Part shown: in pieces, positions 1 through 64,000 of the stretch | Layout: the number at the start of each line of letters is the position of its first letter | How positions within the stretch are numbered: position 1 is the stretch's first letter | Source: a bacterium | GTDB taxonomy: Bacteria; Patescibacteriota; Patescibacteriia; JAACEG01; JAGUWE01 | Assembly (NCBI GenBank): GCA_043798995.1 | Contig: JAZDOD010000011.1 | Location: 4,737-68,736, forward strand | Length of the DNA stretch: 64,000 bases | Direction of reading: 5' to 3' | Made by a program: the position numbers and the translations under genes | Notes under the pieces: model-generated | What the model was told of the DNA's origin: nothing | Databases searched by the model: none | Seen by the model: the letters and a program-made list of their open reading frames with translations, nothing else

Positions 1-342
1 GGCGTGATTCGGGAATGCCTTAATCAGGTTTTTGATAAAAAAATTAAACTGCGTTTTCGGCCTGGTTATTTTCCTTTTACTGAGCCGAGCTTGGAAATGG
101 ACTTGGATTGTTTGGTTTGCGGCGGCAAGGGTTGCCGGGTTTGTAAACATTCCGGCTGGCTGGAATTTATGGGCGCAGGGTTGGTTCATCCCAATGTTTT
201 GCGTTACGGCGGCATTGATAGCGAAGTTTATCAGGGTTTTGCTTTCGGTTTTGGTTTGACCCGCTTAGTTATGCTTAAATATCGCCTTGATGACATTCGG
301 CTTCTTCACGGCGGCGATTTAAGATTTTTAAAGCAATTTTAA
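1..342 (+). CDS. pheS: Phenylalanine--tRNA ligase alpha subunit, C-terminal fragment (open at window start)
   Basis: Class II aaRS core with [39 protein letters not shown]; frame open to position 1. Confidence 0.9.
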
Positions 343-347
343 CTTTT

Positions 348-1220
348 ATGGCAAAGAAATTTTATCCCTTTTTATTTTTACTGATTATATTTTTATTTCC
401 CGTCTTATCTTTAGCCCAAAATCAAAATGGCTTTTCTTACGACAAAAGCAAAGTTGAAATTTGGCTTAATCAAGATTCAACTGTTGATATTGAGGAACAG
501 GATTATTTTGTTTTAAATGGTGACTTAGAGAGATTAAGCCGTAAATTTAGCGGTAAAAAGTTTGATTATTTTGCTAAATTAGAAATTCTAAATCCGGCTG
601 ACAAACCCTTAGAAAGAAAAGATTATACTTTTGCCAATAAAGCCGAAAGCTCAATTGACTGGCTGATCCCTCAAGATACTTATGTCGGCCAGGGCGTAAA
701 ATATACTTTAAAATACAAAATTTACGGAGCAATTTCTTTTTTGGCTGACAAAGATGAGCTGGTTTGGAATTTGATTCCGGCTGGAAACCGTCTTAAAAAG
801 ACCGAGGCGGTTATTCATCTGCCTAACATTAATATCAAAAAAGAAGATATAAAGATTGATCTTTCGACCGATGCGATTAATGTTGCCAAAGATATTTATC
901 GCAACGACAAATCAGTTTATGAGATTGTCAATGGCAGTGAATTTACTCGGCCAGTGGCAGCTTATTATTTAGCCGATGACAACACGATCCACTTTATTGG
1001 CCAGAATTTAGAAAAAGGCACTAAATTTGATATTCAGGTTTCTTTGCCCAAGGGTATTATTCTTGAACCAAAAGTAACTTATGGCAAAATGATTAACTGG
1101 TTAATCGGCCTGGGTGTTCTAATAGTTTTCCTTGGTTATTTGATTTACTATCGTTTTTTTGGCAAAAAGAAATTGCAAAAAGTTGAGGAAGAAGAGGAGG
1201 GCAATAGGTTTAGAAATTAG
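348..1220 (+). CDS. Hypothetical secreted/membrane-anchored protein
   Basis: N-terminal signal peptide (FLFLLIIFLFPVLSLAQ), C-terminal TM helix and charged tail; no family recognised. Confidence 0.55.
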   Translation: MAKKFYPFLFLLIIFLFPVLSLAQNQNGFSYDKSKVEIWLNQDSTVDIEEQDYFVLNGDLERLSRKFSGKKFDYFAKLEILNPADKPLERKDYTFANKAESSIDWLIPQDTYVGQGVKYTLKYKIYGAISFLADKDELVWNLIPAGNRLKKTEAVIHLPNINIKKEDIKIDLSTDAINVAKDIYRNDKSVYEIVNGSEFTRPVAAYYLADDNTIHFIGQNLEKGTKFDIQVSLPKGIILEPKVTYGKMINWLIGLGVLIVFLGYLIYYRFFGKKKLQKVEEEEEGNRFRN

Positions 1221-1232
1221 TAATTTAATTTT

Positions 1233-3725
1233 ATGTTTCTTTCCTACAATTGGCTTAAAGAATTTATTGAAATAAAATTACCGGCGGAAAAATTGGCGGA
1301 GCTTTTGACAATGCACTCGTTTGAAATTGATAAGATAAGAAAAACCGAGACGCAGATAGAAGGCGTTATTGTCGGGCAGATTAAAAAAACAAGAAAACAC
1401 CCGGAGCTTTCTAAACTTCAAATAGTTTTAGTTAATGTAGGTAAAAAGAATTTGGAAATCGTTTGTGGAGCTGCCAATATCAAAGTTGGCCAAAAAGTGC
1501 CGGTGGCTCAAGCGGGGACAAAATTACCAAACAATATAGTTATCAGTGATAGAGTAATCGGTGGTGTTAAATCAGCCGGTACGCTTTGTACGGCTCGGGA
1601 ATTAAAATTAGGCGAAGATCATAGCGGTATTATGATTTTGAGCAATTCTCTTAAAGTCGGCGAGTCGCTTGGTCTGGTTTTAGGTTTGGAAGACGTAATT
1701 TTTGAAGTTGATAATAAATCTTTAACTCATAGGCCTGATCTTTGGGGCCATTATGGCGTGGCGCGAGAAATTGCCGCTCTGACTAAAGCTAAATTAAAGC
1801 CCTTAACTTTCAAAGCGAGAATCCCGACTAAAATTAAAATTGAGCCGGATAATCATAAGGATGTTTTGGATGTCGTGGTTGAGGATTTTAAACTTTGTCC
1901 GCGTTATTTAGGAGTTGCCCTGGATAACATCCGCGTTGAGCTTTCACCGCTTTGGCTTAGCCAACGTTTAGAATCACTCGGAGTCAGGCCGGTCAACAAT
2001 ATTGTTGATTTAACTAATTATGTGATGCTGGAGGTGGGTCAGCCGATGCATGCTTTTGATTTGAACAAAGTTCTTAATAAAAAATTATTTGAGTCAATTG
2101 CTAAAATTGTCGCGAGAAAGGCAAGGAGAGGGGAAAGAATCGTGACCTTGGATAAAAAAACCAGGATTTTGGAAAGCGAGATGTTAGTTATTGCTGACAG
2201 TGAATCACCAATTGCTCTAGCCGGTATTATGGGCGGAATTAATTCCGAAATTGATGAAAATTCCAAGGTGATTATTTTAGAATCGGCTAATTTTAATCCC
2301 CTAAATATCAGACAAACCTCGGCTAAACTGGGACTACGCACCGAGGCCTCGATGCGTTTTGAAAAAGGTTTGGATCCGAACTTAGCCGAAATTGCTTTGA
2401 AACGCGCTCTGATACTTCTTTTTAAACTTTTACCTCAAGCCAGAATTGTCAGTAAAATTAGGGACAAGTCCCGTAAGTTTAAAAACTTACGGGACAAGAA
2501 AAAATTTAGTTTAAATGTCAAACCGATTAAAATTGAGTCCCGAATAATCAATCAGAAAATCGGAGTTGAATTGAAAGAAAAAGAAATTAAAGAAAGCTTA
2601 GCGCGGCTTGGTTTTAAAGTCAGCCGCCGCGGCCGGCAATTAGCCGTGACACCGCCGACCTGGCGCGCTACCGGCGATATTGTTATTGCCGAAGATGTTA
2701 TAGAAGAAGTTGCCAGAATCTATGGTTATAATAAAATAAATAGTTTTTTGCCCGCCATTAAACTTGAGGTTCCTAAAATTAGTTCCAGTTTGCGATTTGA
2801 AAGGGAGGTCAAGGATATTTTATTTGAACGCTTGGGTATGAGTGAAGTTTCAAATTATTCTTTCTTCAGCGCCGAACAGATTGTTAAATTGGGTTATCGG
2901 CCCACGAAATTTTTGCGACTTGCCAATCCAGTTTCCAAAGAAGCTGAATATCTGCGATTCAATTTACTGGGTAATCTGCTTCTTAATATTAATTCAAATC
3001 TCAGATTTTCCAGTGAATTTAGAATTTTTGAAATCGGCTCAATTTTTAAAAAAGAAACAAGCAACTATTTGAGAAGCAAAACCAGCAAAAAAAGATTGCC
3101 CAAACAGATAAAAACGGTGGTGGCCGCGATAGTTGATGAAGCCTTAAACTCCAAAGGCGCGCCGCATTTTTATCAGGTCAAAGGCATGGCGGAATATCTT
3201 CTTAAACATTTTGGCATTAATGATTATCAATTGGATGAAAAAAAGGTAAATAAAGAATTTTGGCATCCCAGCCGCGCTCTTACGGTAATTATTAATAATG
3301 AAAAAGTCGGCACTTTTGGCGAAATTCATCCGAAAATTCTAGAGCGTTTTGATATTTATACCCGGGTCGGCGCTTTTGAATTAAATTTAGAAAAACTGAT
3401 TAAATTCCACCAAGAAGAAAAAAAATACGAGCCGTTTTCCCGTTTTCCGGCGATTGTCCGCGATTTGTCATTTATCATTGATAAGAAAATTTTGTATAAT
3501 GATATTATGGCAAGTATCCAGAAAAATAATCCTTTAATTAAAAAATTAATTCTTTTTGATGTCTACCAGAGCGCTAAGATTGGCGCTAACAAAAAGAGTT
3601 TAACTTTTCATTTTATTTACCAATCAAATGAGCGCACCCTCAAAGCCGAGGAAGTGGAAGAGATTCAACTCAAAGTAATTAAAATGCTCCGAGAAAAATT
3701 CGGTGCGGAAGTGAGAGTAAAATAG
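1233..3725 (+). CDS. pheT: Phenylalanine--tRNA ligase beta subunit
   Basis: Canonical PheT N-terminus MFLSYNWLKEFIEI, 830 aa, directly downstream of pheS. Confidence 0.9.
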   Translation: MFLSYNWLKEFIEIKLPAEKLAELLTMHSFEIDKIRKTETQIEGVIVGQIKKTRKHPELSKLQIVLVNVGKKNLEIVCGAANIKVGQKVPVAQAGTKLPNNIVISDRVIGGVKSAGTLCTARELKLGEDHSGIMILSNSLKVGESLGLVLGLEDVIFEVDNKSLTHRPDLWGHYGVAREIAALTKAKLKPLTFKARIPTKIKIEPDNHKDVLDVVVEDFKLCPRYLGVALDNIRVELSPLWLSQRLESLGVRPVNNIVDLTNYVMLEVGQPMHAFDLNKVLNKKLFESIAKIVARKARRGERIVTLDKKTRILESEMLVIADSESPIALAGIMGGINSEIDENSKVIILESANFNPLNIRQTSAKLGLRTEASMRFEKGLDPNLAEIALKRALILLFKLLPQARIVSKIRDKSRKFKNLRDKKKFSLNVKPIKIESRIINQKIGVELKEKEIKESLARLGFKVSRRGRQLAVTPPTWRATGDIVIAEDVIEEVARIYGYNKINSFLPAIKLEVPKISSSLRFEREVKDILFERLGMSEVSNYSFFSAEQIVKLGYRPTKFLRLANPVSKEAEYLRFNLLGNLLLNINSNLRFSSEFRIFEIGSIFKKETSNYLRSKTSKKRLPKQIKTVVAAIVDEALNSKGAPHFYQVKGMAEYLLKHFGINDYQLDEKKVNKEFWHPSRALTVIINNEKVGTFGEIHPKILERFDIYTRVGAFELNLEKLIKFHQEEKKYEPFSRFPAIVRDLSFIIDKKILYNDIMASIQKNNPLIKKLILFDVYQSAKIGANKKSLTFHFIYQSNERTLKAEEVEEIQLKVIKMLREKFGAEVRVK

Positions 3726-3802
3726 TTACAAATAACTTTTTATATTTTCCCGCCCTAGGCGGGATCCCGCTTTAGCGGTGATAATTTTTAACTTAATAAT
3801 TT

Positions 3803-4093
3803 ATGATCTACACTAGCAAGGACATTTTTTTTGTCGTTTTGTCTTTTTGCATTTTGCTTTTGACTTTTTTTACCTGCTGGATACTGTTTTATGTGGTTTC
3901 TATGTTTCGTCAGCTTAATCACGTTTTCGATGGCGTCAAAAGAAAAATGGATGCGGTTGATGATATTCTCAAAACCATTAAGGAAAAAATTGAACATTCT
4001 GCCTCGGCGGTTTTGCTTTTAGTCAAGGGTATTGAAGAGCTTATTTTCTTTTTAAAAGAAAGAAAAAGTAAGGGTAAAAAAGAAAAATCTTAA
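3803..4093 (+). CDS. Hypothetical small membrane protein (N-terminal TM helix, C-terminal coiled coil)
   Basis: Hydrophobic N-terminus FFVVLSFCILLLTFFTCWILFYVV then charged helical tail. Confidence 0.45.
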   Translation: MIYTSKDIFFVVLSFCILLLTFFTCWILFYVVSMFRQLNHVFDGVKRKMDAVDDILKTIKEKIEHSASAVLLLVKGIEELIFFLKERKSKGKKEKS

Positions 4094-4341
4094 TTTTTTA
4101 TATATTTTTTAAAAAGAACTATTCTTCTAATTTTCCAAGTGAATGGTTCTTTTTTAATTTACCCCCACACCCAAAAAGCCCCATCTTTTAAAACAGACGA
4201 CACAGGACATGAGAAAAATTAATTATTTAGAAAATCCTAGCTATTTATGGCTGGGTGTGGGGGTGTACTAATTATTGCCAAAGTGTTATACTATACTAAT
4301 ATTAAATTAAATAAAGGCGAAAAGTGAAAAAATAAAAGATT

Positions 4342-7300
4342 ATGAAATTTGTTCACCTGCATACCCATTCACATTATTCTTTACTTGATGGCTTAGCCAA
4401 GATTGATGAATTAATCAATAAGGCCAAGGAAGACTGTGCAGAAGCCTTGGCCTTGACTGATCACGGCGTAATGTATGGCGTGATTGAATTTTATCAGAAA
4501 GCTAAAGCCGCCGGTATTAAACCAATCATCGGCTGCGAGTCCTATATTGTGCCGCATTCCCGCCATCAGAAAGGGCCATTAGCCAACGAAGAGAGGCATC
4601 ATTTGATTTTATTGGCTAAAAATCAAGTAGGGTATCATAATCTGATTAGATTAACCACTTACGCTCATCTTGAAGGTTTTTATTACAAACCGCGGATTGA
4701 CTGGGAGCTTTTGGAAAAATATCACCAAGGGCTAATTGGTTTATCGGCTTGTCTTCAGGGTGAAATTCCCACTGCTATTTTAAGCGGTAATCTTAAAAAA
4801 ACAGAAGATGTTTTGGCTAAATATTTAAATCTTTTCGGCAGGGAAGATTTTTATTTAGAACTTCAGCATCACCCGACAATGCCGGAGCAAGCTCGGGTCA
4901 ATAAAGCGCTTTTGGATTTGGCAAAAAAATTCAAAGTCCAGGTAGTGGCAACTAATGACGTTCATTATTTAAACAAAGAAGACGCCGAAGCTCAGGATAT
5001 TTTACTTTGTTTACAGACCAAGAAAAAAAGAGAGGATAAGGATCGGATGAGTTTCTTGGGCGAGGATTTTTCTTTTAAATCACAGGAAGAAATGATTGCC
5101 AGTTTTCATGATTGCCCTGAAGCCATTCAAAATACCGTCAAAATTGCTGAAAGTTGCGATTTAGAAATAGAATTGGGCAAAGTAACTTTGCCGCACTTTG
5201 AGGTGCCAAGCGGTAAAACTGCCGATGAATTTTTACACGAGCTTTGTCTTGAGGGTTTGGCTTTGCGTTATGGCAAACGCTCCGGAGATGCGGAATATCT
5301 CGAGCGCCTTGATTATGAACTGAAAATTATTAAGAAAACCGGTTTTGCCTCATTTTTTTTGATTGTTCAGGATTTTGTCAATTGGGCAAAAAAACAAAAT
5401 ATTGTGGTGGGGCCGGGTCGCGGCAGTGCCGCCGGTAGTTTAGTTTCTTACGTTTTAAATATTACTGACATTGATCCTTTAATTTATGATTTGCTTTTTG
5501 AAAGATTTTTAAATCCAGAAAGAGTTTCCATGCCGGATTTTGATTTAGATTTTGCTGACATTAGGCGCGAGGAAGTTATTCGTTATGTTGAAGAAAAATA
5601 TGGCCGTGATCGGGTGGCGCAAATTATTACCTTTGGCACTATGGCTGCCCGAGCGGCAATCAGAGATGTCGGCCGGGTAATGGCGCTTTCTTACAGTTAT
5701 TGTGATAAAATTGCCAAAATGATTCCTTTTTTTTCCAGTTTATCTCAGGCACTTAACACCAATGTTGAATTAAGAGAATTGTATCTTAAAGATCCAAACG
5801 CCAAAGAATTACTTGAAACAGCGAAAAAATTGGAAGGTGTGGCTCGGCACGCTTCAACTCATGCCTGCGGCGTTTTAATCACGCGCGAGCCGCTTTATAA
5901 TTATGTACCTTTGCAATTTGCTTCAAGCGGCGACAAAACCATAGTTTCTCAATATTCTTTGCATCCGATTGAAGATTTGGGACTTTTAAAAATGGATTTT
6001 TTGGGCCTTAAAAATTTGACTTTAATTGAAAATGTGCACGAAATTGTCCAAAAAACCCGCGGAGAAGATATTAAAATAGAGAAAATTCCTTTGGATGATA
6101 AAAAAACTTATCGCTTGCTTCAGCGCGGCGAAACAACCGGCGTCTTCCAACTGGAATCAAGCGGCATGAGGAGATATCTTAAAATGCTCAAACCAACTGA
6201 ATTTGAAGACATTATCGCTATGGTTGCGCTTTATCGGCCGGGCCCGATGGAATGGATTCCTGATTTTATTGACCGAAAACACGGCCAAAAGAAAATTGTT
6301 TATCTTCATTCAAAACTGGAGCCGATTCTTAAAAAAACTTATGGCGTGGCTATTTATCAGGAGCAGGTGATGAAGATCGCTCGGGAGCTGGCCGGTTTTA
6401 CTTTAGGCGAGGCCGATATTTTAAGAAAAGCCGTTGGCAAAAAAATTCCTCATCTTTTGACCAAGCAAAAGAAAAAATTTATTGAAGGTTGTGTTAAAAA
6501 TAATGTTTCAGCCAAGTTAGCCGAGCAGGTTTTTTCTTTTATTGAGCCATTTGCCGGCTACGGCTTTAATAGGAGTCACGCGGCCTGCTATGCCATGATT
6601 GGTTATCAAACCGCTTATCTTAAAGCCAATTTTCCGGTTGAATTTGTGGCCGCGCTTCTGACTTCCGAAGAAGGCAGCACTGAAAAAATCAATCTTATTG
6701 TCCAGGAATGCCTGGCAATGGGTATTGAAGTTTTGCCTCCGGACATCAATGAGAGTTTTAAGCATTTTACAGTTTTGCCAAAAAGCGAAAAGCCTACCAT
6801 TCGCTTTGGCCTTTTGGCTATTAAAAATGTCGGTGAAAATGTCATCAATGTCATTGTTCATGAGCGAAAACAAAATGGTTCTTACCAAAATTTGGAAGAT
6901 TTTCTTAGCCGGATTAAATGCAAAGACCTAAATAAGAAATCATTGGAAAGTTTAATTAAAAGCGGAGCTTTGGATCGGTTTGGCGAACGGGCGCAAATGT
7001 TGTATAATATAGAAAAAATTTTATCCTTTATCAAAGAAATTCAGAAAAACAGCCAAGACAAACAAGCCAATTTATTTGGCGCTACTTCTTCTGGCCAGTT
7101 TGCCAAACTAAATTTGGAAAAATTTGAAACAGCTTCAGAAAAACAAAAATTGACCTGGGAAAAAGAACTTCTCGGCCTTTATATTTCAGCCCATCCTTTT
7201 AAAAGTTTTGAGCCATATTTAAAGGAAATAATGGTTAATTGTTACGAGATTAATAAATTAGCCCAAAAAGAGAATGATATTGAGTACGTTCCTGATGGCG

Positions 7301-7632
7301 AACAAAATCCGCCAAATTTAAACGGCCATAATCTAAAAGGTCTGATTAAGATGGCTGGGGTAATTACCAAAATTCAAAAAGTTTTTACTCGAAGCGGCGA
7401 GCCAATGATTTTTGCCAATCTGGAAGATACAACCGGCAAAATTGAGATTTTAGTTTTTCCGAGCACTTTGAACCAAACCAGCCACATTTGGCAGGAAGAA
7501 AAAATTGTTATTGTTTTGGGCAAACTTTCAGATAAAGAAGGAGTGCCGAAATTGCTTTGTCAGGGAGTTTGCGAAGTGACCCCGCTTAATGTGAAGGAAA
7601 TAGCGCAAAGATTAAAAAGAGAAAATCGCTAA
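4342..7632 (+). CDS. dnaE: DNA polymerase III alpha subunit
   Basis: PHP domain MKFVHLHTHSHYSLLDG, 1096 aa pol III alpha architecture. Confidence 0.95.
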   Translation: MKFVHLHTHSHYSLLDGLAKIDELINKAKEDCAEALALTDHGVMYGVIEFYQKAKAAGIKPIIGCESYIVPHSRHQKGPLANEERHHLILLAKNQVGYHNLIRLTTYAHLEGFYYKPRIDWELLEKYHQGLIGLSACLQGEIPTAILSGNLKKTEDVLAKYLNLFGREDFYLELQHHPTMPEQARVNKALLDLAKKFKVQVVATNDVHYLNKEDAEAQDILLCLQTKKKREDKDRMSFLGEDFSFKSQEEMIASFHDCPEAIQNTVKIAESCDLEIELGKVTLPHFEVPSGKTADEFLHELCLEGLALRYGKRSGDAEYLERLDYELKIIKKTGFASFFLIVQDFVNWAKKQNIVVGPGRGSAAGSLVSYVLNITDIDPLIYDLLFERFLNPERVSMPDFDLDFADIRREEVIRYVEEKYGRDRVAQIITFGTMAARAAIRDVGRVMALSYSYCDKIAKMIPFFSSLSQALNTNVELRELYLKDPNAKELLETAKKLEGVARHASTHACGVLITREPLYNYVPLQFASSGDKTIVSQYSLHPIEDLGLLKMDFLGLKNLTLIENVHEIVQKTRGEDIKIEKIPLDDKKTYRLLQRGETTGVFQLESSGMRRYLKMLKPTEFEDIIAMVALYRPGPMEWIPDFIDRKHGQKKIVYLHSKLEPILKKTYGVAIYQEQVMKIARELAGFTLGEADILRKAVGKKIPHLLTKQKKKFIEGCVKNNVSAKLAEQVFSFIEPFAGYGFNRSHAACYAMIGYQTAYLKANFPVEFVAALLTSEEGSTEKINLIVQECLAMGIEVLPPDINESFKHFTVLPKSEKPTIRFGLLAIKNVGENVINVIVHERKQNGSYQNLEDFLSRIKCKDLNKKSLESLIKSGALDRFGERAQMLYNIEKILSFIKEIQKNSQDKQANLFGATSSGQFAKLNLEKFETASEKQKLTWEKELLGLYISAHPFKSFEPYLKEIMVNCYEINKLAQKENDIEYVPDGEQNPPNLNGHNLKGLIKMAGVITKIQKVFTRSGEPMIFANLEDTTGKIEILVFPSTLNQTSHIWQEEKIVIVLGKLSDKEGVPKLLCQGVCEVTPLNVKEIAQRLKRENR

Positions 7633-7680
7633 AATAAAATTAAAATTTTAAAGATAGTTTTGCCTTTTTCGTTGTTATTT

Positions 7681-7745
7681 TTCCGCCCGAGGCGTGCGCC
7701 CGAGGCCCATCCGCCTCTGGCGGAGATCCGCCTTTGGCGGAAACT
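7681..7745. repeat. 64-bp palindromic MITE-like repeat (family B: TTCCGCC...CCGCCTTTGGCGGAA), intergenic copy
   Basis: Near-identical to copies at 13117-13180 and (reverse-complement) 46184-46245; terminal inverted repeat TTCCGCC/GGCGGAA. Confidence 0.7.
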
Positions 7746-7759
7746 TTTAAGTTTATTTT

Positions 7760-8920
7760 ATGTTTGATTACAAAAAAATCGCTTTTATTTATCTTGGTTT
7801 GTCAATTTTGATTTTAGGCGCGGTTTTATATTTTACTTTATATAAAGCAACGATTATTATTACTCCGGCGGTGGAAAAAATGAGTTTAAATTTTGATTTA
7901 GTTGTTAAGGAAGTGCCTTTTGTTTCGCCTGACGACACAACCACCATTCCTGGTAAAATTTTTTCCGAGGAAAAATCTCTAAACGAAACTTTTTCAGCTA
8001 CGGCCAGCCAGAAAGTTGAAGTTACAACCTCGCCTAAAGTCACTTTGATTAATACTACCAATCAGAATCAGACTTTAATCGCCACCACGCGGCTGCTGAC
8101 GCCGGAAAATCATCTTTTTCGGCTAAAAAACAGGGTGATAGTGCCGGCCCAAGGGCAGATAGAGGCTGAAGTTTATCCCGATGATTCTAAATTAGAGGTT
8201 AATTTAAATAAAACCCGCTTGACGATTCCGGGCTTAAACAAGGAACTTCAGCAAAGAATTTATGGGCAAGCTCAAGATCTTGTTACCGGCAAATCGCGCG
8301 AAGTAAAAGTGATAAATCAGGTTGATCTGGACCAAGCCAAAGGAGCTCTTACTCAGAAATTATATGAAGAAATTGTCTCCGGTTTTAAAAATCAGTTAGT
8401 TGAAGCCAGTAACGACAAATTAGCCGCTAACATTTATGCCGCCGATACTTTAAAGATAGTCGGCAGCCGTGAAGTTTTAGAATCTCAAACTGATAAAACC
8501 GCCGGTGATATTTCCGACTCATTTGAACAAAAATTAAAATTAAAAGTAGTGGCCGCTGTTTTTGACGAGGCGCGACTCTTGGATTTAGCCAAACGCAAAT
8601 TAAATTCCTCCATCCCCAGCGATAAACAATTAATTGATATTGATAAGAAAAGTTTTAACTACTCGGTTGAAAGCTACGATCTGGCAGCAAAATCCATTAA
8701 TTTAAAGGTTTATGTTGATGGCAAAATAGTTATATCAGAAAAAAGCGGTTTTTTGGATAAGAGTAAACTTACAGGCCTGACCAAAGAAGAAGTGAATAAA
8801 TATTTTACTCAGTCACCGGCCATTAAATCAGTGGAAATTAAATTTTTACCCTTTTGGCTAAAACGAGTGCCTGCTTCTGTTGAAAGAATCACGGTTATTA
8901 TCAATCAACCAGCCATTTAG
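7760..8920 (+). CDS. Hypothetical membrane-anchored protein
   Basis: N-terminal TM helix (IAFIYLGLSILILGAVLYFTLY), 386 aa, no family recognised. Confidence 0.55.
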   Translation: MFDYKKIAFIYLGLSILILGAVLYFTLYKATIIITPAVEKMSLNFDLVVKEVPFVSPDDTTTIPGKIFSEEKSLNETFSATASQKVEVTTSPKVTLINTTNQNQTLIATTRLLTPENHLFRLKNRVIVPAQGQIEAEVYPDDSKLEVNLNKTRLTIPGLNKELQQRIYGQAQDLVTGKSREVKVINQVDLDQAKGALTQKLYEEIVSGFKNQLVEASNDKLAANIYAADTLKIVGSREVLESQTDKTAGDISDSFEQKLKLKVVAAVFDEARLLDLAKRKLNSSIPSDKQLIDIDKKSFNYSVESYDLAAKSINLKVYVDGKIVISEKSGFLDKSKLTGLTKEEVNKYFTQSPAIKSVEIKFLPFWLKRVPASVERITVIINQPAI

Positions 8921-8923
8921 GAT

Positions 8924-8951
8924 TTGACAAGGAATTTGAAAATGCTATAAT
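8924..8951 (+). promoter_or_regulatory. Near-consensus sigma70 promoter with extended -10 (TTGACA-16-TGcTATAAT)
   Basis: TTGACA 8924-8929, TATAAT 8946-8951, TG at 8943-8944; no protein-coding ORF downstream. Confidence 0.5.
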
Positions 8952-8957
8952 TTTATT

Positions 8958-9141
8958 GTTTAAAGGTAATTGCTGTGGCTACCGACCATAGTGCTCCGTT
9001 AAGGGGTAGAGAGTTAGCTCTCCTAAGCCAATTATAAATCAAGCGCCTTGCCGACCTTAAAATTGGTAGGGAATTTGGGTGGAACCGCCCCACTAAGAAT
9101 GGGTCCCAAAAGTCATTTCGATTTTTGGGTTTTTATTTTTT
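8958..9141 (+). ncRNA. Candidate ~185-nt small RNA (unclassified)
   Basis: Runs from the strong promoter to a stem CCCAAAA/TTTTGGG plus U-run (9105-9141); only a non-protein-like 68-aa ORF overlaps. Confidence 0.25.
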
Positions 9142-9239
9142 GTATATTTTGTTCCGGCTTCCGAACCAGAATCCAGAACCTTAAAAAAATTGATTCCCGT
9201 TTCCGCGAGAATGACACATATTTTTTAACAAAAGAAAAA

Positions 9240-9288
9240 CCGTCTAAAATTTAAGTCACTTGACTTTATTTTAGACGGCTAGATTTTT
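9240..9288. terminator. Bidirectional intrinsic terminator
   Basis: Stem CCGTCTAAAAT/ATTTTAGACGG with T-runs on both strands; ends the convergent minus-strand Zn-ribbon genes. Confidence 0.5.
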
Positions 9289-9302
9289 GAGACAGGATTT
9301 GG

Positions 9303-9716
9303 CTATAAGTAGATTGGTTTTTCTTTTTTTCGCCTGGGATAATCCCATGGAGCGATTGACTGGAAGCCTTTGAAGCTTAAAATAGTGCCGCAACTTGAGC
9401 ATTTCGTTTCTCTGGCAATCTTTTCAATAAATTGGGTGCCGGCAATCTGTTCAAGCGATAATTGGACTTCAATTCTTTCAAGCTTTCTGCAACTTGGGCA
9501 GTGGATTTTAAGAACCTGGGACGATAAGGGAGTCAACGCGGTTTGGCAACCTCTGAAACTTATTTCCTGGCTGCAGTGAATACACCTCTTTTCCCTGATG
9601 ATCTTTTCAATATAAAGGGTTTTAGCGTCGCTTGAGGCCGAGACCTCAATCTCAAAATTGATTACCCGTTTACATTTGGTTCTGGTGCACCTGATGTTAA
9701 GAAATTCTATCGGCAT
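9303..9716 (-). CDS. Hypothetical double zinc-ribbon protein (internally repeated CxxC pairs)
   Basis: Four CxxC pairs in two repeated halves; strong SD AAGGAGGTGG upstream. Confidence 0.5.
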   Translation of the reverse strand: MPIEFLNIRCTRTKCKRVINFEIEVSASSDAKTLYIEKIIREKRCIHCSQEISFRGCQTALTPLSSQVLKIHCPSCRKLERIEVQLSLEQIAGTQFIEKIARETKCSSCGTILSFKGFQSIAPWDYPRRKKEKPIYL

Positions 9717-9732
9717 CTTCCACCTCCTTTAT

Positions 9733-9975
9733 TCATTTTATCCCTGCTTTTTGGCCAAAATAACCGCATTTTTTACATTCAACGCAAAGTTCCGCAACCG
9801 AGCCGGTCTTGGACTGGCCTTTTGTTTTCTTTAATTCTACATAACATTCCCCGCCGTTAAGAGCTGTTTCGCCGCATATAGGGCAACAGAAAGTGACCCC
9901 GCTCGGTAAAAATAATACCCGGGCAAAAGACGCGGTACCCATCAACGAACCAATACCTAATCTCGCTGTTTTCAT
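9733..9975 (-). CDS. Hypothetical zinc-ribbon protein
   Basis: CPICGE...CVECKKCG motifs; SD AAGGAGGG 7 nt upstream of ATG. Confidence 0.5.
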   Translation of the reverse strand: MKTARLGIGSLMGTASFARVLFLPSGVTFCCPICGETALNGGECYVELKKTKGQSKTGSVAELCVECKKCGYFGQKAGIK

Positions 9976-10047
9976 TAATCCCTCCTTTTTTGTTAAAGTT
10001 CAATTTATATTTATTTAATCATTATATTATTAATTATTTTTAAAATT

Positions 10048-11907
10048 ATGTCAAGCCAATCCACCTTCGCTAAAACTTCAGCCGACGTCAAAGCTTTGTC
10101 GGAAAAATCGGCGAACAAGAAAGATAAAAATCAATCTAAAGATAAACTTGAGATTATGCGCCATTCTTTGGCTCATCTTTTGGCCGCTGCGGTTTTAGAA
10201 ATTATTCCCGAGGCGAAATTTGCTATTGGTCCGGCGATTGAGAATGGCTTTTATTATGATTTTGATTTACCCGCCGAAGCCTTGGCGAAGGCGGGTCTGT
10301 CCAAAACTCTTACCCCCGAAGATTTGCCCAAAATTGAAAAAATAATGAGCCAGCTGATTAAAAAGAATCTAAAGTTTGAAAAAAAAGTTCTGCCAATCAA
10401 GGAAGCAATCGCGACTTTTAAGGAGTTGGGCCAGGATTATAAAGCGGAATTGTTGGCAGATTTAAAAAAAGAGGGAGAGAAAGAAGTCTCGGTTTATCAA
10501 ACCGGTAATTTTCTTGATCTTTGCCGCGGGCCGCACATTGACTTAAGCGGCAAAGTTGGCGCTTTTAAATTAACTCATCTGGCCGGCGCTTACTGGAAAG
10601 CTTCGGAGAAAAATAAGATGCTCACCCGGATTTATGGCCTGGCTTTTGCCACGCAAAAAGAATTAGACGATTATTTAAAAATGTTAGTTGAAGCTGAAAA
10701 ACGAGACCATCGCAAATTAGGGCAAGAATTGGATTTATTTAGTTTTGACGAGGAATTCGGCCAGGGCTTGCCGCTTTGGCATCCCAAGGGCGCTATTCTT
10801 CGTCAAGTAATGGAGGATTTTGTTTTGAAAGAATATTTAAAGCGCGGTTATCAGTTAGTCAGAACCCCGCATATTGCTAGTTTGGAAATTTTTAAAACTT
10901 CGGGTCACTGGAATTTTTACCGCGAGAGTATGTATAGCCCGATGAAGATTGAAAATGAAGATTATATTATTAAGCCGATGAATTGTCCGGGCCACATTAA
11001 AATTTACAAAACGCAACTGCGAAGTTACAGGGATCTCCCGATTCGTTATACCGAACTGGGCGCGGTTTATCGCTATGAAAAATCAGGCACTTTGCATGGC
11101 CTGACGCGCGTGCGCGGTTTTACCCAGGACGACGCGCACATTATCTGCGCCCCAGGCCAACTCAAACAGGAATTAATAGAAGTTATTAAATTAGCCAAAT
11201 ATATTTTAAAAACTTTTGGCTTTTCCAATTTTGAAGTTAATTTAAGCATCCGCGACCCGGAAAATAAAAATAAATATTTAGGCGATGACAAACATTGGCA
11301 ACTGGCAGAAAAATCTTTAGCCGAAGCGATGAAAGAGGAAGGATGGCAGTTTAAGATTGATGAAGGCGAAGCTGTGTTTTACGGACCAAAAATGGATATT
11401 AAAGTCAAAGATGCTATTGGTCGGCCTTGGCAGATTTCCACGCTTCAAGTTGACTTCAATCTGCCCGAGCGTTTTGATTTAACCTATATTGATGAAAAAG
11501 GTAAAAAGCAGCGCCCCATTATGCTTCACCAGGCGATTTTAGGGTCGCTTGAAAGATTTACCGGTCTTTTGATTGAACATTATGCCGGCGCTTTTCCAAC
11601 TTGGCTTTCGCCCGTGCAAATTAAAATTATTCCGGTTGGCAAAGACCATTTTAAATATTCAGAAAAATTAGCCGAGGAGTTTTTGGCTAATGATTTTCGT
11701 GTAGAAGTCGATAATTTAAATGAAACCGTGGGCTATAAAATCAGAAAAGCCGAAAAGCAAAAAGTGCCTTATATGTTAGTGATCGGCGACAAAGAAACAA
11801 AAGGCAAAACTCTGAATGTGCGCCACCGCGATGAAAAAGACATGGTCCGAATGACGATTAAGAAGTTTATTGAGAGGATTAAAAGAGAGGTTGAAGAGAA
11901 GAAATAA
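10048..11907 (+). CDS. thrS: Threonine--tRNA ligase
   Basis: Class II motifs HRKLGQELDLF and TPHIASLEIFKTSGHWNFYRESMY; N-terminal editing-domain HxxxH (MRHSLAHLL). Confidence 0.95.
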   Translation: MSSQSTFAKTSADVKALSEKSANKKDKNQSKDKLEIMRHSLAHLLAAAVLEIIPEAKFAIGPAIENGFYYDFDLPAEALAKAGLSKTLTPEDLPKIEKIMSQLIKKNLKFEKKVLPIKEAIATFKELGQDYKAELLADLKKEGEKEVSVYQTGNFLDLCRGPHIDLSGKVGAFKLTHLAGAYWKASEKNKMLTRIYGLAFATQKELDDYLKMLVEAEKRDHRKLGQELDLFSFDEEFGQGLPLWHPKGAILRQVMEDFVLKEYLKRGYQLVRTPHIASLEIFKTSGHWNFYRESMYSPMKIENEDYIIKPMNCPGHIKIYKTQLRSYRDLPIRYTELGAVYRYEKSGTLHGLTRVRGFTQDDAHIICAPGQLKQELIEVIKLAKYILKTFGFSNFEVNLSIRDPENKNKYLGDDKHWQLAEKSLAEAMKEEGWQFKIDEGEAVFYGPKMDIKVKDAIGRPWQISTLQVDFNLPERFDLTYIDEKGKKQRPIMLHQAILGSLERFTGLLIEHYAGAFPTWLSPVQIKIIPVGKDHFKYSEKLAEEFLANDFRVEVDNLNETVGYKIRKAEKQKVPYMLVIGDKETKGKTLNVRHRDEKDMVRMTIKKFIERIKREVEEKK

Positions 11908-11908
11908 T

Positions 11909-12075
11909 GTCATTGCGAGTCATGCCTTTGACAGGGTGTGGCAATCTCATACTTTTTTTGTCATCCTGAACGGAGTGAAGGATCTCACGGGAGGCCATAA
12001 GCCGACCCGTGTTTTTTTCGCGGGTCGCAAGCTCCCGCGAGATTCCTCGGGCTACACCCTCGGAATGACATTTAA
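11909..12075. repeat. Two adjacent MITE-like elements (TGTCATTGCGAG...GCAATCTC end, then a TGTCATCCTGA...GAATGACAT element with nested hairpins)
   Basis: First matches the left end of the GIY-YIG unit at 28841; second is paralogous to 17881-18025. Confidence 0.6.
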
Positions 12076-12123
12076 TCAAAATAAAAAAAAGGAGCTTTTA
12101 GCTCCTTTTAAGATCGTTTGATT

Positions 12124-12468
12124 TTAATAATAAGTTGCCTGCAGGATTCTGCTGATGTCGTTTAAGGTTTTTGAGATCTCATAGAGTGAACCGCCCCTGT
12201 TTCTGCAGTCAGCAATATTAATATCAATAGCCAGTAACTTTTTCTTAAGATCTCGCGGCGAGCAATATTCAATTGATTCAATACTTGAAAAGTCAATAAA
12301 TTGCGTGCCGCCGCTGACTTTGAGGCCTAGACCATTGACCTTATTGATCTCAGAAAATCTGCCGTAAAAAGAACCATCCTTTTTGGTATTAACCTTAAGA
12401 AAAGGTTTTTTAATTTTTCTTTCTTGGCAAATTTCAGCTATTTTCTCCGCCACTTTTTGTTTAGTCAT
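12124..12468 (-). CDS. Hypothetical protein
   Basis: 114 aa, SD AAGGAGGG upstream, likely co-transcribed with 12470-12700. Confidence 0.5.
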   Translation of the reverse strand: MTKQKVAEKIAEICQERKIKKPFLKVNTKKDGSFYGRFSEINKVNGLGLKVSGGTQFIDFSSIESIEYCSPRDLKKKLLAIDINIADCRNRGGSLYEISKTLNDISRILQATYY

Positions 12469-12469
12469 T

Positions 12470-12700
12470 TTATCCCTCCTTATAGTTTTTATAGAATTTC
12501 AATACTTGCCAAAGTGCCGCCAACCATACAAGAATAAGTAGAATAATTAATAAAATCATTACTAATAGTTCCAATAATGAGGTTGACCCTTTTATTATCA
12601 TTGATACCCACTTCGTTCCGGCAGTTCCAAACCAAAAGGGTATTACTATTAATGTCAATAACTCCACCCAATTTGATTTTATAATTTTTTTAATCCTCAT
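12470..12700 (-). CDS. Hypothetical small membrane protein (2 TM)
   Basis: Two hydrophobic helices; SD AAGGAGGG upstream. Confidence 0.45.
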   Translation of the reverse strand: MRIKKIIKSNWVELLTLIVIPFWFGTAGTKWVSMIIKGSTSLLELLVMILLIILLILVWLAALWQVLKFYKNYKEG

Positions 12701-12756
12701 TTTTCCCTCCTTGATTTTAGATTGTTTTTAAGGTATCCTGATTAAGACATATATTC

Positions 12757-12852
12757 TGTCATTCCTGCGGAAGCAGGAATCCAGAGAAGTTATTTTATCA
12801 ACCAATCCTGACAAATTAAAATCTAGATTCCGCATCAAGTGCGGAATGACAT
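12757..12852. repeat. MITE-like element, family A (TIR GTCATTCC/GGAATGAC enclosing two palindromic hairpins)
   Basis: TGTCATTCCTGCGGAAGCAGGAATCCAGA ... GATTCCGCATCAAGTGCGGAATGACAT; same ends as the GIY-YIG unit at 19161-19542. Confidence 0.65.
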
Positions 12853-12878
12853 CAATTTTCAATTTTCAATGAGCATTT

Positions 12879-14021
12879 ATGAAAAGTAACACAAAAAAGA
12901 ACTTAAGTCAAGGCACAAACAATCGATATCATATTATCACCCATGGTTGTCAGATGAATGTTTCTGACAGCGAAAAAATCGTCGGTCTTTTGGAAAGGCA
13001 GGGTTATCAGAAAGCTAAAGATGCTAAATCGGCCAATTTAGTAGTAATTAATGTTTGTTCGGTGCGCCAGTCGGCGATGGACCGCGTTTATAGTAAAATA
13101 AAAGAATTACGAATTTCCGCCCGAGGCGTGCGCCAGAGGTCCATCCGCCTTTGGCGGAGATCCGCCTTTGGCGGAAAGAATTTAAAATTATTCCCTGAGC
13201 AAAGTCGAAGGGTAAGAATAATTTTAGCGGGATGCCTTTTAGAGACAGATAAAAAGAAATTAAAAGATAAAGTTGATGAGATTTGGTATCCTGACAAATA
13301 TTTTAGCATGGCTTCTTGCCGTGAAAATAAAAATTTAGCTTACGTGCCGATTATGACGGGGTGTAATAATTTTTGCGCCTATTGCGTCGTGCCGTATACC
13401 AGAGGTAGGGAAAAATCAAGATCAGCGTTAGAGATTATTAAGGAAGTAAAAAGATTAATTAAAAGTGGCTATAAAGAAATTGTGTTGATAGGGCAGAATG
13501 TTAATAGCTATTCATGTAACATGGAACATGAAACCTGTAACACAATTAATTTTCCAAAATTATTGAAAATTATCAATGATTTGCCGGGTGATTTTTGGTT
13601 GCGATTTATGACGAGTCATCCTAAGGATATGTCGGATGAACTGATTGAGGCGGTGGCAAAATGCGGGAAAGTCAAAAAAGAAATTCACCTGCCAATCCAA
13701 AGCGGCGATGACGAAATTTTAAAAAAAATGAATCGTGGCTACACTGTGAAAAAATATAAAAATTTAATTAAAAAAATCCGTCAAAAAATACCCGGCGTTA
13801 AAATTTCTACTGACGTGATTGTCGGTTTTCCCGGCGAAACAAAAAAACAATTTCAAAATACAGCCAAGCTTTTCCGCCAAATTAAATTTAACAAGGCCTA
13901 CATTGCCAAATATTCTCCTCGTCATGGCACGGCTGCGGCTAAGCTCAAAGATGATGTTTCACCGCAGGAAAAGAAAAGACGCTGGCAGATTTTAGAAAAA
14001 ATAGCTAATCAAAAGAAATAA
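12879..14021 (+). CDS. miaB: tRNA methylthiotransferase (MiaB/RimO radical-SAM MTTase family) carrying an in-frame repeat insertion
   Basis: MTTase N-domain HGCQMNVSDSE, radical SAM CNNFCAYCVVPYTRG, TRAM region; in-frame foreign peptide from the repeat at 13117-13180. Confidence 0.85.
   Translation: MKSNTKKNLSQGTNNRYHIITHGCQMNVSDSEKIVGLLERQGYQKAKDAKSANLVVINVCSVRQSAMDRVYSKIKELRISARGVRQRSIRLWRRSAFGGKNLKLFPEQSRRVRIILAGCLLETDKKKLKDKVDEIWYPDKYFSMASCRENKNLAYVPIMTGCNNFCAYCVVPYTRGREKSRSALEIIKEVKRLIKSGYKEIVLIGQNVNSYSCNMEHETCNTINFPKLLKIINDLPGDFWLRFMTSHPKDMSDELIEAVAKCGKVKKEIHLPIQSGDDEILKKMNRGYTVKKYKNLIKKIRQKIPGVKISTDVIVGFPGETKKQFQNTAKLFRQIKFNKAYIAKYSPRHGTAAAKLKDDVSPQEKKRRWQILEKIANQKK
13117..13180. repeat. 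Family-B 64-bp palindromic repeat inserted in frame within miaB
   Basis: Near-identical to 7681-7745; encodes SARGVRQRSIRLWRRSAFGGK without stop codons. Confidence 0.7.
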
Positions 14022-14029
14022 ATAAAAAT

Positions 14030-15058
14030 ATGTCAACTCTTTCACTTAAACCACCAAAAATTATCGCTGTTTTAGGAACAACCGCTTCGGGCAAAACCAA
14101 GCTGGCAGTTAGATTAGCTTATCTGTTTAATGGTGAGATTGTCTCAGCTGACAGCCGACAGGTTTATCAAGGTATGGATATCGGGACAGGGAAAGATCTT
14201 GACGATTATATCATCAAAGTCAAAAGTCCCATGCCTACCGGCCCGCTTCGCCGTAGCTTCAGCGAGGCGAGCAGGCAGGAAAAGTCAAAAGTCAAAATTT
14301 TTGAAATTCCATATTATTTAATTGATGTGGTAAGCCCCAAAAAGCAGTTTAATCTGGCGGATTATCAACGTTTGGCTTATCAGGCAATTGATAAAATTTT
14401 AAAAAAAGGCAAACTGCCAATCTTAGCCGGCGGCAGCGGACTCTACCTTCAGGCCGCGGTTGATGGCTGGCTTTTATCAAAAGCAAGACCAGACAGAAAA
14501 TTACGCCAAGAATTAGAAAAGAAGAAAACGAGCTGGCTTTTTTCTTTTTTAAAGAAACTGGATAAAGATTTTGCTAAAAAAGTCAGTCAAAGTGATCAAA
14601 AAAATAAAAGGCGACTGATTAGATATATTGAAATAAAATTAGTCGAGACAAAGAGATTGCCACACTCCTTTCAATCGCTCGCAATGACAGGAGGTGGATA
14701 TGATACCTTACTTCTCGGCCTTACTTATCCCAAAGAAACTTTAAACCAAAGAATTGATAAAAGACTGGAGGAGCGGCTTGAACAAGGTCTGATTGAAGAA
14801 GTTAAAAGATTGCGTCAACAAGGTTTAAACTGGCAGCGTTTAGAGCAATTCGGCCTGGAGTATAAATTTGTGGCTTATTATCTGCAGGGCAAATTAGATT
14901 ATGAAGAAATGGCAGAAAAATTAAAAACAGCAATTCAGCAATTTGCTAAAAGGCAACTTACTTGGTTTCGGCGCTGGCAGAAAATGGGGGCTAAAATTCA
15001 TTGGATAAAAAGTGAAAATGAGGCCAAAAAATTGATTAAAAAATTTTTAAAAAGATAA
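14030..15058 (+). CDS. miaA: tRNA dimethylallyltransferase
   Basis: P-loop GTTASGKT, SADSRQVYQGMDIGT, LAGGSGLY; ~25 extra residues from repeat at 14226-14285. Confidence 0.9.
   Translation: MSTLSLKPPKIIAVLGTTASGKTKLAVRLAYLFNGEIVSADSRQVYQGMDIGTGKDLDDYIIKVKSPMPTGPLRRSFSEASRQEKSKVKIFEIPYYLIDVVSPKKQFNLADYQRLAYQAIDKILKKGKLPILAGGSGLYLQAAVDGWLLSKARPDRKLRQELEKKKTSWLFSFLKKLDKDFAKKVSQSDQKNKRRLIRYIEIKLVETKRLPHSFQSLAMTGGGYDTLLLGLTYPKETLNQRIDKRLEERLEQGLIEEVKRLRQQGLNWQRLEQFGLEYKFVAYYLQGKLDYEEMAEKLKTAIQQFAKRQLTWFRRWQKMGAKIHWIKSENEAKKLIKKFLKR
14226..14285. repeat. Palindromic repeat (family E) inserted in frame in miaA
   Basis: GGCCCGCTTCGCCGTAGCTTCAGCGAGGCGAGCAGGCAGG is the reverse complement of the repeat at 39950-40010; flanked by AAAGTCAAAAGTC direct repeats. 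Confidence 0.5.
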
Positions 15059-15081
15059 GGATAAAATAAGCAAAAAAAGAA

Positions 15082-15108
15082 GGAGAGGGATTTATCCTCT
15101 CCTTTTGA
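15082..15108. terminator. Bidirectional intrinsic terminator between convergent miaA and pyrB
   Basis: Stem GGAGAGGGAT/ATCCTCTCC followed by TTTT. Confidence 0.6.
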
Positions 15109-15116
15109 ATTGAAAG

Positions 15117-15236
15117 TTAAAATTGAAGGACCCACACTATATAGCCTTGTTTTACCCAATGATTAAGACATTCTGTTTTTACATAGTCGTAAATATGTTC
15201 TTGACCATTCCAAGCAAGGACTCTTGCCATTCCCAT
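15117..15236 (-). CDS. Possible 39-aa W-rich small ORF just downstream of pyrB (speculative)
   Basis: ATG with SD AAGGAAGTG 7 nt upstream; peptide MGMARVLAWNGQEHIYDYVKTECLNHWVKQGYIVWVLQF. Confidence 0.15.
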   Translation of the reverse strand: MGMARVLAWNGQEHIYDYVKTECLNHWVKQGYIVWVLQF

Positions 15237-15252
15237 CTTTGTTCACTTCCTT

Positions 15253-16233
15253 TTAATAACCGACGAGAATCATTTTAAGGAGAGCTGCACGGATAAACAA
15301 GCCATTTTGAGCTTGAATAAAATAAAAAGCTCTTCCATCCCGGTCAACTATAGTTGGCAATTCTCCATCTTTCGGATCACGCGGTAAAGGGTGCATAATA
15401 ATGGCATCTCGGGGAAGTTTTGCTAAGACCACATTACTGATGGAACATTTTTCTCTGATTTCTTCGTAAAAGAAAACTTTGTCGCCTAAACTTTCTTTCT
15501 GAATTCGAGTTTGATAAATAACATTGACTTTATTAGCAATTTCTCTTAGATCATCATTTTCAAAAAATTTAATGCCATGTCGTCTTAGATAGTCTTTGAT
15601 ATCTTTGCCTATTTCTAAGGTTGGCGGTGAGACAAAGTAAACGGTTATACCTTTGTATTTTCCTAAAAGGTAAGCTAATGACCTGATGGTTCGGCCCTTA
15701 GCTAAATCTCCAACCATAGCTATGGAAAGACCATCAATTTTTTTGAATCTTTTCCAAATGGTGTAGAGATCTAACAAAGCCTGAGTTGGGTGTTGACCCG
15801 TGCCGTCACCGGCATTGATAATTGGAACCCCTGATATGGTCGCTGCTCTTTTAGCCGCTCCGGTTTCAAAATGTCTCAAGACAATTACATCCGGAAAATA
15901 CAAATTTAAAACCCTGATTGTGTCTTCTAACGTTTCTCCTTTGGCCGCCGAAGAAAACTCGCTGGCGTTTTCTGTAGAAAAAATTACCTTGCCACCTAAA
16001 GTTCTCATAGCGATTTCAAAAGAAGCACGGGTACGAGTACTTGGCTGATAAAAGAAAGAAACCATCTTTTTACCCTTTAAGTAAGTTCTCATTTTTTCTT
16101 TTTCCACTCGAGAAAGTTTGTTTAGTCTTTCACTGACCAGTAACTCTTCGATTTCTTCAGCTAAACAGAAAAGATCAGCTAAAAATTCCAAATCAAACTG
16201 CTGTGTTTCTAAAATATGGTGTAATTTTTTCAT
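15253..16233 (-). CDS. pyrB: Aspartate carbamoyltransferase catalytic subunit
   Basis: STRTRASFE, HPTQALLD and C-terminal HPLPR motifs; 326 aa; SD AAAGGAGGAGGG. Confidence 0.85.
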   Translation of the reverse strand: MKKLHHILETQQFDLEFLADLFCLAEEIEELLVSERLNKLSRVEKEKMRTYLKGKKMVSFFYQPSTRTRASFEIAMRTLGGKVIFSTENASEFSSAAKGETLEDTIRVLNLYFPDVIVLRHFETGAAKRAATISGVPIINAGDGTGQHPTQALLDLYTIWKRFKKIDGLSIAMVGDLAKGRTIRSLAYLLGKYKGITVYFVSPPTLEIGKDIKDYLRRHGIKFFENDDLREIANKVNVIYQTRIQKESLGDKVFFYEEIREKCSISNVVLAKLPRDAIIMHPLPRDPKDGELPTIVDRDGRAFYFIQAQNGLFIRAALLKMILVGY

Positions 16234-16331
16234 CCCTCCTCCTTTTCAAAGTTCGTTTTTAAAAGTATTTCCTAAAAATACCTTTTTGTTTTATATTTTA
16301 GAGAACGATTTATTATAAAGTAAAATTTTTT

Positions 16332-17855
16332 TTATGTCAAGAGTTCAAGCAAGATTTTTTTCACTATTTCTGGATTGGCTTTGCCGCGACTTTCTTTCAT
16401 TACCTGTCCGATTAAAAATTGCAAAGCATTAACTTTGCCGGCTTTATATTGAGCAATCGGTTCGGGATTATTAGCGATTATTTTTTCAACAATATCAATT
16501 AATTCTTTTTCGTCGCTGACTTGCTCTAAGCCGCTTTCTTCCAAAAGAGACGAAGGATCGGCGCCTGTTTTAAGCATTTTTTCTAAAATAACCCGCGCCG
16601 TGGTGGTATTAATTTTATTCTGGTAAATTAAAGTAATAAATTCAGCAAAATTTTCCGGTGTGATTTTAAGAGTTGAGACGCTGATATTTTTAGCTTTCAT
16701 TAGCCCGCCTAATTTATTAATTAGCCAGCCGGAAACAAAATTAATTAATTTCTTTTTATTTTTTTTCCAAATTTTTTTTTCAGCACCCTCAACTTCCTGG
16801 AGAGAAACTAACCAGGCCTTGAGTTCAGAAACCACCTGTTCGGCATAATTAGCTAAAAGTTTGTCATTGGTTAAAATTATAGCGTCTTCCGCTGAAAATT
16901 CATATTGGCTGATAAATCTTTGGAATCTCGCTTGCGGCAACTCGCCAAGATCTGCTTTCATTTTTTCTTTTAATTCAACCAGATTAAGAGGCGGAATATC
17001 CGGCTCGGGAAAATAGCGATAATCATGAGCGAATTCCTTGCTGCGCTGATGATAGGTTACGCCTTGGACCTCGTCCCAGCCGCGGGTCTCCTGATGAAGT
17101 TTGCCGGCCTCTTTTAGAGCTTTTTCCTGCCGGCGAATTTCATAAACAATCGCTCGCTCTACAGCGCGAAAAGAGTTGATATTTTTAAGTTCAATTTTAG
17201 GATTTAATTTGTAATTGCCAACGGGTTTGATTTCGCCGTTTTCATAACGCCACTTGTCCGCTTCCTGGATTGAGACATTAGCTTCGCAGCGCATTTGCCC
17301 CTTTTCCATATCGGCGTCGGAAACTTCCAAATAACGAAGTATTTTTTGGTATTCCTGGCAGAATTTTTTAGCTTCTTGGGCAGATCCGATAACCGGTTCG
17401 GTGACCAATTCCATAAGTGGCGTTCCCGCTCGGTTATAATCAACCAAACTGTATTTAGCGCCAGTTGGATGAAGTAGCTTTCCCGTATCTTCTTCTAAAT
17501 GGATGCGGGTGATTTCAATTTTAGCGCCGTTAATTTCGAGCCATCCATCATGAGCAATTGGCAGGTCATATTGGGAAATTTGATAACCCTTGGGCAAATC
17601 AGGATAAAAATAGTTTTTGCGGTCAAATTTAGAGTAATCAGCAATTTGGCAATTTAAAGCCAGGCCTGTCAAAATTGTCCAGCGGATAGCTTGTTCATTA
17701 GGTACGGGCAAAGTCCCGGGCTGGCCGGTGCAAATAGGGCAAATCGTAGTATTTGGTGATTGGAGTTCGCCGGTATTATCGCAATTACAAAACATTTTAG
17801 CTTTGGTTTTTAGCTGAACATGTATTTCCAAGCCGATAATGGCGTCGTAGGACAT
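16332..17855 (-). CDS. gatB: Asp/Glu-tRNA amidotransferase subunit B
   Basis: MSYDAIIGLEIHVQLKT start, GatB catalytic domain and C-terminal YqeY-like domain; upstream 12 codons of the ORF overlap a MITE and are unlikely coding. Confidence 0.9.
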   Translation of the reverse strand: MSYDAIIGLEIHVQLKTKAKMFCNCDNTGELQSPNTTICPICTGQPGTLPVPNEQAIRWTILTGLALNCQIADYSKFDRKNYFYPDLPKGYQISQYDLPIAHDGWLEINGAKIEITRIHLEEDTGKLLHPTGAKYSLVDYNRAGTPLMELVTEPVIGSAQEAKKFCQEYQKILRYLEVSDADMEKGQMRCEANVSIQEADKWRYENGEIKPVGNYKLNPKIELKNINSFRAVERAIVYEIRRQEKALKEAGKLHQETRGWDEVQGVTYHQRSKEFAHDYRYFPEPDIPPLNLVELKEKMKADLGELPQARFQRFISQYEFSAEDAIILTNDKLLANYAEQVVSELKAWLVSLQEVEGAEKKIWKKNKKKLINFVSGWLINKLGGLMKAKNISVSTLKITPENFAEFITLIYQNKINTTTARVILEKMLKTGADPSSLLEESGLEQVSDEKELIDIVEKIIANNPEPIAQYKAGKVNALQFLIGQVMKESRGKANPEIVKKILLELLT

Positions 17856-17880
17856 AATTTTAAAAGTCAAAAGTAACAAT

Positions 17881-18025
17881 AGTGCTGTCATCCTGAGGAC
17901 GCCTTTGGCGGCCGAAGGATCTCACGGGAGGAGCGAAGCGACGACCCGTGTTCGCGGGTCGCTCATTCCGCTACACTTTATTCGCTCCCGCGAGATTCTT
18001 CACTTCGTTCAGAATGACATAATAA
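17881..18025. repeat. MITE-like element with nested hairpins (TGTCATCCTGA ... TTCAGAATGACAT), family D
   Basis: Paralogous to 11960-12075 (shared GAAGGATCTCACGGGAGG, CGCGGGTCGC, CTCCCGCGAGATTC). Confidence 0.6.
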
Positions 18026-18039
18026 CATTAAGTAAATTT

Positions 18040-18651
18040 TTATAAAACTTTCTTTACCTCTTGCCAGATTAATTCATGGATAGTATTTATTTTTTGATTA
18101 GCATTAATTATGCTCCAATTATATTTTTTGGCCAGATTAAGATGAATTTGTCTGACGCGAGCGGTTAAACTTTCATTTTCCTCGTGAATATGATTAATTT
18201 CAATCGCATCTTTAAAACGTTCTCCGTCTAAAAGTATAGCCAAGTCCTCTTTTAAAAGATGGGAGTTGATAAATTCTAAAAATTCTTCCGAGATACCAGC
18301 ACCAATTCCCCAAGCCAGGCCTGTGCCAACATAATCTTCAGCTATAATATTAATTTCAGAGTTCAATTTTTCTTTTAAAGTTAATTCAAATTGAGTTTTG
18401 TTTAAGACCTGTATTATTTGAAATTCTCTGGCTGATAAATCGTGGGGATTGCCCTTTCTTAAGTATTCTTCAAGTAAAATTCCCGAAGGGCTAATTTCAT
18501 AACGGCCGTATTTGAGATATTCAGCCTGACATCCTTTTTTGATTAGTTTTTCTGCCAAAAGCTTGGCTTGGGTGGTTTTACCCAAATTATTAATACCATA
18601 CAAAACAATAAACTTTCCCTTTCCATTTTTTTTATTAATAGTTTTCATCAT
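18040..18651 (-). CDS. tmk: Thymidylate kinase-like P-loop kinase
   Basis: P-loop YGINNLGKTTQ; operon context with folA and thyA. Confidence 0.6.
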   Translation of the reverse strand: MMKTINKKNGKGKFIVLYGINNLGKTTQAKLLAEKLIKKGCQAEYLKYGRYEISPSGILLEEYLRKGNPHDLSAREFQIIQVLNKTQFELTLKEKLNSEINIIAEDYVGTGLAWGIGAGISEEFLEFINSHLLKEDLAILLDGERFKDAIEINHIHEENESLTARVRQIHLNLAKKYNWSIINANQKINTIHELIWQEVKKVL

Positions 18652-18653
18652 AT

Positions 18654-19139
18654 TTATCGCGTTAGTTCTAAATAAGTAAATTCATATTTACCATTAGAAC
18701 TTTTTTCTTCACTCACAATATTTTTAAATTCAGAATAATCCGGAAAGAAAGTGTCGGCGTCGTAATCGCCCTCAACAACGGTTAAATAAAGTTTATCAGT
18801 CATTGGCAAAAATTGGCGGTAAATTGAGCCGCCGCCGATAATGAAAATTTCTTCTTTTTCAATTTCACGGGCTTTGTTCAATCCTTCCTCAAAGGAGCGG
18901 GTGACAACAACACCTCTGGGATTAAAAGAATAATCATCCGAAATTACCACATTAGTTCTATTGGGTAAGGGTTTGCCGATTGATTCGTAAGTTTTTTGCC
19001 CCATCAAAACCACATGGCCCGAGGTTATTTTTTTAAAATGTTTCAAATCTTCTGGAATTTGCCAAAGTAACTGGTTGTCTTTGCCAATGGCCCGGTTTTT
19101 GGCAATAGAAACAATGATGCTGATAATTGGTTTTTGCAT
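18654..19139 (-). CDS. folA: Dihydrofolate reductase
   Basis: ISIIVSIAKNRAIGKDNQLLWQIPEDLKHFKKITSGHVVLMGQKTYESIG; 161 aa. Confidence 0.9.
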   Translation of the reverse strand: MQKPIISIIVSIAKNRAIGKDNQLLWQIPEDLKHFKKITSGHVVLMGQKTYESIGKPLPNRTNVVISDDYSFNPRGVVVTRSFEEGLNKAREIEKEEIFIIGGGSIYRQFLPMTDKLYLTVVEGDYDADTFFPDYSEFKNIVSEEKSSNGKYEFTYLELTR

Positions 19140-19160
19140 AATAATTTAATTATTTTTTCT

Positions 19161-19542
19161 TGTCATTCCTGCGGAAGCAGGAATCCAGACGATTAAAGAT
19201 CATAATACAGATCTTGCCAGTTAGGATTTGATTTTTCAATTAATTCTAATTTCCATTTTCTCTTCCATTTTTTTAATCTTTTTTCACCCTCGATAGCACT
19301 TTCTATACTAGCCGTTTCTTCGTAATAAACTAAATTATGGATTTTATACTTTTTCGTAAAACCGGAAATTAAATCGTTTTTATGTTCGTAAATCCTCTTT
19401 TTTAAATTTGATGTCACTCCGATATATAGAGTACCATTTCTTTTACTTGCCAAGATATAAACGTAATAAGATTTCATTGTTTTCTGGATCCCGCATCCCG
19501 CCTGCATTAAAATTACGGCGGGCAGGCAAGTGCGGGATGACA
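19161..19542. mobile_element. ~382-bp GIY-YIG-encoding unit bounded by inverted hairpin ends (TGTCATTCCTGCGGAAGCAGGAATCCAGA ... TCTGGATCCCGCAT...GTGCGGGATGACAT)
   Basis: Both ends occur fused, without the gene, as the 61-bp MITE at 55868-55928. Confidence 0.6.
19193..19477 (-). CDS. GIY-YIG nuclease family small protein
   Basis: MKSYYVYILASKRNGTLYIGVTSNLKKRIYEH...; the first 22 codons of the listed ORF lie in the right hairpin end, so start moved to M23. Confidence 0.8.
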   Translation of the reverse strand: MKSYYVYILASKRNGTLYIGVTSNLKKRIYEHKNDLISGFTKKYKIHNLVYYEETASIESAIEGEKRLKKWKRKWKLELIEKSNPNWQDLYYDL

Positions 19543-19596
19543 TAGGGAGAATTAGTGTGGAATGACAAAATAAATATTGTTAGGATGACAGAAAAT

Positions 19597-20409
19597 TTAC
19601 ACCGCTACCGGCGCTTTGATGGCCGGATGAGGATCATAATTTTCTAAAGTAAAATCTTCGTAGTGGAAACCGAAAATATCTTTGACTTCGGGATTAATTT
19701 TCATAATGGGTAGAGCTCGCGGCTCGCGGCTGAGCTGGAGTTTGACTTGCTCAAAATGATTATTGTAAATATGGACATCTCCGAAAGTATGAACAAAATC
19801 GCCAGGTTCCGTGCCCGTAGTTTGCGCCATCATCATGGTAAGCAGCGCGTAAGAAGCAATGTTAAAAGGCACGCCTAAAAAAACATCGGCGCTTCGCTGG
19901 TAAAGCTGGCAGGAAAGTTTATTATTGGCGACATAAAACTGAAAAATCATATGGCAGGGCGGGGGAGCAGTTTTTTTGCCGGAAATAAGTTGCCGCAAAT
20001 CCCCGACATTCCAGCCGCTGACAATAATGCGGCGGCAGTCAGGATTTTTTCTTATCATCTCCTGCGCCTCGGCGATTTGATTTATTTTTGTGCCGTCAGT
20101 CGCTTCCCAGCGCGTCCATTGTTTGCCATAAATTGGGCCAAGTTCGCCATTCTCATCAGCCCAAGCGTCCCAGATAGTCACGCCATTGTCATTTAAATAT
20201 TTAACATTAGTATCACCGCGCAAAAACCATAAAAGTTCATAAATAATTGATTTAAGGTGCAATTTTTTAGTTGTGACCAGCGGAAATCCTTCGGCTAGAT
20301 TAAAGCGCATTTGATAGCCAAAAATACTTTTTGTGCCGGTTCCGGTGCGGTCAGATTTATCAACGCCTTTATCTAAAATAGTTTGGAGAAGCTCTAGATA
20401 TTGCTTCAT
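19597..20409 (-). CDS. thyA: Thymidylate synthase
   Basis: [11 protein letters not shown] with catalytic Cys, [20 protein letters not shown]. Confidence 0.95.
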
Positions 20410-20421
20410 AAATTATTTAAT

Positions 20422-20982
20422 TTATATTTTTATTATATTGCCTATTATTGCATCAACTTGATTGAACAAACTTTCAAAGGTGCCGGTGTTATCAATGTTA
20501 TAATCAGCCATAACAATCGGCCCGGCCTGGAAAAGATTTTCAATCTGGGCATAGTCTCGGCCTTGCGCTTCTTGGGGAGTTAATGGCCTTAAAAGGCGTT
20601 TGCCCAAGCGTTCATATCTTAACTTGGGCGAAGCATAAATGGCAATGGTAATAAAATCATCACCAAATTTTTCCCGAAAAAGAAGATATTCCTGCCAGTC
20701 ATAAAGACTTTCAACCAAGATCGGCGAATCGCCAGGCAGTTCCTCTATTTTTTTAATTATTTGGCTGGCGTAATAAAGCCGACCGTATTTATCCCGTAAG
20801 CCTTCACGGACCATTCGTTCATTTTTTTCATTTATTTCCAAACCTTGTTTTTTTGTTTCGTCAAAGGTTACATCGCCAAAATAAACTTTGGGCCAATTGT
20901 ATTTTCCTATCAAATAATTGATAACCTCGGTTTTACCGGAGCCGGGCAGTCCCAAAATGGCGACGATTTTTCTTTTGGTCAT
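20422..20982 (-). CDS. P-loop nucleotide kinase (dNMP-kinase-like; exact substrate unknown)
   Basis: Walker A GLPGSGKT; first gene of the thyA-folA-tmk operon. Confidence 0.45.
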   Translation of the reverse strand: MTKRKIVAILGLPGSGKTEVINYLIGKYNWPKVYFGDVTFDETKKQGLEINEKNERMVREGLRDKYGRLYYASQIIKKIEELPGDSPILVESLYDWQEYLLFREKFGDDFITIAIYASPKLRYERLGKRLLRPLTPQEAQGRDYAQIENLFQAGPIVMADYNIDNTGTFESLFNQVDAIIGNIIKI

Positions 20983-21040
20983 AATTATCTCTGATTAATA
21001 AGTTATTAAATTTTGTCTAATCCCTTTTGGTTGTTATCAA

Positions 21041-21117
21041 GAGAAAAAAGCAGGGGATGAGCCCCTCTTTTGTGGATAAATCGTTTTCATTATATCAAAT
21101 GATTTTTGATTTGGCAA
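21041..21117 (-). promoter_or_regulatory. Minus-strand consensus promoter (TTGCCA-17-TATAAT) followed by a DnaA box and a terminator-like hairpin, upstream of the thymidylate operon
   Basis: Plus-strand ATTATA 21089-21094, TGGCAA 21112-21117; TGTGGATAA 21071-21079; hairpin AGGGGATGAGCCCCT plus T-run. Confidence 0.35.
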
Positions 21118-21120
21118 AAA

Positions 21121-21154
21121 ACAAAAAATCCGCCTCTTCGGCGGATTTTTTGTT
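21121..21154. terminator. Bidirectional intrinsic terminator downstream of rplA
   Basis: AAAAAATCCGCC-TCTT-CGGCGGATTTTTT. Confidence 0.6.
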
Positions 21155-21207
21155 ATTAGAATCCCAATCATCTCAATTATCCTAACAATCCCAATAATCC
21201 CATTATT

Positions 21208-21888
21208 TTATACCTGCACTTTGATCCCCGGGCCCATAGTAGAACAGATAACAACATTTTTAAGAAAAATACCCTTGGAAGAAGTGGGCTTGGCTTTGCG
21301 AAGGGCCGCAGTAAAGGCCTCAAAATTTTCCAATAATTTTTTTGTTTCAAGCGAAACCTTGCCGATAGCCTGATGAATATTGCCGGTCTCATCGTTTTTA
21401 AAGTTGATTTTACCCTTTTTAATTTCCAAAATTGTTTTGGCAATATTGGTAGTGACAGTTTCGTTTTTTGGCGAAGGCATGAGTCCTTTAGGGCCTAAAA
21501 TTTTAGCAATTTGGGCTAAATTTTTCATCATCTCCGGCGTGGCAATGGCTACATCAAAATTAACTTTACTGCTTTTTTTGATTTCTTTAATTAAATCATC
21601 ACTGCCGACTAAATCAGCTCCGGCTTCTTTGGCCGTTTTAGCGTCTTTATCAGCCACAAAAGCGGCGATTTTTTTAGTTTTGCCGATCGGGTGAGGAAGT
21701 GTGGCTACCGTTCTGACTTGCTGATCGCTTTTTTTGGTATCAATGCCCAAACGGCAGTGGACTTCAACTGAAGCATCAAAGTGAGTGGTTGAAATTTTTT
21801 TTACCAACTCTATAGCTTCCTCCGGAGAGTAAGTTTTGTTTTTGTCAATAAGTTTTGTGATTTCCTGATAACGTTTGCTTCTTGGCAT
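21208..21888 (-). CDS. rplA: 50S ribosomal protein L1
   Basis: MPRSKRYQEITKLIDKNKTYSPEEAIELVK..., 226 aa. Confidence 0.95.
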   Translation of the reverse strand: MPRSKRYQEITKLIDKNKTYSPEEAIELVKKISTTHFDASVEVHCRLGIDTKKSDQQVRTVATLPHPIGKTKKIAAFVADKDAKTAKEAGADLVGSDDLIKEIKKSSKVNFDVAIATPEMMKNLAQIAKILGPKGLMPSPKNETVTTNIAKTILEIKKGKINFKNDETGNIHQAIGKVSLETKKLLENFEAFTAALRKAKPTSSKGIFLKNVVICSTMGPGIKVQV

Positions 21889-21913
21889 ACCTTAAAAATT
21901 TTAAATTTTAAAT

Positions 21914-22339
21914 TTAGTCTTTAACTTCTATCCCCATTTGTCGAGCCGTGCCTTCAATAATTTTCATTGCCGCTTCAACTGAATTAGCGTTTAAATCGGG
22001 TAGTTTTTTTTCGGCGATTTCTCTGATTTGCGCCTTGGTGACTTTGCCGACTTTTTCGGTCAGGGGTTTGCCAGAACCTTTTTGAATACTGGCTGCTTTT
22101 TTCAGAAGTTCGGCGGCCGGCGGAGTTTTAGTGATAAAAGCATAGGTTCTGTCTTCGTAAACGGTAATTTCCACCGGTGTAATTTCACCTAATTGTTTTT
22201 GAGTTAAGGCATTGAACTTAGAACAGAATTCAGCAATATTTAAGCCATGTTGGCCCAAGGCCGGACCAACCGGAGGAGCGGGCGTTGCTTGTCCGGCCGG
22301 AATTTGTAATTTGATAATTGTTTTAATCTTTTTAGCCAT
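21914..22339 (-). CDS. rplK: 50S ribosomal protein L11
   Basis: [34 protein letters not shown]; start trimmed from listed ORF. Confidence 0.95.
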
Positions 22340-22384
22340 ACTTTTCCAAAAAATTCGAAATTCGAAGCACGAAATTCGAAACAA

Positions 22385-22517
22385 TATTTAATTTTTTAAA
22401 TTCCAAACAATTTTGAATTTTGGAATTTATAATTTGTGATTTGTTTAGTATTTCGCCCCTATCATTCGATGGGGCGACCCGTCGGATGACTGGGTCGGAT
22501 TTGGGGTTTCGGATTTG
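22385..22517 (-). promoter_or_regulatory. Structured rplK-rplA leader (candidate L1 autoregulatory site)
   Basis: Hairpins GACCCAGTCATCCGACGGGTC and GCCCCATCGAATGATAGGGGC on the mRNA strand, tandem TTCGAA-containing repeats; not U-rich. Confidence 0.3.
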
Positions 22518-23063
22518 TTAGATTTTTTTCACCTGAAGGAAATCCAATTCCACCGGAGTTTCGCGGCCAAAGACAGAAACTAAAATCTTAACTTTGCCGC
22601 GCTCTTCATCAATTTCGGCGACCTTGCCTTCATAATTCTTAAACGGGCCGTCAATTATTCTGACCGGCATTCCCTCGGTAATATCAATCTTGAATTTTGG
22701 TTCTTCCACGCCCATTCGTTTTTGCAAGGCCTCAACTTCTTCTTTGGAAATCGGAATAGGAGTAGTGCCGGAGCCGATAAAACCCGTGACGTTGGGAGTG
22801 TTGCGAACCACATACCAAGAATCGTCGGTCACCAGCATTTCCACCAAAACATAACCAGGGAAAATTTTTTCGGTGACGACTTTCCTTTTGCTATTTTTAA
22901 TTTTAATCTTTTTCTCGGTGGGAATCAGAATATTGAAGATTTTGTCTTCCATACCCATTGATTCCACGCGCTGGCGCAAATTGTGAGCAACATTTTCTTC
23001 ATAGCCGGAGTAAGTGTGAATGACATACCATTGCCGCCCTCGGTCTATAATTTGCTTAGGCAT
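22518..23063 (-). CDS. nusG: Transcription termination/antitermination factor NusG
   Basis: NGN domain WYVIHTYSGYE, KOW motif GMPVRIIDGPFKNYEGKV. Confidence 0.9.
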   Translation of the reverse strand: MPKQIIDRGRQWYVIHTYSGYEENVAHNLRQRVESMGMEDKIFNILIPTEKKIKIKNSKRKVVTEKIFPGYVLVEMLVTDDSWYVVRNTPNVTGFIGSGTTPIPISKEEVEALQKRMGVEEPKFKIDITEGMPVRIIDGPFKNYEGKVAEIDEERGKVKILVSVFGRETPVELDFLQVKKI

Positions 23064-23072
23064 ATCTAGAGA

Positions 23073-23267
23073 TTATTTATTAATTACTAAATTGACAAGC
23101 AAGGTAAAACCATAGTCAAGAGTTCCTAAAAAAATCGCTAGTCCCAAACTAATGCCAATAACCAAAAAGGAGTGGTTAATAGTTTCCTGGCGAGAAGGCC
23201 AACTTACTTTTTTAAGCTCTTGACGCGAAGCCTTGACATAATTAATTAATTGATTAAAAAGTTTCAT
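23073..23267 (-). CDS. secE: Preprotein translocase subunit SecE
   Basis: 64 aa, single C-terminal TM; conserved secE-nusG-rplK-rplA order. Confidence 0.8.
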   Translation of the reverse strand: MKLFNQLINYVKASRQELKKVSWPSRQETINHSFLVIGISLGLAIFLGTLDYGFTLLVNLVINK

Positions 23268-23304
23268 AAATTAAGAAATAAAATCATTTAATTAAAACTC
23301 TATC

Positions 23305-23335
23305 TTAAAAAGACCCCCGGGGTCTTTGATTATTT
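23305..23335. terminator. Intrinsic terminator after gyrB
   Basis: Palindrome AAAGACCCCCGGGGTCTTT with flanking T/A runs. Confidence 0.5.
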
Positions 23336-23374
23336 TATAGTATAGCATAATTAAAAAATTTGGCAAGAGGAGGT

Positions 23375-25465
<2,091 letters not shown>

Positions 25466-25656
25466 TTACTTTCCTCGTTATTTTAGATAGTTTTATAATC
25501 AATATTTAAATTAAAAATTGGCTTCAATCAGCCAAAATTTGGCGTCTTTTTTTTATTCTTTTAACTATAATTATTTTAGCATATCGGGAAAAAAATGGCA
25601 AGGCCATTTTTTTTATTTTTTTTAAATTTATGGTATAATTCTAAATAATAAATCTT

Positions 25657-26502
25657 ATGCCTGTATCAAACAAACAAAAAACCAACGGACAGTTGAGTTT
25701 TGGTTATTGGTGGGTCAGTAACCACCTGCTTATCAAGAAAATATTGCTTTGGCTTTTCGTTGTTTTTGATGCTTTTCTAATTGGTTTGTCGGTTTATTTT
25801 ATTGTCAGTTTTTCCCTGGAAAAGCCGTTGACCTGGGTTTTTACGCCGATTCGTTATGCCCAGCCGCCTCAAGCGCTTGAAGTTTTGGAAACTCAAGTTT
25901 TATCCACTGGCATTAACCGCTATGATTTAATAGCCAGAGTTAAAAATCCTAACGCTGCTATTGCCGTGGCTTCATTTGATTATCGTTTTAAAAGCGGAAC
26001 TTTTGTCGGCGAATTTCGCCGCAGTTTTATTTTACCCAATGAGGAAAAATTTTTAGTTGAACTGGGAGTTGAAAGCCAAACCGCGCCTAATTTAGCCGAA
26101 ATTGAAATTGCCACTAATATCCACTGGCTGCGTCTTGGCAAAATTCTGCCACCAGGTGGGTATGATGATTTTCGGGAAAATCACCTTAATTTTGAAATCA
26201 AAAACAAGGCTTTTACTTCGGCCGCTGAGCTGAAAGTGAGCGAGAAAATACCGATTAATAAATCCAGCTTTACCATTACTAATCAAACCGCTTACAGTTA
26301 TTATGAAGTCGGGCTTTTTATCGGTCTTTATAATTATGAAAAGTTAGTAGCCATTAATTATCTAAAACTTAATAATTTTTTAGCCGGCGAAAGCCGCCAA
26401 GTAGATTTGAACTGGCTGCAGAATCTGCCGCGCGTTAGCGAAATCAAAGTTGAGCCGGAAGTTAATATTCTTGACGAAGAAGCGTATATTAGACCTTTGT
26501 AA
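25657..26502 (+). CDS. Hypothetical membrane protein
   Basis: N-terminal TM helix, 281 aa; extended -10 TGgTATAAT upstream. Confidence 0.5.
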   Translation: MPVSNKQKTNGQLSFGYWWVSNHLLIKKILLWLFVVFDAFLIGLSVYFIVSFSLEKPLTWVFTPIRYAQPPQALEVLETQVLSTGINRYDLIARVKNPNAAIAVASFDYRFKSGTFVGEFRRSFILPNEEKFLVELGVESQTAPNLAEIEIATNIHWLRLGKILPPGGYDDFRENHLNFEIKNKAFTSAAELKVSEKIPINKSSFTITNQTAYSYYEVGLFIGLYNYEKLVAINYLKLNNFLAGESRQVDLNWLQNLPRVSEIKVEPEVNILDEEAYIRPL

Positions 26503-26520
26503 TTTATAAAATTAGGTTAT

Positions 26521-27630
26521 ATGAAATTAAAATTAAGTTATGTCAAACAATTTGACCTGATTTTACTAGCTTGCGTCGGGCTCTTGGTTTCAATCAGTTT
26601 AGCTACTATTTACAGTCTGGATTTGGCCAAAGATAATCCAGATTTTTTAAATTTTAATAAGCAACTGGTTTTTGCGGTTTTGGGCCTGGCTTTTCTTCTT
26701 TTTTTTAGTTTTTTGGATTACCGGTTGCTGCGCAATTACAGCTTTCTAATTTACACTTCAGCGGTTATTTTTTTAATTTCAGTTCTGTTTTTAGGCAGTG
26801 AAATTCACGGCACCAAAGGATGGTTTTATATCCGAGGTTTTGGCATTCAGCCGGTGGAGTTGGCCAAGATTGCCCTGATTATTTATTTAGCCAGTTTTTT
26901 TGCCCGGCATTCGCGCGAATCGCGGCGTTTTAGTTTCATTGGCATTACCGGTGTTATCACTTTTGGTTTAATCGCTTTAGTTTTGCTTCAGCCGGATCTT
27001 GGCTCGGCCACCATTTTAGCTTTGATCTGGCTGGGGATTTTGCTGATTTCCGGCATCAAACGCAAACATCTTCTGATTCTTGTCAGCATTTTTTTAATCA
27101 TTTTTATTTTTGCCTGGTTTTTTTTGCTTAAAGATTATCAGAAAGCGAGAATTCAGACTTTTTTTAATCCTTCGCTTAATCCGCGCGGCAGCGGTTACAA
27201 TGTTACCCAATCAATCGTGGCTGTCGGTTCCGGTAAAACCATTGGCCGCGGTTTGGAATCAGGCAGTCAAAGCCAGCTTAAATTTTTACCGGCCGCTGAA
27301 ACCGATTTTATTTTTGCCGTCATCGCCGAAAAACTGGGGATGGCCGGCGCCGGTTTGGTTTTGATAATCTGGTTTGTCCTTTTTTACCGGGGCTATAATT
27401 TATTGCGTCGCGTTCATGATGAGTTTGCCTTGTTTTTAATTATCGGCGCGATGATTTATTTTTTTGCCCAGGTTTTTCTTAATGTCGGCATGAATATCGG
27501 CATTGCGCCGGTGATGGGTTTGCCCTTGCCATTTTTGTCCGCCGGCGGGAGCTCACTCCTCACCAGCTTGGCCATTATCGGGATTTTGGAAAGTATTAAT
27601 ATCCGTAATCCAAAATTCAGGTCAGCGTAG
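26521..27630 (+). CDS. SEDS family peptidoglycan glycosyltransferase (FtsW/RodA)
   Basis: ~10 TM helices, GSGKTIGRGL, FLPAAETDFIFAVIAEKLG, PFLSAGGSSLL. Confidence 0.85.
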   Translation: MKLKLSYVKQFDLILLACVGLLVSISLATIYSLDLAKDNPDFLNFNKQLVFAVLGLAFLLFFSFLDYRLLRNYSFLIYTSAVIFLISVLFLGSEIHGTKGWFYIRGFGIQPVELAKIALIIYLASFFARHSRESRRFSFIGITGVITFGLIALVLLQPDLGSATILALIWLGILLISGIKRKHLLILVSIFLIIFIFAWFFLLKDYQKARIQTFFNPSLNPRGSGYNVTQSIVAVGSGKTIGRGLESGSQSQLKFLPAAETDFIFAVIAEKLGMAGAGLVLIIWFVLFYRGYNLLRRVHDEFALFLIIGAMIYFFAQVFLNVGMNIGIAPVMGLPLPFLSAGGSSLLTSLAIIGILESINIRNPKFRSA

Positions 27631-27708
27631 AGATAAGTTAAAAGTTAAAATTCAAAAGTTTTCCCTCCTTTAAGAAAGGAGGGTTAGGGTGGATTTAAAA
27701 ATAAAAAC

Positions 27709-27740
27709 AAGGTCGGTTTTTAAGCCGACCTTTTGAGGTT
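27709..27740 (+). terminator. Intrinsic terminator after the SEDS gene
   Basis: Stem AAGGTCGG/CCGACCTT then U-rich; preceded by SD/anti-SD hairpin CCCTCCTTTAAGAAAGGAGGG. Confidence 0.5.
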
Positions 27741-27832
27741 TCTCAAAAAGTCAAGGTTTTTCTTTTTAAGGAAGTTGTGGTAAAATATAATTAGTTAGAT
27801 TTAGGATTTATGATTTAAGAATTAAGGAATTT

Positions 27833-28432
27833 ATGGTGAACCCAAGCGTTAAAATTTCAAACATTATAACTAAAGACAATTATTTCAACAAACGAACTGG
27901 TCTTACTCTTATTGAGTTATTGGTAGTGATTGCTATCGTTGGTATTTTGTCTACCTTAACTATCATCACAATTAACTCCGCTAAAGCCAAAGCCCGAGAT
28001 GCCAAAAGAATGCATGACACCCGTCAAATCATTATTGCCTTGTCAATGTATTATCAAGATTATGGCTATTATCCCAAATATACTTTTAATTGCGGTTTTT
28101 TGATGAACTTTGGTGCAGAATGCTCAGGGGCAGATCCTTCTAATTTTTTAAAGCCGTTGCAAGACGCTGGTTATTTTGCCCAGACACCCGTTGATCCACT
28201 TAATAACGGGGGCTATTTTTATTATTATTTAAGTTACGCATGTGAGTTAACATTGGGTGGTAGTAGTCCAAATTATAATTCCAATACCCCAACAAATTAC
28301 GTACTTTGGTGGCAATACGAAAAAGCAAACAGAACCTGTGATAGCATCATTTATAATTTATGCAAAGTACCTCCTAATCAAGTGGATATTACCGGGTGGA
28401 TGAGTCACGCTGCTTGCAATTATAGTCAATAA
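27833..28432 (+). CDS. Type IV pilin-like protein (class III signal peptide)
   Basis: Prepilin motif KRTG-LTLIELLVVIAIVGIL with Glu at +5. Confidence 0.75.
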   Translation: MVNPSVKISNIITKDNYFNKRTGLTLIELLVVIAIVGILSTLTIITINSAKAKARDAKRMHDTRQIIIALSMYYQDYGYYPKYTFNCGFLMNFGAECSGADPSNFLKPLQDAGYFAQTPVDPLNNGGYFYYYLSYACELTLGGSSPNYNSNTPTNYVLWWQYEKANRTCDSIIYNLCKVPPNQVDITGWMSHAACNYSQ

Positions 28433-28459
28433 TATTTGGTTTAAACATATAATTTTATT

Positions 28460-28828
28460 ATGTCTCAAAACCCCGCCACTCAAGCGCTAAAATTTGTCCT
28501 GGTTGATTTAATCGGGGATGTTTTGTATTTTCCAATTTGGTGGTATAACGAGGGGTTGAAGAAAACCACCAATTTTTGCTTAAACCAAATTCGCGATATG
28601 GAAAAGAGTTTGGCTCTTAGAGTATGGCTCGTTAATTTTTTTGTGCCGATGTACGGCCAATATGATTGGCAGGGCCGGCTCATCAGTGTTTTTATGCGTT
28701 TTGCCCAGATTATTTATCGGATAATTGTGATTATTTTCTGGTCAATTTTAATTGCTTTACTTTTTTTAATTTATTTGATTCTGCCGTTTTTTGTTTTGAT
28801 TCAGATTTTATTGGTGATTGTTTCGTAA
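28460..28828 (+). CDS. Hypothetical membrane protein
   Basis: Hydrophobic C-terminal half (IIFWSILIALLFLIYLILPFFVLIQILLVIV). Confidence 0.45.
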   Translation: MSQNPATQALKFVLVDLIGDVLYFPIWWYNEGLKKTTNFCLNQIRDMEKSLALRVWLVNFFVPMYGQYDWQGRLISVFMRFAQIIYRIIVIIFWSILIALLFLIYLILPFFVLIQILLVIVS

Positions 28829-28840
28829 GGAATTTTTTTC

Positions 28841-29230
28841 TGTCATTGCGATCCGCCAGCTGGCGGAGAAGCAATCTCTTCCTTAATTTATGAAACACAA
28901 AAAATACTATGTCTATATAATGACTAATAAAACTAACTCCACGCTTTATAGCGGTGTAACAAATAATCTTAAAGAGAGAGTCTATCAACATAAAGGCAAA
29001 TTAATCGAAGGATTTACTAAAAAGTATAACATTAATAAATTAGTTTATTATGAGGAGTTTAACAATGCTTACGATGCAATCGCTCGAGAGAAACAAATTA
29101 AAGCGGGTTCAAGGAAAAAGAAAATTGAACTAATTGAGAAAGAAAATAAAAATTGGAAGAATTTAAGCGAAGATTGGTAAAGTGAGATTGCCGCGTCGTC
29201 CTGCCTGCGGCGGGACTCCTCGCAATGACA
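28841..29230. mobile_element. ~390-bp GIY-YIG-encoding unit with symmetric ends (TGTCATTGCGA-hairpin-GCAATCTC ... GAGATTGC-hairpin-TCGCAATGACA)
   Basis: 11-bp TIR TGTCATTGCGA/TCGCAATGACA plus inner inverted pair GCAATCTC/GAGATTGC; isolated ends at 11909 and 50748. Confidence 0.6.
28890..29180 (+). CDS. GIY-YIG nuclease family small protein
   Basis: YYVYIMTNKTNSTLYSGVTNNLKERVYQHK; paralog of 19193-19477. Confidence 0.8.
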   Translation: MKHKKYYVYIMTNKTNSTLYSGVTNNLKERVYQHKGKLIEGFTKKYNINKLVYYEEFNNAYDAIAREKQIKAGSRKKKIELIEKENKNWKNLSEDW

Positions 29231-29244
29231 AAAACACAAACTCC

Positions 29245-32013
29245 ATGCCGGAAAATAAAAAAATAGAATCAACCCCGCAACTTATCAATTGCCCGACTTG
29301 TGCCGGCAGAGGCAAGGTTGAAGGAAAAACCTGTCCTTTTTGTTTAGGTTTGGGCCAGATGGCTTTCTTGGACGGCCAGTTTTTATATTGGGATAAAAAA
29401 ATCAGCTTTTTAGCTATTCTTCAGCGAAAAACCGAACAGACGGTCAAAAATATTTTGGAGTTTAGTTTGTTTTTCTTTGGCATTTTGGGTTTGACCGTCT
29501 TGGCTTGGGAAATTTGGCAAGTTGGCGCCGCCAATTTTTTTAACTGGGAATATTTTTTCCATCAGGAAAAAATCATGCTTATCTTCTGGTTGAGTATTCT
29601 GACCGATATGTATTTTTTTTATCGTAAAGACCGAGAATTTACCGCCAAAGAAAAAGTCAGAAAAAGAAAATATGGCGCAATAGAAATACCCTTGGTTTTA
29701 GAAGAAAATTACTGGCCGGATTTAGCTAAAATTGCCAAAGACAATAAAATTGAAGTTTCACAGGTGATGTCGCAGGAAGCATTGATTGCCGTTGAACAAT
29801 CCTGGCAGATGGCCCAGCGCCTAAAACTTAAAGAAGTTTTACCAATTCATCTTTTAGCTCATTTATTTTTTTCTGATAAAGTAAGAATTATTTTTGCCCG
29901 ATTAGGCATTAATGTTGAGGAAGTGCTGACTAAAATCAGGCATTTAATTGAAGGGGGGAATCACCCTCCGGAAGAAGCGCCCGGCATTTCTCCCGAGCTT
30001 AAGCAGATTTTTTTCTGGGCTTATCAACATGCCTTCCTCAGCCAGCGGAAGGAAGTTGATGTGGTGGAATTGCTTTTGGCCTTAAGCCAGAAAAATCCGA
30101 GTATCCAGGATTTATTTTTGGACTTGGAAATTGATCAGGATAAAATTAGAAATGTAGTTGAGTGGGTCAAGATTCAGGAAAGCTTAAGGCAGCGCTGGCT
30201 GCGCTTCAGGCATCGGGCTGCCTGGAAGCCCAAGGGCTCAATGGATCGGGCTATGACAGCTGTGGCCACGCCCTTTTTGGATTATTTCAGCCAGGACTTG
30301 ACATTATTAGCCAAAATGGGTTATTTAGATTTATGCGTTGGCCGGGAAAAAGAAATAGAAGAAATTTTTCGGGTCATTGAAGCCAATCGGCAGAGCGTGA
30401 TTCTGGTCGGCAATCCCGGCGTGGGCAAAACCACCATTATTGAAGGCATTGCCGGATTGATGGTTTCGGAAGATGTGCCGAATCTCATTCAGGACAAAAG
30501 GTTTGTCAGTTTAAGCGCGGCCAAATTAATTAGCGGCGCTTCTCCCTCCGAGGCCCAAGGCCGGCTTTTAAGCGTTATTGAAGAAATCCGACGCGCCGGC
30601 AATATTGTTTTGTTTATCAGCGATATCCAGGAAATGGTTGGCATTACCCCCGGCGGCGAAGAAAGTTTAGATTTGGCCGGAGTGCTTTTCCAAGCGCTGG
30701 CTAAAAATTATTTTTTCTGTTTTGCTACCACCACGCCGTCTGATTACACCCGTTATTTGGAAGCAGCTTCGGGTTTAAGTCAGGTTTTTCAGAAAATTGA
30801 GGTTGCCGAGCCGGATGTTAATCAGACGATTCAGATTTTGGAAGCTAAAAGCGCCCGCATTGAAGCGCAAAACCAAGTTTATTTTTCCTATAATGCCATA
30901 GAAAGAACGGTTCAGCTGGCTATCCGCTATATTCACGATAGATTCCTGCCGGAAAAAGCCATTCGCATTTTGGAACAGGTGGCAATTTATGCGCAAAAGA
31001 AAAAAGGCGCTAATACCATTGTTGGAGCTGAAGATGTGGCGGAAATAATTTCTCAAAAAACCAACATTCCGGTAACCAAAGTGACCGAAGAAGAATCGGA
31101 AAAACTTTTGACTCTGGAAGACAAAATTCACGAGAGAATAGTTGATCAAGAAGAAGCTGTTAAAATAGTGGCCTCGGCCTTGCGCCGGGCCAGAGCAGAA
31201 CTCAGAGACATTAAGCGGCCGATTGTTAATCTGCTTTTCTTGGGTCCGACCGGCGTTGGTAAAACCGAAGTTTCCAAAACCGTGGCTGAAGTCTACTTCG
31301 GCTCCGAAGAAAATATGATTCGTTTGGATATGAGCGAATATCAGGAGCAGACCAGCGTCTATCGGATGATTGGCTCGCCTCTGGGCAGGCAGCGAGAGCC
31401 CGGCTACTTAACCGAAGCGGTCAGAAATAATCCTTTTTCTTTGGTACTCCTAGATGAAGTTGAAAAAGCTCATCCGGATATTTTAAATTTATTTTTACAA
31501 GTAATGGATGATGGTCGTCTGACTGATAATTTAGGCCGGACTATTGATTTTACCAATGTCATTTTAATCGCCACTTCCAATGCCGGCACCGGTTTTATTC
31601 AGGAAAAAATGAAAGAAGGTTGGTCGGTTGAAAAAATTAAACAAGGATTAATTGAGATGGAAATTAAGCAATATTTTCGGCCGGAATTTCTCAACCGTTT
31701 TGACGGCATTGTGGTTTTTAAACCTTTGAGTATGACCGAAGTGGTAGAAATCGCTAAATTACTTTTAAAGAAAGTTGCCCAAAGATTAGTTGACAAAGGA
31801 ATTAATTTAGAAGTCAGTGATGAAGCCGTTTCAGAATTAGCCCAGGCCGGTTTTGACCCGCAATTTGGCGCGAGACCCTTGCGGCGTGTCATCCAAGAGC
31901 GAATTGACGACAGTTTAGCCCATTATTTACTGACTCAAAAACTTAGCCGTCGCGACACCATTGTTTTTCAAGCCGGGGGAGTGATTGAAGTGAAAAAAGC
32001 CAGGAAGTTGTAA
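29245..32013 (+). CDS. Membrane-anchored ClpA/ClpC-like double AAA+ ATPase with N-terminal DnaJ-type zinc finger
   Basis: CPTCAGRGKVEGKTCPFCLGLG, two TM helices, Clp-N repeats, Walker A GNPGVGKT and GPTGVGKT, TGF loop; start moved to M22 of listed ORF. Confidence 0.85.
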   Translation: MPENKKIESTPQLINCPTCAGRGKVEGKTCPFCLGLGQMAFLDGQFLYWDKKISFLAILQRKTEQTVKNILEFSLFFFGILGLTVLAWEIWQVGAANFFNWEYFFHQEKIMLIFWLSILTDMYFFYRKDREFTAKEKVRKRKYGAIEIPLVLEENYWPDLAKIAKDNKIEVSQVMSQEALIAVEQSWQMAQRLKLKEVLPIHLLAHLFFSDKVRIIFARLGINVEEVLTKIRHLIEGGNHPPEEAPGISPELKQIFFWAYQHAFLSQRKEVDVVELLLALSQKNPSIQDLFLDLEIDQDKIRNVVEWVKIQESLRQRWLRFRHRAAWKPKGSMDRAMTAVATPFLDYFSQDLTLLAKMGYLDLCVGREKEIEEIFRVIEANRQSVILVGNPGVGKTTIIEGIAGLMVSEDVPNLIQDKRFVSLSAAKLISGASPSEAQGRLLSVIEEIRRAGNIVLFISDIQEMVGITPGGEESLDLAGVLFQALAKNYFFCFATTTPSDYTRYLEAASGLSQVFQKIEVAEPDVNQTIQILEAKSARIEAQNQVYFSYNAIERTVQLAIRYIHDRFLPEKAIRILEQVAIYAQKKKGANTIVGAEDVAEIISQKTNIPVTKVTEEESEKLLTLEDKIHERIVDQEEAVKIVASALRRARAELRDIKRPIVNLLFLGPTGVGKTEVSKTVAEVYFGSEENMIRLDMSEYQEQTSVYRMIGSPLGRQREPGYLTEAVRNNPFSLVLLDEVEKAHPDILNLFLQVMDDGRLTDNLGRTIDFTNVILIATSNAGTGFIQEKMKEGWSVEKIKQGLIEMEIKQYFRPEFLNRFDGIVVFKPLSMTEVVEIAKLLLKKVAQRLVDKGINLEVSDEAVSELAQAGFDPQFGARPLRRVIQERIDDSLAHYLLTQKLSRRDTIVFQAGGVIEVKKARKL

Positions 32014-32023
32014 GAGATTTTTA

Positions 32024-32058
32024 AAATAAAAAAAAAGGGTTCTTTTAAAAAGGAACCC
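32024..32058. terminator. Bidirectional terminator between convergent Clp ATPase and purD
   Basis: AAGGGTTCTTTTAAAAAGGAACCCTTTT. Confidence 0.6.
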
Positions 32059-32073
32059 TTTTGATTTTGGTAA

Positions 32074-33366
32074 TTATTTTTTTTGGTATTTGAGAGATTT
32101 ATGGGCAATATCGGTTCGAAAATGTACTCCGGGCCAGGAAATTTTATAAACGGCGCTGTAAGTTTTAACAATAGCTTCCGCAATATTTTTACCCAAGCCG
32201 GTGACGCCCAGGACTCTGCCGCCGTTAGTAAGAAAAAAATTATTTGCCAGTTTTGTACCGGCATGAAAAATCATAATGTCGGGCAGTTTAAGCGCTTTTT
32301 CTATCCCCTGGATAGTCATTCCGGTTTGATATTTTTCCGGATACCCCGAAGAGGCCATTACCACGCAGACCGAGGATCTTTTGTCCCATTCAATTGGACA
32401 AGAGAGAATGTCCTGATCATGGCCCTCGGTACAAGCTAAAAGTATGGGTACAATATCGCTTTTCAGGCGAGCTAAAATTGGCTGGGTTTCGGGATCTCCT
32501 AAGCGAACATTAATCTCGAGCACATGTGGCTCGCCATCGCAGATCATCAGCCCTGCATAAAGTACGCCGCGGTAAGGAATGCCTTCCTTGCGCAAGCCAT
32601 TAACAATCGGCATGGTAATCTTTCCCAAAATTTTTTGCTGGAGTTTTTCAGTAATAAGAGGTACGGGTGAATAAGCGCCCATTCCGCCGGTATTGGAGCC
32701 TTGGTCATTGTCAAAGATCGTTTTATGATCTTGAGAGGTTGGCATGGGCAAAATATTTTTGCCGTCGCTAAAAACCATAAACGAGGCCTCCTCGCCGTCT
32801 AGAAATTGTTCAATCAGTATTCTTTTCCCGGCTTGATTCAAACTTTTTTCTATCATCAGTGTCTTAATGAAATTAAGCGCTTCTTTTTTTTCGTGGCATA
32901 CTTTAACGCCCTTGCCTCCGGCTAATCCATCGGCTTTAATGACAAAAGGAAATTCTTGCTTTTTCACAAAATTAATTGCGCGGCTTGGCTCGTGAAAGAT
33001 CGCATAAGAAGCAGTTGGTACATGGTATTTTTTCATTAATTTTTTGGCAAAGATTTTGCTTTTTTCAAGTTTAGCCGCCCTTTTTGTTGGTCCGAAAATC
33101 TTCAGTCCGATCTTGTTAAAAAAATCGACGATGCCTAAAGCCAGTGGTTTTTCTGGTCCAACTACAGTTAGGCCAATTTTTTCTTCTTTCGCAAATTTAG
33201 CCAGTTGTTTAATATCGCTTGATCCTATCGGGATTCTTATTGCTTCTTTCATGCCGTCGTTTCCCGGAGCGCAAAAAATTTCATCCACCAAGGAACTTTG
33301 CCTGATTTTCCAAACCAGGGCATGTTCTCGGCCGCCCTTGCCAATAACTAAAACCTTCATTCCCAT
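32074..33366 (-). CDS. purD: Phosphoribosylamine--glycine ligase
   Basis: MKVLVIGKGGREHALVWKI start, ATP-grasp; SD AAGGAGGT. Confidence 0.9.
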   Translation of the reverse strand: MGMKVLVIGKGGREHALVWKIRQSSLVDEIFCAPGNDGMKEAIRIPIGSSDIKQLAKFAKEEKIGLTVVGPEKPLALGIVDFFNKIGLKIFGPTKRAAKLEKSKIFAKKLMKKYHVPTASYAIFHEPSRAINFVKKQEFPFVIKADGLAGGKGVKVCHEKKEALNFIKTLMIEKSLNQAGKRILIEQFLDGEEASFMVFSDGKNILPMPTSQDHKTIFDNDQGSNTGGMGAYSPVPLITEKLQQKILGKITMPIVNGLRKEGIPYRGVLYAGLMICDGEPHVLEINVRLGDPETQPILARLKSDIVPILLACTEGHDQDILSCPIEWDKRSSVCVVMASSGYPEKYQTGMTIQGIEKALKLPDIMIFHAGTKLANNFFLTNGGRVLGVTGLGKNIAEAIVKTYSAVYKISWPGVHFRTDIAHKSLKYQKK

Positions 33367-33499
33367 TTGTTACCTCCTTTAATTGATTTTGTTAGGATCT
33401 ACTTTTAATTTTAAAGATCAGATTTTTCAATATCACTTATAAAGTAATATTATTTTATTTTAATATTAAATTTGCCAAAAGTCAACCCTTAGGTTAAAA

Positions 33500-33534
33500 T
33501 TGAAAAGCGCAAAAATTTTTGCTAAAGTAAAGCC
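33500..33534 (+). promoter_or_regulatory. cutA promoter (TTGAAA-17-TAAAGT) with a perfect 14-bp palindrome in the spacer; probably leaderless
   Basis: GCAAAAATTTTTGC at 33509-33522; -10 ends 7 nt before ATG at 33535. Confidence 0.4.
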
Positions 33535-33843
33535 ATGAACTTAATCCTTGTTTATATTACAAATCCTTCTAAGGCCGAAGCTAAAAAAATCGCTGAATAT
33601 TTACTTAAAAAGCGATTGGCGGCTTGCGTTAATATTTTTCCAATTGAAAGTATGTATCGCTGGCAGGGAAAAATTGTCGACGAAAAAGAATTTGTTTTAA
33701 TTGCTAAAACCAAAAAAGAAAATTTTAACAAGGTTAAAAAAGAAGTGGAAAAAATCCACTCTTATTCCATACCTTGTCTAATTCAAATTCCGGCCAAAGC
33801 TAATGAAAAATATTTTAAGTGGCTAAAAAGGGAAGTGAGTTAA
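33535..33843 (+). CDS. cutA: Divalent-cation tolerance protein CutA
   Basis: 102 aa, MNLILVYITNPSKAEAKKIAEYLLKKRLAACVNIFP...YRWQGKI. Confidence 0.8.
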   Translation: MNLILVYITNPSKAEAKKIAEYLLKKRLAACVNIFPIESMYRWQGKIVDEKEFVLIAKTKKENFNKVKKEVEKIHSYSIPCLIQIPAKANEKYFKWLKREVS

Positions 33844-33866
33844 TTTATTTAATTAAAATAAGCACT

Positions 33867-34364
33867 ATGATTACAGAACAATTTGAGTTGCGCGAAGAAG
33901 AATCAAGAGAAGAAAAAGAAATTGATACGGATGAAATTGTCAAAGAGTCCATTGAAAATTTACGAAAAGATCTGCAACAAGAAAAAGAAAAGGGAGCTGA
34001 TTCTCACTGGAAAGGCATAAACGTTCCGGAATTAACCATGGAAGATTTAATGATTTATGACAAATGGAAAAAGGGGACTCTGGTCCCCCAGGAATTTAAT
34101 AGCTATTCGGAAAGATTGAGGCAATATTTCAAAGAGCAAAAGCAACAGAAAGCCGAGGAAACAATTAATAATTTGAGGAAAAAATTAAAAGAAAAAGAAA
34201 TTACCTCTGAGGAATTTGATCAACAAGTAAGAGAAATGCTAAAAAAAGAAGATGTCAAAAGGTCTCTTAAGGGATTGGGATATATAAGCGATTCTTTCAA
34301 AGATTCCCGAGCTAATCTTCAAGCAATGATCCGTAACCAAATGATAAATCAAGGTCTATTATAA
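33867..34364 (+). CDS. Hypothetical highly charged coiled-coil protein
   Basis: E/K-rich 165 aa; start moved to first M after cutA stop. Confidence 0.45.
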   Translation: MITEQFELREEESREEKEIDTDEIVKESIENLRKDLQQEKEKGADSHWKGINVPELTMEDLMIYDKWKKGTLVPQEFNSYSERLRQYFKEQKQQKAEETINNLRKKLKEKEITSEEFDQQVREMLKKEDVKRSLKGLGYISDSFKDSRANLQAMIRNQMINQGLL

Positions 34365-34449
34365 ATTTTGGAAGGGTCGCATTGCGCCTCTTCGGCGCAT
34401 TTATGCGCCAAGTTGGCGCATCCGCCGTTGAGGCGGAAGTGGAAAATAT

Positions 34450-34710
34450 ATGTATTATTTTTATGTTTTACAATTTAAGAATAATAAAAAATTATATAAA
34501 GGAATTACAAATAATTTAAGAAAAAGAATAACAGATCATCGTTCTGGTCAGTCAAAATTTACTTCACGAAACGGCGATTTTAATTTAATTTTTTATGAAG
34601 CGTATTTAGATAAAAGAGATGCCATAGAGGCGGAAAGATATTTTAAGAGCGGTCACGGCAGAGAAGTATTGAGGCAAAAATTAAAATATTATTTTGGAAG
34701 GGTCGCATAG
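34450..34710 (+). CDS. GIY-YIG nuclease family small protein; C-terminus overlaps tRNA-Ser
   Basis: MYYFYVLQFKNNKKLYKGITNNLRKRITDH; stop codon TAG at 34708-34710 inside the tRNA. Confidence 0.8.
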   Translation: MYYFYVLQFKNNKKLYKGITNNLRKRITDHRSGQSKFTSRNGDFNLIFYEAYLDKRDAIEAERYFKSGHGREVLRQKLKYYFGRVA

Positions 34711-34780
34711 TGGTCTAGTGCGCCTGCTTGGAGAGCAGGTATGCCGCAAGGCATCGCGAGTTCAAATCTCGCCCCTTCCG
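34696..34780 (+). tRNA. tRNA-Ser (anticodon GGA)
   Basis: Hand-folded: acceptor GGAAGGG/CCCTTCC, 3-bp D stem, anticodon stem CCTGC/GCAGG loop TTGGAGA, long variable arm ATGCC-GCAA-GGCAT, T-loop TTCAAAT, discriminator G. Confidence 0.85.
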
Positions 34781-34848
34781 TTTGAGTTTTTTGCGGCAAA
34801 AATTATCAAAGCACTTGGCGTTTCTATTGAGGAGTTAATAAAATAACT

Positions 34849-35400
34849 ATGAACGAACATCTTTTGGTAGTTAATGAAAATGATGAAATAGTCAGATTGG
34901 ATACCAAAAAAAATTGTCATTCCGGCAATGGTATTTTACATCGTGCAATCACAATTTTTATTTTTAACGAAAAAAATGAAATCTTGCTGACAAAAAGAAG
35001 CTCTCTTAAAAAACTATGGCCTGAATTTTGGGACACATCTTGCTCTACCCATGTCCGGCCAGATGAAACATATGAACAGGCCGGCGAAAGACGATTATCA
35101 GAAGAGCTCGGTTTTTCGTGCAAGTTAAAATTTATTTTTAAATTTCAATATCAGGCCAATTTTCAAAATATCGGTTCCGAAAATGAAATTTGCGCTTTAC
35201 TGATTGGAAATTATGTAGGAGATATAAATCCGAATCTTAATGAAGTTTCAGAATATAAATGGATTGATTTTATAGAATTGAAAAGAGAAATCAATAGTCA
35301 AAATAATTATTCTCCATGGTTAAAAATTGCTGTTGAAAAATATTTAAAATCCGGCTCCGAATGTATGGGGAAAATAGCAGAAATTCTACCCCGGACTTGA
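34849..35400 (+). CDS. idi: NUDIX hydrolase, isopentenyl-diphosphate delta-isomerase type 1-like
   Basis: WDTSCSTHVRPDETYEQAGERRLSEELGF matches the Idi/NUDIX core. Confidence 0.7.
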   Translation: MNEHLLVVNENDEIVRLDTKKNCHSGNGILHRAITIFIFNEKNEILLTKRSSLKKLWPEFWDTSCSTHVRPDETYEQAGERRLSEELGFSCKLKFIFKFQYQANFQNIGSENEICALLIGNYVGDINPNLNEVSEYKWIDFIELKREINSQNNYSPWLKIAVEKYLKSGSECMGKIAEILPRT

Positions 35401-35471
35401 CATTTTTTATTTCTTGTGCTAAAATAATTTATCTGTTTTAAATCGCTCTTTCTAAAAATAAGGAGGATAAA

Positions 35472-35696
35472 ATGGTAGACATAAAAAAAATTATGCTAAT
35501 TACTTTTAGTTGTCAGAATTGTGGTTATATGATTGAACACTCGATAAGGAAAGATGCTGATTCAGTCAGAGAAGGTTTTCCCGTTCATTTTGTTAACAAT
35601 AAAGAACCGGAGGACGTAGTTATCTGTAAAAATTGTAAAGAAGAGTGGACGTTCCAACTCAGTATGCTTTTAGGCAAAAAGAACAATAAACGTTAA
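35472..35696 (+). CDS. Hypothetical zinc-ribbon small protein
   Basis: CQNCG...CKNCK; SD AAGGAGG; 5-prime UTR motif AATCGCTCTTT shared with the two cassettes downstream. Confidence 0.45.
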   Translation: MVDIKKIMLITFSCQNCGYMIEHSIRKDADSVREGFPVHFVNNKEPEDVVICKNCKEEWTFQLSMLLGKKNNKR

Positions 35697-35841
35697 AACC
35701 CTCAAATCCAATAGAAATATTCAGCGGCGGTTCGTAAGGGCCCCGCTTTTTTATTCCAAACCCAACCGCGCCGTAAGCCCGAGAAAAACTTTCCCTTGAC
35801 AAAAAAATTTCATTATGTTATTTTAATAAAAAGATAATAAT

Positions 35842-35988
35842 ATGAATAATTTTTCATTAAAGAAAATTAATTTATCAAATCTCTTAACCAATTTTTCTTT
35901 TGGTTGGTTTTTCTTTTTCTTTGCTTTTTTAAATTTGGTTAGGAGACCGTTAAAATATCAAATATTAAAAATAAAAAATCAAATATAA
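35842..35988 (+). CDS. Candidate 48-aa hydrophobic small peptide (cassette copy 1)
   Basis: MNNFSLKKINLSNLLTNFSFGWFFFFFAFLNLVRRPLKYQILKIKNQI; paralog at 36520-36663; followed by hairpin AAAGGCCTCC-TAATCAC-GGAGGCCTTT. Confidence 0.3.
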   Translation: MNNFSLKKINLSNLLTNFSFGWFFFFFAFLNLVRRPLKYQILKIKNQI

Positions 35989-36087
35989 GATAATTAGAAA
36001 TAAAAATAATAATATAAAGGCCTCCTAATCACGGAGGCCTTTAAAATTAGTTAATCGTTCTTTAATAAATTTTAAAAAGGAGGGGAG

Positions 36088-36399
36088 ATGACAAAAAAAT
36101 ATTTTACGTTTAGTGATGCCACTAAGGCAAATCAATCTTTGGAAGTAAAAAAGGTGGTGACTGCCTATCTTCAGGTTGAAAAAGGAGAGCCGGATCTCAT
36201 TCAACACATTTTAGAAAAAATGCGTGGGGACAGGTTAATAATTCATTTTCGCAAAAACGGATTTAAAGTAGAGGATGTCTTGAAAGATGTTACAGCAGAG
36301 TCGCTTTTTTTAGAAGGAGGAAAAGAAATACCAATTCAGAAGATAGCCAGGATTGAACGAGTTGAATTATTAGCCAAAGTGGAACTTTGGCTTTACTAA
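36088..36399 (+). CDS. Hypothetical protein (103 aa)
   Basis: Strong SD AAAGGAGGGGAG; downstream gene of cassette copy 1. Confidence 0.5.
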   Translation: MTKKYFTFSDATKANQSLEVKKVVTAYLQVEKGEPDLIQHILEKMRGDRLIIHFRKNGFKVEDVLKDVTAESLFLEGGKEIPIQKIARIERVELLAKVELWLY

Positions 36400-36519
36400 G
36401 AATTAAGAAGTCAAGAGGGCTTTTAGCCCTCTTTTTTCTTTTAAGTAATCACTAACTATTTTATTGGCTCTTGACTAATTTTTAAAAATAGCTATAATCA
36501 AAGAAATAATCAAAAAACA

Positions 36520-36663
36520 ATGAATAATCTTTTTTTAATCAAAGTTAATTTATTAAATCTCTTAACCAATCTTTCATTGGTTTTATTGCTCTTGCTTTTG
36601 AGCCGTTTTTTGGTTGGGAGACCATTAGAATGTCAAATATCAAATATCAAAAATAAAAAATAA
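36520..36663 (+). CDS. Candidate 47-aa hydrophobic small peptide (cassette copy 2)
   Basis: MNNLFLIKVNLLNLLTNLSLVLLLLLLSRFLVGRPLECQISNIKNKK; TTGACT-16-TATAAT promoter upstream; followed by hairpin AAAGCCTCCC-AACCAAAA-GGGGGGCTTT. Confidence 0.3.
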   Translation: MNNLFLIKVNLLNLLTNLSLVLLLLLLSRFLVGRPLECQISNIKNKK

Positions 36664-36779
36664 TTTAAGATAAATAACTAAAATTAGATAAAAGCCTCCC
36701 AACCAAAAGGGGGGCTTTAAATTTTATTTGAATCGTTCTTTTTAACAATTTTAAATCCAAAAAACCAAAGGAGGGTAAA

Positions 36780-36986
36780 ATGGAAATTATTTTAACAGAC
36801 GAACGAGACGATGAAGTTAAGAAAAAAATTTGGTTCTGCGACAAATGCGGAAAAATATTTAGAAACGGCGGTGATGAATTAACCAAGGCCGAAATAGCTA
36901 TCCTTAAAAAAGAGTTTTGCCAGGCAGGTGGTTGTCATTCAATAATTTATCGCGAGGTTTCGGTTAACCAAAAAATCGCACTTTAG
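36780..36986 (+). CDS. Hypothetical zinc-ribbon small protein (68 aa)
   Basis: CDKCG...CQAGGCH; SD AAAGGAGGG; downstream gene of cassette copy 2. Confidence 0.45.
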   Translation: MEIILTDERDDEVKKKIWFCDKCGKIFRNGGDELTKAEIAILKKEFCQAGGCHSIIYREVSVNQKIAL

Positions 36987-37099
36987 CATTTTGCTTAAAG
37001 GGTAGGCCAAGGCGTCTACCCTTATTTTTTATTTTGATTTATAATGAAAGTTAGCTAATCTCGGCCGTTTTTAGCAAAATAGCCAGATTTAATTTTATT

Positions 37100-37993
37100 T
37101 TGAATATGAAGATTTCAATTGGCATCATCGGCTTGCCCAATGTGGGCAAATCAACCTTATTTAAGCTCTTAACCAAGCAGGAAGCCAAAATTGCCAATTA
37201 TCCTTTTGTCACCATTGATCCCAATGTGGGCGTGGTCGCCATGCCTGATGAGCGCTTGGCGCAGGTGGCCAAAGCCATTGGTTCAAAAGCAATTTTTCCG
37301 GCGGTTTTTGAATTTGTTGATATCGCCGGTTTGGTCAAAGGCGCCCACGAGGGAGCGGGTTTGGGCAATCAATTTTTATCGCATATCCGCGAAGTTGACG
37401 CTATTGTCCATTTAGTCAGAATTTTTAAAGACAGCGATATTATCCAATTTGATGCCGCCAGTAATTCCGTTAGCGATTTTGAAACAATTTTAGAAGAATT
37501 AAAACTAAAAGATGAAGAGTCGCGCGAAAAAATCAATCTTTTAAGCGCCAAGCCGCAATTAGTGGTTTTAAACGGCCAAGCCGAGGAAATACCGCCCGAA
37601 TTAATTAATAAATTTAAATCATTAAATCAGCCCTATCTTCTGATTAATCTTAAGAATGAACTGGGCGAAGAAGATTTAAAAAAAATATTTGGCGAATTTC
37701 TTAAATTTCTTAAATTGATCACTTTTTTTACAGCCAATGAAAATGAAGCGCGCAGCTGGTTTGTCAAAGTTGGGACTAAAGCCCCGCTAGCAGCCGGCGT
37801 GATTCACACTGATTTTGAACAAAAGTTCATTAAAGCAGAAGTGATTAATTGGCAAATATTGATTGATATTGCCCGTTCGGCAAGCTCAGGGCAGGGCAAC
37901 TGGCAACAGGCCAAGCAAAAAGGTTTGGTCCGCCTGGAAGGTAAGGAATATATTGTTCAAGAAGGAGACGTGGTTTTAATAAAGCATGGTTAA
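37100..37993 (+). CDS. ychF: Ribosome-binding ATPase YchF (Obg-family GTPase fold)
   Basis: GIIGLPNVGKSTLF, ANYPFVTIDPNVG, FVDIAGLVKGAHEGAGLGNQFL; short C-terminal domain. Confidence 0.85.
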   Translation: MNMKISIGIIGLPNVGKSTLFKLLTKQEAKIANYPFVTIDPNVGVVAMPDERLAQVAKAIGSKAIFPAVFEFVDIAGLVKGAHEGAGLGNQFLSHIREVDAIVHLVRIFKDSDIIQFDAASNSVSDFETILEELKLKDEESREKINLLSAKPQLVVLNGQAEEIPPELINKFKSLNQPYLLINLKNELGEEDLKKIFGEFLKFLKLITFFTANENEARSWFVKVGTKAPLAAGVIHTDFEQKFIKAEVINWQILIDIARSASSGQGNWQQAKQKGLVRLEGKEYIVQEGDVVLIKHG

Positions 37994-38019
37994 AAATTTC
38001 TAATTTCTAATTTTTATTT

Positions 38020-39177
38020 ATGTATCGCGGAATCGCTACTTTTACTTTGGACTATGGCAAGTGCCCGCGTTGGCTTTTTGAGCGGATGGTTAAACTTGGC
38101 CGGGAAATGACAAGGGTTTTAATTGACGAGTATGGCCCGGATGAATTTATTAAAAGAATTGCCGATCCGGTTTGGTTTCAGTCCTTGGGCACGGTTTTGG
38201 CTTTTGACTGGAATGCCAGTGGCCTCACCACTATTTTAACCGCCGCGCTTAAAGAAGCCATTCGTGGCCAGGAAAAAGATTTAGGAATTTTTATCTGCGG
38301 CGGCAAAGGCAAAACTTCGCGCAAAACACCGGATGAGATTGCTCTTTGGGGCCAGAAATTATCGCTGCCCGAAGATAAAATCAATTCCTTAATTTATAAT
38401 TCCAAAATGGCGGCTAAAGTTGACAGCTCCCTGGTTCAGGACGGATTTCAAATTTATCATCACACCTTTTTCTTTAGTAAAAATGGAGGGTGGGCTGTGG
38501 TTCAGCAGGGGATGAATGCCCAAAATCAGACCGCCCGGCGTTATCATTGGTTTTCGGAAAATATCCAAGATTTAGTGGTGGAGCCGCATAGCGGCGTGGT
38601 TTCTGACAGCCGCGGTATAGTTTTAAACTTGGTGGCTAAAGAAAGCGATAAGACCCGAGAATTGTCCACCGAATTAGTCCAAAGCGGTTATAAAACATTA
38701 ATGAAAGATATTGAGCTTTTGCGCCGCCACAGTTCAAGTTTAAGCCGGATGCTGGCGCTTAAATTTAAAGGCGAAAAATTAACCTTTCTGGAATTAGCCA
38801 ATACCGAATTTAAAACTCATCCGGTTTTAGCTGAGGATTTTTCCAAGAGTTGTTATCTGGAAAAAATTTTAGCCAAAGTAACAGATGAAAAGCCAAAAAC
38901 CTACGAAGAACTTTTAGCCACTTCTGGCGTTGGTCCGAAAACTATGCGGGCTTTAGCATTGGTCGGCGAAGTAATTTACGGCGCCGAGCCGTCTTACGAG
39001 GATCCGGCACGCTATAGTTTTGCTCACGGCGGCAAAGATTGGACACCCTATCCGGTTGACCGCCCGACTTATGATTTTACCATCCAGACCATGCAGCGAT
39101 TGGTTGCCAAAACTAAAATCTCGCTTTTTGAAAAAAAGCGAATTGAAAAAAGATTATTAATTGAACATCCTTTTTAA
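38020..39177 (+). CDS. Conserved hypothetical protein with C-terminal helix-hairpin-helix-like motif (possibly DUF763-like; family from memory only)
   Basis: 385 aa; GVGPKTMRALALVGEVIYG resembles HhH. Confidence 0.5.
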   Translation: MYRGIATFTLDYGKCPRWLFERMVKLGREMTRVLIDEYGPDEFIKRIADPVWFQSLGTVLAFDWNASGLTTILTAALKEAIRGQEKDLGIFICGGKGKTSRKTPDEIALWGQKLSLPEDKINSLIYNSKMAAKVDSSLVQDGFQIYHHTFFFSKNGGWAVVQQGMNAQNQTARRYHWFSENIQDLVVEPHSGVVSDSRGIVLNLVAKESDKTRELSTELVQSGYKTLMKDIELLRRHSSSLSRMLALKFKGEKLTFLELANTEFKTHPVLAEDFSKSCYLEKILAKVTDEKPKTYEELLATSGVGPKTMRALALVGEVIYGAEPSYEDPARYSFAHGGKDWTPYPVDRPTYDFTIQTMQRLVAKTKISLFEKKRIEKRLLIEHPF

Positions 39178-39217
39178 ATAAATTTTCAATTTTTTAATTA
39201 AATAAAATAAGAATTTT

Positions 39218-39547
39218 ATGAATTTTGAAGAGTATCAAAAACTTTCGCGGCGGACTGCGTTTTATCCTAACAAAGACAATAATTTTGTTTATCCGACTCT
39301 GGGCTTAAGCGGGGAAACCGGGGAAGTGGCGGAAAAAATCAAAAAAGTTTTGCGTGACAAAAATGGGGTAGTTGACGAAGCCACCAAAGCCGATTTAGCC
39401 AAAGAATTGGGTGATGTTTTGTGGTATATGGCGCAAATTGCCACTGAACTCGGACTTTCACTTGATGAGATTGCTAAGAATAACATTGTCAAATTAGCCG
39501 ATAGGCAGAAGCGAGATATGCTTAAAGGCAATGGTGATAACAGATGA
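39218..39547 (+). CDS. MazG-like nucleoside triphosphate pyrophosphohydrolase
   Basis: YPTLGLSGETGEVAEKIKK...ELGDVLWYMAQIA...NNIVKLADRQKR. Confidence 0.75.
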   Translation: MNFEEYQKLSRRTAFYPNKDNNFVYPTLGLSGETGEVAEKIKKVLRDKNGVVDEATKADLAKELGDVLWYMAQIATELGLSLDEIAKNNIVKLADRQKRDMLKGNGDNR

Positions 39548-39680
39548 CCCCACTTAGTGGGGTCATCCCGAGTGCAGCTCCGTCTAACGGAGCGAAGTCG
39601 AGGGATCCCGTTTAATGAAATAAGAGATCCTCGCGTCGTCCCGCCTTTGGCGGGACTCCTCAGGATGACAAGAAAGTAAT

Positions 39681-39865
39681 CCCCCCTGTGGATAACTTTT
39701 AACAAAAGGACTTGACAAGTTTTTTTTAAAATAGTAAAGTAAAGGCACAATCAACAAACACCACACTCTATATCTATCAGCCATCGACGGCACCAAAAAC
39801 CCAAACAACCAACCCAACCCCACAAACAATCAAACCAAAACACATACTTTTTTTATTGGTAAAAA
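39681..39865 (+). repeat. 185-bp repeat copy 1: DnaA box + TTGACA promoter + CA-rich unstructured segment + U7 (candidate sRNA)
   Basis: TGTGGATAA at 39687-39695; ~95% identical to 40279-40463; (CAA/AAC)n-rich stretch ending CATACTTTTTTTATTGG. Confidence 0.5.
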
Positions 39866-40045
39866 ATTTTCCTTTGTCTTTCAGGGCTTATTAAAATGTC
39901 ATACTGAACTCGTTTCAGTATCTCACAGAGAATTCAAAAAGAGATCCCAAAACCCGCCTGCTCGCCTCGCTGAAGCTTATGACGAAGCGGGCCAACGAGG
40001 CAGGCAAATTCGGGACGACAACTTAAGAATAAGGAATAATAAGCC

Positions 40046-40135
40046 ATGAAAGGCGGGGGATTTTTTCCTTTAGTGTTGGCGGTAGCGCTCAATTCCTTAA
40101 AGTATGTGTTTTCCGGATGGTTAATTAAAATTTGA
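40046..40135 (+). CDS. Possible 29-aa small membrane peptide between the two CA-rich repeats (speculative)
   Basis: MKGGGFFPLVLAVALNSLKYVFSGWLIKI with AAGGA 10 nt upstream. Confidence 0.2.
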   Translation: MKGGGFFPLVLAVALNSLKYVFSGWLIKI

Positions 40136-40223
40136 CTGTCCGGCGCTTGTGGGAAAAAAATATATATAGTGTGGTGCTATATCAAAAATGATGCGCTACT
40201 GCCAGCACTAAAGGAAGAAATAA

Positions 40224-40256
40224 AGAGCGACTAAAAAACGCTCTTTTTATTTTTTA
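40224..40256 (+). terminator. Intrinsic terminator
   Basis: Stem AGAGCG/CGCTCT followed by TTTTTATTTTTT. Confidence 0.6.
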
Positions 40257-40278
40257 AGATCAATAAATGACGAAATCT

Positions 40279-40463
40279 CCCCTTGTGGATAACTTTTAGC
40301 AAAAGGACTTGACAGGCCTTTTTTAAAATAGTAAAGTAAAGGCACAATCAACAAACACCACACTCTATATCTATCAGCCATCGACGGCACCAAAAACCCA
40401 AACAACCAACCCAACCCCACAACCCAATCAAACCAAAACACATACTTTTTTTATTGGTAAAAA
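40279..40463 (+). repeat. 185-bp repeat copy 2 (DnaA box + promoter + CA-rich segment), followed by a terminator hairpin
   Basis: TGTGGATAA at 40285-40293; downstream GAACTCC-TCATC-GGAGTTTTTTT. Confidence 0.5.
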
Positions 40464-40701
40464 CAGAACTCCTCATCGGAGTTTTTTTATTCTCCTTCGC
40501 CAGAATACCTCACCGCTTGCGGCGAGGATGAATGGCGAGGAGAACCCTTCCGAAGCTCGAAGAGCGAAGGAGGGTTGGCTTCGGAAGAATTCCGATACCG
40601 CACCGCTTGCGGTGCGGTTCTTTATTTGGCTTTGTTACTAAAAATTGTTATTATGATATTAACTTAATCGCGTTTAATTTTTATTAGTAGAGTTAATTTT
40701 T

Positions 40702-42861
40702 ATGAGCAAAAGCGAAGATCATCACCATAAAAAAGAAATTAACAATCAAGAATTTAGCTGTCCCATGCATCCAGAGGTGAGACAATCGCAAGAGGGGATT
40801 TGTCCTCTTTGCGGTATGAAGCTTGTGCCAATCAAGAAAAAAACCGAAATTGAGGAAAAAGAATCTTCTGACAAGCATGCCGGCCACGCTTTAAGGAGTT
40901 TCGCCCGAAAATTTTGGCTAAGTTTAATTTTAACCATTCCGGTTATTTTCTTTTCCGAAATCGCCTATAAACTTTTTGGCCTACCCATCTCAATTTCGCC
41001 GGGTTCGCCATATCTGCGATTCATTTTTGGTTCTATTATCTTTTTTTACGGCGGCTGGGTTTTTATTCGGGGCGCCAAAAGAGAACTCCAGGCCAAATTG
41101 CCCGGCATGATGACGCTCATTGCTTTAGCAATTTCAGTTGCTTATTCTTACAGCGTAATCGTTACTTTTATAATTTCCGGCGAGGATCTTTTTTGGGAGT
41201 TAACAACTTTGATTACGATTATGCTTTTGGGGCATTGGTTGGAAATGAGAGCTGTTCAGGGAGCTCAACGCGCCTTACAGGAGCTTTCTAAACTTTTGCC
41301 AGAAACCGCTGAAATAATTGAAGGGACCGAAACAAAAATCATTTCTTTGAAAGAACTTAAAATCGGCGATTTAGTTTTAGTCAGACCCGGAGCTAAAATT
41401 CCGGCCGATGGGCAGGTTCGCGAGGGAGAATCGGAAGTTAATGAAGCCGTCATTACCGGCGAATCAAAGCCGGTTCGCAAACTTTCCGGCAGTGAAGTTA
41501 TCGCCGGCTCAATTAATGGCGACGGAGGGCTCAAAGTTGAAATTACTAAAATTGGGGAGAACACTTTTTTAGCCGGCGTGATGCGCTTGGTGGCCGAAGC
41601 TCAGGCCTCAAAATCCCGCCTGCAAACACTCTCGGATAAAGCAGCTTTTTATTTAACCATTATTGCTGTTTTGAGCGGTGCCTTAACTTTTTTGATTTGG
41701 CTTTTGGCCAGCGCAGGATTTAATTTTGCGCTTGAACGATTGGTGGCGGTTTTAGTGATCGCTTGCCCCCATGCTTTGGGCTTAGCCATTCCTTTAGTTG
41801 CTTCCATTTCCACTGCCTTAGCGGCTCGCAGCGGCTTTTTAGTCAGAGATCGTCTCTCTTTGGAAGCCGCGCGGAATGTCAATATTGTTCTCTTTGATAA
41901 GACCGGCACCTTGACCAAGGGCGAATTTGGCGTTCAGGAAATTATAATTAATAAAGAAGCAAAACTTCCCCGGGAAAATTTTGAAATTAATGAAAATACA
42001 ATTTTACAATGGGCCGCCTCGGCCGACAATCAGGCCGAACATTTTTTAGCCCAAGCCATTGTCAAGGAGGCGCAAAAAAGAAATTTAGAACTTTGGCCGG
42101 CCCAAAATTTTCAGGCCTTAAAAGGCAGAGGAGTAATTGCCAATGTTCAAGCTCAAGAAGTTTTAGTTGGAGGCGATATTTTATTCCGCGAAAAAAATCT
42201 GATTTTTTCCGGCCAATTTAAAGAAACGGCTGAATCCTTAGCCCAACAAGGCAAAACCATTATTTATCTTATTGTAAATAATGAAATTTTAGGCGCCATC
42301 GCTTTGGTTGATCTTATTCGGGATGAATCGCGAGAAGCGATTAAAGAGCTTAAAGAGATGGAAGTGAAAGTGGCTATGATTACCGGCGATTCAGAAGAAG
42401 TAGCCGAGTGGGTGGCAAAGGAATTAGAAATAGATGAGTATTTTGCCAGAGTCCTTCCTCAAGAAAAAGCAGAAAAAGTAAAATTGCTTCAAGGGAATGG
42501 TTATCGCGTCGCGATGGTCGGCGACGGCATTAATGATGCGCCGGCTTTGGTTGGGGCCGATGTGGGCATTGCCATTGGCGCCGGCACTAACGTCGCCATT
42601 GAATCAGCCGGCATTGTTTTAGTCCGAAATGATCCGCGAGACATTGCTAAAATCATCAAACTTTCGCGTCGCACTTACCGAAAAATGATTCAAAATCTTT
42701 TCTGGGCAACCGGCTATAATATTGTAGCTTTGCCTTTGGCGGCCGGTGTTTTAGCTTCGCACGGAATTTTGCTTCAGCCGGCTTTGGCAGCTGTTTTTAT
42801 GTCGCTAAGCACGGTGATTGTGGCAATTAATGCTATGGCACTAAGAAGAGTTCAGTTATAA
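40702..42861 (+). CDS. copA: Heavy-metal (copper-type) translocating P1B-type ATPase
   Basis: His-rich N-terminus, CPMHPE...CPLCGM metal-binding, CPH in TM6, DKTGTLT, GDGINDAP. Confidence 0.9.
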   Translation: MSKSEDHHHKKEINNQEFSCPMHPEVRQSQEGICPLCGMKLVPIKKKTEIEEKESSDKHAGHALRSFARKFWLSLILTIPVIFFSEIAYKLFGLPISISPGSPYLRFIFGSIIFFYGGWVFIRGAKRELQAKLPGMMTLIALAISVAYSYSVIVTFIISGEDLFWELTTLITIMLLGHWLEMRAVQGAQRALQELSKLLPETAEIIEGTETKIISLKELKIGDLVLVRPGAKIPADGQVREGESEVNEAVITGESKPVRKLSGSEVIAGSINGDGGLKVEITKIGENTFLAGVMRLVAEAQASKSRLQTLSDKAAFYLTIIAVLSGALTFLIWLLASAGFNFALERLVAVLVIACPHALGLAIPLVASISTALAARSGFLVRDRLSLEAARNVNIVLFDKTGTLTKGEFGVQEIIINKEAKLPRENFEINENTILQWAASADNQAEHFLAQAIVKEAQKRNLELWPAQNFQALKGRGVIANVQAQEVLVGGDILFREKNLIFSGQFKETAESLAQQGKTIIYLIVNNEILGAIALVDLIRDESREAIKELKEMEVKVAMITGDSEEVAEWVAKELEIDEYFARVLPQEKAEKVKLLQGNGYRVAMVGDGINDAPALVGADVGIAIGAGTNVAIESAGIVLVRNDPRDIAKIIKLSRRTYRKMIQNLFWATGYNIVALPLAAGVLASHGILLQPALAAVFMSLSTVIVAINAMALRRVQL

Positions 42862-42915
42862 TTTTTTTAATTTTCGCTTTTTGAAAACTAAATAATTCAA
42901 AGAAAGGAAAAAACA

Positions 42916-43146
42916 ATGGTTGAACAAGGAAGAAAACGAATAATTATCACCCATTATTGTGTGCCCGATGATTTTGAAGGAATTTTTAAATGTGAGAGGT
43001 GCGGCAAAGAAGCACCCTGGAAAAATGAAAATTATAAAACACGGCGTCGCGACGACCCTAAATGCAATGGCCGGATGCATTTGCAATTATTCAGAAAGAT
43101 AAAAAAGGAGGTAAAAACAAATAAAATTTTAGGATTAACCTCTTGA
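42916..43146 (+). CDS. Hypothetical Cys-rich small protein (76 aa)
   Basis: YCVPDD...CERCGKE...CNGRMH; SD AAAGGAAAAAACA. Confidence 0.45.
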   Translation: MVEQGRKRIIITHYCVPDDFEGIFKCERCGKEAPWKNENYKTRRRDDPKCNGRMHLQLFRKIKKEVKTNKILGLTS

Positions 43147-43168
43147 TTGCTCAAGAGGTTTTTTTTTA
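43138..43168 (+). terminator. Intrinsic terminator
   Basis: AACCTCTTGA-TTGC-TCAAGAGGTT followed by T8. Confidence 0.7.
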
Positions 43169-43181
43169 TTCTATTTAATCC

Positions 43182-43210
43182 TTGACAAAATCGGCTAAAT
43201 CTGTTATAAT
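43182..43210 (+). promoter_or_regulatory. Consensus sigma70 promoter (TTGACA-17-TATAAT)
   Basis: TTGACA 43182-43187, TATAAT 43205-43210. Confidence 0.55.
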
Positions 43211-43211
43211 A

Positions 43212-43350
43212 AAAGATCAAAAAGTAAATAAAATTTTGATAATGTTCTTTTCAAAAATTCAGAGGTCTAAGCGGCGGTTAGCTGGTGATCCAGATAATTG
43301 CCACCTAGCTCTTTGAGTAAACATCTTTTAAAAAAGAAGGAGGAAAGAAG
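43212..43350 (+). promoter_or_regulatory. ~140-nt structured leader (candidate cis-regulatory RNA, unclassified)
   Basis: Possible 3-way junction: P1 UCAGAGG/CUCUUUGA enclosing hairpins CUAA-GCGGCGG-UUAG and GCUGGUG...CACCUAGC, ending at SD AAGGAGG. Confidence 0.25.
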
Positions 43351-43539
43351 ATGTATTATATTGACGGTGATATTGTAGATGTAGAAACTTATGTAGAATT
43401 TTTGGAAAGAATAATAATTTATGCAAAAGAGGTAATAGAAGGTAAATATGATAACATTAAAGAACACAAGATTTTACCAATTGAAGCGGTTGTAAAAGAT
43501 ATTGAAAGAAATAGAGAAAGGAGGAAAATGCTAAAATAA
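43351..43539 (+). CDS. Hypothetical small protein (62 aa)
   Basis: Strong SD AAGGAGGAAAGAAG; two downstream hairpins plus T-run. Confidence 0.45.
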   Translation: MYYIDGDIVDVETYVEFLERIIIYAKEVIEGKYDNIKEHKILPIEAVVKDIERNRERRKMLK

Positions 43540-43673
43540 ATTAAGCAAAACATAGGTTGGTGGCAAAACCCTTAAAACTTAAGCCACCGGGAGAGGAATG
43601 TTGCAAAATTTTCTCTCCTTTTGTTTTTTAAAATATTTTGTTAAGATAAGGAAATATCTATTTAATTTAAAAT

Positions 43674-44561
43674 ATGAAAAAATATTTTTTAATCGTTCTA
43701 ATAATTATTATTAGTTTTTTTGTTTTTCTGCCTAAGATTTTGCCGGCTAAAAATGAAAATCAGACAAAAGAAAACTATCAGCCGACAAAGAAAGAAGAGG
43801 CCGTGTTTGCTATCCAAGTAGAATCAAAAACTGTTTTTAACCAAAGAGCCGAGGCGCCGATCTTTCTTTTTCATCATATCAGGCCGTTTGATAAAAATTT
43901 AAGCCCGGCCGAGTTTGATTTAACCGTTTGGCAGAACATTTTTGAAGAGCAGCTTAAGTTTTTTAACCAGCAGGATTTTCATTCAATTAGTTTGCAAGAA
44001 CTCAATAATTATTTCTATCAAGGAAAATCATTGCCAGCCAAACCCTATATTTTAACTTTTGATGACGGCTATGAAGATTTTTATAAATCTGTCTGGCCGC
44101 TTCTTGAGAAATATCAAACTAAAGCCACAATTTTTGTTATTACCGGTTTGGTCAATCAACCCGGCTATTTGACCTGGCCGCAGATTGAAGAGCTGGCTAA
44201 AAGCGATTTGATTGAGTTTGGCGCTCACACCATTGATCATAAATATTTATCATTAGCGCCGCCTTCGCTTACTTTTTATCGTTTAAGCCAAGAAATTTTT
44301 GGACCAAAAACAGAGCTCGAAAAAAGGACCGGCCGCCGCGTTGAATTTTTTTCCTATCCCTATGGTTTTTATAATCAGCAGATTTTAGACCTAGTCAAAG
44401 AAGCTAAATACGCCGGAGCAGTGACAACCGATGGGGGAGTTTGGCAAGAAGCGGAAAAAATTTATGAATTAAAGCGGCTCCGGCTTTCCAATAGCGACAC
44501 GGCCGGTAATTTAGATTATAGATTAAAAGGTTTGCTTTCAAAAAATTATTTTTCAAACTGA
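43674..44561 (+). CDS. Polysaccharide deacetylase (NodB-homology domain), membrane-anchored
   Basis: N-terminal TM; YILTFDDGYEDFY, GAHTIDHKYL, FFSYPYGFYN. Confidence 0.85.
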   Translation: MKKYFLIVLIIIISFFVFLPKILPAKNENQTKENYQPTKKEEAVFAIQVESKTVFNQRAEAPIFLFHHIRPFDKNLSPAEFDLTVWQNIFEEQLKFFNQQDFHSISLQELNNYFYQGKSLPAKPYILTFDDGYEDFYKSVWPLLEKYQTKATIFVITGLVNQPGYLTWPQIEELAKSDLIEFGAHTIDHKYLSLAPPSLTFYRLSQEIFGPKTELEKRTGRRVEFFSYPYGFYNQQILDLVKEAKYAGAVTTDGGVWQEAEKIYELKRLRLSNSDTAGNLDYRLKGLLSKNYFSN

Positions 44562-44626
44562 AGCGTTGACATTTTTTAAAAATTAACTTAAAATTTAAAT
44601 GTAAAAATTCAAGTCAAGGAGGAGAA

Positions 44627-44893
44627 ATGAGAGATTTAAAACTCTCGCAATTGGGCATTGATGGTTTGATAAATTTTATTCAACAAAATCCTCGACCCGG
44701 GGAGATTGAGGGGGTTAAAACCGGTTCAAAAATAAGACACTGGATGATAGTAGAAATTTTATGCAGGCTAAAAGATTTAACTAAAGAGAACAAAGAATTA
44801 AAAAAGAGAATTAAGATTTTAGAAGAAAGTGTTAAAGTTTGCAAGAAAATTTCTGAAAAGATTTCTAAATTTGATCGCAAGCAAGGAAGGTAA
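44627..44893 (+). CDS. Hypothetical small coiled-coil protein
   Basis: Promoter TTGACA-17-TAAAAT at 44566; SD AAGGAGGAG; terminator GGAAGG/CCTTCC plus T-run. Confidence 0.4.
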   Translation: MRDLKLSQLGIDGLINFIQQNPRPGEIEGVKTGSKIRHWMIVEILCRLKDLTKENKELKKRIKILEESVKVCKKISEKISKFDRKQGR

Positions 44894-44940
44894 TACCCTT
44901 CCTTTTTTCTTGCCCATACATTAATATAATAATTACATTT

Positions 44941-46050
44941 ATGATAAAAACCAAAAAAATTTGTCCTGAGCACTTCGATTTCACTCAGTGTAAACTTCGT
45001 CAAAGGGTTTTAGTGGCCATGTCCGGCGGAGTTGATTCGTCGGTGGCGGCTTGGCTTTTAAAAAAACAAGGATTTGAGGTTAGGGGAGTTTTTTTGAATT
45101 TAGGGCAAGTTAAATATAAAGAATCAGTTGTGGCAACTAAAAGAGTAGCTAAAAAGATAGGCATTCCCTTTCGAGTTATTGATATAAGAAAAGAATTTGA
45201 AAAGGAAGTGGTTGATTATTTCTTGCAAAGTTATTTCCATGGCCTGACACCTAATCCTTGTGTAGTTTGCAACCAGAAAATTAAGTTTGAGACCCTTCTT
45301 AAATTGGCTAAAAAATATAGGGCCGATTTTGTGGCAACGGGTCATTATGCCCGGCTCCGCCGTAGCCGACAGCCGACAGCCGACAGCCGACATCTCTTAA
45401 TCCTTTGGCAAGCCAAAGACGAAAAAAAGGATCAGTCGTATTTTTTATATACTTTGAAGCAAAAACAATTGGCCAAAATATTATTCCCCCTGGGCAATTT
45501 AACCAAAGAGGAAGTAAAAAAAATAGCGGACAAAAATTATTTACCTTATTTCAAAAAAGAAAGTCAGGATATTTGTTTTTTATTTTGTGAAACTTCTGAA
45601 TTTTTAAAACAAAATCTTAAACTAAAGCCCGGGCCGATTGTCACAACAGCGGGCAAACTCATTGGCCGACACGAGGGCTTGCCGCTTTATACTTTAGGCC
45701 AGCGCCGAGCAGTTAAAATCGGCGGCATCGGGCCTTTTTATGTGGTCGGCCGCGATTTTAAAAAAAATCAATTAATTGTCACGGGCAAATTTGACGATTC
45801 GGTTTTGTATTCAGATAAACTTTTAGCCGGTCAAGTTAACTGGCTTGCTGGCGAAAGCCCAAAATTGCCTTTGAAATGTCGGGCGCGAGTCCGTTACCAA
45901 CAGCCATTGGTTGATTGCTTGGTCAGCAAAAAAGGCAAAAACTATCTGGTTAAATTCAAGCAAAAACTGCGCGCTATCACACCGGGACAGTCGGTGGTTT
46001 TCTATAAAAATAAAGAGATATTAGGCGGGGGAGTTATCGTTGACGAATAG
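44941..46050 (+). CDS. mnmA: tRNA-specific 2-thiouridylase
   Basis: PP-loop VAMSGGVDSSVAA, ATGHYARL, DQSYFLY; contains heptanucleotide repeat. Confidence 0.9.
   Translation: MIKTKKICPEHFDFTQCKLRQRVLVAMSGGVDSSVAAWLLKKQGFEVRGVFLNLGQVKYKESVVATKRVAKKIGIPFRVIDIRKEFEKEVVDYFLQSYFHGLTPNPCVVCNQKIKFETLLKLAKKYRADFVATGHYARLRRSRQPTADSRHLLILWQAKDEKKDQSYFLYTLKQKQLAKILFPLGNLTKEEVKKIADKNYLPYFKKESQDICFLFCETSEFLKQNLKLKPGPIVTTAGKLIGRHEGLPLYTLGQRRAVKIGGIGPFYVVGRDFKKNQLIVTGKFDDSVLYSDKLLAGQVNWLAGESPKLPLKCRARVRYQQPLVDCLVSKKGKNYLVKFKQKLRAITPGQSVVFYKNKEILGGGVIVDE
45364..45391 (+). repeat. Tandem heptanucleotide repeat (AGCCGAC)x4 inside mnmA
   Basis: Four perfect tandem 7-nt units translated as SRQPTADSR. Confidence 0.8.
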
Positions 46051-46142
46051 GCCAAAATCTTGTAATCTTTAACTTGTAACCCGCAACTTATTTTTTTGGT
46101 ATTTATGTTATAAGTTACAAGTTTTAAGTTTCAATAATTTAT

Positions 46143-48095
46143 ATGACAGCTAAAGAAGTCCGCGAAAAATTTTTAGATTTTTTTTCCGCCAAAGGCGGAT
46201 CTCCGCCAAAGGCGGATGGACCTCTGGCGCACGCCTCGGGCGGAAAAGGTCATACCATTATCCCTTCGGCGCCGCTTGTTCCAGAAAACGATCCAACGGT
46301 GCTTTTTACTACGGCCGGTATGCATCCTTTGGTGCCTTATCTTCTGGGCGAAGACCATCCGGGTGGGAAAAGGGTGGCCAATGTTCAGATTTGCCTAAGA
46401 ACCGATGATATTGAAGAAATCGGCGACAATCGGCATTTGACTTTTTTTGAAATGCTGGGCAATTGGAGTTTCGGAGACTATTTTAAGCGCGAGGCGATTG
46501 AGTGGAGTTTTGAATTATTAACCTCTAAGGATAAAGGTTTTGCTTTGGATCCGAAACGATTATACGTCACAGTTTTTGGCGGCGTTAAAGAATTAGGTTT
46601 AGAGCGAGACGAAAAGTCAATTAAAATCTGGCAAGAAGTTTTTGCCAAAGCTGGTTTAAAAGCTGAAGTTGCCGACGAAGGTAATATTTGGAAAAATAAA
46701 AATATAAGAATTTTTCCTTTGGGCATGAAAGATAATTTTTGGGGACCGGTTGGAGAGATTGGTCCTTGCGGTCCTTGCACCGAAATGTATTATGATCTCC
46801 ACCCAAAAAAAAAACACAGCAAAGTATCATTTGATGATTTGATTGATCAGTTTAGATTTTTGGAAATTTGGAATGATGTTTTTATGGAATTTAATAAACT
46901 GTCCGATGATAAATATGAATTGTTAAAGCAAAAAAACGTTGATACGGGTATGGGCGTGGAACGAATGTTAGCCGTCTTAAATAATAAAGAGAATATTTTT
47001 GACATAGAACTTTTTAGCGCAGTTTTTGAAAGTATAAAAAAATTGTCGGATAAAAATTATAATAATTGTCAAAAGGAATTTAGAATTATAGCCGACCACT
47101 TAAAAGCCGCGGTTTTTATCTTGGCGGAAAACATTGAACCGTCTAACGTTGATCGCGGCTATGTGCTTCGCCGTCTTATTCGCCGGGCCATTCGTTGCGG
47201 CAAACAAATCGGCATTAAAACTCCTTTCACCCATAAAATCGCCGAAGTTATCATTAATCTTTATCAAGATCCGTATTTGCATCTAAAGAAAAATCAGGAT
47301 TTTATTATTGAGCAACTGGTCAGAGAAGAAGAAAAGTTTGGCGAAACCCTGGAAAAAGGTTTAAAACAATTTAAATTTTTAATCAGGCGTAAATTAATAA
47401 TTACTCCCGTTGAACCGGGATCGCCAACCACCGATATAAAAGATAAAATGAAAATTACTGGCAGAGAAGCGTTTGATTTATATCAGACCTACGGTTTCCC
47501 CTTAGAGTTAATAAAAGAATTGGCAAGAGAAAATAGATTTACAGTTGATGAAGATGGTTTTAATGAGGAAATGAAACACCATCAAGAGCTTTCGCGCACT
47601 GCCGCGGCCGGTATGTTCAAGGGCGGTCTTTCAGACCATTCGGAAATTGCTACCCGCTATCATACGGCCACGCATTTGCTTTTGGCGAGCTTACGGAAAG
47701 TTTTGGGCGAACACGTTTTTCAGCGCGGCTCAAATATTACGGCCGAAAGATTGCGTTTTGATTTTTCCCATTCGGAAAAGTTGACGCCCGAGCAGATTAA
47801 ACAGGTTGAAGATTTGGTTAATCAAAAAATTCAAGAAGGTCTGCCGGTCAAGGTTGAAGAAATGACGGTTAACGAAGCCAAAGCCCAAGGCGCTATCGGC
47901 GTTTTTGAGCAAAAATACGGCGAGCGAGTTAAGGTTTATACGATTGGCCTCTCGACAAGCTCGGGGTCTATTTTCAGTCAGGAAATTTGCGGCGGACCGC
48001 ATATTAAAAATACCCGACAGCTTGGTAAATTTAAGATTATTAGAGAAGAGGCTAGCTCTGCTGGTGTAAGGAGAATAAAAGCGGTATTGGAGTGA
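46143..48095 (+). CDS. alaS: Alanine--tRNA ligase (short form lacking C-terminal domain) with in-frame repeat insertion
   Basis: FLDFFSAKG...HTIIPSAPLVPENDPTVLFTTAGM, editing-domain HTATHLL, CGGPH; 650 aa. Confidence 0.9.
   Translation: MTAKEVREKFLDFFSAKGGSPPKADGPLAHASGGKGHTIIPSAPLVPENDPTVLFTTAGMHPLVPYLLGEDHPGGKRVANVQICLRTDDIEEIGDNRHLTFFEMLGNWSFGDYFKREAIEWSFELLTSKDKGFALDPKRLYVTVFGGVKELGLERDEKSIKIWQEVFAKAGLKAEVADEGNIWKNKNIRIFPLGMKDNFWGPVGEIGPCGPCTEMYYDLHPKKKHSKVSFDDLIDQFRFLEIWNDVFMEFNKLSDDKYELLKQKNVDTGMGVERMLAVLNNKENIFDIELFSAVFESIKKLSDKNYNNCQKEFRIIADHLKAAVFILAENIEPSNVDRGYVLRRLIRRAIRCGKQIGIKTPFTHKIAEVIINLYQDPYLHLKKNQDFIIEQLVREEEKFGETLEKGLKQFKFLIRRKLIITPVEPGSPTTDIKDKMKITGREAFDLYQTYGFPLELIKELARENRFTVDEDGFNEEMKHHQELSRTAAAGMFKGGLSDHSEIATRYHTATHLLLASLRKVLGEHVFQRGSNITAERLRFDFSHSEKLTPEQIKQVEDLVNQKIQEGLPVKVEEMTVNEAKAQGAIGVFEQKYGERVKVYTIGLSTSSGSIFSQEICGGPHIKNTRQLGKFKIIREEASSAGVRRIKAVLE
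46184..46245. repeat. Family-B 64-bp palindromic repeat (reverse orientation) in frame within alaS codons ~15-35
   Basis: Reverse complement matches 13117-13180; encodes GSPPKADGPLAHASGGKG between conserved FFSAKG and HTII. Confidence 0.7.
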
Positions 48096-48122
48096 ATAGA
48101 AATTAGTGATTAGAATTTTTCT

Positions 48123-48191
48123 TGCGGGATCGTTTCTAACGGCCCGCCAAAGGCGGGTAAATAAGACAGCGGCCGGCGCTTGTCCCGCACA
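48123..48191 (+). other. tRNA-Gln-like remnant (acceptor arms retained, interior replaced by hairpins)
   Basis: Begins TGCGGGATCGT and ends GTCCCGCA like tRNA-Gln at 48549; interior CCCGCCAAAGGCGGG. Confidence 0.35.
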
Positions 48192-48196
48192 AAACT

Positions 48197-48230
48197 GGGG
48201 GGTCGTCTAATGGTAGGACACCAGCCTTTT
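48197..48230 (+). other. Diverged duplicate of tRNA-Gln 5-prime half, ending in the anticodon loop
   Basis: GGGGGGTCGTCTAATGGTAGGACACCAGCCTTTT vs TGCGGGATCGTCTAATGGTAGGACCGCGGCCTTTG. Confidence 0.45.
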
Positions 48231-48306
48231 CCGCCGGAGGCGGACTCGCCTTTTCCGCCAAAGGCGGATCTGCCTTGGGCATGAGGCGAGGAAGCCGAAA
48301 ATAAAA

Positions 48307-48645
48307 ATGTATTACACTTATATATTAAAAAGCAAAAAAGACGGAATTCGTTATGTTGGTAGCGGTGAAGATGTATTAGAAAGATTACGTCGGCATAATA
48401 AAGGTGACCATCAATTTACAAAAGGGCACCGACCTTGGGAATTAATTTATCAAGAAAAATATAGCACAAGATCAGAAGCTATGAGGCGTGAAAAATTTTT
48501 AAAATCAGGTCAAGGAAGAAAAATTTTAGATGAGGTTCTCGGCAAGGCTGCGGGATCGTCTAATGGTAGGACCGCGGCCTTTGAAGCCGTTAATCATGGT
48601 TCGAATCCATGTCCCGCAGCCTTGCCGAGAAATAGTAAAGAGTAG
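48307..48645 (+). CDS. GIY-YIG nuclease family small protein; reading frame runs through tRNA-Gln
   Basis: MYYTYILKSKKDGIRYVGSGEDVLERLRRHNKG; last ~30 codons overlap the tRNA, true C-terminus uncertain. Confidence 0.7.
   Translation: MYYTYILKSKKDGIRYVGSGEDVLERLRRHNKGDHQFTKGHRPWELIYQEKYSTRSEAMRREKFLKSGQGRKILDEVLGKAAGSSNGRTAAFEAVNHGSNPCPAALPRNSKE
48549..48619 (+). tRNA. tRNA-Gln (anticodon TTG)
   Basis: Hand-folded: acceptor TGCGGGA/TCCCGCA with U1-A72, D stem GTCT/GGAC, anticodon stem GCGGC/GCCGT loop CTTTGAA, T stem CATGG/CCATG loop TTCGAAT, discriminator G. Confidence 0.85.
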
Positions 48646-48720
48646 GAGAGACGGCCTTTTCCACTGGGGGCGGACTTGCTTGTCCCGCCTTGGCGGGGCG
48701 GCCTCCTTGCCCCGCTATAG

Positions 48721-48760
48721 GCGGGGTGAAGAGCCGTTAATCATGGCCCGCCCCGCACCA
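48721..48760 (+). other. tRNA-Gln 3-prime-half-like fragment ending in CCA
   Basis: TGAAGAGCCGTTAATCATGG matches the tRNA from anticodon loop through T stem, then CCCGCCCCGCACCA. Confidence 0.35.
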
Positions 48761-48840
48761 ATCCTAAGTAAAATTTTCCTAATTTTTCCATTTGTGCTAA
48801 AATTAAGTTAAAAGATATTTAACATTAATTTTTTAATTTT

Positions 48841-49869
48841 ATGGAAGAAGTTAACCCCGCAAAAAAAGACGAAGTTTTAGACAAAACCATCCTTCAGCCG
48901 CCCCAAAAGATGGAAAATTCTTACGGGGCAAGAAAAACCGGGCCGCGAGATGTTTTTTTGCACCTTCTGGCCATTATCACGCTTTATTTCAGCGCCGTTA
49001 ATGTGGGAATCTTGCTTTTTCAGTATATTAATCTGGCTTGGCCCGATCCTTTGTGGGATCCTTTTTTTCGGCTTGACGCCGCTCGGCGCTTGATTCGTTG
49101 GGCCATCTCCGCTTTGGTAGTAGTTTTCCCTGTTTATGTCTGGGTCAATTATTTTTTAAACAAGGAATTAATCCGGCTTCCGGAAAAGAAAGAACTGCGC
49201 ACCCGCAAGTGGCTGCTTAATTTCACTTTATTTGTGGCGGCTTTGGTTATTATCGGCGGTTTGGTTTCTTTAATTTATAATTATCTTGGCGGTGAAATTT
49301 CACTTCGTTTTATTCTTAAAATTTTAGTTGTGTTTTTGATTGCCGTCGCAGTTTTTGCCTATTATCTTTGGCAGTTAAGACGCGAGCAACTGGCTAAATG
49401 GGATAAAATAATGAAATTTTTTCCCCGGTCAATCGTTGCTCTAGTGGCGCTTATTATTATCAGCGGTTTTTTTATGGCCGGCTCGCCGCAAGCGGAGCGC
49501 CTGCGCCGTTTTGACGACAGGCGAGTGGGAGATCTTCAGGGGATCCAACGTCAAATCGTCTTTTTTTGGCAGCAAAAAAATAATCTGCCGCAAAATCTTG
49601 ATGAATTGATAGACAATATTTCCGGCTATCTGCCGCCCGTTGATCCGGAAACCAACCAGCCGTATGAATACCGCGCCACCGGTGATTTAGGGTTTGAGCT
49701 TTGCGCCAATTTTAAAACCAAAGGCACGGGGATAGAAGGACAATCTATGCCACAACCGGTTGAAGGGCCGAAAATTTACTCCGATACTTTTAACAATTGG
49801 CAGCACGAAACCGGCCGAGTTTGTTTCCAGAGAAAAATTGATCCGGAGCTGTATAAGAAATTAAAATAA
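48841..49869 (+). CDS. Hypothetical polytopic membrane protein
   Basis: At least 5 TM helices, 342 aa. Confidence 0.55.
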   Translation: MEEVNPAKKDEVLDKTILQPPQKMENSYGARKTGPRDVFLHLLAIITLYFSAVNVGILLFQYINLAWPDPLWDPFFRLDAARRLIRWAISALVVVFPVYVWVNYFLNKELIRLPEKKELRTRKWLLNFTLFVAALVIIGGLVSLIYNYLGGEISLRFILKILVVFLIAVAVFAYYLWQLRREQLAKWDKIMKFFPRSIVALVALIIISGFFMAGSPQAERLRRFDDRRVGDLQGIQRQIVFFWQQKNNLPQNLDELIDNISGYLPPVDPETNQPYEYRATGDLGFELCANFKTKGTGIEGQSMPQPVEGPKIYSDTFNNWQHETGRVCFQRKIDPELYKKLK

Positions 49870-49888
49870 TTAAATTAAAACAAAGCTT

Positions 49889-50140
49889 ATGAAAAAGTTT
49901 TTTGCCATTTTTTGTGTTTTGTCGCTTATGCTTTTCGTAAGCGGCTGTGTCATGCAGCAGCCAAGCAAAGGTCCGGCAGCAACTCCCAAAACCCCGGCTT
50001 TAAATCAGAATCAAGCCGAACCCTATCCCGATTCTGATGAGTTAGTACCCGAAGAGGAGGAAATGGACGAGAGTAGTTCAACGGAAGAGGAGGTAGACGA
50101 AAATTTTTTAAACGGTGATTCTTCAGACGAAGAAGAATAA
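49889..50140 (+). CDS. Putative small lipoprotein with acidic C-terminus
   Basis: Lipobox LFVSGC after hydrophobic signal; D/E-rich tail. Confidence 0.5.
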   Translation: MKKFFAIFCVLSLMLFVSGCVMQQPSKGPAATPKTPALNQNQAEPYPDSDELVPEEEEMDESSSTEEEVDENFLNGDSSDEEE

Positions 50141-50324
50141 TTTTCAGACGACGAGGATTTTTAAAATAAGGTTTTTTTTAAGCCTTTTTGTCGAAAGCTA
50201 AAAAAACTTTGCGGTAATGAGACATACCGACAAGTATTTTGTTTGGTGATTAACTGTTTTTCGCAAAGGATAATATTGTTCTGGGCTTACGCAGTGGCCA
50301 TCTACAGATGACCAATGCCAGCCG

Positions 50325-50429
50325 ATGTTGGATGTGGCAATTTGTATAAATTGTCCCGATGGTCAATGCGGACCCGGTGAAAATAAATGCAATTGTCCGA
50401 ATGATTGCCAAGAAAAAACTGTAGAATAA
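50325..50429 (+). CDS. Possible 34-aa cysteine-rich peptide (speculative)
   Basis: MLDVAICINCPDGQCGPGENKCNCPNDCQEKTVE; six Cys; immediately before a strong terminator. Confidence 0.2.
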   Translation: MLDVAICINCPDGQCGPGENKCNCPNDCQEKTVE

Positions 50430-50454
50430 ATTAATATAGTGATAAATTAGATTG

Positions 50455-50490
50455 AAGCCCCCCGCTTTTAAAAGCGGGGGGCTTTTTGTT
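50455..50490 (+). terminator. Strong intrinsic terminator
   Basis: GCCCCCCGCTTTT/AAAAGCGGGGGGC then TTTTTG. Confidence 0.7.
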
Positions 50491-50674
50491 TATTTGTCTA
50501 AATTTTAAGTTCAATAATATATGTTATTCCTGTGAAAACAGGAATCCAGACCATTGAACCGGAATCTAGAGCTCGGATCAAGTCCGAGGTGACAATAAGG
50601 AATTTTGGTGGCGGGGTAAATACAGTCTAAATTTTCAATCCTGCCAAGGCGGGAGAAAAAATTTAGACAAATAA
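50489..50674. repeat. ~186-bp element bounded by perfect 18-bp inverted repeats TTTATTTGTCTAAATTTT, containing MITE hairpins
   Basis: Left IR 50489-50506, right IR 50657-50674; same end sequence after T-runs at 59758 and 60150. Confidence 0.5.
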
Positions 50675-50771
50675 ATAATCCGCCGTCTCCGCCATCCACC
50701 AACTGGCGGAGGCGGAAACAGCGGATCAAACTTCGGCAGATTGCCTATAATGTCATTGCGAGATTAAACAT

Positions 50772-50800
50772 TGTGGAAACCTTGACAATTTTTCCAACCT
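50772..50800 (+). promoter_or_regulatory. Sigma70 promoter TTGACA-17-TATACT
   Basis: TTGACA 50772-50777, TATACT 50795-50800. Confidence 0.5.
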
Positions 50801-50846
50801 TTGCTATACTACTATATTAGTTGAAAAAGAAAAAAGGAGGTGAAAA

Positions 50847-50981
50847 ATGGAAGCACTGCTCAAAATAAAGCAACAGATACAAAAATGCAATTCTCTCGGT
50901 CCGAGTCATTTTTGCAAATATTGCGAGGGGAGGCTCCTTTGCTGGAAATTGGCCATTGATAAAATCATCAATGCCACTTAG
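50847..50981 (+). CDS. Hypothetical 44-aa Cys-containing small protein
   Basis: SD AAAAGGAGGTG; MEALLKIKQQIQKCNSLGPSHFCKYCEGRLLCWKLAIDKIINAT; own promoter and terminator. Confidence 0.3.
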   Translation: MEALLKIKQQIQKCNSLGPSHFCKYCEGRLLCWKLAIDKIINAT

Positions 50982-50995
50982 TTAAAAAAACACAT

Positions 50996-51031
50996 AAAGC
51001 AGTAAGATTTACTTACTGCTTTCTTTTTTTA
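50996..51031 (+). terminator. Intrinsic terminator
   Basis: AAAGCAGTAAG-ATTT-CTTACTGCTTT plus T-run. Confidence 0.7.
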
Positions 51032-51040
51032 TCCTTTAAT

Positions 51041-51074
51041 AAAAAAAACTCATTTTGGCGCCAAAATGAGTTTT
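51041..51074 (-). terminator. Intrinsic terminator for minus-strand gene 51080-51469
   Basis: AACTCATTTTGGCG/CGCCAAAATGAGTT with U-run on minus strand. Confidence 0.6.
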
Positions 51075-51079
51075 GATGC

Positions 51080-51469
51080 TTAGCGGTTGAATTCCGCTTC
51101 GCTTATGGACTGGGTGTCATAATTTCCGCCAACGATCGGGTGAAGAGTGATATTGGCAACTGCATAGTAAGGATCAAAGGCCTTTAGTTCAAAGTACTCG
51201 CCTTTGATGTAGCGGCAATGGCCCGGGGTGCCATAGCGGACTTTGACGTGGTAGGTGTCGTTGCCAAGGTTATAGATAGTTTCTTTTGAGCCGTTGGGAA
51301 CGGTAATTTTTTGCGCTTCGCCCGCCGAAGAAATTAATTTAACCAAAGCGTCTTCGCCTGATTGATTGTCAAAAGTTACGCTGTTGTCCTGGGCCAAAGC
51401 CAGGATCGGATTGATCAGGAAAAGAATTAAAAATAAGAAAAACAAAGACCAAAGAACTCCTCTTCTCAT
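51080..51469 (-). CDS. Hypothetical secreted protein
   Basis: Signal peptide LWSLFFLFLILFLINPILALAQD; 129 aa. Confidence 0.55.
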   Translation of the reverse strand: MRRGVLWSLFFLFLILFLINPILALAQDNSVTFDNQSGEDALVKLISSAGEAQKITVPNGSKETIYNLGNDTYHVKVRYGTPGHCRYIKGEYFELKAFDPYYAVANITLHPIVGGNYDTQSISEAEFNR

Positions 51470-51654
51470 CTCGTCCTCCTTTTTAAAAGATTTAGTTTAA
51501 ATTTTAATTGCAAAACAAAAATTTGTCAAGATTTTTACGGCATTTATTAAATTCATTAGGTTAAAATAAGCCGGCTTGAATCCGGCGTCTTGTTACGCGA
51601 CTTGACAAATCATATGATTTTATAGTAACTTTAATTATCTATTAATATAAAAAT

Positions 51655-53409
51655 TTGTTTATGATTAGCTTTTTTACTAAAAGTAGAAATCATGCCGAAC
51701 TCGGCGAAATACTCAAAAAAGAAGGCCTCTTAACCAAAGAGCAGTTTGAAACAATTGTCCGCCAGGCCGAAAAGGCAGGCCGCCATTTGACAGAGATTAT
51801 TTTTGAGGACAGCTCATTGCCCGAGGAAAAAACTTTGGCGCTACTTTGCCAGTTTTATGATTTACCGCCTGTTTTTCTAAGAAAGAAAGTAATTTCTCCG
51901 TTGGTGATCAATCTTATTCCCAAAGAAGTTGCCGAACAGCACAATGTTATAATTTTTAAAAAAATCAAAGATGTAATTCATGTTGCCATCACCAACCCGG
52001 AGAATTATCAAATTTTGGAATTTATTAAAAAGAAAACCGAATTGGAACCGATACCCCATCTGACCACGCCCAAGGATATCAATGTCGCTTTAAGAAAATA
52101 TAATACCCAGATCGGCGAAGATCTGGCCCAAATCATTGATTATAGCGTTAAGGAAGCGGCAGCTTTGAATGTTTCTCCGGAACAGGCCGCTCGCTTTCTT
52201 CCTGTTATAAAAATGGTTAATGGAATTATTGAAAAAGCCCTTGGCAAAGGAGCATCCGATATTCACGTGGAGCCGACTTTAGACAAAATTATTATCCGTT
52301 ACCGAATCGACGGCATGTTGAATAGGGTAGCGGAATTGCCGAAAGAAGCTTTGCCCCTTTTTATAACCAGAATTAAGATCTTGGCCAATCTTAAAATTGA
52401 TGAACACATGATACCTCAGGACGGTCGTTTTCATTTTAAATATCAGGATCAGGAAATTGCTATCAGAGTTTCAATTATTCCAACACTCCACGGCCCCAAA
52501 GCAGCCCTGCGGCTTTTGGAAATGCAACAGAAAGTTTTTACCCTGAGGAAGCTCGGCCTGAATCAAAATCACTATGGTTTGCTCAAAAATGAAATCAAAG
52601 CCAATCAGGGCATGATTTTGGTTACCGGCCCTACCGGCAGCGGCAAAACTACCACTCTTTATACGCTTATGCGCATGCTCAACCGAGAAGATGTTAATAT
52701 CTGCACCATTGAAGATCCGATTGAATATAGCATTGACAATATTAATCAAATGCAAGTTAAGCCCCAAGTCGGCCTGACCTTTGCTTCGGGGCTGCGGTCG
52801 CTTCTCCGCCAGGACCCCAATATCATAATGGTTGGAGAAATAAGAGACGAGGAAACGGCCAGTATGGCGGCCAATTCTGCCATGACCGGCCATTTAGTTT
52901 TATCAACTTTGCATACCAATAACGCCTTTTTTGTTGTTCAAAGGTTATATGAAATGGGCATTCAGCCCTATCTTTTGGCTTCGGTTATCAATTTGGTTAT
53001 CGGCCAACGCTTAGTCAGAAGAATTTGTTCTAATTGCCGCGGTCGGGGACGTTTTCCGGAAAAAATTATCGCCAATTACCAGCCATTTTTAAAAATTAAA
53101 GAAACAATAACAAAATTAAAAAAACAGGATCTTTTGCCCAAGGACATTAAAGTCCAAGAATTTCGGCTACTTCACGGGAGAGGTTGCGCCAAATGCAATT
53201 ACACCGGCTATCAGGGCAGAGTAGGAATTTACGAAATATTAAAAATAGACAGAAAAATGCGAAAATTAATTCTGAGCGACAACAGCGAAGAGGCAATTAG
53301 AAGATATGCCGCCTCACAAAATATTTTGACCATGGCCGAAGACGGCATTCTAAAAGTTCTAAACGGCGTCACTACTTTTGACGAAGTTTTAAGGGTAACC
53401 AAAGAATAA
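51655..53409 (+). CDS. pilB: Type IV pilus assembly ATPase (GspE/PilB family)
   Basis: T2SSE_N-like N-domain, Walker A LVTGPTGSGKTTTLY, Asp box, GEIRDEETA, tetracysteine motif. Confidence 0.9.
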   Translation: MFMISFFTKSRNHAELGEILKKEGLLTKEQFETIVRQAEKAGRHLTEIIFEDSSLPEEKTLALLCQFYDLPPVFLRKKVISPLVINLIPKEVAEQHNVIIFKKIKDVIHVAITNPENYQILEFIKKKTELEPIPHLTTPKDINVALRKYNTQIGEDLAQIIDYSVKEAAALNVSPEQAARFLPVIKMVNGIIEKALGKGASDIHVEPTLDKIIIRYRIDGMLNRVAELPKEALPLFITRIKILANLKIDEHMIPQDGRFHFKYQDQEIAIRVSIIPTLHGPKAALRLLEMQQKVFTLRKLGLNQNHYGLLKNEIKANQGMILVTGPTGSGKTTTLYTLMRMLNREDVNICTIEDPIEYSIDNINQMQVKPQVGLTFASGLRSLLRQDPNIIMVGEIRDEETASMAANSAMTGHLVLSTLHTNNAFFVVQRLYEMGIQPYLLASVINLVIGQRLVRRICSNCRGRGRFPEKIIANYQPFLKIKETITKLKKQDLLPKDIKVQEFRLLHGRGCAKCNYTGYQGRVGIYEILKIDRKMRKLILSDNSEEAIRRYAASQNILTMAEDGILKVLNGVTTFDEVLRVTKE

Positions 53410-53415
53410 AATAAT

Positions 53416-54624
53416 ATGCCAATCTATACTTTTAGCGCGCTCAAAGAAGACAATTCTTATATAAAAGGAAAGGTAAAGGCGCGCAGTCAGAAAAAAGCTA
53501 TAAAGATATTAGAAAAAGAGAAATTGTTGACGGTAAATATAAAAAAGGAAAAAAAGTTTGTCTGGGATAAAGTTTTAGCTTTTTCCACCGTCAGCCGGAT
53601 TGATAAGATTAATTTTACCAGGCATTTGGAGGCTTATCTTGAAGCAGGGGTTAATTTGGGCGAAGCGGTTAAAATCGCCGCCGAGCAAACCACCAATAAA
53701 AAATTGCAAGGAATTCTTGATGATATACACAAGAAAATTATGGGCGGCCAGAGTTTAAATGGCGCGCTTTCCCAGCACAGTAAATATTTTTCAAAATATT
53801 TTATTCGCCTGATAAGGGTAGGGGAAGAAAGCGGCTCCTTGGATAAAATACTGCGGCAGCTTTTAGAGCAGCAGGAAAAAGAATACGAATTAATAGGGAC
53901 CGTTCGCCGCTCTTTAACCTATCCGATTATCATAATCTTGGCTGCGATCGCGGTGGTAGTTTTTATGATGACTTTTGTCATCCCGACCGTTGCCAAAGTT
54001 TTGATTGATTACGGCGGCAAGCTGCCTTTGGCCACCAAAATCCTCATTACCGTAAGTAATTTTTTGGTTAATTTTGGCCTCTTGATGGCGCTGCTGATAA
54101 TTGTTATCGTTGTTTTTCTGCGGATTATAATCAAAAGAACTCCTTGGGGCAAATGGTATTTTGAATCTTTTCTCTTTTCCGTACCTATTCTCAAGAGAAT
54201 TATCATTGAATACAACATTGCTCATTTCACCACTTCAATGAGCGCGCCTCTTATGAGCGGCATACCCATAGACAAAGCTCTTGAATTAGCGGCAGAATCC
54301 TATCCTAACAGCCATTACCGGAAAACCATCAAAGAAAGCATAATTTTTATCCATCGCGGAGTTTCGCTTTCCGAGGTTTTGCGGGCGCACCCCAAGCTTT
54401 ATCCGCCGAATGTAATCCGCATAATCGAGATCGGCGAGCGAACCGGCCGGATTGACAATATGTTTTCCCACCTGGCTAATTTTTATCAAAAGTCGGTGAC
54501 CAACACCCTTAGCAATCTATCAACCGTTATTGAGCCGTTTTTATTAATTGCCATCGGTTTGACGGTTTGCTTTATTGCCGTTTCAATCCTCACGCCGATT
54601 TGGAGTTTTGCCGAAACCGTTTAA
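53416..54624 (+). CDS. pilC: Type IV pilus inner-membrane platform protein (GspF/PilC family)
   Basis: Two GspF repeats with 3 TM helices, 402 aa, follows pilB. Confidence 0.9.
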   Translation: MPIYTFSALKEDNSYIKGKVKARSQKKAIKILEKEKLLTVNIKKEKKFVWDKVLAFSTVSRIDKINFTRHLEAYLEAGVNLGEAVKIAAEQTTNKKLQGILDDIHKKIMGGQSLNGALSQHSKYFSKYFIRLIRVGEESGSLDKILRQLLEQQEKEYELIGTVRRSLTYPIIIILAAIAVVVFMMTFVIPTVAKVLIDYGGKLPLATKILITVSNFLVNFGLLMALLIIVIVVFLRIIIKRTPWGKWYFESFLFSVPILKRIIIEYNIAHFTTSMSAPLMSGIPIDKALELAAESYPNSHYRKTIKESIIFIHRGVSLSEVLRAHPKLYPPNVIRIIEIGERTGRIDNMFSHLANFYQKSVTNTLSNLSTVIEPFLLIAIGLTVCFIAVSILTPIWSFAETV

Positions 54625-54667
54625 CTTGATAATTCATTGTTGTCTTGCCGCAGAGTTGCCTTCGTCT

Positions 54668-54790
54668 GTCATTCCCGCGGAAGCGGGAATCCAGACGCCG
54701 TTCCTGCGAAAGCAGGGAGCCAGGGGATGTGGATTCCCGTTTTCACGGGAATGACAAAAAAAGAAAAAGTGCGGGATGACAAATAGAACG
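54668..54790. repeat. Compound MITE-like hairpin repeats (family A variants)
   Basis: TGTCATTCCCGCGGAAGCGGGAATCCAGA ... GGATTCCCGTTTTCACGGGAATGACA ... GTGCGGGATGACA. Confidence 0.6.
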
Positions 54791-54807
54791 CAAAAACTTC
54801 AACTTTT

Positions 54808-55257
54808 ATGAAAAATAAATTTAAAAGCAAGGGAGGTTTTACCTTAATTGAGATGCTTGTAGTAATGGCGGCTTTCGGTTTTATTTTAGCCATTACTGTT
54901 TTGTCTTACAATAATATCAGAAACAACATTGTCTTAAACAATAACGGTTTTGAGATAGCAAACGCCCTAAGAGAAGCGCAAAGCCGGTCCATCGTTTCTA
55001 AAAATAACCAAGTGCACGGCGTTCATTTTAATTCTGCCGATTATATTTTATATGACGGTCATTGGCCGGACATTACTTCTCAAACTGCTTATTCTTTTTC
55101 CCAAGGCATAAATATTTATAGCGGCGAAGGCATTAGCGTGGAATTTATGCGTCTCACCGGAGGAGCCGTCCAAGCAGAAGAAATTGTCATTGGCACAACC
55201 TCGGGCAACCAGAAGACAATCAGAATTGCCGCTAGCGGAAGAATTTCCATTGAATAA
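54808..55257 (+). CDS. Type IV pilin / pseudopilin
   Basis: Class III signal KSKGG-FTLIEMLVVMAAFGFIL, Glu+5. Confidence 0.8.
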   Translation: MKNKFKSKGGFTLIEMLVVMAAFGFILAITVLSYNNIRNNIVLNNNGFEIANALREAQSRSIVSKNNQVHGVHFNSADYILYDGHWPDITSQTAYSFSQGINIYSGEGISVEFMRLTGGAVQAEEIVIGTTSGNQKTIRIAASGRISIE

Positions 55258-55261
55258 ATAT

Positions 55262-55855
55262 ATGAAAAAACATCCTAAGGGATATATTATATTGGAAGTC
55301 ATTTTAGTTATCGGTATGGTATCATTGATTGTTCTTAGCGTCGGTAAAATTTTAGACACGCTTATAAGGTTAAATAAAATCAGCGAATCGCAAAGCAAAG
55401 CCCTAAGCTTTGCCCAAGAATCTTTGGAGATAATGAATGCCATAGGGCCGGCGAACTTTGTCTGCAGCTGCAACTTGGGCGATAGTTGCTCTTCTGGTAC
55501 CTGCACCAGGGCAAGCGATAGCCAACCTTGCAGTTTGTTTGCCGGCTACACCAGTTGCTGGACAGCTTATCCAAAAGATTTTGTCGGGCAAACAAATTTT
55601 TATTTGGAAAAAGTTGGCACAGAGTGGCAACTGCGCGTCTTAAGCACTCCGAGTGAAACCATTGCCGCGGATACTCATTTTACCAGAAAGTTAACCATTG
55701 AAAATGCCTTGCGTGATGCCGATGGCAACATTGCTTCAGCCGGCACGCCTGACTCCAATACCAAAAAAATAACGGTTAAGGTTTGGTACAGTGAGCGCAG
55801 CGTAGTCCATGAAGTTGCTTTGAAAACAATTCTGACTGCTTGGAAGAATTATTAA
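55262..55855 (+). CDS. Minor pilin-like protein (Cys-rich)
   Basis: MKKHPKG-YIILEVILVIGMVSLIVL with Glu+5; start trimmed to ATG 55262. Confidence 0.6.
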   Translation: MKKHPKGYIILEVILVIGMVSLIVLSVGKILDTLIRLNKISESQSKALSFAQESLEIMNAIGPANFVCSCNLGDSCSSGTCTRASDSQPCSLFAGYTSCWTAYPKDFVGQTNFYLEKVGTEWQLRVLSTPSETIAADTHFTRKLTIENALRDADGNIASAGTPDSNTKKITVKVWYSERSVVHEVALKTILTAWKNY

Positions 55856-55867
55856 AACAAATCTGTC

Positions 55868-55960
55868 ATTTTGACTTCTTCTCTTTGTCATTCCTGCGGA
55901 AGCAGGAATCCAGAGCTGGATCCCGCATCAAGTGCGGGATGACATAGATGAGGCACAGGA
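55868..55960. repeat. MITE: fused left and right ends of the GIY-YIG unit (gene deleted) plus extra hairpin
   Basis: TGTCATTCCTGCGGAAGCAGGAATCCAGAGCTGGATCCCGCATCAAGTGCGGGATGACAT. Confidence 0.7.
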
Positions 55961-55992
55961 ATGACAAAGAGAATATAAAATAAATTATAGAT

Positions 55993-56535
55993 ATGAAAAA
56001 TAATTTTAAAAATCAAGCCGGGCCTGCCCTCACACAAAAATTTGTTGTGACCCTGCGAAACAGGGGAGGGTTTACCATGATCGAGTTGCTTATTTATCTT
56101 GCCTTGACTACCGTGATTATTACGATTTTTACCGCTTTTATGGCCGAGGCCCTAAAAAGCCAGAGAAAAACAATTAACTCTCAAGCGGTTCAGCAGGAAA
56201 GCCGTTTTATTATTTCCCGCATCACCCAAGAGGTAAAAACTGCCCGGGAAGTTACCAGCGTTGAGCCCCAAAGATTAACCCTGAAAAATCCGGACAATCA
56301 AACAATCCAACTTTATCTAAATAGCATCGATGGCCTGGTTTATTTTGACAACAGCGTCCAAACCTCGCCTCTTTCCAGCCAAGACATTAAAATAACCCAA
56401 CTTAATTTTTCCCAAGAAGGTGATATTATTTATATCAATCTTACGGCCGAGAAAGATGAAACGCCCGACCAGCCAGGAGGCATATACTCACTTAGCTCGT
56501 CTTCGCTGGTGGTTCCCCGGGAGAAAATATATTAA
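55993..56535 (+). CDS. Pilin-like protein with long leader
   Basis: RNRGG-FTMIELLIYLALTTVIITIF with Glu+5. Confidence 0.65.
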   Translation: MKNNFKNQAGPALTQKFVVTLRNRGGFTMIELLIYLALTTVIITIFTAFMAEALKSQRKTINSQAVQQESRFIISRITQEVKTAREVTSVEPQRLTLKNPDNQTIQLYLNSIDGLVYFDNSVQTSPLSSQDIKITQLNFSQEGDIIYINLTAEKDETPDQPGGIYSLSSSSLVVPREKIY

Positions 56536-56550
56536 GAGAAAAACCTTATT

Positions 56551-56700
56551 TTTTTACCCTGTCATTCCGGACTCCCTTCTGTCATTCCTGCGAAACTTGT
56601 CCTCGAGAAATCGGGGAGCAGGAATCCAGGAGAATTGATATGGTTCCCCGTTTTCACGGGGACGGAGTCTGGATCCCGTATCTAGTACGGGATGACAAAG
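56551..56700. repeat. Cluster of MITE-like hairpin repeats (family A variants)
   Basis: GTCATTCCGG..., TGTCATTCCTGCGAAAC...GCAGGAATCCAGG, GGTTCCCCGTTTTCACGGGGACGG, GGATCCCGTATCTAGTACGGGATGACA. Confidence 0.6.
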
Positions 56701-56713
56701 AAAGAAGCGCAGG

Positions 56714-58096
56714 ATGGTATTCAATAATTCTATAATTATGAATTTTAAATATCAAAAACCAGAAGGGATGATTGCAGTGCTTACTTTGTTCGGCGTTACG
56801 GCCGTGACCTTGGCTATTGCCTCAACTTTGGTTTCGCTTTCAATCGGCGATCTTAAAATGAGCCGGGCAGGAGGATCTTTAGAACAGGCCTTTTATTCGG
56901 CCGAGTCAGGTCTTAACGAAGCGCTTTATCGGCTGATTAAAAATCCCGTTCCGGGAAATTATTCAATTAATCTTGACGGCACCAGTATTGCCATTTCCGT
57001 TTCAACTAATCCCGCCGATCATTACCAGCGAATCATTCAGTCGCAAGCTACAGACCCAACAGGTAAAATCCGCACCGTTAGAATTATTGCCAATACTTCT
57101 TCTTTCGCCGGCGGTTTTGATTATGCCGTTCAGGGCGGCAATGGCGGCATTCATATGGATAATAACAGCGAGGTAGCAGGCGGTGTTTATTCCAACAGCA
57201 GCATTTTACCAGCCGGCGCTTGTCCCGGGGGCGAATCAGCCAAGCCCCTTATTAACGGTAATGTCTGGGTGGCTAATAGTAATCTTTTAGATTGCGTTAA
57301 AGTAGGCGGCGAGGTCCGCTCCAATACTATTCATCGTTCAATTATCAGCAGCAATGCTTATTATCAGACAATTGACGGGTCAACAAAAGTTGGCGGCACG
57401 CCTTGTCCTAACGGCCATTGCTTTCCCTCATCACCCGATCCTTTGCCTAAGCCCATGCCGATTAATGATGACGATGTTAATACTTGGAAAACCGAGATTA
57501 TAAATGCAGGCAATCCTGTTTTACTGCCCAACACAGCTGATTGCCCGATTGATGCCCTCGGCAATCATCTTCCCAATACTTATTGTATAATGGCAGATAC
57601 AACCTTGGGTTTGCAAAAAATAGAAGCCGATATTTATATTGACAATGGCGTTACCCTTACTTTACTTGGCAATATTTGGGCAACGGGGAAAATTATTTTA
57701 CAGAATAACGGTCTTATCAAAATTGATCCGTCTTTGGGCTGGGGCAGCGCGGTGATTATTACCGATGACATTGTTGATGTTGGTGAAAATTTCAGTATTT
57801 CCGGCTCGGGCGATCCGCGCAGTTTTGTTTTGATTCTTTCAACCAGCACCAGCGTTGATCCGGCTCTGCCTGCAGTTTATGCTTCCAATAATTCGGCTTC
57901 CATCGTCTTTGCCGCTATCCACGGCCTGCTAAAGGTTAAAAATAATGGCGCGCTTAATGCCGCAGCCGCAGAAGAGCTTTGGCTTGAGCCCAACAGTCGG
58001 GTAACCTACAATCCGCTTTTGGCAGCTTTTTCCGTGCCCGGCGGCGGTGGCGGCGACGAAGTCGGTACTGCCCTGGGAACTTGGGAAGAGAAATAA
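56714..58096 (+). CDS. Type IV pilus-associated protein with PilX_N-like N-terminus
   Basis: MIAVLTLFGVTAVTLAIASTLVSLSIGDLKMSRAGGSLEQAFYSAESGLNEAL; 460 aa. Confidence 0.6.
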   Translation: MVFNNSIIMNFKYQKPEGMIAVLTLFGVTAVTLAIASTLVSLSIGDLKMSRAGGSLEQAFYSAESGLNEALYRLIKNPVPGNYSINLDGTSIAISVSTNPADHYQRIIQSQATDPTGKIRTVRIIANTSSFAGGFDYAVQGGNGGIHMDNNSEVAGGVYSNSSILPAGACPGGESAKPLINGNVWVANSNLLDCVKVGGEVRSNTIHRSIISSNAYYQTIDGSTKVGGTPCPNGHCFPSSPDPLPKPMPINDDDVNTWKTEIINAGNPVLLPNTADCPIDALGNHLPNTYCIMADTTLGLQKIEADIYIDNGVTLTLLGNIWATGKIILQNNGLIKIDPSLGWGSAVIITDDIVDVGENFSISGSGDPRSFVLILSTSTSVDPALPAVYASNNSASIVFAAIHGLLKVKNNGALNAAAAEELWLEPNSRVTYNPLLAAFSVPGGGGGDEVGTALGTWEEK

Positions 58097-58118
58097 TTAT
58101 AACTGCAAATTCGGTAAA

Positions 58119-58150
58119 AATAAAAAAGTCCTGTTTCAGACTTTTTTATT
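58119..58150. terminator. Bidirectional intrinsic terminator
   Basis: AAAAAAGTC-CTGTTTCA-GACTTTTTT. Confidence 0.6.
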
Positions 58151-58166
58151 AATTTTTTAAAACAAT

Positions 58167-58466
58167 TTAATATTCTAATTTGACGCCAAGTTTTTCAGCT
58201 AATAGCTGAATCCATTTTTCATGGCGATCTAATTTAGAATTTATAAATACATATTCTTGGCTAAGATTTTCAACGGTTTTGGTTAATTTATCAACAGAAA
58301 TAATTAAGTTCTCAATAGCCATCCTGAGACTATCAAACTTTTCGTCTGCATCTTCTCTGAATTCAGCAAATTCTTTTTGGGTAACTAACTGAGTAACCAA
58401 GTTAGTTACATCATCTTTGGTCGCGACTATTTCACTAAGTTTTTGAATATCCTCATTAGTCAACAT
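58167..58466 (-). CDS. Hypothetical coiled-coil protein (99 aa; start MLTNEDIQ)
   Basis: Start trimmed to sit downstream of the consensus minus-strand promoter; likely leaderless. Confidence 0.45.
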   Translation of the reverse strand: MLTNEDIQKLSEIVATKDDVTNLVTQLVTQKEFAEFREDADEKFDSLRMAIENLIISVDKLTKTVENLSQEYVFINSKLDRHEKWIQLLAEKLGVKLEY

Positions 58467-58496
58467 ATTTGGAAAATTATTTAATTTATTAGCTAT

Positions 58497-58525
58497 ATTA
58501 TAACTTGTTGCCAGAAGGGTGTCAA
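58497..58525 (-). promoter_or_regulatory. Perfect-consensus sigma70 promoter on minus strand (TTGACA-17-TATAAT), with DnaA box 58563-58571 just upstream
   Basis: Plus-strand ATTATA 58497-58502 and TGTCAA 58520-58525; TTATCCACA at 58563. Confidence 0.5.
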
Positions 58526-58795
58526 ATTTTGCTTTTCCCCGTTTTTTGAATAGGTGGGGGATTATCCACAAACCCTTCCCCAATTTATCAACTATTTATC
58601 AACTTTTAACCCTTGACAAAACTGGCCAAAGATTTAAGATGACAAAACCATTAAAAATAATAAAACAAAATTGTCAAGCTGAATTTGCCTGCTTGCTTGC
58701 TGCGCCAAGATTCGGGTTTCAGGATTTTTTAGTTCTGGGGTCCGTCTATCAAGGCGACTGGAAGGCAGGTGAATTCAGTTTGAGAATTTAAAAAT

Positions 58796-59029
58796 TTATT
58801 TCTTTAAAAATTTAATGAGTTCGTCGGGTGAAATTTCTATTTCTCTTAAAATTTGTCTTAGGAGTCCCCGGCCAATATCTTCTCCGCAGTGAAAGGGAAC
58901 TAAAGTTGTTCTTCCGTCTTGATGCTTAAAAAAAATATGCGATCCTTTTTGTCGCACTGAATAAAAGCCAAGTTCTTTTAAAATTTTTATTAATTCTTGA
59001 GCTTTGAGAGTTGGCAGTTTTGGACTCAT
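58796..59029 (-). CDS. hicA: HicA-family mRNA interferase toxin
   Basis: KGSHIFFKH...TLVPFHCGEDIGRGLLRQILREIEI; 77 aa; overlaps hicB by 4 nt. Confidence 0.8.
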   Translation of the reverse strand: MSPKLPTLKAQELIKILKELGFYSVRQKGSHIFFKHQDGRTTLVPFHCGEDIGRGLLRQILREIEISPDELIKFLKK

Positions 59030-59274
59030 ACATTGACAGTTTGAAGACCGATAAAGGTGGGCTCATAGCTTAGGTGTTTAATCTTTTTTCTGTATTGAGG
59101 GTCTTCTTTTGCCACTTCAAGACAAAGCAGAATTGCTTCTCTAATTCTTTTATTAAGTTCATTAAGGGTTTTGGCTTGAGTACAGCAGCCCGGTAAAGCC
59201 GGCACAGAAGCAACAAAAAAACCATCCTCATCTTGCTCAATAATGACTCTAAATTGTCTTTGAACTTTCGCCAT
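59026..59274 (-). CDS. hicB: HicB-family antitoxin
   Basis: EQDEDGFFVASVPALPGCCTQAKTLNELNKRIREAI (UPF0150 fold). Confidence 0.8.
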   Translation of the reverse strand: MAKVQRQFRVIIEQDEDGFFVASVPALPGCCTQAKTLNELNKRIREAILLCLEVAKEDPQYRKKIKHLSYEPTFIGLQTVNV

Positions 59275-59391
59275 ATTTTTAGATAGATAGATTTTAAAAC
59301 TATTTTTAGTTTATATTTAATCAAAACGAATGTCAAGGTAAGGTTTAAAAAGGAGATTGTCGCGCCAAAGGCGGGACGTGGCAATCTCTTT

Positions 59392-59460
59392 TTCTCTTTG
59401 TCATCCCGCACTTGATGCGGGATCCAGCTCTGGATTCCTGGTCAAGCCAGGAATGACAGA
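59392..59460. repeat. MITE (reverse orientation of the fused-end element, variant hairpin)
   Basis: TGTCATCCCGCACTTGATGCGGGATCCAGCTCTGGATTCCTGGTCAAGCCAGGAATGACAGA. Confidence 0.65.
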
Positions 59461-59534
59461 AAGGAGCCAGGCAATGATGGAAAAGCGAGTGGGGGGAGTT
59501 TCCCCCACCTATTAGAGTTATCCCCAGCTTAAAA

Positions 59535-59563
59535 AAAATCGGCTTGACACGAATTTTTAAAAA
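59535..59563 (+). promoter_or_regulatory. Sigma70 promoter TTGACA-17-TAAGAT
   Basis: TTGACA 59535-59540, TAAGAT 59558-59563. Confidence 0.4.
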
Positions 59564-59569
59564 TCATAA

Positions 59570-59755
59570 GATGATTTAATGTCTAATTGATATTGTAGAT
59601 AAACGACCCCGTGCCTCGATATGGGGCAAGTCTCGTACTTTGCGGGGTAAACCAATAAACTAAATCCGAAACTTTTTAAAAATAAGGAAGGCACCCCGAA
59701 AATTAAACTTCGTTTAATAACGGGGCAAAGGGAGGAAAAAGTTATTGGTTTTTTT
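59570..59755 (+). ncRNA. Candidate ~185-nt structured small RNA (unclassified)
   Basis: No ORF; hairpins CCCC.../GGGG, CACCCCG...CGGGG with nested CGAA/TTCG; closing stem CCAATAAAC/GTTATTGG then U7. Confidence 0.25.
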
Positions 59756-59757
59756 GT

Positions 59758-59900
59758 TTATTTGTTTAAATTTTCGATTCCATTAATATATGTCATTCCT
59801 GTGAAAACAGGAATCCAGAGCTGGATCCCGCATCTACCGCCTTTGGCGGGACAAGCAAGTGCGGGATGACAATAAGAGAAATTCAGGATGACATTGAAAA
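59758..59900. repeat. Compound repeat: TTTGTTTATTTGTTTAAATTTT end plus family-A MITE hairpins
   Basis: Shares terminus with 50489 and 60150; contains ATTCCTGTGAAAACAGGAAT and CCGCCTTTGGCGGG. Confidence 0.55.
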
Positions 59901-60149
59901 ATAATCCCGCATAGATTTTTGGACTAGGCCTATTTGCTGTCACGAGATTAAAAGTGGTTAAAACAGCTTAGGTTGTTTCTTAACTGCCTTCCTCGAGATG
60001 CCCTTAGGTGCGTCCAAAAATTTGTGCAGGATATATATTAAGTAATTAAAAAAGTATGACCTACACAGCAAGAGAAATTCATTTCCCAAACTTTTGTTTT
60101 TGTTGGAAAAAAATAAATTTAAATATTATAAAATCTCAAGTTTAGCTTG

Positions 60150-60270
60150 AGATTTTTTGTTTATTTGTTTAAATTTTCAATCACGCCAAAGTCGAGAGCA
60201 GGAAATTTAGCAACAAATAAACATCCTGCCGTATCCGCCTACTGGCGGAGAAGGCGGATAAAAGGTTAGT
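60150..60270. repeat. Repeat with TTTGTTTATTTGTTTAAATTTT end and CCGCC...GGCGG hairpin
   Basis: Inserted after the T-run of hairpin CTCAAGTTTAGCTTGAG. Confidence 0.5.
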
Positions 60271-60300
60271 CAATTTAAGAACTAATAAATAATAAATAAT

Positions 60301-63300
60301 CAAAACCATATGGACAACAAAACATTCAAAGTCAAAATGCTGGTTGTTTTTGCCATCACGGCAATTACTTTGCAACTTGGCATTTTTAGTATTCAAGCTT
60401 TTGCTCAAGAAGCAGATGCGCCAACCGAAGCGGTTGAGGCCGCAACGGAACCGGCTGTAGAGCCAGCACCCGCCACCGAAGGTGTCGAGGCGATGCCCGC
60501 CACCGAAGGTGTCGAGGCAACGCCGGCTATAGAAGAAACTGCCTTGGCAGCCGAAGAGGCTGCTCCGACAGAAGAACCCGCCTCCGATGGAGTCGAGGCA
60601 GGGCTTAATTATTGTCCGGTAAATCCTGAAATCACTACTGCCGCTGCCAGCGAACCAGCTCCCGCTCCGGTTTTAACAACTGACAAAGCTGATTACGCTC
60701 CTACAGAAAAAGTCACCATTTTCGGCAGACTATTTCAAGCTTTGCAAAATTTAATTTTAAGAATTGTCGGCGGCTTTCCAGATGGGAGCCAGCAAGTGAC
60801 CCATGAAGACACGGTTACTACCGACGACCAAGGCGCTTTTACTTATGAATACCAACTGGACGGCACCTACCGCCCGGATTATACCGTTACCGCCAGCAGC
60901 GAAGCCGGCGAAGAATTGGCGAGAACGACCTTTACGGATCCTCCCGCCGGATTTAATCCTTCAGTTTCAATTGATCAATGTGCAAACGGTGGTATCGGTA
61001 ATACTCCCGAAAGCTGTGCAACCAAACCGCCTCTTTCAAATGCCACTTATCAATCAGGTAATGTTAATGGGCAAAAAGCTCATTGGCAAGAAGGAGATGT
61101 ATTGCCGTATAGAGCTGTTTTAAAAGATTTAGCCGCTGGGATTAACAGAGTAACTTTTAGTTTTGATACTGCTAAAGGTAGCGAAATGAAACATGCAATA
61201 GATTATCTTGCTAGTTTTGATTATACCGAAACAACAGGCCCAGCAACGCCAAATCATGCAAATCAGAATAATCCTTGTGCCGATACAATCGTCGGATGCA
61301 ATCCGGCAGCTCCGACCGCGACAGCAAATATAAATGTTCCAAGTTATTTTACAACAGGATATCCAATAGCATGTGCTAATGGAGCTTGGGCTGGTGGTAA
61401 TCCAATTGCTAATCAGCAAATCAAAGCCTGGGGTAATATAGATTCTTCAATGATTCTCACTTATCCTGATGGCGGGATTCCAACTTCCGGTGATTGTTCT
61501 CCAAGATTCACAATTGAGTTTAATGTAACAGTCGCGCATTCAGATGTAGTTATCGCTTGGGGCGGACACGTAGCGGCAAATCAAGATCCCGGAGCCGGAG
61601 GTTATTGGGGTACAGGAAATGCCGTACCAACTGGATCACCTTATCATATGCATGCAGGGTTTCCCCAGGAAAGTCCTAGCGGGACATTTTATCAAGTAGG
61701 CAATCAAGATTTACAGCTTGCCTCTTCTGCCATATCCGCACCTGGTTCAATCGTCATTATTAAAAATACTGTAGGCGGTGATAATACATTTAATTATACG
61801 GCAACTGGTGGAGGAATAACTTCGCCTTTTTCTATCACGACTAGCGGCGGAGCTAATAGCGTAACTTTTGGCAGTTTAGCAACCGGAGCCGCTGGCGGAA
61901 GTCGTAGCATTACAGAAAATACTCAACCAAGCGGTTGGGGATTTACAAGTCTTTCATGCCAGGTTACGGTCGCAGGTGATGGAACAACAGCATATTCTAT
62001 AACAGGACCGACCGTTAACGTAACAAATTTAGGAGGCGGCGCTTCTTTAACCTGTACTTATACTAACACACTTCAAACAGGTCATGTTATTATCGTCAAA
62101 GATGCAATTCCTAATGATGCCCAAAATTTTGCATTCGCGAATAACTTCGGAAATGGAAATCCAGCATCATTTAATTTAGATGATGATGCCGACGGCACTT
62201 TGTCTAACTCCAGAGATTCCGAAGTCTTAGCTGGTACTTATGCCGTTTCCGAAACCGTTCCATCCGGCTGGGATCTTACTTCTGCCACTTGTGATCATGG
62301 CACAATTGGAGCTATACAAGTTTTAGCCGGACAGACAACTACCTGCACTTTTACCAACACCAAGCGTGGTTCAATTACTATTATCAAAAATACAATTGGT
62401 GGTGACGGAACATTTAATTACACCAGTAATTTTGGTGTAAGTTCGTTAACTACCAGTGGCGGCACTGCTTCGCAAACTGTTAATGATTTAGTTCCAGGAA
62501 GCGGTTATAGTATTTCAGAAACCGTTCCAGCTGGTTGGGATCTAACCAGCGCAACCTGCGATCACGGTACGATTGGCGCTATACAAGTTTTAGCCGGACA
62601 AACAACTACCTGTACCTTCACCAATACCAAACGCGGACATATTATTGTTGATAAAGTAACCGATCCGTCTGGCGATCCGCAAAGCTTTGCCTTTACCACA
62701 ACCGGTTCTGGCTATAACGGTTTTTCATTAACTGATGCCGCAGCCCCGAACAACCAAGAAGTTGCACCAGGCGCTTATTCGGTTGCCGAATCTGTTCCTG
62801 CCGGCTGGGATCTGACTTCTGCCACTTGCGATATGGGCGAGACGCCCGCGAGTTTAGATGTCGAGCCTGGCGAAACAGTAACTTGTACCTTTACCAACCA
62901 AAAAGACGCCATTATAATTATTGAAAAGCAGACCTTGCCAGATGGTGATTCACAAGTTTTTGACTTTGACTTAAGTTACGGGGATGGCGATGCTGACTTG
63001 TCTGACGGCCAAACTGATAACTCCGGTGATTTAGATCCGGGTACCTATTCGGCTTGGGAAAACGTTCCTGCCGGTTGGGACTTTACTTCCGCTGTTTGCA
63101 GCGATCAAAGCCCCGTAGGAGCTATATCTTTACAGGCCGGTGAAACAGTCACTTGTGTCTTCACCAACACCAAGCGCGGACATATTATCGTTGATAAAGT
63201 AACCATTGGCGGAGATGCCACTTTCTCGTTTGACGCCAGCGGCGGAACAGATCCAGCTTATGCTAATTTCACTCTTACCGGCGCACAAACGCCTAATAAT

Positions 63301-64000
63301 CAAGAATTAAAACCAGGATCTTATTCCGTATCCGAAGGCGCATTGGCCGGTTGGGATTTAACTAACACAGTTTGCGTCAGTTCAATTGGCGACACGGAAA
63401 CCGCCGGCAGCTTAGAATTAGACGCTGGCGAGACCGTTACCTATACCTTCACTAATACCAAGAAACCAACCTTAACAGTAAATAAAGTTTTAGTTCCCTC
63501 AAGTGATAATGGTTTATTCAATTTACAAATAGATAGTTCTACTGCCGGTACCGGCGCAAATGTCGGTGATGGTGGAACAACCGGAGCGGTAGAAGTGACA
63601 ATCGGCGCTCACACCGTTGGCGAAACCGCCGGCACCGGTACTGATTTATCACACTATGTAACCGTAATCAGTGGTGACTGTGCCGCTGACGGAACCGTAA
63701 GTTTAGCTGCCGGTGAAAACAAGACCTGCACTATTACCAATACTAGAAAAGGCAGCATCACAATTAAGAAGGTCACAGTTGGCGGTGATGCCAGCTTTAC
63801 CTTTACCGGTGATGTGGCCGGTTCATTAAGTAATAATCAAACAGCTACAGCTCAAGTTGTGCCCGGTACTTATCATTCAACTGAAACCGTACTTACTGGC
63901 TGGGATTTAACGAATATTACTTGCAACGATTCTGACAGTTCTGGCGTAATTAGTACTGGCGTTGCTACCTTTAATGTGGCAGCCGGTGAGGATGTCACGT
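60301..64000 (+). CDS. Giant cell-surface adhesin-like protein with tandem SpaA/CnaB-type (prealbumin-fold) domains; open at window end
   Basis: Signal peptide; A/P/E-rich linker; >=9 ~100-aa repeats with GxYxxxExxxAGWDLTxxxC ... TCTFTNTKRG; frame checked codon by codon, no stop through 64000. Confidence 0.8.

Follow-up and report, generated by a model that had tools for sequence, protein, structure and literature searches.

That palindromic repeats can invade essential genes in frame has been a textbook oddity of Rickettsia. A comparable arrangement was met in the gene of the tRNA-modifying enzyme MiaB on a contig of an ultra-small CPR bacterium, where a short GC-rich palindrome lies inside the reading frame. 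The locus therefore raises the question of whether this segment is native MiaB sequence or an invading repeat and, if it is the latter, whether the gene has survived the event. The stretch of DNA that was analysed, 64,000 nt long, is referred to as the window. On the evidence presented below, we consider it highly likely that the segment is a selfish palindromic repeat which was inserted recently and in frame and has been tolerated.

The palindromic repeat and its copies in the window

The features of the window that bear on the repeat are listed in Table 1. Together with the flanking T and A, which are shared by all three window copies, the core inside miaB forms a 64-nt palindrome (13114-13177). 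The first-pass annotation had described a 64-bp palindrome, and this description stands when the two flanking bases are counted; its coordinates (13117-13180), by contrast, lay 2-4 nt too far to the right, as the string that it quoted matches exactly at the position of the core. Folded as RNA, the miaB repeat reached -41.2 kcal/mol, with z = -5.1 against shuffled sequences. The tandem hairpin pair (13144..13175) was the best-conserved part of the family; its stems were 100% and 99% paired across 20 copies, among which one G-C to T-A compensatory change was observed.

Table 1. Features of the window related to the repeat, with coordinates in the window.
Feature	Position	Strand	Size	Basis or context
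Intergenic copy	7681..7742	+		3 mismatches; between dnaE (stop at 7632) and an ORF from 7760
miaB ORF, TRAM-less CPR type	12879..14021	+	380 aa	Pfam, NCBIfam, AF2 fold match
Palindromic repeat core	13115..13176	+	62 nt	Exact string match, inside miaB
Two tandem perfect hairpins, TCCGCC-TTT-GGCGGA	13144-13158, 13161-13175	+		Unit within the miaB copy
Second, weaker GC-rich stretch, CCCTGAGCAAAGTCGAAGGG	13193..13212	+		Same MiaB loop; peptide PEQSRR
alaS ORF	46143..48095	+	650 aa	Pfam; NF002436 at 725.8 bits
Copy in alaS	46184..46245	-		62/62 identical to the miaB copy; in frame within alaS

A count of window 62-mers with at most three mismatches returned these three copies, against 0.00 in shuffled sequence, and the hairpin unit occurred 11 times in the window against 0.18 expected. 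The intergenic copy had been reported earlier as identical to the miaB copy and as spanning 7681-7745. Its intergenic position was borne out, while its sequence differs and its end falls three bases earlier. The minus-strand copy in alaS had been overlooked. All six frames of the window copies proved free of stop codons, both by direct reading and in a stop count. A terminator scan flagged neither the intergenic copy nor the miaB copy. In Rfam, the repeat matched no family at E <= 1, and a search with the whole window returned two tRNAs and nothing else.

The host gene and the position of the insert

Domain searches assigned Pfam UPF0004 and Radical_SAM to the host ORF, which scored 362.6 bits against NCBIfam TIGR01574 (cut-off 355.3). 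The AF2 model had a mean pLDDT of 80, and its best PDB match was the MiaB structure 7mjz (E = 5e-31, TM 0.79). In an alignment of 30 CPR proteins, the invariant cysteines C60 and C119 of the N-terminal domain and C162/C166/C169 of the radical-SAM domain were all retained, as were the remaining invariant columns. The three cysteines of the N-terminal UPF0004 domain and the CxxxCxxC core of the radical-SAM domain are thus in place, according to the domain searches, the alignment and the 7mjz match. A C-terminal TRAM domain was not detected (no PF01938 match), and the protein is ~60 aa shorter than canonical MiaB; most of its close CPR homologues are TRAM-less as well. An intact miaA starts at 14030, 9 nt downstream of miaB.

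The repeat is read as residues I79-K100 (ISARGVRQRSIRLWRRSAFGGK), in what we call the sense orientation of the family, and the translation runs ...KELR-ISARGVRQRSIRLWRRSAFGGK-NLKL... with no stop. The resulting peptide is strongly basic, with seven Arg and one Trp. The first-pass annotation had placed the repeat in frame and stop-free within the coding region of the MTTase domain, and the 380-aa ORF does read through it. In the AF2 model, the insert prolongs a helix (residues 64-96) and then runs into a disordered stretch, all at low confidence (block pLDDT values of 61, 58 and 50), while the native elements on either side, including strand 113-119, had block values of ~90. The insertion site is the helix 3-strand 4 loop of the N-terminal methylthiotransferase domain. 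Judging from the fold topology, this loop, which may be a surface loop, would lie on the side of the flavodoxin-like domain that faces away from the iron-sulfur clusters.

The same loop carries the second, weaker GC-rich stretch of Table 1, which is probably what is left of a further small hairpin insertion. A different hairpin, CCCCGAACC-N11-GGTTCGGGG, occupies the equivalent position in the closest relative.

The repeat as an insertion in miaB and alaS

The alignment of 30 CPR MiaB proteins mostly showed a short KINKFY-KTKK-IILAGC junction at this position, where the window protein is ~31 residues longer. The ortholog comparison proposed in the first-pass annotation thus returned the repeat as extra columns relative to 29 homologues. 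Between KINKFY and IILAGC, other CPR MiaBs carry unrelated inserts of 0-25 aa, and the helix-to-strand junction is therefore a length-tolerant, hypervariable loop among these proteins. In another MiaB, from the Parcubacteria (P0084/L054), this loop is occupied by a related element of 53 nt, which has identical termini and is read in the same phase.

The closest relative of the window MiaB (P0002, contig L001), at 79% amino-acid identity, lacks the 62-nt repeat at the DNA level. Relative to this gene, the window miaB has a net gain of 54 nt, or ~18-21 residues; the ends of the insertion are not base-exact, as the AT-rich loop aligns poorly between the two genes (a gap of 65 nt is partly compensated by one of 11 nt). 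A frameshift with compensation, as the two gaps might suggest, was considered and set aside because the alignment of the loop is too poor to support it. Since the net gain is a multiple of three and the repeat is stop-free, the miaB ORF reads straight through.

For the alaS copy, too, a relative without the repeat was available. The copy is read as FLDFF-SAKGGSPPKADGPLAHASGG-KGHTIIPS, i.e., (F)SAKGGSPPKADGPLAHASGG(K), with helix 1 (FLDFF) preceding it. In the closest alaS (P0122/L002), 93% identical at the nucleotide level over 600 nt, the site is empty (GATTTTTTCC|AAGAAAAAAAGCAC) and a 54-nt gap is left in the alignment. In the solved A. aeolicus AlaRS (1riq), the two flanks are likewise contiguous (FFEKKGHTRV). 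The check for presence or absence in relatives was thereby answered at both loci. Because the nearest miaB and the nearest alaS both lack the element, the repeat is an insertion and not native sequence. The intergenic copy, the copy in the opposite orientation in alaS and the empty site in the sister alaS further identify it as a dispersed DNA repeat inserted in frame, and it is by this behaviour that Rickettsia palindromic elements are defined.

A repeat family in Patescibacteria

The window sequence is one member of a family of short, non-autonomous, GC-rich palindromic repeats in Patescibacteria. A family copy is 62-66 bp long and forms an array of four small stem-loops with the inverted ends TTCCGCC/GGCGGAA. 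The family was sought with two DNA patterns. The 3' 24-mer of the repeat was scanned against one genome per species, and it returned six matches, all of them full-length, in which the unconstrained 5' 38 nt were conserved as well. By their record titles, these belong to Patescibacteria group bacterium, Saccharibacteria, Jorgensenbacteria and Wolfebacteria MAGs; unclassified Parcubacteria are also among the titles of records that bear the repeat. A pattern over the 5' and central parts was scanned against metagenomes and returned 43 contigs, mostly from groundwater, in which the free 3' hairpin was conserved too; at the 29 positions fixed by this pattern, conservation is partly by construction.

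Altogether, ~50 further copies were found in diverse Patescibacteria, a reach beyond what the first-pass annotation had described, on contigs whose G+C ranged from 36% to 55%; the census was drawn entirely from pattern scans, which themselves fix part of the sequence. The 38 distinct element sequences vary mainly in the triloops of the four hairpins, with the stems kept, and they fall into two sub-families, the window copies belonging to the rarer one. A four-hairpin model paired 94% of cells and a single long hairpin 91%. Covariation was sparse, with one to two compensatory changes in favour of the small 3' hairpin.

At the protein level, a search with the doubled 44-aa insert peptide returned one candidate, and a 30-aa window over the MiaB insert found nothing at E <= 0.001 among 1.8 billion protein representatives. 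The repeat pattern had no match among the IMG/VR viral contigs, and a phage vehicle is therefore without support.

Phase and orientation of the genic copies

After redundant metagenome contigs had been collapsed by hand, ~21 of ~36 independent sites were genic, in ~20 different genes; the identity of the host gene was confirmed by Pfam for most of them. Aminoacyl-tRNA synthetase genes were hit repeatedly. Copies in alaS occupied the same site in three lineages, and a fourth lineage carried a shorter, two-hairpin version. In valS, one N-terminal site was occupied in two lineages in opposite orientations, and a second site was also used. A class II synthetase (Gly-type, glyS-type) held one insertion. 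Further insertions were located in miaA, tsaD and mfd (two sites), in genes for a transketolase, a P-type ATPase, ArsA, PfkB, GH1, GvpL/F, an MBL-fold protein and a FlgD_ig-domain protein, in one ORF of no known identity and, in the sense orientation, in the miaB of the window.

All of the ~21 genic copies were read in one phase (xxT TCC GCC ... GGC GGA Axx), for which the chance expectation is ~1e-9. Nineteen were antisense and two were sense, the latter being the window miaB and the valS of a Saccharibacteria MAG. The antisense peptide is rich in Gly, Ser, Pro and Ala, (F)SAKGGSPPKADAPxEHASGG(K). Tryptic peptides that would span the junctions are ADGPLAHASGGK and ADAPLEHASGGK for the antisense reading and SAFGGK for MiaB. 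Many family members have stops in the phases that are not used, and none has a stop in the antisense phase that is.

The intergenic copies were divided almost equally, with eight sense and seven antisense relative to the neighbouring genes, which differs from the genic distribution (Fisher p = 0.007). We read the phase and orientation bias as the result of selection on the encoded peptide and not of the insertion mechanism. Strand-specific insertion of the IS200/IS605 type was considered as a cause of the bias and provisionally rejected in view of the even division of the intergenic copies; it is also disfavoured by the three window copies, which lie in both orientations on one replichore.

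Age and spread of the repeat

The miaB and alaS copies of the window share a T at position 26 that was not seen in any other distinct element sequence recovered. Similarly, one Saccharibacteria MAG has a private loop variant that is present in both its alaS and its valS copy. As such genome-private variants are common to the copies of one genome, the sequences point to copying of the repeat within each genome.

Between lineages, the repeat is conserved to an extent that the host genes are not. The alaS copy of one contig (L003) matches the window copy at 61 of 62 positions, while the synonymous-type third positions of the flanking alaS are 49% identical; for a Saccharibacteria contig (L008), the corresponding values are 57 of 62 and 31%. 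The repeat is thus 92-98% identical between lineages in which the synonymous sites of alaS are saturated. Either the copies are far younger than the lineages, through repeated insertion at the same site, or they have been held together by homogenisation or constraint. Such conservation is not what a purely neutral passenger would display, unless the insertions are recent or the copies homogenised.

The flanks of the repeat tend to extend the palindrome, with T at -1 in 30 of 33 copies and A at +1 in 31 of 33. No consistent target-site duplication was found; flanking repeats were missing in many copies, and in others they were 2-9 nt long and near the level of chance for AT-rich flanks. Since neither a transposase partner nor a consistent target-site duplication was found, the mobility of the repeat is read from its distribution alone.

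Proposed explanation and alternatives

We propose that a copy of the repeat was recently placed in the helix 3-strand 4 loop of MiaB by intragenomic copying. As the change in length is a multiple of three and introduces no stop, the frame has stayed open, and the repeat would be transcribed and translated as part of a MiaB that probably remains functional. The loop that received it is length-tolerant, as shown by the inserts of up to ~25 residues that other lineages bear there. The census suggests that insertions land either way round and that, within genes, selection on the peptide would retain a single phase almost exclusively, mostly in the antisense orientation. The miaB copy may accordingly be seen as a rare survivor in the Arg/Trp-rich sense reading, and it would be a tolerated selfish passenger rather than an adaptation.

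The opposite reading, in which the segment is native, lineage-specific MiaB sequence and its likeness to other sequences is coincidental or reflects protein-level homology, deserves next to no credence. The length of the junction does vary among CPR homologues, as this reading would have it, but the closest relative lacks the segment, the identical 62-mer is reversed in alaS and encodes a different peptide there, a copy with three mismatches is intergenic, and ~50 copies lie in unrelated genes and spacers of other genomes. A native segment conserved among relatives, which the first-pass annotation had named as the outcome that would overturn its proposal, is excluded by the repeat-free miaB of L001 and alaS of L002. 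A misjoin of the repeat into miaB during metagenome assembly is also very improbable. One contig (L040) does look chimeric and is joined at the repeat, and the miaB insertion is present in one assembly only. The repeat is, however, shorter than a sequencing read, miaB is contiguous on both flanks with its frame kept, and insertions recur identically across assemblies of independent projects, both in alaS (L003/L005; L008/L049) and in valS (L007/L024/L030).

A slim chance is left for the view that the insertion inactivated miaB and that the gene is a young pseudogene, open merely because the repeat is stop-free. As the repeat has no stop in six frames, an intact reading frame says little about function; the peptide contributed by the sense reading is strongly basic, and the rarity of sense copies in genes (2 of 21) suggests that this reading is usually harmful. 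Against this, the net +54 nt preserves the frame, no further lesion was observed, all family-invariant residues are kept, the score still exceeds the MiaB equivalog cut-off, miaA downstream is intact, the fold is kept in the AF2 model, and the same loop bears inserts of up to ~25 aa elsewhere, including a related element. It is unlikely, though somewhat less easily dismissed, that the repeat has been retained for a function, as DNA or RNA or as peptide; such a function could coexist with selfish insertion. Candidate roles are a signal for binding or uptake, a cruciform, a ribosome-slowing mRNA structure and a flexible peptide linker, and in MiaB an Arg-rich patch could aid tRNA binding, a thought encouraged by the missing TRAM domain of the window protein and most close homologues. 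The 92-98% identity of copies where the synonymous-type third positions of alaS are 31-49% identical would fit a function, as would the confinement of variation mainly to the triloops, with the stems kept and one to two compensatory changes, and the occupation of the same alaS, valS and miaB loops in several lineages. However, the closest relatives manage without the repeat, its three copies per 64 kb are far below the density of known uptake sequences, the host genes are unrelated in function, and the opposite orientations at one valS site yield unrelated peptides. The structural signal is also weak in covariation and fits the long-hairpin and four-hairpin models alike, 29 of the conserved positions in the metagenome matches were set by the search pattern, and Rfam held no match. 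Tolerated selfish insertion is therefore the explanation that we retain.

Implications for CPR genomes

The findings allow a broader proposal, namely that the ~62-nt hairpin-array element is a 'protein-invading' selfish repeat that extends across the whole CPR. It would be marked by >90% identity between phylum-level lineages, intragenomic multiplication, repeated entry into the same loops (alaS, valS, miaB) in either orientation, and survival within genes almost exclusively in one codon phase. We regard the case for and against this generalisation as evenly balanced. If it is true, either horizontal spread is ongoing, together with an unrecognised copying mechanism, in genomes that are believed to contain little mobile DNA, or a function of the hairpin array has been conserved. 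The conservation across lineages points to DNA exchange among CPR bacteria or to a trans-acting factor. The repeat would also supply the core proteins of CPR bacteria systematically with new peptide segments. Independently of this proposal, the same behaviour in the CPR, by a different and far shorter element, shows that gene invasion by palindromic repeats is not peculiar to Rickettsia and follows more generally when the genomes of AT-rich symbionts are reduced.

At the protein level, the repeat may help to explain the odd Gly/Ser/Pro- or Arg-rich loops in CPR aminoacyl-tRNA synthetases, MiaA/MiaB, TsaD and Mfd. Such loop insertions confuse annotation, alignment and structure prediction. They also provide a natural experiment on which loops tolerate ~20 extra residues and which reading of a given DNA sequence is tolerated.

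Comparison with known repeat systems

The searchable full-text literature, the coverage of which is incomplete, gave no description of such elements in CPR or Patescibacteria, and known systems from other organisms were compared. The GC clusters of yeast mitochondria, including the 'byp' elements, are mobile GC-rich palindromes that invade coding genes in an AT-rich genome. Some byp elements are skipped by translational bypassing, so that the frame need not be kept. In contrast, genic copies of the CPR repeat always preserve the frame and are read in one phase, a point in favour of ordinary translation.

REP and REPIN elements, which are mobilised by RAYT (Y1 HUH) transposases, resemble the CPR repeat in that their short units, of ~15-17 nt, are GC-rich and imperfectly palindromic and occur in pairs or arrays; a 'master' variant peculiar to each genome, as in REPIN populations, also seems to exist in the CPR family. 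Neither GTAG nor CGTC was found on either strand of the 62-mer by direct reading, however, and two of the three window copies, along with most others, are intragenic. REPs are extragenic by definition, and in most of them one end is tagged with GTAG or CGTC (PMC3733652).

The likeness to MITEs, among which intragenic ERIC, BOX and Anabaena elements are counted, lies in the small size, the lack of transposase coding capacity and the occasional in-frame insertion (PMC10969869). Terminal inverted repeats are present as well (TTCCGCC...GGCGGAA, usually extended by T(T)/A(A)). The CPR repeat differs from MITEs in having no target-site duplication of fixed length and in a fraction of genic, in-frame sites (~21/~36) that is far above the usual. 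We know of no parent IS that shares its ends.

The closest resemblance was to the Rickettsia palindromic elements (RPEs), as the first-pass annotation had suggested, and the analogy holds for an in-frame, dispersed repeat with empty sites in relatives. Both are dispersed palindromic repeats of a reduced, AT-rich genome with genic and intergenic copies, and both lie in frame in unrelated housekeeping ORFs, are read as extra peptide and have no transposase of their own (PMC10969869). RPEs sit at positions that are compatible with the fold (PMC10969869); the MiaB insert occupies a junction of variable length and was modelled, at low pLDDT (50-61), between confident native elements. RPEs are, however, ~100-150 bp long and confined to Rickettsia (Ogata et al. 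2000 as summarised in PMC10969869), so that a repeat of 62-66 bp in a CPR host is set apart from RPE-1 to RPE-10 by both length and host. It is built of four REP-like triloop hairpins and is about half the size of an RPE. Unlike RPEs, it spans Patescibacteria lineages and is 92-98% identical where host genes are saturated, and its genic copies are strictly confined to one phase and strongly filtered by orientation. The repeat thus works like an RPE and is not a member of the RPE families; it represents a new family in a new superphylum.

Repeats and possible in-frame insertions in the window and its relatives

A second GC-rich repeat family is also present in the window, with one copy within miaA and another in an intergenic region. 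The core of the miaA copy translates in frame to GPLRRSFSEASRQ, which lies in a stretch of MiaA passed over by the Pfam IPPT profile. This brings the number of repeat-derived inserts in the miaB-miaA pair to at least three. Two further hairpin families, TGTCATTCCTGCGGAAGCAGGAATCCAGA... and ...GATTCCGCATCAAGTGCGGAATGACAT, were found in the window, and one pair of these repeats lies directly 5' of miaB. GC-rich islands within the AT-rich genes thrS and mnmA may be other in-frame repeat insertions; the thrS hairpin is translated as PAEALAKAGLS in ThrRS.

Repeat families and other features, in window coordinates
Feature	Position	Location	Description
Second repeat family	14241-14279	miaA, in frame	core ~40 nt, GGCCCGCTTCGCCGTAGCTTCAGCGAGGCGAGCAGGCAGG
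Second repeat family	~39950-39990	repeat-rich intergenic region	inverted, ~90% identical to miaA copy
Two further hairpin families	12757-12852, 19161, 50522, 54667, 55886, 59791		
GC-rich island	10269-10302	thrS	hairpin ACCCGCCGAAGCCTTGGCGAAGGCGGGT
GC-rich island	45338-45391	mnmA	GCCGACA x3 run
Tandem coding repeats	62221-63927		unit ~270 nt, 4-5 copies, 60-84% identical
GIY-YIG-type ORF	48307 to ~48545	region 48196-48800	
tRNA-Gln	48549-48621		directly entered from GIY-YIG-type ORF

The alignment of 30 CPR MiaB proteins (A1) highlighted long Gly/Arg/Pro/Ser-rich inserts after GQNVNSY in many of the sequences (columns ~290-345), including the homologues P0002, P0049, P0083, P0099, P0107 and P0112 (for example ...SSPQMRGGLRRGGDKKTPPPPAPSSTEEG...). 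These inserts resemble the translation products of other GC-rich repeats, and in-frame invasion by repeats seems to be general in these CPR genomes. The ValRS of a Saccharibacteria contig (L009) contains two additional degenerate inserts derived from the family of the 62-nt palindromic element, SSRGGSLSKTDGPRAHALGGDS and FSAKGGSALGRQF. Another contig carrying this family, L040, joins the 5' flank of L015 to the 3' flank shared by L022 and L042 with the junction at the element, pointing either to a chimera made during assembly or to a recombination event at the repeat.

Tandem repeats and the tRNA-Gln region

The tandem coding repeats contain a TCTFTNTKRG-type motif, which is typical of repeated Ig-like surface-protein domains.

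Upstream in the region holding the GIY-YIG-type ORF, a tRNA-like 5' half, GGGGGTCGTCTAATGGTAGGACACCAGCC, is followed by TCCGCC-NNN-GGCGGA hairpins. A GIY-YIG gene is likewise located 3' of alaS in the sister contig L002. Both tRNA introns and homing endonucleases have reportedly been described in Patescibacteria (PMC13011429), and the arrangement in this region may be linked to them.

Follow-up and report, generated by a model that had tools for sequence, protein, structure and literature searches.

A short GC-rich hairpin element in frame within miaA, probably one copy of a tolerated, selfish family dispersed in Patescibacteria

Introduction

How does a GC-rich palindrome come to lie in frame inside the gene of a tRNA-modifying enzyme, and does the enzyme gain anything by it? 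The question is raised by the miaA gene (14030-15058, plus strand) of the 64-kb stretch of DNA analysed here (hereafter, the window). The first-pass annotation of this DNA had read the palindrome, a member of a repeat family called E, as a repeat with a second, intergenic copy that lies in frame in miaA next to a candidate target-site duplication, and had called it striking that two unrelated repeat families should both insert in frame into tRNA-modification genes. The first part of this reading, i.e., that of a dispersed palindromic repeat inserted in miaA, stands on the evidence of a family profile and of the closest element-free ortholog, while the duplication and a special link to tRNA modification are not supported. 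No description of palindromic or in-frame repeat elements in Patescibacteria (the Candidate Phyla Radiation, CPR) was found in the open-access literature.

Results

The host gene is an intact 342-aa open reading frame (ORF) encoding a tRNA dimethylallyltransferase that is 100% identical to an NCBI metagenome-assembled genome (MAG) protein named MiaA. It carries the features of the MiaA family, i.e., the IPPT domain (Pfam IPPT, 1.9e-60, residues 92-316, with IPT at residues 10-59), the P-loop, and the DSxQVY and DIGT motifs, and keeps all invariant columns of a 27-sequence alignment, including G16-T23, D41-Y46 and D50-K55. Solved MiaA structures (PDB matches down to 5e-51) align to it as two blocks that skip residues 57-91; the loop from DIGTGK to IPYYLID is 35 residues long in the window MiaA vs. 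6 in the structures. The same loop measures 9-60 residues in those 115 of 120 MiaA homologs in which both motifs were found; that is, the site is a loop of already variable length. The AF2 model shows a beta-hairpin whose strands (61-65 and 88-92) are joined at the tip by coil, residues 66-87; pLDDT is <50 for residues 72-84, so that the added residues are low-confidence coil within an otherwise intact gene product, and the model places the insert at what appears to be the protein surface, in a manner compatible with the fold, as is thought of the Rickettsia palindromic elements (RPEs) discussed below. Many MiaA orthologs hold GC-rich, hairpin-encoded peptides in this loop.

The element itself (CATGCCTACCGGCCCGCTTCGCCGTAGCTTCAGCGAGGCGAGCAGGCAGG) is a 50-nt GC-rich imperfect palindrome at 14230-14279 (plus strand), in frame within miaA; the repeat sequence quoted by the first-pass annotation is indeed present there and folds as an imperfect hairpin. 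Its bounds were set by anchoring on 40 copies from other genomes, and a profile built from non-window copies only (nhmmer) gave two matches in the whole 64-kb window and no more, one at 14230-14279 (E=1.2e-16), the other at 40003-39954 of the minus strand (E=9.9e-12). The predicted RNA fold reaches -25.4 kcal/mol (z -2.7) for the miaA copy, -28.7 kcal/mol (z -3.0) for the second, intergenic copy and -31.8 kcal/mol (z -3.1) for the family consensus; the corresponding DNA fold values of the miaA and intergenic copies are -12.1 and -14.9. No terminator-like or promoter-like signal was found at the element, and no Rfam family matched it, either in the whole window at gathering thresholds or in the region of the intergenic copy at permissive E-values, where the matches consisted of two tRNAs and chance-level matches only.

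The second copy (39953-40006, minus strand) was delineated by blastn, nhmmer and folding and confirms the reverse-complement relation that had been proposed between miaA and 39950-40010: blastn aligned the two copies in opposite orientation over 38 nt at 92% identity with one indel (E=1.8e-7). It is because of this indel that a search allowing three mismatches recovered the miaA copy only. Compared with the miaA copy, the intergenic one has a longer left arm and loop, and an outer stem (TCCCGAA/TTTTGGGA) extends it further. Of the ORFs of at least 50 aa, just one covers it, a minus-strand TTG ORF of 52 aa, and an 89-aa ORF ends ~130 nt upstream.

Comparison with relatives points to a lineage-specific gain of the miaA copy. 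The closest ortholog (L001; 82% identical to the window MiaA by BLASTP, 87% in the alignment) lacks the element, is a net 51 nt shorter at the site, and is otherwise collinear in its flanks. The insert amounts, therefore, to 17 residues (51 nt), not to the about 25 residues suggested earlier. An insertion would be contradicted by orthologs that lack the repeat family and still carry the same segment; among the 120 closest MiaA homologs, the E-encoded segment occurs only in the window's own protein and is missing from the other 119, which leaves the reading unrefuted. Hence, the copy landed on the window's lineage, inside a heptamer array that miaA already possessed (see below), and added a net 51 nt, or 17 codons. 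The next two nearest orthologs (L002 and L003) carry different small hairpins at exactly that place, for which reason the site may not have been naive when E arrived; E could have taken the place of an older hairpin or become nested within one. A second filled/empty pair is provided by the cysteinyl-tRNA synthetase (CysRS) gene of another carrier (L082), which has a 51-nt insertion with no flanking repeat relative to its 79%-identical ortholog (L163).

To what kind of family does this copy belong? In MAGs and metagenomes of Patescibacteria, from both the Parcubacteria and the Microgenomates groups, we found 68 distinct copies, which define a sharply bounded element (consensus CCTGCCTGCCGGCCCGCTTCGCCGGAGCTTCAGCGAGGCGAGCAGGCAGG) that is exactly 50 nt long in 51 of them and whose 50-nt consensus is closed by 9-bp terminal inverted repeats (CCTGCCTGC/GCAGGCAGG). 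Because the collection searches demanded an exact 20-mer or a 37-nt pattern, the sample is skewed to well-conserved copies and the identity across lineages is partly by construction; the left half, which was unconstrained by the genome search, is mostly 85-98% conserved per position. The most variable positions are the loop apex (24-25) and positions 7-8 of the arm, and the non-palindromic internal bulges are also conserved across distant lineages. Carrier MAGs are titled Sungii-, Lipton-, Niyogi-, Terry-, Kaiser-, Jorgensen-, Falkow-, Moran- and Shapirobacteria, among others, although many of these taxon labels are automatic and some are wrong (e.g., L082 is titled Gammaproteobacteria but its CysRS groups with Daviesbacteria), and the carrier contigs range from 0.36 to 0.60 in GC content.

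Within this range, the element is dispersed across many Patescibacteria lineages at low copy number per genome, and sporadically so: ~45 contigs with such a copy were found among representatives of 185,579 species. Several copies of the same genome have private variants in common, as seen in JACPMF01 (L009, L042, L043, L052 and L112) and in the two copies of L116. A profile search of the fetched loci for more diverged copies gave only six. An 82-aa concatenate of the five open frames, compared with a collection of 5.8 billion proteins, yielded 34 candidates, with one weak match. In phage and viral collections, chance 20-mer matches in GC-rich Arthrobacter phages and a match in one viral contig were all that was found, and a phage vehicle is unsupported.

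The genic contexts of the 68 copies are diverse. Twenty-six (38%) fall well within long ORFs, another 17 are close to the end of an ORF, and at the remaining 25 no long ORF is present. Random 50-nt windows of the same loci are internal in 61% of cases (Fisher p=2e-4); that is, the element is rarer in coding sequence than expected by chance. In six hosts the Pfam domain matches extend across the insert or lie on both sides of it, namely in topoisomerase I (TopA), two arginyl-tRNA synthetases (ArgRS, at different positions), CysRS, WecG and S1, while the insert is upstream of the Pfam match in TrmD and just after the C-terminal domain in S5. The presence of in-frame copies in TopA, two ArgRS, CysRS, S1, TrmD and others leaves a special link to tRNA-modification genes unsupported. 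Five of the six frames of the element have no stop codon, and one of these, encoding the conserved peptide LPAGPLRRSFSEASRQ, is used by 14 of the 26 internal copies (p=1.3e-4); this commonest coding frame is also the one read in miaA, where the peptide is MPTGPLRRSFSEASRQ. The internal copies are biased in orientation as well (21 to 5, p=0.02).

Such frame and orientation biases, the strong conservation across distant lineages (bulges included), and a stable RNA hairpin of -25 to -32 kcal/mol could mean that the hairpin or its peptide is retained for some use, be it through mRNA structure (slowing translation or protecting the transcript), as a site in DNA or RNA for a CPR-conserved protein, or as a beneficial surface loop of MiaA. 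We consider this improbable. The frame bias is equally well explained by purifying selection on tolerable peptides, and a functional insert would not be expected to be missing from the closest orthologs, to be sporadic across genomes, to be rarer in coding sequence than by chance, or to occupy both orientations, five frames, unrelated positions in unrelated proteins and intergenic DNA. The peptide is, moreover, modelled as low-confidence coil, and the element shows neither terminator-like nor promoter-like signals.

The flanks of the miaA copy bear on a further alternative, that of a classical miniature inverted-repeat transposable element (MITE), mobilised by a transposase and duplicating an AAAGTC (AAAAGTC) target on insertion. 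Several features speak for a MITE, i.e., the small size of the element, its multiple copies, its non-coding nature, the 9-bp inverted repeats at its termini, and the 13-nt direct repeat (AAAGTCAAAAGTC) that flanks it in miaA, the copies of which (14216-14228 and 14281-14293) are 65 nt apart and in different reading frames. However, AAAGTC is here part of an array of tandem heptamers, (AAAGTCA)n, that predates the element. Its left part (AAAGTCA AAAGTCC; 14216..14229, plus strand) contains the first 13-mer and encodes the KVKS end of the first beta-hairpin strand (residues 61-65, IIKVK); its right part (A AAAGTCA AAAGTCA AAATTTT; 14280..14301, plus strand) contains the second 13-mer and codes for KSKVKIF, one side of the stalk of the beta-hairpin (AF2 strand residues 88-92), and Tandem Repeats Finder (TRF) reports AAAAGTC at 14280-14297 with period 7, 2.6 copies and 100% matches. 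The homologous array is intact in the element-free L001 (AAACTAA x4.9, TRF score 54). Further, a true 13-nt duplication plus the enclosed 52 nt would have added 65 nt and shifted the frame, whereas the net difference is 51 nt (50+1).

The family as a whole agrees with this result. Target-site duplication is at most 1 nt in both filled/empty pairs (miaA and CysRS), and the flanking direct repeat averages 1.54 nt over the 68 copies vs. 1.41 nt in mismatched flanks, with the window copy as the lone outlier. There is no insertion target consensus, i.e., no conserved motif in the 12 nt on either side of the element across the 68 copies, the strongest bias being that T is avoided at -1 and A at +1. 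No transposase was found between or beside the paired copies of L151 and L116, where the ORFs look, from their sequences, like housekeeping or membrane genes. Insertions that are clean in this sense (no duplication >1 nt, no target consensus), together with the lack of a transposase at these two loci, argue against classical cut-and-paste transposition of a MITE, which we regard as very improbable.

Heptamer periodicity was also considered as a general property of E flanks and was rejected, as it was seen in only ~6 of 66 copies. Perfect inverted repeats abutting the element were not enriched in the flanks of the copies. By a looser duplex-energy test, 15% of copies are nested in other palindromes at -10 kcal/mol or below vs. 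2% of controls, although five of these copies represent one composite variant in one genome.

It is hardly credible that no insertion took place and that an ancestral, fast-evolving loop resembles the intergenic sequence by chance or convergence: the loop is variable in every CPR MiaA and often encoded by GC-rich hairpins, but the segment matches a family defined in other genomes (E=1.2e-16), shares exact stretches of 20 to 37 nt with copies located in unrelated genes, has a sharp 50-nt boundary, and is lacking from L001 between collinear flanks. Equally little speaks for a chimeric join or binning error, given that, although the window is a single MAG contig and repeats can mislead assemblers, the insert is exactly in frame between collinear flanks, similar in-frame copies recur in dozens of assemblies that were made independently, by different projects and with different assemblers, and the reads and k-mers that give rise to chimeras are longer than a repeat of 50 nt.

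Discussion

Taken together, we favor the hypothesis, with a probability of roughly 80%, that family E is a tolerated, selfish, non-autonomous hairpin element dispersed in Patescibacteria, of which miaA holds one copy. Under this hypothesis, the element would do nothing for MiaA and would represent selfish or neutral DNA. Its persistence in miaA may be owed to its being GC-rich sequence that is free of stop codons in five of six frames, and in essential genes selection would spare only those insertions that are a multiple of three long and fall in tolerant loops. Such a survival filter would account for the in-frame state, for the bias to one benign, hydrophilic frame and for the recurrence in housekeeping genes. 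The distribution of copies and their presence or absence between relatives point to mobility; the element probably spread within genomes and, because near-identical copies occur in distant candidate phyla, between them as well. Movement might be provided in trans, or by recombination- or replication-based copying that acts on hairpin DNA.

A bolder version of this model holds that family E and the other GC-rich hairpin families of the window are Patescibacteria-wide parasites that pass horizontally between candidate phyla with no element-encoded or element-specific enzyme at all. We consider this version speculative and, on balance, unlikely. Uptake of short DNA by naturally competent cells would be a plausible route, with the DNA then inserted as a patch, by way of microhomology or replication, where the recipient DNA is single-stranded or forms a hairpin, and such a route would explain the clean insertions, the nesting in other hairpins and in each other's loops, and the association with heptamer arrays. 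If true, these parasites would be a major source, not described before, of the peculiar insertions in the loops of CPR housekeeping proteins.

Among known systems, family E is probably best read as closest in kind to the yeast mitochondrial GC clusters and the RPEs. The former, reportedly described by Butow, Perlman and colleagues in the 1980s-1990, including optional in-frame clusters in var1, are GC-rich palindromes of ~30-50 bp dispersed in a genome that is very rich in AT. They differ in presence from strain to strain, are often embedded in AT-rich repetitive flanks, and spread by gene conversion in crosses, for which no dedicated transposase is known. Family E resembles them in being a short GC-rich palindrome that is optional and sometimes in frame in a protein gene; it differs in not being organellar and in having no flanking duplication beyond 1 nt, as opposed to the short AT-rich duplications reportedly described for some classes of clusters. 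The RPEs (RPE-1 to RPE-10) are palindromic, non-autonomous and in frame in many unrelated housekeeping genes of Rickettsia (Ogata et al. 2000 Science 290:347 and 2002 Genome Res 12:808, as summarised in PMC10969869). According to this summary, their hosts have small, AT-rich genomes and are host-dependent, each family has a conserved peptide, the surface inserts are thought to be compatible with the protein fold, and the elements are ~100-150 bp long and confined to one genus, with a mobility mechanism that is given as not known (PMC10969869). Like them, E is a palindrome in frame in unrelated protein genes of host-dependent bacteria with small, AT-rich genomes, and has a conserved peptide (26 of 68 copies internal, 14 of these 26 with one peptide). 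Unlike them, by the criteria of length and host, it is 50 nt long, strongly GC-rich and hosted by Patescibacteria, whose genomes are ultra-small, and rather than being bound to a genus, its copies are at least 90% identical in many candidate phyla.

Protein-coding palindromes, which have been presented as a peculiarity of Rickettsia, appear to have a second bacterial case in the CPR, shorter and GC-rich, with the same 50-mer present in members of both Parcubacteria and Microgenomates and within such essential genes as those of topoisomerase I, aminoacyl-tRNA synthetases, S1, TrmD and MiaA. E inserts offer a concrete explanation for some unexplained loop insertions of CPR proteins, which is relevant to annotation, alignment and structure prediction, and the element could serve as a sequence tag for tracing DNA exchange between CPR lineages. 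For miaA itself the outcome is modest: the insert is best seen as a passenger that is tolerated, and what had been proposed as a target-site duplication is not one.

Other short repeats are more distant in kind. REP/BIME sequences are extragenic by definition, have one end tagged with GTAG or CGTC and are served by RAYTs, IS200/IS605-like Y1 transposases (PMC3733652). Family E is likewise a short, imperfect, multi-copy hairpin with no target-site duplication that is sometimes clustered or nested with other hairpins; however, it ends in CCTG...CAGG with neither tag, 38% of the sampled copies are inside genes, and no RAYT-like gene was found among the ORFs read at two loci (L151 and L116). For palindromes derived from IS200/IS605, the lack of duplication fits, but the conserved 4-5-nt target beside the left end is absent. 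In-frame fusions are also known for bacterial MITEs, i.e., intragenic ERIC, the Coxiella QMITE and Correia/NEMIS (PMC10969869, PMC5896051), which E resembles in small size, terminal inverted repeats and occasional intragenic copies that add peptides in frame; those MITEs have target-site duplications and parent insertion sequences, neither of which was seen in the E data examined. Inverted repeats are tolerated in the coding sequence of reduced, AT-rich genomes elsewhere too, a likeness that extends from E to mitochondria. Allomyces mitochondrial DNA has double-hairpin elements. The coding palindromes in mitochondrial genes of Nematomorpha are long (up to 284 bp) and perfect (PMC6649704), and represent local structures, as opposed to E, which is a dispersed family common to many genomes.

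A palindromic repeat in miaA and its second copy

The adjoining genes miaB (12879-14021) and miaA (14030-15058) are intact open reading frames with the expected Pfam domains, in a window that is AT-rich (GC about 36-46% in 2-kb steps). The encoded MiaA matches a protein of an NCBI metagenome-assembled genome (MAG) at 100% identity; among named relatives, Falkowbacteria, Parcubacteria-group and Patescibacteria-group MAGs come closest (54-58% identity). The first-pass annotation had reported a palindromic repeat in frame within miaA and, in intergenic DNA, its reverse complement. Both observations are confirmed by the hairpin folds of the two copies and by blastn: the reported sequence is where it was placed, inside an intact frame, and a search of the window with 14226-14290 recovered 39956-39993 on the minus strand (38 nt, 92%, one indel, E-value 1.8e-7) and no further significant match. 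Because of that indel, a 37-mer search allowing up to three mismatches recovered the miaA copy alone. The imperfect hairpins, both with a TA(A)G loop, have folding energies of -12.1 (miaA) and -14.9 kcal/mol (intergenic) as DNA, and of -25.4 (z -2.7) and -28.7 kcal/mol (z -3.0), respectively, as RNA. A profile built from non-window copies only matched 14230-14279 (E-value 1.2e-16) and 39954-40003 (E-value 9.9e-12), and revealed no third copy in the whole window.

Family E across candidate phyla

We scanned a species-representative collection (one genome per species, bacteria and archaea, without the window's own genome) with the 20-mer common to both window copies, CTTCAGCGAGGCGAGCAGGC, which returned 114 stretches. 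In GC-rich genomes (Streptomyces and others) the likeness ends with the 20-mer, while about 45 low-GC contigs match further, into the same element on both sides, conserved from 27 nt left of the 20-mer to 3 nt right of it, that is, a sharply bounded 50-nt unit, CCTGCCTGCCGGCCCGCTTCGCCGGAGCTTCAGCGAGGCGAGCAGGCAGG (family E). A further 44 contigs came from metagenomes, scanned with a degenerate pattern of 37 nt, and pooling with removal of duplicates gave 68 distinct copies, exactly 50 nt long in 51 cases. Variable positions lie mainly at the loop apex (24-25) and in the outer left arm, the consensus folds as RNA at -31.8 kcal/mol, and no Rfam family matches it. Since the scans rely on exact words, the 68 copies favor well-conserved members and carry little information on eroded ones (in the fetched loci, more diverged copies numbered only six), and the right arm is fixed by the search word.

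According to record titles, the hosts are Sungii-, Lipton-, Niyogi-, Terry-, Kaiser-, Jorgensen-, Falkow-, Moran- and Shapirobacteria, Spechtbacterales and Paceibacterota, i.e., both the Parcubacteria and Microgenomates groups are represented, and contig GC ranges from 0.36 to 0.60. Some host labels are automatic and wrong. Several low-GC contigs (L017, L025, L041, L064, L079, L082 and others) come from co-assembly MAG records labelled "uncultured Gammaproteobacteria" or "Saccharibacteria"; the cysteinyl-tRNA synthetase (CysRS) of L082, titled Gammaproteobacteria, is closest to and groups with Daviesbacteria proteins, so at least some such labels look wrong. Three loci from non-CPR MAGs titled Bacteroidetes or Melioribacteraceae (L020, L029, L117) carry the right half of the element, CTTCAGCGAGGCGAGCAGGCAGG, with the same 30-nt AT-rich tail, TTCAAAGGTTTATTACTTAATTCA, after it in all three, and lack the left arm; they may represent a different conserved element with the same 23-mer.

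Insertion at a tolerant site

The alignment of orthologs supports reading the miaA segment as an insertion, as originally proposed. The GC-rich segment is absent from L001, one of the three nearest orthologs in the DNA alignment, whose MiaA is 82% (BLASTP) or 87% (alignment) identical to that of the window. The region from ATC to GAA measures 96 nt in the window vs. 45 nt in L001, and the difference of 51 nt, a lineage-specific gain, corresponds to the 50-nt element plus one base. The stretch between the DIGTGK and IPYHLID motifs is hypervariable in an alignment of 27 MiaA orthologs. Both motifs were located in 115 of the 120 closest homologs, where the stretch spans 9-60 residues; among the 120, an E-encoded peptide occurs only in the window's own MiaA. 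Solved MiaA structures align in two blocks on either side of window residues 57-91, with 6 residues vs. the window's 35. An AlphaFold2 model (mean pLDDT 79.5) predicts a beta-hairpin formed by residues 61-65 and 88-92, with the largely E-encoded residues 66-87 as coil (pLDDT below 50 at 72-84).

At the exact position of the window's element, the other two nearest orthologs carry hairpins of their own: a double one in L002 (~2120-2200; CCCGCCGAAGCGGG ATCCCGCCAAGGCGG), bordered by CAATTACCAA repeats in different reading frames, and a single one in L003 (~880-920; CCCGCCAACCGGCGG). Both are of a small CCGCC...GGCGG type and appear mutually related. Hairpins of several kinds at one miaA position suggest, judging from these sequences, repeated turnover at a hot spot.

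No target-site duplication

The flanking AAAGTC repeats had been taken for a candidate target-site duplication, a reading that comparison did not support. It is true that AAAGTCAAAAGTC lies on both sides of the element (14216-14228 and 14281-14293), 65 nt apart and in different reading frames. These repeats belong, however, to a tandem array with a 7-nt unit (TRF: AAAAGTC x2.6, 100% matches), which is uninterrupted in L001 (AAACTAA x4.9, score 54) and has its own versions in L002 and L003 (CAATTAC and AAAATTA/AAAACTA); hence, the array is older than the element. Further, a 13-nt duplication with the 52 nt enclosed would add 65 nt and cause a frameshift, vs. the actual net gain of 51 nt. The CysRS of L082 provides an independent replicate: compared with a 79%-identical ortholog without the element (446 vs. 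463 aa), DNA alignment gives a clean 51-nt gap, GAAAAAGG|E|GATTTG vs. CAGA|GGATTTG, with no flanking repeat. Nor is there a family-wide pattern: the best direct repeat in the flanks has a mean length of 1.54 nt over the 68 copies vs. 1.41 nt for left flanks matched with right flanks of other copies, only the window copy exceeds 6 nt, and the flanks hold no target consensus.

Gene context, frame and orientation

Long stop-free frames enclose 26 of the 68 copies well away from either end, another 17 sit close to an end, and for the remaining 25 there is no long frame. Of random 50-nt windows drawn from these loci, 61% are internal (Fisher p=2e-4), which means that the element is depleted in genes yet far from excluded. 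The suspected special link with tRNA-modification genes is not supported by this larger sample: Pfam matches span or bracket the insert in topoisomerase I, CysRS, WecG glycosyltransferase, ribosomal protein S1 and, at different positions, two arginyl-tRNA synthetases, whereas in TrmD the element lies upstream of the Pfam-matched stretch and in S5 in the tail past the C-terminal domain. Stop codons are confined to one of the six frames of the consensus. The frame giving LPAGPLRRSFSEASRQ, as in MiaA, is used by 14 of the 26 internal copies (p=1.3e-4), and 21 of the 26 share one orientation relative to the gene (p=0.02). We infer that both biases reflect purifying selection; the frame bias would be the product of selection for a harmless hydrophilic peptide.

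Probable mobility and comparison with known systems

In the most likely reading, the miaA segment is one copy of a small, non-autonomous hairpin element and rides as a passenger. It would have entered a MiaA loop already tolerant of large length changes, where selection on the otherwise intact gene would keep it in frame without its contributing anything to MiaA. Several observations hint at proliferation and turnover. Private variants are common to several copies within one genome: in the Sungiibacteriota MAG JACPMF01, five copies are alike in CGTGCCGGCC...GGCGGG and in their flanking CCGCC hairpins, both copies of L116 have a CGCCATAG loop, and the window's two have the TA(A)G loop. A minority of copies is nested in other palindromes; flank-to-flank duplex energies of -10 kcal/mol or lower occur in 15% of copies vs. 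2% of controls, five of these copies being the JACPMF01 variant. In L090 (~1100-1175) and L006 (~360-440), the apical loop itself holds another GC-rich hairpin of ~20-30 nt. We infer mobility of the element, both within a genome and from one genome to another.

As to the mechanism, no transposase-like ORF lies between or beside the paired copies in the loci inspected. REP/RAYT sequences are extragenic and carry a GTAG/CGTC tag (PMC3733652), and family E is neither confined to extragenic DNA nor so tagged. Clean insertion, with no duplication, target motif or visible enzyme, argues against IS200/IS605-type targeting, and an IS200/IS605-derived element was rejected for the missing motif; it likewise argues against classical MITE transposition, whose defining target-site duplication is absent. 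The element may instead be moved by trans-mobilisation, or by a recombination- or replication-based patch mechanism acting on hairpin DNA.

Among known systems, GC clusters of yeast mitochondrial DNA are optional, with some in frame in var1, and are of a close kind. The closest are Rickettsia palindromic elements, inserted in frame in many housekeeping genes (PMC10969869), which is where the likeness lies; family E is three times shorter, GC-rich and spread over candidate phyla, whereas the former are limited to one genus. Family E in Patescibacteria is an in-frame selfish palindrome of a known kind, in a group for which we found no description of one; the open-access literature, a partial coverage that does not prove novelty, yielded nothing linking such elements with Patescibacteria. 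We consider its near-identity across distant CPR lineages, and its clean insertion, noteworthy.

Other repeats in the window

No short tandem repeat is more frequent in the window than period-7 arrays (TRF gives 19 rows, vs. 2.2 in local-composition shuffles), which lie at 14216-14301, 13513-13542, 45364-45392, 22351-22428 and elsewhere, and in L001 at 94-116 and 836-869. Those of miaA and miaB are located in variable protein loops, and the unit varies among close orthologs (AAAGTCA, AAACTAA, CAATTAC, AAAATTA), yet matches across the hairpin's two sides. Judging from the peptides, CPR loop sequences such as IPNSKFQIPNKFQ are probably translated heptamer arrays. A few copies of family E elsewhere also lie within such arrays (L021, L111, L129, L139).

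A second family (~66 nt, three CCGCC-type hairpins) has three copies with 95-99% identity, at 13114-13180 in miaB, 7679-7743 and 46180-46247 (minus strand), none with a flanking duplication. The miaB copy is in frame (ISARGVRQRSIRLWRRSAFGGK...) and absent at that site in L002; in JACPMF01, hairpins of this type flank family E copies as a composite. A third family lies in frame in miaA at 14653-14696 (residues about 208-223; GAGATTGCC...CTCGCAATGACA, encoding RLPHSFQSLAMTGG), with relatives at 29184-29231 and 39624-39671 and diverged versions in all three close orthologs; predicted pLDDT is below 50 at residues 210-221.

A 159-nt direct repeat (39682-39840 and 40279-40437; 92% identical) has in each unit a TTGACA-type box, ~110 nt of G-poor, CA-rich sequence and a terminal T-run, and may be a duplicated small-RNA gene; Rfam at gathering thresholds gave no match. 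The intergenic stretch upstream of the second E copy (39560-39675) is dense with two more hairpin families, GTCATCCCGAG...CGAGGGATC and GAGATCCTCGCG...CTCAGGATGACA.

Follow-up and report, generated by a model that had tools for sequence, protein, structure and literature searches.

The closest described relative of the locus reported here is the Ssn/SRM system, known from SsnA of Neisseria meningitidis (NMV_0044/NMB0047), a 94-aa single-domain GIY-YIG protein of CDD family cd10448, and from the Neisseria Transformation Sequence (NTS), whose consensus is CGTCATTCCCGCGMAVGCGGGAATCYRG (Chenal et al. 2025, Nat Commun 16:2388). Binding of SsnA to the hairpin requires single-stranded DNA (ssDNA) and depends on both sequence and structure, and the strand bound is cut a few nucleotides 5' of the GTC; the enzyme is inactive on the reverse strand, on duplex DNA and on RNA, does not bind RNA, and tolerates extensions of the hairpin loop (Nat Commun 16:2388). 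Cleavage of this kind, confined to ssDNA, strand-specific and 5' of the motif, was shown for four homologues, and Wolbachia is among the genera whose SsnA was assayed (Nat Commun 16:2388). A motif lies near 71% of homologues and flanks 42% on both sides, and in N. meningitidis SsnA lowers transformation by NTS-bearing DNA (Nat Commun 16:2388). The arrangement NTS-ssnA-NTS was noted as resembling an insertion sequence (Nat Commun 16:2388).

Here we analyse a unit of this arrangement from a CPR-like bacterium, within a window of 64 kb (the whole stretch of DNA under study). It is highly likely, judging from sequence comparison, that the unit around the gene ssnA-1 is a new example of the known Ssn nuclease/SRM system, which best explains the locus as a whole. 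The first-pass annotation of this DNA had suggested an undescribed mobile-element architecture; motif, protein and architecture match those of the published system (Chenal et al. 2025, Nat Commun 16:2388), and the locus is therefore a case of a known system rather than an undescribed one. Ssn/SRM is now seen in a reduced CPR-type genome, with two nuclease/motif pairs side by side and with motif doublets between pilus genes.

A GIY-YIG nuclease gene between two hairpin motifs

The gene ssnA-1 occupies positions 19193..19477 on the minus strand, with its ATG at 19477-19475 and its TAA at 19195-19193, and encodes a single-domain GIY-YIG nuclease of 94 aa. Residues 4-77 match the Pfam GIY-YIG family (PF01541, E=2e-16), with no further domain. 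Alignment with homologues from 8 phyla revealed the conserved blocks YYVYIL, LYIGVT, KRIYEH and GEKRLK, and the tyrosines of GIY and YIG, the Arg and the Glu of SsnA-1 are all kept. The two catalytic tyrosines and the metal-binding Glu appear to be equivalent, position for position, to Y6, Y17 and E64 of N. meningitidis SsnA. SsnA-1 is 62% identical to one homologue from Wolbachia. Its family is very large, with at least 7991 members, and strikingly conserved, since proteins with 70-80% identity occur in CPR groups, Dehalococcoidia, Planctomycetes, Verrucomicrobia, Omnitrophota, Proteobacteria (including Wolbachia) and Bacteroidota. The NCBIfam model grpIintron_endo scored SsnA-1 at 22 bits against a cut-off of 56. 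A sequence search of the PDB returned no SsnA structure, its sole relatives being the more distant UPF0213 proteins at E~1e-3, and PADLOC gave no defence-system match, only marginal partial ones. Viral contigs searched for relatives of ssnA-1 contained essentially none, and phages are not an obvious vector of ssnA because these contigs gave only four weak partial matches.

Each side of the gene carries one copy of a motif of about 28 nt, here called SRM (Ssn-related motif), composed of GTC, an 8-bp stem beginning ATTCC or ATCCC, a loop of 4-5 nt, the complementary arm and C-CAG. The copy 3' of ssnA-1 lies on the plus strand at 19161..19189 (TGTCATTCCTGCGGAAGCAGGAATCCAGA); it has the layout T-GTC-ATTCCTGC-GGAA-GCAGGAAT-CCAGA and is predicted to fold as a hairpin when single-stranded. 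The copy 5' of the gene, at 19483..19543 (TCTGGATCCCGCA...TGCGGGATGACAT), reads forward on the minus strand as T-GTC-ATCCCGCA-(loop)-TGCGGGAT-CCAGA, and its loop holds a nested hairpin of 30 nt (19497-19526); the predicted ssDNA fold has -15.1 kcal/mol and z=-3.7. Tolerance of loop extensions by SsnA fits such nested loop hairpins in the window. Non-coding DNA between the ORF and these two arms amounts to 6 nt and 3 nt. The first-pass view of a GIY-YIG gene within a unit bounded by hairpin-bearing inverted repeats thus holds, the repeats being the SRMs at 19161-19189 and 19483-19543. The inverted pairs that it listed, TGTCAT/ATGACA and ATCCAGA/TCTGGAT, are likewise present, but we reinterpret them as the two borders of two inverted motif copies. 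Just outside the unit, at 19555..19590, stand two truncated SRM 5' half-sites on the minus strand (TGTCATTCCACAC, TGTCATCCTAAC), oriented as the neighbouring SRM; across loci, half-sites are enriched 13-24 nt upstream of intact SRMs.

Set against the NTS consensus, the window motif TGTCATTCCTGCGGAAGCAGGAATCCAG agrees at 24 of 28 positions; of the four mismatches, two make up a compensatory C>T/G>A pair in the stem. Applied to the window, the published degenerate SRM pattern finds only four motifs and misses the variant with a TCCTGC stem that flanks ssnA-1, and the motif at this gene is therefore a variant. Because the published search pattern under-counts motif variants, we replaced it by a structural grammar with shuffles as control.

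Gene-less doublets in the window

A structural scan and a TGTCAT census located about 18 motifs in the 64 kb, almost all as convergent pairs. The left motif of 27 nt occurs five times at up to 3 mismatches, against 0.00 expected. Nine doublets are of type A, and one of these (19161-19543) holds the gene; the gene-bearing type-A unit is single-copy in the window.

The gene-less doublet at 55886..55945 carries both arm types of the gene-bearing unit, joined at CCAGAGCTGG, and either of its strands, as ssDNA, is predicted to form a four-way junction (-19.6 kcal/mol, z=-6.2). This is the copy that had been placed at 55868-55928 and described as exactly the two ends of the unit joined. Its true position differs, and the identity is partial: the left arm agrees at 29/29 positions, and the right arm is without the 30-nt nested hairpin found at 19497-19526. 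An inverted counterpart, 98% complementary over 46 nt, lies at 59399..59458, and the doublet at 59791..59871 has a nested loop hairpin in its second arm, as in 19483-19543. The copy at 12757..12851 combines a left arm identical at 29/29 positions to 19161-19189 with a spacer of 36 nt. Two further doublets stand among type IV pilus/pilin-like genes, whose spacers contain doublets between 54.6 and 56.7 kb: the one at 54667..54756, between pilC-like and pilin-like genes, has a third hairpin in its spacer, and the one at 56580..56697, between pilin-like genes, has nested hairpins. The remaining two are a degenerate doublet at 50522..50595 (TGTTAT..., ...GGTGACA) and one at 9149..9217 with a degenerate left and an intact right arm.

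The junction CCAGAGCTGG is common to three gene-less doublets, which indicates that these multiplied as such. As a set, the gene-less doublets are mosaics of differing arm variants and spacers, like BIME/REPIN units. The proposal that gene-bearing and gene-less copies relate as an autonomous element and its internally deleted MITE is therefore sound in one part, in that gene-less ends exist and have multiplied, but internal deletion is one of several readings of doublets that are mosaic. No direct repeat that would mark a target-site duplication abuts TGTCAT...ATGACA at any copy in the window, where the 5' flanks are merely C/T-rich. Rfam at gathering thresholds identified two tRNAs in the window and no RNA family over the repeats. 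The cloverleaf-like appearance of the doublet had also raised the idea of a tRNA mimic or RNA element, which we rejected given the lack of RNA binding by SsnA and of an Rfam match.

A second nuclease and motif pair

Four GIY-YIG ORFs were found in the window with phmmer. One of them, ssnA-2, forms a second unit of the same architecture on the plus strand at 28841..29230. Here an SRM of type B (GTC-ATTGC...GCAAT-CTC) at 28841-28878 is followed by the ssnA-2 ORF at 28890-29180, which encodes 96 aa with 59% identity to ssnA-1, and by an inverted SRM of type B at 29184-29230. Type B also has gene-less doublets, at 11959-12071, 17886-18020 and 39563-39672.

Protein and motif appear as matched types. 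Proteins with SRKKK near residue 70 had SRMs with an ATTGC stem on both sides in 6/6 cases from 3 genomes, including ssnA-2, whereas those with KxWxRxWK had ATTCC/ATCCC (ATYCY-type) SRMs (47 with both flanks scored). Such co-variation of the protein motif with stem type predicts a site that reads stem identity. The pairing of KxWxRxWK or SRKKK with ATTCC or ATTGC is thus a testable guess at the specificity determinant, and bears on programmable ssDNA cutters.

A separate observation concerns the fourth GIY-YIG ORF of the window. It lies between disrupted halves of a tRNA-Gln with hairpin inserts in the anticodon loop, and the Patescibacteria clade of which it is a member stood immediately upstream of tRNA-Gln in 6/6 independent contigs with differing neighbours. 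This tRNA-Gln-linked GIY-YIG clade is a separate lead, and a stronger one than the ssnA-1 unit.

The motif and its nuclease across genomes

The association of gene and motif extends well beyond this window. Among 90 homologous ORFs from 80 genome loci and many phyla, convergent SRMs within 200 nt flanked 50 on both sides and 75 on at least one, compared with 9/1422 flanked on both sides when placements were randomized within the same loci. Median distances at homologue loci were 21 nt from SRM to ATG and 6 nt from stop to SRM. The density of SRMs, counted by strict grammar and leaving out the surroundings of the gene, was 10.2 per 100 kb on ssnA contigs against 1.1 on DHFR-selected control contigs; the window itself has 20 per 100 kb. 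The first-pass link between the repeats and the GIY-YIG gene is borne out by this difference. It had named two outcomes that would speak against its reading, namely genes standing without the hairpins in other genomes and a common repeat family indifferent to the gene; since SRM density follows ssnA, and flanking on both sides (50/90 against 9/1422) is far above the control, neither describes what we found.

The stem was examined in 37 distinct motifs picked by their unpaired anchors alone (GTCAT-N16-ATCCAG). Stem cells were paired in 98.6% of cases and five pairs showed double changes, with 41 double-change cells observed against 8.2 in shuffles (reached in 0 of 500). Judged from these compensatory changes, the hairpin is under selection.

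Comparative evidence for mobility

The gene-bearing unit sits between thyA and folA, which are adjacent in most relatives with a spacer of usually 0-20 nt. A search of related genomes for empty sites, as the first-pass annotation had advised, was productive. One relative (L082, 66% DHFR identity) has an empty thyA-folA spacer of 15 nt, and the closest relative (L081, 70% DHFR identity) has a gene-less doublet at the orthologous position in the orientation seen in the window. The first SRM of that doublet is the window's own minus the 30-nt loop insert, and the second matches at 25/28 positions with one compensatory pair. The spacer is thus found in three states, empty, with a doublet, and with a doublet plus gene, in a comparison that fits gain of the gene within the doublet as well as its loss. 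Independent insertions at this site are possible because the flanking proteins are only 66-70% identical.

Copies within single genomes indicate what it is that duplicates. One genome (L008) holds two 100%-identical gene copies 4.4 kb apart, the identity being confined to the stretch from TCTCTGTCAT through GGAATGACA, and a Staskawiczbacteria genome contains at least four copies, with four whose similarity ends at the outer SRM ends. These boundaries imply that the duplicating unit is motif-gene-motif.

Based on these alignments, the SRM-ssnA-SRM unit is real and IS-like, and it is probably mobile. Our literature search found no later work proving or disproving mobility of the Ssn unit, and we know of no comparative evidence for it earlier than the three states of the thyA-folA site and the sharply bounded copies described here. 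The thyA-folA spacer offers a clean natural test case for mobility of the unit.

Proposed mechanism and alternative readings

By analogy with the enzymes of Chenal et al. 2025, we suppose that the motif hairpin would form once the DNA becomes single-stranded, and that SsnA-1 would bind it. We infer that SsnA-1 would introduce one nick in the plus strand, immediately left of 19161, and one in the minus strand, immediately right of 19543, each at the 5' edge of the unit on the strand concerned; every gene-less doublet would be nicked likewise. Our preferred guess is that copies are made by nick-initiated copying that depends upon replication or recombination, and gene conversion among doublets might carry the gene in or out. 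Cut-and-paste movement appears less likely because a doublet presents one cleavable orientation per strand and GIY-YIG nucleases are hydrolytic with no known rejoining activity. These enzymes hydrolyse DNA and are not known to form a covalent intermediate or to carry out strand transfer. By analogy with Neisseria, the likely effect on the cell would be a trimming of ssDNA during uptake or recombination.

Several other readings share part of this evidence. One possible, if unlikely, reading is that the nuclease has been domesticated for a host function, in which it would shape recombination or the processing of incoming ssDNA, a role already put forward for Neisseria, with flanking SRMs that are a relic or autoregulatory and with no movement now. 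It draws on the lowered transformation by NTS-containing DNA in N. meningitidis, on the doublets between pilus/pilin-like genes, which recall how NTS copies cluster near genes for surface proteins in Neisseria, on the selection upon hairpins implied by compensatory stem changes, and on the near absence of homologues from viral contigs. However, the identical pair in L008 and the four or more Staskawiczbacteria copies point to recent duplication, and a settled host function also fits poorly with presence and absence at the orthologous thyA-folA site and with 70-80%-identical proteins spread across phyla.

The duplication evidence could instead be taken to mean that SRM-ssnA-SRM is an autonomous DNA transposon with the GIY-YIG protein as its transposase, and that gene-less doublets are internally deleted MITEs mobilised in trans. 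We regard this as rather doubtful, although much agrees with it: copies in L008 and Staskawiczbacteria stop sharply at the outer edges of their SRMs, orthologous sites are found empty and filled, three gene-less copies with one junction imply multiplication as such, near-identical proteins in distant phyla suggest horizontal spread, and the same idea was raised by Chenal et al. 2025. The difficulties lie in the chemistry and in the doublets. GIY-YIG enzymes are hydrolytic with no known strand transfer, SsnA spares the reverse strand so that a doublet receives one cut per strand where IS200/IS605 elements receive two on one, target-site duplications are absent at the window copies, and the doublets, being mosaic, do not derive from the resident gene copy by simple deletion. 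A related proposal, floated by Chenal et al. 2025, that the unit is an active autonomous ssDNA element of a new mechanistic class whose sole enzyme is a GIY-YIG nickase and whose doublets are non-autonomous derivatives, also strikes us as rather improbable on the sequences at hand. If true, the unit would be a GIY-YIG counterpart of REPIN/RAYT that invades new intergenic sites and crosses phyla.

Homing reverses the relationship between gene and repeat. The doublets would be an independent REP/REPIN-like family, and a selfish ssnA would be copied, by repair from a gene-bearing doublet, into gene-less doublets that it has nicked. This seems quite unlikely to us, yet both arms of the gene-bearing doublet recur unchanged in gene-less ones and provide 28-29 nt of homology per side, the ORF nearly fills its doublet (leaving 6 nt and 3 nt non-coding), L081 has a doublet without the gene at the orthologous site, and GIY-YIG homing endonucleases are the classical precedent. 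Homing leaves unexplained how doublets arrive at new sites, L082 being empty, and it would have to be inefficient with the gene in only one of the nine type-A doublets of the 64 kb. Moreover, recombinational repair would have little homology to work with at 28 nt, and SsnA lacks a distinct DNA-binding domain and leaves duplex DNA uncut.

Lastly, we find it scarcely credible that the hairpins should be no more than intrinsic terminators or palindromes arisen by chance: they are indeed GC-rich intergenic stem-loops in an AT-rich genome, but termination does not involve the conserved borders GTC and C-CAG, no T-run follows, homologues in many phyla are flanked by the same motif, the chance expectation for the 27-nt motif is 0.00, and SsnA does not bind RNA.

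Comparison with known systems

The reading that we prefer, an Ssn/SRM unit that is probably mobile, shares features with several classes of repeat and element. Bacterial MITEs such as Correia/NEMIS of Neisseria are also short, TIR-bounded, non-coding, multi-copy and intergenic, but the classical ones derive from IS with a DDE transposase and make target-site duplications, and neither feature was observed at this locus. GIY-YIG homing endonucleases (I-TevI, I-BmoI, Seg) have the catalytic domain in common with SsnA-1, along with a selfish-gene logic whereby repair from an allele with the gene could follow a break at an allele without it. They are defined by a nuclease tethered to a DNA-binding domain, whereas SsnA-1 is single-domain, without linker or DNA-binding domain, and lies in neither intron nor phage; the Ssn target is a structured single strand present in many copies, where theirs is a unique duplex site. 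Elements of the IS200/IS605 group resemble the unit in their subterminal hairpins read as ssDNA, their lack of target-site duplication and their very compact form. Their enzymes are of another class, and their end hairpins lie on one strand without terminal inverted repeats; the motifs of the Ssn unit are inverted and thus give one cleavable site per strand, unlike IS200/IS605.

The likeness to REP/REPIN-RAYT (TnpA_REP) systems and BIMEs goes further. These too consist of short hairpin repeats in inverted intergenic doublets, with one small nuclease gene flanked by the repeat, an enzyme that reads the ssDNA hairpin, and a doublet that seems to be the replicating unit. The Ssn nuclease differs in being GIY-YIG rather than HUH/Y1, hence without a tyrosine-linked covalent intermediate, and its gene is multi-copy in some genomes. 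As SsnA-1 falls outside the HUH/Y1 class, the unit works like a REPIN/RAYT pair without being a member.

With the Ssn/SRM system itself the locus shares the single-domain GIY-YIG protein of about 94 aa, the motif GTC-ATTCC-stem/loop-GGAAT-C(C/T)(A/G)G, inverted copies that flank the gene, many extra intergenic copies, and the co-variation of protein and motif variants. It differs in its CPR-like host, Patescibacteria being unmentioned in Chenal et al. 2025, and in the stem variant TCCTGC/GCAGGA, which lies outside the published pattern. Its motifs, whose loops often hold nested hairpins, nearly always form convergent doublets, and it combines two paralogue/motif pairs in a single 64-kb stretch.

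A GIY-YIG gene associated with tRNA-Gln

GIY-YIG #4, one of four GIY-YIG ORFs in the window (48307-~48555, within a region spanning 48123-48760), is of the UPF0213/YhbQ-like type and shares 32% identity with ssnA-1, the 94-aa GIY-YIG nuclease gene. About 164 close homologues were found, almost exclusively in Patescibacteria. In the window the ORF adjoins an intact tRNA-Gln gene (48549-48621), and tRNA-Gln likewise lies directly 3' of the homologue in 6/6 long contigs (L166-L171), which differ in their neighbouring genes. The region 5' of the ORF, in the window and in 5/6 of these loci, holds a copy of tRNA-Gln nt 1-34, a ~30-nt two-hairpin insert situated in the anticodon loop, and then nt 35-45. 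In three loci the corresponding 3' half, again bearing this insert, comes after the intact tRNA-Gln; the 3' half copy of the window, at 48691-48757, is degenerate. An extended stem of 10-11 bp (CTCGGCAAGGC / GCCTTGCCGAG) encloses the intact tRNA-Gln. The arrangement looks like a cassette that disrupts a tRNA-Gln gene while carrying a replacement copy. Our literature search found no description of such a GIY-YIG/tRNA-Gln cassette, and a 2026 paper on tRNA introns in Patescibacteria makes no mention of Gln or GIY-YIG.

A further ORF, GIY-YIG #3 (34450-34710, within 34371-34781), overlaps tRNA-Ser(GGA) (34696-34781), extending 15 nt into the tRNA gene. The 5' end of this tRNA is repeated directly at 34371 over 13 nt (GGAAGGGTCGCAT), and three GC hairpins come next. 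Relatives also occur near tRNA sequences: one on an IMG/VR contig (L161) has a 40-nt copy of a tRNA 3' half on either side, and another (L043, 5860-6290) is located downstream of tRNA-Leu, at a distance of 100 nt.

Small GC-rich hairpins, often CCGCC-N4-GGCGG, repeatedly sit inside the loops of other hairpins (window 19497-19526, 59836-59858 and 56592-56617), and the tRNA-like halves of L166, L168 and L169 carry them as well. The host loops include those of SRMs, the ~28-nt hairpin motifs of the Ssn nuclease system (Chenal et al. 2025), and, in the tRNA-Gln pseudo-halves, the D, anticodon and T loops. This recurrence suggests an insertion process aimed at single-stranded loops.

SRM types, detection and truncated copies

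The paralogue ssnA-2 is paired with its own SRM type, which has an ATTGC stem and a C-TC border. Its unit (28841-29230) bears such motifs at both ends; further sites, gene-less doublets of this type among them, are at 11908-12071, 14654-14690, 17886-18020, 39563-39672 and 39897-39925. Across loci, proteins with SRKKK pair with ATTGC stems and those with KxWxRxWK with ATTCC/ATCCC stems. More distant relatives carry an ATTGC-type doublet (GTCATTGCGAGGCACGAAGCAATC...) in the thyA-folA spacer (L157 855-960, L144 2900-3005), the site of the ssnA-1 unit in the window; it follows that colonisation of this spacer happened at least twice.

The published degenerate SRM pattern, HGTCWYN(0-2)YYVSBRHN(0-5)WNVSBRGN(0-2)RNCYNB, recovers only 4 of about 18 motifs in the whole window, since it does not admit T:A pairs in the stem. 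Genome-wide SRM counts made with this pattern will be too low in AT-rich lineages.

Truncated SRM 5' half-sites (TGTCATYCC plus a few nt, the 3' arm missing) are located beyond intact motifs, 13-24 nt away, at 19555-19590, 54770-54781, 55864-55873, 55954-55966, 56560-56572 and 59882-59893, and occur also in L016, L017, L020, L056 and L065. They share the orientation of the adjoining intact SRM, the intervening DNA is C/T-rich, and 23 were observed in the 13-24-nt distance bins against about 6 expected. These half-sites may be scars of the proposed copying process.

Repeats in and between host genes

A multi-hairpin repeat of 65-67 nt (TTTCCGCC...GGCGGAAA), with copies 95-99% identical, occurs at 7679-7743, 13114-13180 and 46180-46246. 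The last copy lies in frame within the N-terminus of alaS, encoding alanyl-tRNA synthetase (46143-48095), where it lengthens the protein by about 20 residues (SAKGGSPPKADGPLAHASGG), placed between FLDFF and KGHT, which are both conserved. This in-frame repeat is reminiscent of Rickettsia palindromic elements.

SRM doublets also occupy the spacers of a pilus-type gene group (53416-58096) comprising a pilC/GspF-like gene together with a run of three genes whose products have prepilin-type N-termini (GFTLIEMLV, GFTMIELLI). Their position between pilus-type genes parallels that of the Neisseria NTS, which cluster around surface and pilus genes.

Follow-up and report, generated by a model that had tools for sequence, protein, structure and literature searches.

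A 96-aa GIY-YIG protein gene lies among variant hairpin repeats and is probably a member of the Ssn nuclease family

A 390-bp unit on contig JAZDOD010000011.1 (GCA_043798995.1) carries a single gene for a small GIY-YIG protein which, judging from its homology to SsnA of Neisseria, is very probably a member of the Ssn family, and the hairpin modules that flank this gene are its candidate cognate recognition hairpins. The unit was read directly and by repeat search in the whole stretch of 64,000 nt that we analysed (the window). The Ssn family was founded by SsnA (Chenal et al., Nat Commun 2025; PMC11893778). In that work, ssnA was described as encoding a 94-aa single-domain GIY-YIG protein (cd10448) and as being associated across bacteria with the Neisseria repeat NTS (CGTCATTCCCGCGMAVGCGGGAATCYRG). 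SsnA binds NTS solely as single-stranded DNA (ssDNA) and on one strand, not as double-stranded DNA (dsDNA) or RNA, and it cuts a few nucleotides upstream; the C right after the palindrome is most critical for binding, and the three nucleotides preceding the palindrome are most critical for cutting (PMC11893778). Ssn homologues cleave their own repeat variants, a repeat was found at 71% of the homologue loci and on both sides at 42%, and the repeat-ssn-repeat layout, the co-evolving pairs and the analogy with insertion sequences (IS) have already been stated (PMC11893778). The unit is thus a known kind of system, explained by published work, with a variant hairpin. What is added here is the occurrence of its TTGC-type module in more than 10 phyla, together with stem covariation, gene-less doublets, polymorphism between genomes, an empty site and a correlation between protein subfamily and module type.

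We regard the homology to SsnA as decisive for this probable assignment. The target protein matched Pfam PF01541 (GIY-YIG) over residues 5–78 with an E value of 1.3e-15, and no second domain was found. In a pairwise comparison, it was 48% identical to the N. gonorrhoeae SsnA orthologue (E 2e-30), and tblastn gave an E value of 1e-14 at the N. gonorrhoeae locus, where the Ssn paper takes E < 1e-10 against N. meningitidis SsnA as its homology criterion. The ORF of the N. gonorrhoeae orthologue is 94 aa long, and its Y6, Y17 and E64 carry the same numbers as the residues mutated in the Ssn paper; they align with Y9, Y20 and E67 of the target protein, which are invariant in 32 homologues. In addition, the protein matched PDB entry 1zg2 (UPF0213) with an E value of 1e-3, and the NCBIfam search with the target protein gave no match. 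Its relatives at 60–80% identity number in the thousands, all of them named merely 'GIY-YIG nuclease family protein', and the identity between phyla is 60–70%.

Table 1. Positions of the gene, the hairpin modules and related repeat features in the 64,000-nt window.
Feature	Position	Strand	Details and evidence
Left TTGC-type hairpin module	28841..28878	+	inner hairpin TCCGCCAGCTGGCGGA, tail CTC; sequence, repeat search, fold
Putative ssn-family gene, 96-aa single-domain GIY-YIG	28890..29180	+	ORF list, Pfam, homology
Right hairpin module, inverted	29184..29230	-	reads TGTCATTGCGAGGAGTCCCGCCGCAGGCAGGACGACGCGGCAATCTC on the - strand; sequence, module scan
Solitary complete TTGC-type module, directly past the thrS stop codon	11908..11948	+	thrS by Pfam
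Other-stem module after the copy past thrS	11960-11984	+	
Other-stem module after the copy past thrS	12041-12069	-	
Solitary complete TTGC-type module within the miaA ORF (14030-15058)	14655..14689	-	in frame; miaA by Pfam (IPPT)
Head-only remnant TGTCATTGCGAG	50751..50762	+	without the closing GCAATC half
Paralogous putative Ssn unit	19161..19542	-	gene 19193-19477 between NTS-like modules
Gene-less inverted doublets, spacers 8-70 nt	39562-39669, 12758-12850, 54668-54755, 55887-55943, 56581-56696, 59400-59457, 59792-59870		

The gene is the sole substantial ORF between the unit ends. Direct reading and repeat search confirmed the claim of the initial annotation that a perfect 11-bp terminal inverted repeat (TGTCATTGCGA at 28841–28851 and its reverse complement TCGCAATGACA at 29220–29230) encloses 390 bp with no gene other than that of the 96-aa GIY-YIG protein. 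At 93%, this repeat reaches 15 nt (TTTCTGTCATTGCGA at 28837–28851 and TCGCAATGACAAAAA at 29220–29234). An 11-bp inverted repeat within 400 bp is by itself unremarkable in 64 kb; the recurrence of the 11-mer, in contrast, exceeds chance, as it was seen eight times in the window with up to one mismatch when 0.89 was expected, and none of 100 shuffles reached eight. The inner hairpins and the inverted pair that had been described inside these ends are also present: the left hairpin is TCCGCCAG/CTGGCGGA (28852–28867), the right one is GTCCTGCC-TGC-GGCGGGAC (29198–29216, with one T:G pair), and GCAATCTC at 28871–28878 is the inverted counterpart of GAGATTGC at 29184–29191. However, the ends are not a bare terminal repeat. 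Each of them is a full hairpin module built of TGTCA, ATTGC, GA, a GC hairpin, GAA, GCAAT and CTC, and the stem that encloses the inner hairpin is formed by ATTGC with GCAAT. The left module, whose TGTCA head is directed away from the gene and whose counterpart sits upstream of homologues in many phyla, had a predicted DNA fold of -9.4 kcal/mol (z = -2.6). The right module stops 14 nt ahead of the ATG of a ClpC-like gene (29245); its fold alone was weak (z = -0.5 to -1.0), and its inner hairpin pairs better on the + strand, through the T:G pair, than on the predicted recognised strand, where a C:A mismatch results. The GCGAAGC heptamer is a very stable DNA mini-hairpin, and the short form of the TTGC module contains it. 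A reading of GUC...GAG...GAA as a hammerhead or other ribozyme was dropped, as there was neither a CUGAUGA core nor an Rfam match, and a literature search using the end sequences returned primers only.

To examine the flanks of homologous genes, we collected 80 genomic loci from Patescibacteria, cyanobacteria, Bacteroidota, Bacillota, Desulfobacterota, Chloroflexota, Planctomycetota, Verrucomicrobiota, Elusimicrobiota, Proteobacteria and others. A TTGC-type module flanks close homologues across more than 10 phyla. Left (L, +) and right (R, -) TTGC modules were found around homologues in Saccharibacteria, Buchananbacteria, Bacillota, Desulfobacterota and Chloroflexota, and also in Planctomycetota, Ignavibacteria, cyanobacteria and others. 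The flanks are uniform: (T)GTCATTGCGAG...GAAGCAATCTC lies 0–50 nt upstream of the gene, and GAGATTGC...CTCGCAATGACA lies at the stop codon, often overlapping it. All 75 intact homologues examined had a module with a GTCA head within 160 nt of the gene, and modules stood on both sides at 65 of the 76 loci with sufficient flank. These counts bear out the proposal that the gene and its ends belong together. The nearest flanking heads pointed outward at 29 loci (as in the target), inward at 15 (as in Neisseria) and in tandem at 21; this varying orientation indicates a gene set among its repeats, not one delimited by fixed ends.

From 248 unique TTGC modules, 24–68 nt long, we derived the consensus tGTCATTGCGAg-variable-cGaaGCAATCtc; TGTC and AT...AT are present in all modules. 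Constant in all module types are the GTC before the stem, the A:T pair opening the stem and the C directly after it, and this invariant frame, GTC-A...T-C, corresponds in sequence to the positions published as critical for SsnA. When the window was searched with the published pattern of the 'Ssn-related motif' (SRM), HGTCWYN(0-2)YYVSBRHN(0-5)WNVSBRGN(0-2)RNCYNB, no TTGC-type module was matched, and four NTS-like modules were. By its sequence, the TTGC type appears to be a variant of this motif, one set apart as far as the published search pattern goes.

We then asked whether the two halves of the module stem change together, using the 5' half only (TGTCA-N4-GA) as the anchor and scoring the complement followed by TC as the matching closing half. 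Matching closures were found for 209 of 241 anchors with a TTGC stem, 13 of 16 with TTCT, 7 of 8 with TCCT and 4 of 5 with TGCT. The non-TTGC anchors together had 51 matching closures; 6.3 were expected, and none of 2000 permutations gave more than 15. Closures of one type on anchors of another were nearly absent. Furthermore, the right arm of the target is identical at 35 of 44 positions to the module at 39626–39669, and six of the nine differences make up a compensatory stem change from GCAA/TTGC to AGGA/TCCT. These results demonstrate that the 4-bp stem of the module covaries and that its structure is selected.

Protein subfamily and module type also go together. The distance between proteins of different module types exceeded that within types by 0.048, compared with 0.000 ± 0.014 in 5000 permutations (p = 0.001, a value that draws on few non-TTGC loci, 9 + 2, and ignores relatedness), and seven of nine proteins of the 'CTGA type' had a nearest neighbour of the same type. 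The initial annotation had proposed two GIY-YIG subfamilies with cognate ends and had named the lack of such a correlation as the result that would speak against them; a correlation was seen, and the two paralogues of the window each have their own module type.

Scanning the window for GTCA plus 4 nt, followed by their complement plus TC, yielded about 25 modules of two builds (Table 1). In the first, a short stem (TTGC, TCCT, TTCT, TTCC or TCCC) is followed by a GA(G)...GAA internal loop and an inner hairpin; the second is a plain 8-bp hairpin, TGTCAT-TCCYGC-loop-GCRGGA-ATCCAG. Two solo left-end copies had been reported initially, and both exist, but the one past thrS proved to be a complete module, with a decayed inner hairpin and a fold z of about 0, and the other is only a 12-nt head, with AGATTGCC, the beginning of an inverted module, just upstream. 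A further complete copy, inside miaA, had been missed. It is translated as ..RLPHSFQSLAMT.. / ..KRLPHSFQSLAMTGG.. and resembles the intragenic repeats of the Rickettsia palindromic elements.

The window holds four GIY-YIG ORFs: the target, 19193–19477, 34450–34710 and 48307–48645. The product of 19193–19477 (94 aa) is 57% identical to the target, and its gene lies between one module at 19487–19542 (TGTCATCCCGCA..TGCGGGATCCAG, with a nested hairpin in the loop) and another at 19161–19188 (TGTCATTCCTGCGGAAGCAGGAATCCAG). In three NTS-like modules (19487–19541, 56581–56626 and 59824–59870), a second, unrelated GC-rich hairpin (e.g. CTTGTCCCGCCAAAGGCGG) is nested in the loop, and hairpin loops seem to be preferred insertion points. 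The gene-less inverted doublets have a REPIN-like form, and several of their stem types have no matching GIY-YIG gene in the window.

The two remaining GIY-YIG ORFs are about 30% identical to the target, lack such modules and adjoin tRNA genes. The ORF at 34450–34710 (about 32% identical to the target) ends within tRNA-Ser(GGA) at 34695–34781, and an 18-nt sequence, ATTTTGGAAGGGTCGCAT, which includes the first 13 nt of this tRNA gene, is duplicated directly upstream of the ORF (34366–34383); the arrangement suggests that a GIY-YIG cassette at 34366–34781 entered the tRNA gene and rebuilt the 5' end of that gene. At 48196–48760, the ORF 48307–48645, an intact tRNA-Gln(UUG) (48549–48621) and GC-rich hairpins lie between the halves of a degenerate tRNA-Gln-like copy; the 5' half of this copy (about 48196–48230) extends as far as the anticodon loop, and its 3' half lies at about 48727–48760. 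An intron-split tRNA around this GIY-YIG gene was considered and discarded, since ARAGORN called none.

By analogy with Neisseria SsnA, the Ssn protein would bind the TTGC module only as folded ssDNA, on the strand reading TGTCA...TC, and the cleavage that follows would fall a few nucleotides to the 5' side of the TGTCA head; the predicted cuts at the unit fall on the + strand just left of 28841 and on the - strand just right of 29230. It is from this analogy that we infer both the TTGC module as the substrate of the target enzyme and the position of the cut. The single strands may be exposed in replication, in the uptake of transforming DNA or in repair. The gene sits within its own repeat family, which is also present as solitary modules and gene-less inverted doublets. 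The Neisseria enzyme restricts incoming transforming ssDNA (PMC11893778). A type IV pilin-like gene with an N-terminal methylation motif (27833–28432) lies two genes upstream of the unit, and it may be relevant should the nuclease, as in Neisseria, target transforming ssDNA that enters the cell.

The spacers between consecutive L(+)/R(-) pairs were bimodal, with 66 pairs at ≤ 60 nt and 34 at 250–450 nt, the latter containing the gene. Gene-less doublets occurred in five to six near-identical copies within single 5-kb loci (L030, L042 and L067). In two related Desulfobacterota (L016 and L019), whose flanks are 82% identical and whose aligned gene region shows few differences, L016 has, relative to L019, a 155-bp insertion that carries a doublet and lies within the loop region of the R module of the gene. 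Among orthologous Nostoc loci, five of six large indels bear module sequences. The intergenic site of the unit itself was compared through its neighbours, since the ClpC-like gene has relatives at 75–83% identity. In one related genome (L082), the genes corresponding to the 122-aa and ClpC flanking genes of the target are 61 nt apart (541–602), with neither module nor gene between them. In another (L081, 3566–4000), the same site holds a gene for a DUF559 (PF04480) nuclease with its own hairpins, CCCCCTTTGCAAAGGGGG / CCCTCCTTTTAAAAAGGAGGG, so a second pairing of small nuclease and hairpin uses the same spot. The site thus exists in three states, with the Ssn unit, empty and with the DUF559 gene. 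Collectively, these results demonstrate that modules and doublets multiply and are gained and lost between related genomes, and the presence/absence polymorphism that had been suggested as a check was found, the unit being an insertion relative to the empty site.

The arrangement resembles REPIN/RAYT systems, with the repeats in the part of the REPINs and the gene in that of the RAYT. We put forward, as a tentative possibility, that the Ssn nuclease and the hairpin doublets form a mobile system in which a hydrolytic GIY-YIG ssDNA nuclease drives the copying of doublets, the doublets enter hairpin loops and, in frame, genes, and the cassette crosses phyla. If this were true, the system would belong to a class undemonstrated so far, one without an HUH, DDE, serine or tyrosine enzyme, and the TTGC module, which has a purine internal loop, would represent a recognition architecture of its own and might serve as a second programmable ssDNA-cutting specificity.

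The initial annotation read the unit as mobile, and the insertion relative to a related genome agrees with this; that it moves as a fixed unit bounded by terminal repeats is uncertain. An autonomous IS-like transposon, in which the 390-bp unit itself moves, the GIY-YIG protein is the transposase and the modules and doublets are decayed or non-autonomous derivatives, is a doubtful reading, and it overlaps with the Ssn explanation without being exclusive of it. The terminal inverted modules, the empty intergenic site, the multi-copy gene-less doublets and the module-bearing indels all fit such a transposon, and the layout was remarked on in the Ssn paper (PMC11893778). The closest homologues of the target protein (80% and 73% identity) are likewise found in unrelated gene neighbourhoods, and the protein identity between phyla points to horizontal transfer; identical proteins, however, shared one context in all samples that were looked up, so that the sign of recent transposition, identical proteins in several contexts, was not seen. 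Against a transposon also speak the varying orientation of the flanking modules and the finding of only one TTGC-type gene in 64 kb. Target-site duplication was not found in 101 unique L/R pairs, in which matches of at least 3 nt occurred in 1–8% compared with 1–3% in controls. Phages gave no matches, and plasmids gave very few, of which only one was close. To our knowledge, GIY-YIG enzymes only hydrolyse DNA, and we know of no strand-transfer or joining chemistry for them.

A homing-type selfish gene, whose nuclease would cut gene-less L/R doublets so that repair copies the gene in with the modules as homology arms, is improbable. Gene-less and gene-containing L/R pairs do coexist with the bimodal spacer described above, and the gene is tightly packed between its modules, with the stop codon often overlapping GAGATTGC. 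Nevertheless, the arms are just about 35–45 bp long with a variable inner part, the gene is apparently single-copy per type, and the protein has no DNA-binding domain like that of I-TevI or the Seg enzymes. Moreover, SsnA cuts ssDNA outside the repeat and not dsDNA in a spacer (PMC11893778).

The strand on which the modules fold bears on whether they act as DNA or RNA. For 242 of 280 unique modules, prediction gave the strand reading TGTCA a higher stability than the complementary one. This preference was seen among left as well as right modules, whose positions are on opposite strands of the genome, and it gives indirect support to the predicted recognition of ssDNA on one strand. That the same strand is favoured at both ends argues for a DNA-level, end-symmetric role over a role in the mRNA, although the asymmetry is modest evidence because it is partly due to the conserved purines and the 280 modules are not independent tests. 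Modules that act as RNA (untranslated-region structures, terminators or processing sites), with a regulatory association to the gene, are very improbable: the modules do occupy the untranslated 5' and 3' regions of the gene, the T:G pair of the right module would be a wobble pair on the mRNA strand, and REP-like elements are often transcribed, but besides the strand preference, Rfam gave no family match at the modules (only two tRNAs and noise, whether at the gathering threshold in the entire window or at E ≤ 10 in 28780–29300), the promoter and terminator scan returned no terminator-like sites and promoter-like sites at background level, and SsnA does not bind RNA (PMC11893778).

No site-specific nucleases restricted to ssDNA were known before the Ssn enzymes, whose value as tools grows with each defined pair of enzyme and hairpin. 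The present locus points to a large clade, spread over many phyla, with a differently built hairpin, in which a stem that is short and covaries is followed by a conserved G/A internal loop and an inner hairpin free to vary. Three observations bear on how these repeats spread: gene-less doublets in multiple copies, insertions within hairpin loops and the empty orthologous site. In addition, 'orphan' CGTC-type REPs are tied here to a candidate enzyme in bacteria of the candidate phyla.

Like the SsnA/NTS system, the target encodes a protein of about 95 aa whose single domain is GIY-YIG; the two proteins are 48% identical, and the catalytic Y, Y and E are kept. Both genes have inverted hairpin repeats on either side, in which a YGTC head precedes a stem opened by an A:T pair and a C follows the stem. 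In both, the repeats are also dispersed in the genome, and different paralogues go with different repeats. The hairpins differ in build: the ATTGC/GCAAT stem of the target has 5 bp and is interrupted, whereas the NTS stem is contiguous over 8–9 bp with a loop of 4–5 nt. In the TTGC type, the stem is followed by a purine internal loop, GA(G)...(C)GAA, which is conserved, and by an inner hairpin that varies between 5 and 45 nt; the tail is CTC where that of NTS is CYRG. The heads face outward at the target and inward in Neisseria, and the host of the target is a Patescibacteria-like genome.

CGTC-tagged REPs, among them dRS3 of Neisseria and RPE-4/RPE-6 of Rickettsia, were described as having no transposase of their own; they combine a CGTC or TGTC tag with an A-T-opened stem of 8–9 bp, a loop of 4–5 nt and a CCA tail (Di Nocera et al. 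2013; PMC3733652). Like them, the modules described here have an unpaired CGTC/TGTC tag at one end and A-T in the first two stem pairs, form inverted dimers and lie in some copies within genes. The plain-hairpin NTS-like modules of the window fit this description, including the contiguous 8–9 bp stem, the 4–5 nt loop and the CCA tail. The TTGC type departs from it: its stem is interrupted, its inner part is long and variable, and a CCA tail is lacking. No associated gene was found for the CGTC-tagged REPs (PMC3733652), whereas the modules here flank a putative ssn gene.

With REPIN/RAYT and IS200/IS605 systems, the unit shares hairpin repeats recognised as ssDNA, which is a prediction here, and the lack of target-site duplication. 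As in these systems, multi-copy inverted doublets behave as the replicating unit (66 L/R pairs at ≤ 60 nt here), and the nuclease gene has its own repeats on both sides and mostly occurs once per repeat type. The enzyme differs, being an HUH tyrosine (Y1) transposase in REPIN/RAYT and IS200/IS605, which forms a covalent intermediate and both cuts and rejoins, and a hydrolytic GIY-YIG protein only in the target. RAYTs are mostly vertically inherited, whereas the target-type protein and module are near-identical across phyla. The GIY-YIG homing endonucleases I-TevI and Seg have the same catalytic domain and are likewise encoded by small, selfish-looking intergenic genes, but they carry a C-terminal DNA-binding domain, reside in introns or phages and act on a long dsDNA site, whereas the 96-aa target has neither such a domain nor such a residence and is predicted to act on ssDNA hairpins. 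Finally, the unit differs from classical IS elements and MITEs with terminal inverted repeats in having no target-site duplication and no DDE, HUH, serine or tyrosine transposase.
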